NCBI GenBank assembly: GCA_000004985.1
Contig: GG739022.1
DNA length: 10,499 nucleotides
Strand: one strand, 5' to 3'
Origin: Naegleria gruberi
Lineage: Eukaryota
Shown here: positions 1-10,499 of the stretch, piece by piece
How the letters are laid out: each line of letters starts with the position of its first letter
Position numbering within the stretch: position 1 is the first letter of the stretch
Notes under the pieces: model-generated
Seen by the model: the letters and a program-made list of their open reading frames with translations, nothing else
The model's database searches: none
What the model was told of the DNA's origin: nothing
Program-made: the position numbers and the translations under genes

Positions 1-194
1 TTATAAACTAGCTGGTTCATCAGTCTTAAGGTTCATGAATTTCATAAAAGACTAGAGAACCTAAGGTGGAAGTGATGAGTCGTCTCCACTTATTCCGAAG
101 TAAGTATTCTTGGGAAATAATCTTATCTACTTGCGTATGGCTGAACTCTATCCTTTAGCGTTCACTTTTGCAACCATCAAGAAAAAGGATACTT

Positions 195-219
195 GTTGTT
201 GTGTATATAGAACAACAAC
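195..219. repeat. Hairpin-forming inverted repeat gttgttgt / acaacaac (8-bp stem) around a 9-nt loop gtatataga that contains TATATA
   Basis: Positions 195-202 pair with 212-219. The loop carries a TATA-like hexamer at 204-209. It may simply be a TATA element sitting in trinucleotide-repeat-like context. The functional call is weak. Confidence 0.4.
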
Positions 220-528
220 CGTTTTGAAAGTGTTAATGTGTTAAGTTGACTTAATAATTATTATAAACAGTGTCCGAATGTTGAAGATGAAGGAACCGGA
301 TGTCTGGTCGGAAGAGAATTGGTGCTAGGTTTATCGTTCTGTTGAAAAAATTACTCCTTGAATCAAAGTATTAAGCTTAGTCTAAAAAATTTTCAAGGTA
401 ATAGATTAGTAGAAATTGGTTTTGTGGTTGTTCAGTGTTGAAAATAATCTATTACGTGCGTGTAGTAGAATAAAGCTCATAATTTCCGAATTTATTGGTG
501 TATTGTTGGATAAACTAGAAATAGCAAC

Positions 529-548
529 ATATCTGAGATCTCAGATAT
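529..548. repeat. Perfect 20-bp palindrome atatctgagatctcagatat centred on AGATCT
   Basis: I verified by hand that the reverse complement equals the sequence itself. The flanks c528 and t549 break the symmetry. It lies in an ORF-free region. The expected number of perfect 20-bp palindromes in about 3.5-4.5 kb is roughly 0.004. Confidence 0.9.
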
Positions 549-910
549 TTCTTATTCGATAGTACTTTGTTTCCACACAGTCACTCAATCAACGTTCCAT
601 CTATGCATTGTTACAGAGGATAGGAAGATGTTGGAGTAGTGATCACCATGTAACTGCATTCGTTAAAACCATCACAACATATTGGCTAATAGCAAATATG
701 CTTCGAGTGGATTCATAGAGTATCTCTAAGGAATTTTTAATTTGAATAGTTGGGAGTTTTCATATTCAATTCAATTACAAATTAAATACAGAGACATCAC
801 TGGAGGCAATTCATTCACATTATTCTGATCAACAAAAACTAAACTATAAAAAAACGAATTCTTTCTTAATATTGAATGAACATGTGCATGGGTGAAAATA
901 ATTTTGATGT

Positions 911-1123
911 TTATTCTTCCTTCTGCTCTGGCAATGAAGAGCATGCATGTAAATGTTTCGTCTTTTTAAAGTTTCGTCCAGAGAATGAATCCTCTTCATT
1001 CAGCTGTACTAATTCATCTTGTTTCTCGTCGTCTATTGTTTCTTCATGTGTTGGACTCAAAGAAGGTTCTTTCACTCTTCTCTTTCTCTTCAAAGTGGAA
1101 AGTTTCAATTCGTCCTGACATGT
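911..1123 (-). CDS. C-terminal fragment (about 70 codons visible) of a protein-coding gene that continues into gap 1. It is a charged low-complexity tail: ...TCQDELKLSTLKRKRRVKEPSLSPTHEETIDDEKQDELVQLNEEDSFSGRNFKKTKHLHACSSLPEQKEE*.
   Basis: This is the longest open frame on either strand in 911-1136, with a TAA stop at 911-913 (tta on the + strand). Codon usage is yeast-like (Arg = AGA x3, Leu mostly TTG/TTA). The overlapping + strand frames (985->, 1019->) use CGT for Arg three times, which is atypical here. A basic KRKRR cluster followed by an acidic stretch resembles the tails of nuclear or nucleolar proteins. The ORF-track 'M' at 1108 is really TTG (the track accepts alternative starts), so it is not a true start. 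Confidence 0.4.
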   Translation of the reverse strand, partial: TCQDELKLSTLKRKRRVKEPSLSPTHEETIDDEKQDELVQLNEEDSFSGRNFKKTKHLHACSSLPEQKEE

Positions 1124-1136
1124 NTCGAATACATGT

Positions 1137-2744
1137 NNNNNNNNNNNNNNNNNNNNNNNNNNNNNNNNNNNNNNNNNNNNNNNNNNNNNNNNNNNNNNNN
1201 NNNNNNNNNNNNNNNNNNNNNNNNNNNNNNNNNNNNNNNNNNNNNNNNNNNNNNNNNNNNNNNNNNNNNNNNNNNNNNNNNNNNNNNNNNNNNNNNNNNN
1301 NNNNNNNNNNNNNNNNNNNNNNNNNNNNNNNNNNNNNNNNNNNNNNNNNNNNNNNNNNNNNNNNNNNNNNNNNNNNNNNNNNNNNNNNNNNNNNNNNNNN
1401 NNNNNNNNNNNNNNNNNNNNNNNNNNNNNNNNNNNNNNNNNNNNNNNNNNNNNNNNNNNNNNNNNNNNNNNNNNNNNNNNNNNNNNNNNNNNNNNNNNNN
1501 NNNNNNNNNNNNNNNNNNNNNNNNNNNNNNNNNNNNNNNNNNNNNNNNNNNNNNNNNNNNNNNNNNNNNNNNNNNNNNNNNNNNNNNNNNNNNNNNNNNN
1601 NNNNNNNNNNNNNNNNNNNNNNNNNNNNNNNNNNNNNNNNNNNNNNNNNNNNNNNNNNNNNNNNNNNNNNNNNNNNNNNNNNNNNNNNNNNNNNNNNNNN
1701 NNNNNNNNNNNNNNNNNNNNNNNNNNNNNNNNNNNNNNNNNNNNNNNNNNNNNNNNNNNNNNNNNNNNNNNNNNNNNNNNNNNNNNNNNNNNNNNNNNNN
1801 NNNNNNNNNNNNNNNNNNNNNNNNNNNNNNNNNNNNNNNNNNNNNNNNNNNNNNNNNNNNNNNNNNNNNNNNNNNNNNNNNNNNNNNNNNNNNNNNNNNN
1901 NNNNNNNNNNNNNNNNNNNNNNNNNNNNNNNNNNNNNNNNNNNNNNNNNNNNNNNNNNNNNNNNNNNNNNNNNNNNNNNNNNNNNNNNNNNNNNNNNNNN
2001 NNNNNNNNNNNNNNNNNNNNNNNNNNNNNNNNNNNNNNNNNNNNNNNNNNNNNNNNNNNNNNNNNNNNNNNNNNNNNNNNNNNNNNNNNNNNNNNNNNNN
2101 NNNNNNNNNNNNNNNNNNNNNNNNNNNNNNNNNNNNNNNNNNNNNNNNNNNNNNNNNNNNNNNNNNNNNNNNNNNNNNNNNNNNNNNNNNNNNNNNNNNN
2201 NNNNNNNNNNNNNNNNNNNNNNNNNNNNNNNNNNNNNNNNNNNNNNNNNNNNNNNNNNNNNNNNNNNNNNNNNNNNNNNNNNNNNNNNNNNNNNNNNNNN
2301 NNNNNNNNNNNNNNNNNNNNNNNNNNNNNNNNNNNNNNNNNNNNNNNNNNNNNNNNNNNNNNNNNNNNNNNNNNNNNNNNNNNNNNNNNNNNNNNNNNNN
2401 NNNNNNNNNNNNNNNNNNNNNNNNNNNNNNNNNNNNNNNNNNNNNNNNNNNNNNNNNNNNNNNNNNNNNNNNNNNNNNNNNNNNNNNNNNNNNNNNNNNN
2501 NNNNNNNNNNNNNNNNNNNNNNNNNNNNNNNNNNNNNNNNNNNNNNNNNNNNNNNNNNNNNNNNNNNNNNNNNNNNNNNNNNNNNNNNNNNNNNNNNNNN
2601 NNNNNNNNNNNNNNNNNNNNNNNNNNNNNNNNNNNNNNNNNNNNNNNNNNNNNNNNNNNNNNNNNNNNNNNNNNNNNNNNNNNNNNNNNNNNNNNNNNNN
2701 NNNNNNNNNNNNNNNNNNNNNNNNNNNNNNNNNNNNNNNNNNNN
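1137..2744. other. Assembly gap / masked run of 1608 N (an isolated N also at 1124)
   Basis: Continuous n characters. The isolated n at 1124 followed by 12 real bases is typical of low-quality contig ends in a draft scaffold. Any ORF-track frame through this block (X residues) is meaningless. Confidence 0.95.
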
Positions 2745-2934
2745 TGTCATTCGAAACAAGGCTTGTTTCTTGATTATTAAAATGTAATTCCTTGATGTTA
2801 GAGTTGTTCATCATTGTGTTTTTTTTGATTGTTTTTCGAACATGATAGTTGGCGGTAGGCATGAACCATTTCACAAGCCTTGACGCCATGAGCTGACACA
2901 TTTCTTTGGTTTTTAAAGTTTCCTTAAATGGCAT
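2745..2934 (-). CDS. Possible N-terminal fragment of a minus-strand gene entering gap 1 (MPFKETLKTKEMCQLMASRLVKWFMPTANYHVRKTIKKNTMMNNSNIKELHFNNQETSLVSND...). It may be the same gene as the fragment at 911-1123.
   Basis: ATG at 2932-2934 (cat on +) is the first ATG after an in-frame stop at 2959-2961, and 63 codons are open to the gap edge. Weak points: -3 is T (poor context), and the Arg codons are AGG/CGA rather than AGA. The divergent orientation relative to the RRM gene across an 866-bp intergenic region is a plausible layout. Confidence 0.25.
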
Positions 2935-3158
2935 CCAAAATTGGTTTTGATTTGTGACTTATTAATTGTACAACTTTGACAGAATTGGCGCATCTCAGTA
3001 ATTTAAGGAAGGAACTCCAATGTATTAACTTGATGTTGTGGTTTCACATTTGCTACTCATTTGGAAATATGGAGTTTGGCCCTGAAATGTTCGATCTATC
3101 ACGTTTCAACATATTTTTAACATTATTCGATTCTCGTACAATAATCATTTTCAGATGA

Positions 3159-3184
3159 TACAGCACGTTTACTTCAAATTTGAC
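3159..3184 (+). repeat. Left terminal inverted repeat of the candidate MITE
   Basis: 26 bp, 25/26 reverse-complementary to 3532-3557. By my rough estimate a chance match of this length in about 3.5 kb has probability around 1e-7. Confidence 0.85.
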
Positions 3185-3531
3185 GCGTTTTTTGAAAGAA
3201 AATAAATTATTTAGAAAAAATTTTGTTGTTCTTCTGCTGTCAAATCCAAAATAAGCATTTCAATAGAACAACACCTAACCACTCGTTCTTACTCATTTCT
3301 ACATATTTTTGAGAATGCTGCCACCCCAAGGGGTATGTCAATGCGAGGATTCATAATTTGAAGTCAGATTTCAAAACTACCTTAATTCCATCGAGAAATT
3401 AGCATTTTGTTGAATAAAATATTATCGTTACAGATTCTTTTCAAATGGAGTTGAGTTTACTTGCCAAATCAAAATTGAAAGATGAAATACTTTAAATTTT
3501 AAAAAAAACAATTTTAATTTCCCCAAATCTT

Positions 3532-3557
3532 GTCAAACTTGAAGTAAACGTGCTGTA
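3532..3557 (-). repeat. Right terminal inverted repeat of the candidate MITE
   Basis: Reverse complement of 3159-3184 with one mismatch (g3539 against a3177). Confidence 0.85.
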
Positions 3558-3800
3558 CCATGCAATAAGATATTGTTCAATAAATTCATAAATTAAAAAT
3601 TCATCAATTATTAATTTCAAATCAAAACAAAATTCAACCGAAACAAACAATATTTTATTGAATCACCCAATCAAATAGATAACACAAGCAAAATAAATAA
3701 TTTTGACCGATTTGCCCACATCAAAAGCGAATATTTTTTATTCAATCAAAACGATAACCGCAGACTTTGTAATTTTGCTGAAAAAAAATTCTCAACAACA
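3558..3800 (+). promoter_or_regulatory. Promoter / 5' leader of the RRM gene. It is A/C-rich and T-poor on the coding strand, and the start context is caacaATG (A at -3).
   Basis: The composition (caaaacaaaattcaaccgaaacaaacaa...aaaaaaaattctcaacaaca) is typical of 5' leaders of highly expressed yeast genes. I did not find a clear TATAAA. The boundaries are approximate. Confidence 0.35.
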
Positions 3801-4088
3801 ATGTCTTCATTCAACAAACTCGCTAGAGTCTTCGTCTCCAATCTCACTTACACTGCTAAATGGCAAGCTGTTAAGACTCACTTCTCTCAATCTGGTAACG
3901 TTACCTTCGTCAAACTCATTGTTGACCAAGCTACTCAAAAGCCAAAGGGTATGGGTGTTGTTACTTTCGAAAAGCCAGAAGAAGCCGAACACGCCATCAA
4001 GACTTTGAACGGAAGCGACTTCGAAGGTAGACAAATCAAAGTTAGAGAATATGTAGAAAGAGCTCCAAGAACTGAAGAATCACAATAA
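3801..4088 (+). CDS. Small (95-aa) single-RRM RNA-binding protein with an hnRNP-M / Gbp2-Hrb1-type RRM. The gene is complete.
   Basis: Runs from ATG to TAA. RNP-2 is VFVSNL (residues 10-15) and RNP-1 is KGMGVVTF (residues 49-56). The KGxGVVxF...PEEAExAI..NG..FEGRQIKV pattern matches the non-aromatic RNP-1 variant seen in hnRNP M RRM3 and yeast Gbp2/Hrb1. Codon bias is very strong (AGA, GGT, GCT, GTT, TTC, AAG, CAA, and no CTG), implying high expression. The start context is good and the 3' flank is AT-rich. The overlapping ORF-track frames (3703..4008 with a TTG start, and 3807..4034 on the minus strand) are alternative frames of this gene. Confidence 0.85.
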   Translation: MSSFNKLARVFVSNLTYTAKWQAVKTHFSQSGNVTFVKLIVDQATQKPKGMGVVTFEKPEEAEHAIKTLNGSDFEGRQIKVREYVERAPRTEESQ

Positions 4089-4175
4089 TTAAATTTATAA
4101 AATATTAAACTAGGCTCTGTTCATCTTTTTGAATTTGAAAATAAATTAATAGACTTTTTTTGATGAATAATATCA
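4089..4175. terminator. Convergent 3'-end / polyadenylation region shared by the RRM gene (+) and the minus-strand gene that ends at 4176
   Basis: An 87-bp AT-rich spacer lies between two convergent stop codons. It contains yeast-type 3' processing motifs (tttataaaata efficiency-element-like sequence, AATAAA at about 4139-4144, and T-runs). Confidence 0.35.
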
Positions 4176-4269
4176 TTAATAATAATGAAGTAATTTATTT
4201 AGCTCCAAACTTCTTTCAATATCTGCCTTCTGATTGCCATTGTTGAACAACTTTCTTTGCTTCTTCTGA
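4176..4269 (-). CDS. Probable C-terminal 30 codons (...QKKQRKLFNNGNQKADIERSLELNKLLHYY*) of a minus-strand gene whose body lies in gap 2
   Basis: The frame is open from the gap edge to a TAA stop at 4176-4178. Codons are yeast-like (AGA, TTG, AAG). The convergent layout with the RRM gene is plausible. With only about 31 codons visible, this could still be chance. Confidence 0.3.
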
Positions 4270-7200
4270 NNNNNNNNNNNNNNNNNNNNNNNNNNNNNNN
4301 NNNNNNNNNNNNNNNNNNNNNNNNNNNNNNNNNNNNNNNNNNNNNNNNNNNNNNNNNNNNNNNNNNNNNNNNNNNNNNNNNNNNNNNNNNNNNNNNNNNN
4401 NNNNNNNNNNNNNNNNNNNNNNNNNNNNNNNNNNNNNNNNNNNNNNNNNNNNNNNNNNNNNNNNNNNNNNNNNNNNNNNNNNNNNNNNNNNNNNNNNNNN
4501 NNNNNNNNNNNNNNNNNNNNNNNNNNNNNNNNNNNNNNNNNNNNNNNNNNNNNNNNNNNNNNNNNNNNNNNNNNNNNNNNNNNNNNNNNNNNNNNNNNNN
4601 NNNNNNNNNNNNNNNNNNNNNNNNNNNNNNNNNNNNNNNNNNNNNNNNNNNNNNNNNNNNNNNNNNNNNNNNNNNNNNNNNNNNNNNNNNNNNNNNNNNN
4701 NNNNNNNNNNNNNNNNNNNNNNNNNNNNNNNNNNNNNNNNNNNNNNNNNNNNNNNNNNNNNNNNNNNNNNNNNNNNNNNNNNNNNNNNNNNNNNNNNNNN
4801 NNNNNNNNNNNNNNNNNNNNNNNNNNNNNNNNNNNNNNNNNNNNNNNNNNNNNNNNNNNNNNNNNNNNNNNNNNNNNNNNNNNNNNNNNNNNNNNNNNNN
4901 NNNNNNNNNNNNNNNNNNNNNNNNNNNNNNNNNNNNNNNNNNNNNNNNNNNNNNNNNNNNNNNNNNNNNNNNNNNNNNNNNNNNNNNNNNNNNNNNNNNN
5001 NNNNNNNNNNNNNNNNNNNNNNNNNNNNNNNNNNNNNNNNNNNNNNNNNNNNNNNNNNNNNNNNNNNNNNNNNNNNNNNNNNNNNNNNNNNNNNNNNNNN
5101 NNNNNNNNNNNNNNNNNNNNNNNNNNNNNNNNNNNNNNNNNNNNNNNNNNNNNNNNNNNNNNNNNNNNNNNNNNNNNNNNNNNNNNNNNNNNNNNNNNNN
5201 NNNNNNNNNNNNNNNNNNNNNNNNNNNNNNNNNNNNNNNNNNNNNNNNNNNNNNNNNNNNNNNNNNNNNNNNNNNNNNNNNNNNNNNNNNNNNNNNNNNN
5301 NNNNNNNNNNNNNNNNNNNNNNNNNNNNNNNNNNNNNNNNNNNNNNNNNNNNNNNNNNNNNNNNNNNNNNNNNNNNNNNNNNNNNNNNNNNNNNNNNNNN
5401 NNNNNNNNNNNNNNNNNNNNNNNNNNNNNNNNNNNNNNNNNNNNNNNNNNNNNNNNNNNNNNNNNNNNNNNNNNNNNNNNNNNNNNNNNNNNNNNNNNNN
5501 NNNNNNNNNNNNNNNNNNNNNNNNNNNNNNNNNNNNNNNNNNNNNNNNNNNNNNNNNNNNNNNNNNNNNNNNNNNNNNNNNNNNNNNNNNNNNNNNNNNN
5601 NNNNNNNNNNNNNNNNNNNNNNNNNNNNNNNNNNNNNNNNNNNNNNNNNNNNNNNNNNNNNNNNNNNNNNNNNNNNNNNNNNNNNNNNNNNNNNNNNNNN
5701 NNNNNNNNNNNNNNNNNNNNNNNNNNNNNNNNNNNNNNNNNNNNNNNNNNNNNNNNNNNNNNNNNNNNNNNNNNNNNNNNNNNNNNNNNNNNNNNNNNNN
5801 NNNNNNNNNNNNNNNNNNNNNNNNNNNNNNNNNNNNNNNNNNNNNNNNNNNNNNNNNNNNNNNNNNNNNNNNNNNNNNNNNNNNNNNNNNNNNNNNNNNN
5901 NNNNNNNNNNNNNNNNNNNNNNNNNNNNNNNNNNNNNNNNNNNNNNNNNNNNNNNNNNNNNNNNNNNNNNNNNNNNNNNNNNNNNNNNNNNNNNNNNNNN
6001 NNNNNNNNNNNNNNNNNNNNNNNNNNNNNNNNNNNNNNNNNNNNNNNNNNNNNNNNNNNNNNNNNNNNNNNNNNNNNNNNNNNNNNNNNNNNNNNNNNNN
6101 NNNNNNNNNNNNNNNNNNNNNNNNNNNNNNNNNNNNNNNNNNNNNNNNNNNNNNNNNNNNNNNNNNNNNNNNNNNNNNNNNNNNNNNNNNNNNNNNNNNN
6201 NNNNNNNNNNNNNNNNNNNNNNNNNNNNNNNNNNNNNNNNNNNNNNNNNNNNNNNNNNNNNNNNNNNNNNNNNNNNNNNNNNNNNNNNNNNNNNNNNNNN
6301 NNNNNNNNNNNNNNNNNNNNNNNNNNNNNNNNNNNNNNNNNNNNNNNNNNNNNNNNNNNNNNNNNNNNNNNNNNNNNNNNNNNNNNNNNNNNNNNNNNNN
6401 NNNNNNNNNNNNNNNNNNNNNNNNNNNNNNNNNNNNNNNNNNNNNNNNNNNNNNNNNNNNNNNNNNNNNNNNNNNNNNNNNNNNNNNNNNNNNNNNNNNN
6501 NNNNNNNNNNNNNNNNNNNNNNNNNNNNNNNNNNNNNNNNNNNNNNNNNNNNNNNNNNNNNNNNNNNNNNNNNNNNNNNNNNNNNNNNNNNNNNNNNNNN
6601 NNNNNNNNNNNNNNNNNNNNNNNNNNNNNNNNNNNNNNNNNNNNNNNNNNNNNNNNNNNNNNNNNNNNNNNNNNNNNNNNNNNNNNNNNNNNNNNNNNNN
6701 NNNNNNNNNNNNNNNNNNNNNNNNNNNNNNNNNNNNNNNNNNNNNNNNNNNNNNNNNNNNNNNNNNNNNNNNNNNNNNNNNNNNNNNNNNNNNNNNNNNN
6801 NNNNNNNNNNNNNNNNNNNNNNNNNNNNNNNNNNNNNNNNNNNNNNNNNNNNNNNNNNNNNNNNNNNNNNNNNNNNNNNNNNNNNNNNNNNNNNNNNNNN
6901 NNNNNNNNNNNNNNNNNNNNNNNNNNNNNNNNNNNNNNNNNNNNNNNNNNNNNNNNNNNNNNNNNNNNNNNNNNNNNNNNNNNNNNNNNNNNNNNNNNNN
7001 NNNNNNNNNNNNNNNNNNNNNNNNNNNNNNNNNNNNNNNNNNNNNNNNNNNNNNNNNNNNNNNNNNNNNNNNNNNNNNNNNNNNNNNNNNNNNNNNNNNN
7101 NNNNNNNNNNNNNNNNNNNNNNNNNNNNNNNNNNNNNNNNNNNNNNNNNNNNNNNNNNNNNNNNNNNNNNNNNNNNNNNNNNNNNNNNNNNNNNNNNNNN

Positions 7201-9648
7201 NNNNNNNNNNNNNNNNNNNNNNNNNNNNNNNNNNNNNNNNNNNNNNNNNNNNNNNNNNNNNNNNNNNNNNNNNNNNNNNNNNNNNNNNNNNNNNNNNNNN
7301 NNNNNNNNNNNNNNNNNNNNNNNNNNNNNNNNNNNNNNNNNNNNNNNNNNNNNNNNNNNNNNNNNNNNNNNNNNNNNNNNNNNNNNNNNNNNNNNNNNNN
7401 NNNNNNNNNNNNNNNNNNNNNNNNNNNNNNNNNNNNNNNNNNNNNNNNNNNNNNNNNNNNNNNNNNNNNNNNNNNNNNNNNNNNNNNNNNNNNNNNNNNN
7501 NNNNNNNNNNNNNNNNNNNNNNNNNNNNNNNNNNNNNNNNNNNNNNNNNNNNNNNNNNNNNNNNNNNNNNNNNNNNNNNNNNNNNNNNNNNNNNNNNNNN
7601 NNNNNNNNNNNNNNNNNNNNNNNNNNNNNNNNNNNNNNNNNNNNNNNNNNNNNNNNNNNNNNNNNNNNNNNNNNNNNNNNNNNNNNNNNNNNNNNNNNNN
7701 NNNNNNNNNNNNNNNNNNNNNNNNNNNNNNNNNNNNNNNNNNNNNNNNNNNNNNNNNNNNNNNNNNNNNNNNNNNNNNNNNNNNNNNNNNNNNNNNNNNN
7801 NNNNNNNNNNNNNNNNNNNNNNNNNNNNNNNNNNNNNNNNNNNNNNNNNNNNNNNNNNNNNNNNNNNNNNNNNNNNNNNNNNNNNNNNNNNNNNNNNNNN
7901 NNNNNNNNNNNNNNNNNNNNNNNNNNNNNNNNNNNNNNNNNNNNNNNNNNNNNNNNNNNNNNNNNNNNNNNNNNNNNNNNNNNNNNNNNNNNNNNNNNNN
8001 NNNNNNNNNNNNNNNNNNNNNNNNNNNNNNNNNNNNNNNNNNNNNNNNNNNNNNNNNNNNNNNNNNNNNNNNNNNNNNNNNNNNNNNNNNNNNNNNNNNN
8101 NNNNNNNNNNNNNNNNNNNNNNNNNNNNNNNNNNNNNNNNNNNNNNNNNNNNNNNNNNNNNNNNNNNNNNNNNNNNNNNNNNNNNNNNNNNNNNNNNNNN
8201 NNNNNNNNNNNNNNNNNNNNNNNNNNNNNNNNNNNNNNNNNNNNNNNNNNNNNNNNNNNNNNNNNNNNNNNNNNNNNNNNNNNNNNNNNNNNNNNNNNNN
8301 NNNNNNNNNNNNNNNNNNNNNNNNNNNNNNNNNNNNNNNNNNNNNNNNNNNNNNNNNNNNNNNNNNNNNNNNNNNNNNNNNNNNNNNNNNNNNNNNNNNN
8401 NNNNNNNNNNNNNNNNNNNNNNNNNNNNNNNNNNNNNNNNNNNNNNNNNNNNNNNNNNNNNNNNNNNNNNNNNNNNNNNNNNNNNNNNNNNNNNNNNNNN
8501 NNNNNNNNNNNNNNNNNNNNNNNNNNNNNNNNNNNNNNNNNNNNNNNNNNNNNNNNNNNNNNNNNNNNNNNNNNNNNNNNNNNNNNNNNNNNNNNNNNNN
8601 NNNNNNNNNNNNNNNNNNNNNNNNNNNNNNNNNNNNNNNNNNNNNNNNNNNNNNNNNNNNNNNNNNNNNNNNNNNNNNNNNNNNNNNNNNNNNNNNNNNN
8701 NNNNNNNNNNNNNNNNNNNNNNNNNNNNNNNNNNNNNNNNNNNNNNNNNNNNNNNNNNNNNNNNNNNNNNNNNNNNNNNNNNNNNNNNNNNNNNNNNNNN
8801 NNNNNNNNNNNNNNNNNNNNNNNNNNNNNNNNNNNNNNNNNNNNNNNNNNNNNNNNNNNNNNNNNNNNNNNNNNNNNNNNNNNNNNNNNNNNNNNNNNNN
8901 NNNNNNNNNNNNNNNNNNNNNNNNNNNNNNNNNNNNNNNNNNNNNNNNNNNNNNNNNNNNNNNNNNNNNNNNNNNNNNNNNNNNNNNNNNNNNNNNNNNN
9001 NNNNNNNNNNNNNNNNNNNNNNNNNNNNNNNNNNNNNNNNNNNNNNNNNNNNNNNNNNNNNNNNNNNNNNNNNNNNNNNNNNNNNNNNNNNNNNNNNNNN
9101 NNNNNNNNNNNNNNNNNNNNNNNNNNNNNNNNNNNNNNNNNNNNNNNNNNNNNNNNNNNNNNNNNNNNNNNNNNNNNNNNNNNNNNNNNNNNNNNNNNNN
9201 NNNNNNNNNNNNNNNNNNNNNNNNNNNNNNNNNNNNNNNNNNNNNNNNNNNNNNNNNNNNNNNNNNNNNNNNNNNNNNNNNNNNNNNNNNNNNNNNNNNN
9301 NNNNNNNNNNNNNNNNNNNNNNNNNNNNNNNNNNNNNNNNNNNNNNNNNNNNNNNNNNNNNNNNNNNNNNNNNNNNNNNNNNNNNNNNNNNNNNNNNNNN
9401 NNNNNNNNNNNNNNNNNNNNNNNNNNNNNNNNNNNNNNNNNNNNNNNNNNNNNNNNNNNNNNNNNNNNNNNNNNNNNNNNNNNNNNNNNNNNNNNNNNNN
9501 NNNNNNNNNNNNNNNNNNNNNNNNNNNNNNNNNNNNNNNNNNNNNNNNNNNNNNNNNNNNNNNNNNNNNNNNNNNNNNNNNNNNNNNNNNNNNNNNNNNN
9601 NNNNNNNNNNNNNNNNNNNNNNNNNNNNNNNNNNNNNNNNNNNNNNNN
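4270..9648. other. Assembly gap / masked run of 5379 N
   Basis: Continuous n characters. The gap is sized but its true length is unknown, so reading frames across it cannot be linked. Confidence 0.95.
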
Positions 9649-9681
9649 TGTGAAGGAAAGAATGTGTTTGTACTAGAGACC

Positions 9682-10499
9682 TTAAACAAAAAGTGGCGAT
9701 TTATAGTCATGTATTTGAAGTAAATCTCTCTCGTGGGAGTTTTGAGAGGTGTTCAGTTTGCTTTTAAATGCTTTAACATTGCTTTGGAATGACGATGGAG
9801 ATTTACAAAAAATGTTTGGAGAACTGAGACTTGATTCAAAGACTGGTTTCAGTTTTGTTCTGTTTGGACTAAGTGTTTCAACCTTAACTGCAGATGGTCT
9901 CTTTTTACAATGTGCAGGAGGAGAATTAACTCTAAAGTCAAGGAAGGAAGCAGAGCAGGACTTGGCAAATTGTGGTCTTGGTGGTGTTGATGGGGAAGAT
10001 GGAATTGAATTGCTATTAGTAACTGTTATGGAATAATGACATGTTGTTTCAGCATGGTCTATGGAATTAAAATCCACAGAGTGAATTTGGAAAGGTGAAG
10101 AAGGCATTGAAACGGATTTAGGTGTTTTACATTCTGTAATGTTGTTTTTAGCCAAGCTTGATGATCGTCTTCTTTTAAGATTATCATAATTATCAAATGA
10201 AGCCAAAAGAGAAAGTGGAATTCTGGTTCCTTTTTTCAACATTTCTTTTCTATGCGAAAGATCAGGACCACAGTTATCTTTAGAGTTGATTTCAAAATGT
10301 TTTGGTGGAGAGGATTGTATGAAAGTGTCATTCTTATGGTGGAAGGAAGAAGTATTTGGTGAGGTAGGGCTCATTAAACCTCCATGAATGGCATTAAGGC
10401 GCTTATGATGTGATCTAGGGGTTGTTACTGGTGAAGAGGTATTGGAATCAACTTGTGGTGATTGATCATCATTCTTCCATAGAGAATGAAATCTGGAGG
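9682..10499 (-). CDS. Ser/Pro/Thr/Asn-rich low-complexity protein, 5'-truncated by the window edge. Stop is TAA at 9682-9684. The protein carries many S/T-P (proline-directed kinase) motifs and a KRRRSSS basic-Ser cluster.
   Basis: The ORF track reports 230 aa from an ATG at 10374. I translated upstream to 10499 and found no stop (…SRFHSLWKNDDQSPQVDSNTSSPVTTPRSHHKRLNAIHGGL-MSPTSPNTSS…), and the composition stays the same, so the true start is almost certainly beyond the window. The protein contains SPPK, TPK, TPPR and SPNR (full S/T-P-x-K/R CDK-type consensus) plus many minimal SP/TP sites. It is predicted to be disordered. Confidence 0.7.
   Translation of the reverse strand, partial: SRFHSLWKNDDQSPQVDSNTSSPVTTPRSHHKRLNAIHGGLMSPTSPNTSSFHHKNDTFIQSSPPKHFEINSKDNCGPDLSHRKEMLKKGTRIPLSLLASFDNYDNLKRRRSSSLAKNNITECKTPKSVSMPSSPFQIHSVDFNSIDHAETTCHYSITVTNSNSIPSSPSTPPRPQFAKSCSASFLDFRVNSPPAHCKKRPSAVKVETLSPNRTKLKPVFESSLSSPNIFCKSPSSFQSNVKAFKSKLNTSQNSHERDLLQIHDYKSPLFV

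What the first reader, a model, noticed from the sequence alone, without database searches (positions are those of the whole stretch)
3159..3557. MITE-like element (26-bp TIRs, CAG termini, TA flanks) in the divergent promoter region upstream of the RRM gene
This is the strongest non-genic structure in the window. Two 26-bp sequences 347 bp apart are reverse complements at 25/26 positions, which is far beyond chance in about 3.5 kb. The element termini read CAGCACGTTTAC... and ...GTAAACGTGCTG, each immediately flanked by TA. That matches the known architecture of Tc1/mariner-family DNA transposons and their Stowaway-type MITE derivatives. Those elements have TIRs that commonly begin with CAG and insert at TA, duplicating it. 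The ~350-bp interior is AT-rich and non-coding, so the element would be non-autonomous. It sits 225 bp from one divergent ATG and 244 bp from the other, so it may contribute to or perturb promoter function of the highly expressed RRM gene. If the host is a Candida-clade yeast, Tc1/mariner-type elements (Cirt family) are known there, but I cannot assign this copy to a described family from sequence alone.
Basis: partly seen in the sequence, partly recalled or inferred. Interest (0 to 1): 0.75.

Follow-up and report, generated by a model that had tools for sequence, protein, structure and literature searches.

The report
Probable MITE insertion in Naegleria intergenic DNA
A 395-bp non-coding segment with near-perfect 24-bp inverted ends and TA on each side looks like a small, non-autonomous Tc1/mariner-type transposon in the genome of a Naegleria amoeba (not a yeast); this is an ordinary kind of element, and I could not check whether other copies exist.

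Summary
CAGCACGTTTACTTCAA[A/G]TTTGAC lies at 3161-3184 (+) and 3532-3555 (-). It matches at 23/24 positions, or 25/26 counting the TA on each outer side. The arms are 347 bp apart, and this is well beyond chance.

The anatomy fits a Tc1/mariner-type MITE: it is short, has TIRs, shows TA as the only possible target-site duplication, and has no coding capacity. The repeat is absent from the orthologous RRM-upstream regions of five relatives, so it is not a conserved regulatory stem.

The defining tests could not be run. These are multiple dispersed copies, an alignable empty site, and an autonomous partner with the same TIRs. The source genome is in none of the searchable DNA collections, and the TIR scans returned only single matches at about the number chance predicts.

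The host is a heterolobosean amoeba close to Naegleria gruberi, not a Candida-clade yeast, so Cirt is irrelevant. The "divergent ATG" at 2934 has no support. The conserved promoter boxes of the RRM gene all lie within about 110 bp of its ATG, and the element ends 243 bp upstream, so it does not interrupt them.

Verdict: a probable single MITE-like insertion, an ordinary new member of a known kind, of low interest.

The parts
3159..3160 (.). TA dinucleotide immediately outside the left terminus; putative left copy of the target-site duplication
   Evidence: Read directly. TA/TA is the only flank duplication of 2-10 bp that matches. TA has a frequency of 0.066 in the visible DNA, so both flanks being TA by chance has probability about 0.004.
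3161..3184 (+). Left terminal inverted repeat, CAGCACGTTTACTTCAAATTTGAC
   Evidence: It is 23/24 complementary to 3532-3555. The 12-mer terminus occurs only at the two ends of the element.
3185..3531 (.). Non-coding interior of 347 bp at 28.8% GC, with no internal palindromic symmetry
   Evidence: The longest stop-free stretch is 48 codons and the seven longest (29-48 codons) have no Pfam match above cut-off. There is no Rfam family at E<=1 and no tRNA. When folded as single-stranded DNA, the terminal stem is the only long helix kept in the centroid structure; apart from it only two short (5- and 9-pair) interior helices remain.
3532..3555 (-). Right terminal inverted repeat; its reverse complement reads CAGCACGTTTACTTCAAGTTTGAC
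3556..3557 (.). TA dinucleotide immediately outside the right terminus; putative right copy of the target-site duplication
3690..3800 (+). Context, not part of the element: core promoter of the RRM gene. It carries the boxes TTCAATCAA (3741-3749), TTTGTAA and GAAAAAAAAT, and lies downstream of the element and intact.
   Evidence: The same boxes in the same order occur within about 110 nt of the ATG in the window, L004, L001, N. fowleri, N. lovaniensis and W. magna.
3801..4088 (+). Context: 95-aa single-RRM protein gene, 243 bp downstream of the element
   Evidence: ORF. Pfam RRM_1 at E=3.9e-21. Orthologs lie next to the same diflavin-reductase gene in Naegleria and Willaertia.

Best explanation
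The segment 3161-3555 is a non-autonomous cut-and-paste DNA transposon, a MITE or an internally deleted relic, of the TA-targeting Tc1/mariner (ITm) type. It sits in intergenic DNA of a Naegleria gruberi-like amoeba.

Inferred mechanism: a DDE/D transposase encoded elsewhere binds the 24-bp terminal inverted repeats, excises the element and integrates it at a TA dinucleotide. Repair duplicates the TA on both sides.

This copy landed 243 bp upstream of the start codon of a small RRM-protein gene, outside that gene's conserved core promoter, and is most likely neutral there.

What is shown and what is inferred:
- Shown: the anatomy, the lack of coding capacity, the statistical significance, the absence from orthologous regions in relatives, and the host identity.
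- Inferred: mobility, superfamily, trans-mobilisation and neutrality.
For: - The inverted repeat is 23/24 (25/26 with TA), spaced 347 bp, and far beyond chance.
- About 75 kb of related Naegleria and Willaertia loci hold no comparable spaced repeat.
- TA/TA is the only possible target-site duplication; flanks of 3-10 bp, as expected for hAT, PIF, piggyBac, Mutator, CACTA and others, do not match. The chance that both flanks are TA is about 0.004.
- Termini beginning with CAG are typical of Tc1 and pogo elements (my own knowledge).
- There is no ORF longer than 48 codons, no Pfam match above cut-off among the seven longest stop-free stretches, no Rfam match and no tRNA.
- Only the termini form a robust pairing; the interior is not a long hairpin.
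- The repeat is lineage-specific. The RRM-upstream intergenic regions are only 177-237 bp in N. fowleri, N. lovaniensis, L001 and L004, and 1335 bp in W. magna. None of these loci has a match to the 19-mer terminus with up to 4 mismatches.
- The published hallmarks of Tc1/mariner MITEs in another amoeba-associated genome are the same: short length, TIRs, TA duplication and no coding capacity (PMC4495683, read).
Against: - No second copy was found anywhere. The TIR scans gave 0 hits in viral contigs, 3 in JGI metagenomes and 7 in GTDB genomes. All were single matches with no partner arm and no similarity beyond 20-30 nt, at about the number expected by chance. These collections do not contain the source genome, so this is absence of a test, not a negative result.
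- No alignable empty site exists. Homology with the closest relative (L004) is detectable only for about 70 bp upstream of the ATG. The DNA to the left of the element matches nothing in the relatives.
- TA is palindromic, so it could simply be part of the repeat. The complementarity continues 3/4 beyond it.
- No Naegleria MITE or matching TIR turned up in the searchable literature.
Confidence: 0.6

Rival explanations
1. It is a TIR transposon relic of another or unknown superfamily, or an old single-copy fossil. The TA belongs to the inverted repeat, making arms of 26-30 bp that start at TA or ATGRTA, and the true target-site duplication has decayed or never existed.
For: TA is a palindrome, and the complementarity extends outward 3/4 (ATGA vs ATGG). 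The repeat finder extends the arms to 3155-3222 and 3494-3561 at 71%. No copy and no transposase partner could be found to fix the superfamily.
Against: With the termini moved outward, no flank duplication of 2-10 bp appears. The 3/4 extension is about what chance gives (roughly 5%). The 71% sub-terminal complementarity is at background level for DNA of about 29% GC. The 96% identity of the arms argues against an old, decayed fossil.
Confidence: 0.15
2. It is a scar of a local rearrangement. A short inverted micro-duplication arose when the region upstream of the RRM gene was rearranged in this lineage, with no transposase involved.
For: The window has lost the approximately 695-aa gene that lies tail-to-head 177-237 bp upstream of the RRM gene in N. 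fowleri, N. lovaniensis, L001 and L004. The element sits roughly where that gene's 3' end would be.
Against: Rearrangement junctions do not usually produce two clean 24-bp arms 347 bp apart that are bounded exactly by TA. The position of the breakpoint cannot be located, because homology fades about 170 bp to the right of the element.
Confidence: 0.1
3. It is a species-specific cis-regulatory or structural inverted repeat, such as a cruciform, a protein-binding pair, or a carrier of a promoter box serving one of the neighbouring genes.
For: It lies in an intergenic region. Its interior (3403-3425, minus strand) holds a near-copy of the conserved RRM promoter box, TTTTATTCAA-CAAAATG, which matches L004 500-523 at 21/24.
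Against: It is not conserved in any of five related taxa, while the true promoter boxes are conserved in all of them and lie within about 110 bp of the ATG. The box-like match lacks the T of the invariant TTCAATCAA core. It is also no better than other AT-rich chance repeats listed.
Confidence: 0.05
4. It is a chance inverted repeat in AT-rich DNA.
For: The region is AT-rich, and many short inverted repeats of 14-23 nt at 75-93% are listed.
Against: None of 200 shuffles reaches 26 nt with at most one mismatch. The 12-mer is expected 0.17 times and is seen only at the two termini. A rough analytic estimate from my own calculation gives 1e-5 or less for this region.
Confidence: 0.01

Closest known systems
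Tc1/mariner-derived MITEs in general, for example Submariner_Ps1 of Pandoravirus salinus and its Acanthamoeba relatives (PMC4495683)
   Same: [quoted passage not shown] Both are associated with free-living amoebae.
   Different: Submariner was defined from 30 copies, evidence of transposition and a related transposase-bearing element with about 83% TIR identity. Here there is one copy and no partner. The host is a heterolobosean, not an amoebozoan or a virus. I could not compare the TIR sequences.
Stowaway MITEs of plants
   Same: Tc1/mariner-related, TA target-site duplication, a few hundred bp or less, AT-rich and non-coding.
   Different: Stowaway is a plant family whose TIR consensus begins CTCCCTCC (my own knowledge). 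This element begins CAGCACG and sits in an amoeba. The resemblance is one of architecture only.
   Same: Tc1/mariner-type TIR elements with TA target sites (my own knowledge).
   Different: The host here is Naegleria, not a yeast. The neighbouring diflavin-reductase gene ends with 17 of 17 residues identical to N. gruberi NAEGRDRAFT_59563. The RRM-reductase gene pair is syntenic in N. fowleri, N. lovaniensis and W. magna. No sequence link to Cirt was tested or is expected.
Tc1 and pogo/Tigger autonomous transposons
   Same: TIRs that begin with CAG next to a duplicated TA (my own knowledge).
   Different: There is no transposase ORF or remnant. At 395 bp the element is far shorter than the 1.3-2.5 kb of autonomous elements.

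Membership tests
MITE (generic definition) | Short length, under about 800 bp | tested here: met
   395 bp between the TA dinucleotides.
MITE (generic definition) | Terminal inverted repeats | tested here: met
   24-bp arms at 23/24, beyond chance.
MITE (generic definition) | No coding capacity | tested here: met
   The longest stop-free stretch is 48 codons. The seven longest (29-48 codons) have no Pfam match above cut-off, and there is no Rfam match or tRNA.
MITE (generic definition) | Flanking target-site duplication | tested here: inconclusive
   TA/TA is present and is the only duplication that fits. Because TA is palindromic, it cannot be separated from the inverted repeat without an empty site.
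MITE (generic definition) | Multiple dispersed copies in the host genome | not testable with these tools
   The source genome is not held. The exact RRM protein and the N. gruberi reductase are not on record. TIR scans of viral, metagenome and GTDB contigs returned only single matches at about the chance number.
MITE (generic definition) | Evidence of transposition, from an orthologous or paralogous empty site | tested here: inconclusive
   Five related loci lack the repeat. None aligns across the insertion point; homology ends about 70 bp upstream of the ATG and the left flank is non-syntenic.
Tc1/mariner (ITm) superfamily | TA target-site duplication | tested here: met
   TA lies on both sides, and duplications of 3-10 bp are excluded. 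The palindrome caveat applies.
Tc1/mariner (ITm) superfamily | An autonomous relative with a DDE/D transposase between similar TIRs | not testable with these tools
   No host genome DNA is available. No TIR-like sequence (up to 4 mismatches in 19) occurs in the roughly 95 kb of Naegleria, Willaertia and related loci scanned (L001-L004, L015-L019).
Stowaway (plant MITE family) | Plant host and the Stowaway TIR consensus (CTCCCTCC...) | tested here: not met
   The TIR reads CAGCACGTTTAC... and the host is Naegleria. The consensus is recalled from my own knowledge.
Cirt (Candida albicans Tc1/mariner elements) | Resident in Candida-clade yeast genomes, with sequence similarity to Cirt | tested here: not met
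   The host was identified as Naegleria by protein identity and synteny. Sequence similarity to Cirt was not tested because no Cirt sequence is held.

The most novel reading that the evidence does not exclude
This is one copy of an undescribed Tc1/mariner-type MITE family in Heterolobosea. Its interior carries a functional copy of a Naegleria core-promoter box (TTCAA(T)CAAAA), so the family spreads promoter elements to new loci. Its insertion may also have accompanied the loss or relocation of the gene that sits upstream of the RRM gene in sister species.
Probability: 0.07. Interest if true: 0.4.

Novelty: new member of a known kind. Interest (0 to 1): 0.2.

Why it matters
If confirmed as a multi-copy family, it would add a MITE family to the sparsely described mobile-element content of Naegleria. 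My literature searches found no MITE reported for the genus. It would also give presence/absence markers for typing strains of the N. gruberi group. This copy does not interrupt any conserved promoter element and has no evident effect on its neighbours, so its biological significance is small. The more useful outcome of this check is corrective. The host is an amoeba, not a yeast. The "divergent promoter" reading is unsupported. The real RRM promoter is a compact set of conserved boxes within about 110 bp of the ATG.

Tried and rejected
- Exact look-up of the RRM protein: not on record. The N. gruberi reductase P0005 is also not on record, so the host DNA could not be fetched.
- TIR scans. The 19-mer TACAGCACGTTTACTTCAA gave 0 hits in viral contigs and 3 in JGI metagenomes. 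The 18-mer gave 7 hits in GTDB genomes. Every hit is a single match with no partner arm. Two lie inside unrelated bacterial ORFs that encode DTARLLQ, and one is in an insect-like contig. I rejected all as chance.
- Search for the approximately 695-aa upstream gene of the relatives in the window by tblastn and tblastx: nothing. Comparison of the window's ORF fragments with the 654/656-aa neighbouring genes: nothing.
- The 63-aa ORF from the "divergent ATG": its only hit is a repeat-inflated spurious match at 34% identity over 35 residues to a 2182-aa repeat protein.
- The 271-aa ORF at the right edge of the window: no homolog.
- Rfam, tRNA and bacterial promoter/terminator scans: nothing relevant.
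- Long-hairpin or small-RNA precursor idea: rejected, because the terminal stem is the only long helix in the centroid fold and the interior keeps just two short helices.
- Giant-virus, trichomonad and yeast hosts were considered from composition and codon usage. They were dropped once the reductase gave 61-63% identity to Naegleria proteins with conserved synteny.
- Literature searches for Naegleria MITEs or mariner elements, and for the TIR string itself: nothing relevant.

Full report
**What can be read.** Only 1-1123, 2745-4269 and 9649-10499 of the window are readable. Positions 1137-2744 and 4270-9648 are runs of N. Every statement below concerns those roughly 3.5 kb.

**Observation.** The sequence reads TA-CAGCACGTTTACTTCAAATTTGAC at 3159-3184. 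The reverse complement of 3532-3557 reads TA-CAGCACGTTTACTTCAAGTTTGAC. The arms proper (3161-3184 and 3532-3555) match at 23/24, or 25/26 with the TA.

The 12-nt terminus occurs nowhere else in the window, against 0.17 expected. None of 200 shuffles of 2745-4269 gave an inverted repeat of 26 nt with at most one mismatch; the largest was 21. About 75 kb of related amoeba DNA has no widely spaced repeat of similar quality.

**Anatomy.**
- The interior is 347 bp at 28.8% GC, much like the surrounding non-coding DNA at 30.4%.
- The longest stop-free stretch is 48 codons, and none of the seven longest stretches (29-48 codons) reaches a Pfam cut-off.
- There is no Rfam family at E<=1 and no tRNA.
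- Folded as a single strand, the terminal stem is the only long helix in the centroid structure, with just two short interior helices besides it, so this is not a long hairpin.
- Flank comparison for duplications of 2-10 bp, at four possible boundary placements, finds only TA/TA next to CAG...CTG. TA has a frequency of 0.066 here, so TA on both sides by chance has probability about 0.004.
- TA is palindromic and the complementarity runs 3/4 further out (ATGA vs ATGG). Without an empty site, the TA could equally be counted as part of the repeat.

**Host.**
- The 95-aa RRM protein (3801-4088; Pfam RRM_1, E=3.9e-21) has only two database relatives. Both come from metagenome contigs, at 87% (L004) and 69% (L001-L003) identity.
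- On L001 the gene downstream of the RRM gene is a 744-aa diflavin reductase, 61-63% identical to proteins of N. fowleri, N. gruberi and N. lovaniensis, and 54% identical to one from Willaertia magna.
- In N. fowleri, N. lovaniensis and W. magna the same reductase lies tail-to-tail with a 93-99-aa RRM gene.
- The window's RRM protein is 62% identical to that of N. lovaniensis, 52% to N. fowleri and 51% to W. magna.
- The readable end of the window's reductase gene (4269 down to 4219, minus strand) encodes SEEAKKVVQQWQSEGRY. This matches N. gruberi NAEGRDRAFT_59563 at 17/17 residues, against 10-12/17 for the others.

The host is therefore a heterolobosean amoeba of the N. gruberi group, not a yeast. 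The Cirt comparison falls away.

**Comparison with orthologous regions.**
- In N. fowleri, N. lovaniensis, L001 and L004 the RRM gene is preceded, tail-to-head, by a gene of about 695 aa. The intergenic distances are 214, 177, 198 and 237 bp.
- In W. magna a divergent gene lies 1335 bp away.
- None of these loci has a match to the 19-nt terminus with up to four mismatches.
- No locus gives a clean empty site either. Homology between the window and its closest relative L004 is detectable only for about 70 bp upstream of the ATG. The DNA left of the element (2745-3158) matches nothing in the relatives at the DNA or protein level.
- The window's lineage has therefore undergone a rearrangement upstream of the RRM gene. 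I cannot say whether the element is connected with it.

**Promoter claim.**
- All six taxa share the same ordered boxes within about 110 bp of the RRM start codon: TTCAATCAA, then TTTGTAA, then GAAAAAAAAT.
- In the window these lie at about 3738-3790, and the element ends at 3557. It does not interrupt the conserved promoter.
- The "other divergent ATG" at 2934 opens an ORF that runs into the masked block. Its 63 readable residues have no real homolog among 1.84 billion representative proteins; the single hit is a repeat-inflated artefact.
- That ORF is also in a different frame from the only protein-like reading on the far side of the mask, 1135 down to 913 on the minus strand.
- The strand of the left-hand gene remains unknown.

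**Copy number and partner.** These are the defining tests, and they could not be done.
- The exact RRM protein and the N. gruberi reductase are not on record for DNA retrieval.
- The terminus was scanned in all three public DNA collections: 0 hits in viral contigs, 3 in JGI metagenomes and 7 in GTDB genomes.
- Each hit is a single match of 18-22 identical nucleotides (one, L006, aligns over 30 nt at 90%), with no partner arm and no similarity beyond that. Two fall in unrelated bacterial ORFs and one in an insect-like contig. By my own rough estimate the counts are about what chance gives for an 18-19-mer in collections of this size.
- The window itself was not recovered, so none of these collections contains the source genome. 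The scans say nothing about copy number in the host.
- Literature searches found no described Naegleria MITE and no occurrence of the TIR string.

**Interpretation.** The best-supported reading (confidence about 0.6) is a non-autonomous Tc1/mariner-type element, a MITE or an internally deleted relic. It would be mobilised in trans by a DDE/D transposase that recognises the 24-bp ends and inserts at TA. The hallmarks are the same as those used to define Submariner MITEs in an amoeba-associated genome (PMC4495683), but that study also had 30 copies and a transposase-bearing relative.

Rivals:
- A TIR relic of another superfamily in which the TA is part of the repeat (0.15).
- A scar of the local rearrangement (0.1).
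- A lineage-specific regulatory or structural repeat (0.05).
- Chance (under 0.01).

**Novelty and interest.** MITEs with TA flanks are commonplace in eukaryotes. One more, in a genus where they have not been catalogued in the literature I could search, is a new member of a known kind. It has no demonstrable effect on its neighbours. Interest is low, about 0.2.

The most novel reading still open is that the element belongs to a family carrying a Naegleria promoter box. Positions 3403-3425 hold an inverted near-copy, 21/24 to the L004 box. That match lacks the invariant T of the core and is at noise level for AT-rich DNA.

Noticed in passing
window 4199-4269 (minus strand): The end of the diflavin-reductase gene reads ...QSEGRY followed by a stop codon. 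The N. gruberi protein ends ...GRYLKEVWS, and LKEVWS-stop is present here one frame over. The window has TATTG where TATTTG is needed. This is a real frameshift, a strain difference, or a homopolymer error in the assembly.
   Followed up: partly
window 3690-3800; L004 480-591; L001 about 4430-4540; L015 about 12797-12910; L018 about 12840-12945; L019 about 12788-12975: The RRM gene has a compact promoter conserved across six heterolobosean taxa: TTCAATCAA, then TTTGTAA, then GAAAAAAAAT, all within about 110 nt of the ATG. All six TTCAATCAA occurrences in 67 kb of Naegleria and Willaertia loci are intergenic, which hints at a general promoter element.
   Followed up: partly
window 3403-3425 (minus strand), inside the element: An inverted near-copy of the RRM promoter box, TTTTATTCAA-CAAAATG, matches L004 500-523 at 21/24. 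Related AATATTTTATTSAA motifs lie at 3649-3662 and 3731-3746. The match lacks the T of the conserved core and is no better than other AT-rich chance repeats.
   Followed up: partly
window 2745-3730 compared with L015, L018, L001 and L004: Synteny break. Four relatives have a gene of about 695 aa ending 177-237 bp upstream of the RRM gene. No trace of it exists in the readable window DNA, where the upstream non-coding stretch is at least 1056 bp.
   Followed up: partly
window 913-1135 (minus strand) and 2745-2934 (minus strand): A charged, protein-like C-terminal tail reads out of the masked block on the minus strand (...DELKLSTLKRKRRVKEPSLSPTHEETIDDEKQDELVQLNEE..., stop near 913). It is in a different frame from the ORF that starts at the ATG at 2934. 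Either there is an intron or frameshift in the masked part, or the 2934 ORF is not the start of that gene.
   Followed up: partly
window 9682-10497 (minus strand): An open frame of 271 codons, rich in serine and proline, runs off the window edge. It has no detectable homolog in the 5.8-billion-protein search.
   Followed up: partly
L015 15588-15686 (N. fowleri): A tight hairpin with 36-nt arms at 97% complementarity and a 27-nt loop lies in the intergenic region between the 695-aa and 654-aa genes.
   Followed up: no
L005 1988-2009, L006 8966-8995, L007 2882-2902: All three metagenome hits to the 19-mer also share GA just before it, as does the window's left flank. In L006 and L007 the match sits in frame as GAT ACA GCA CGT TTA CTT CAA (DTARLLQ) in unrelated ORFs. 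I judged this a coincidence helped by codon structure.
   Followed up: yes
window 1124: A single N stands 12 bases before the long masked run. It may be an ambiguous base in the source assembly rather than masking.
   Followed up: no
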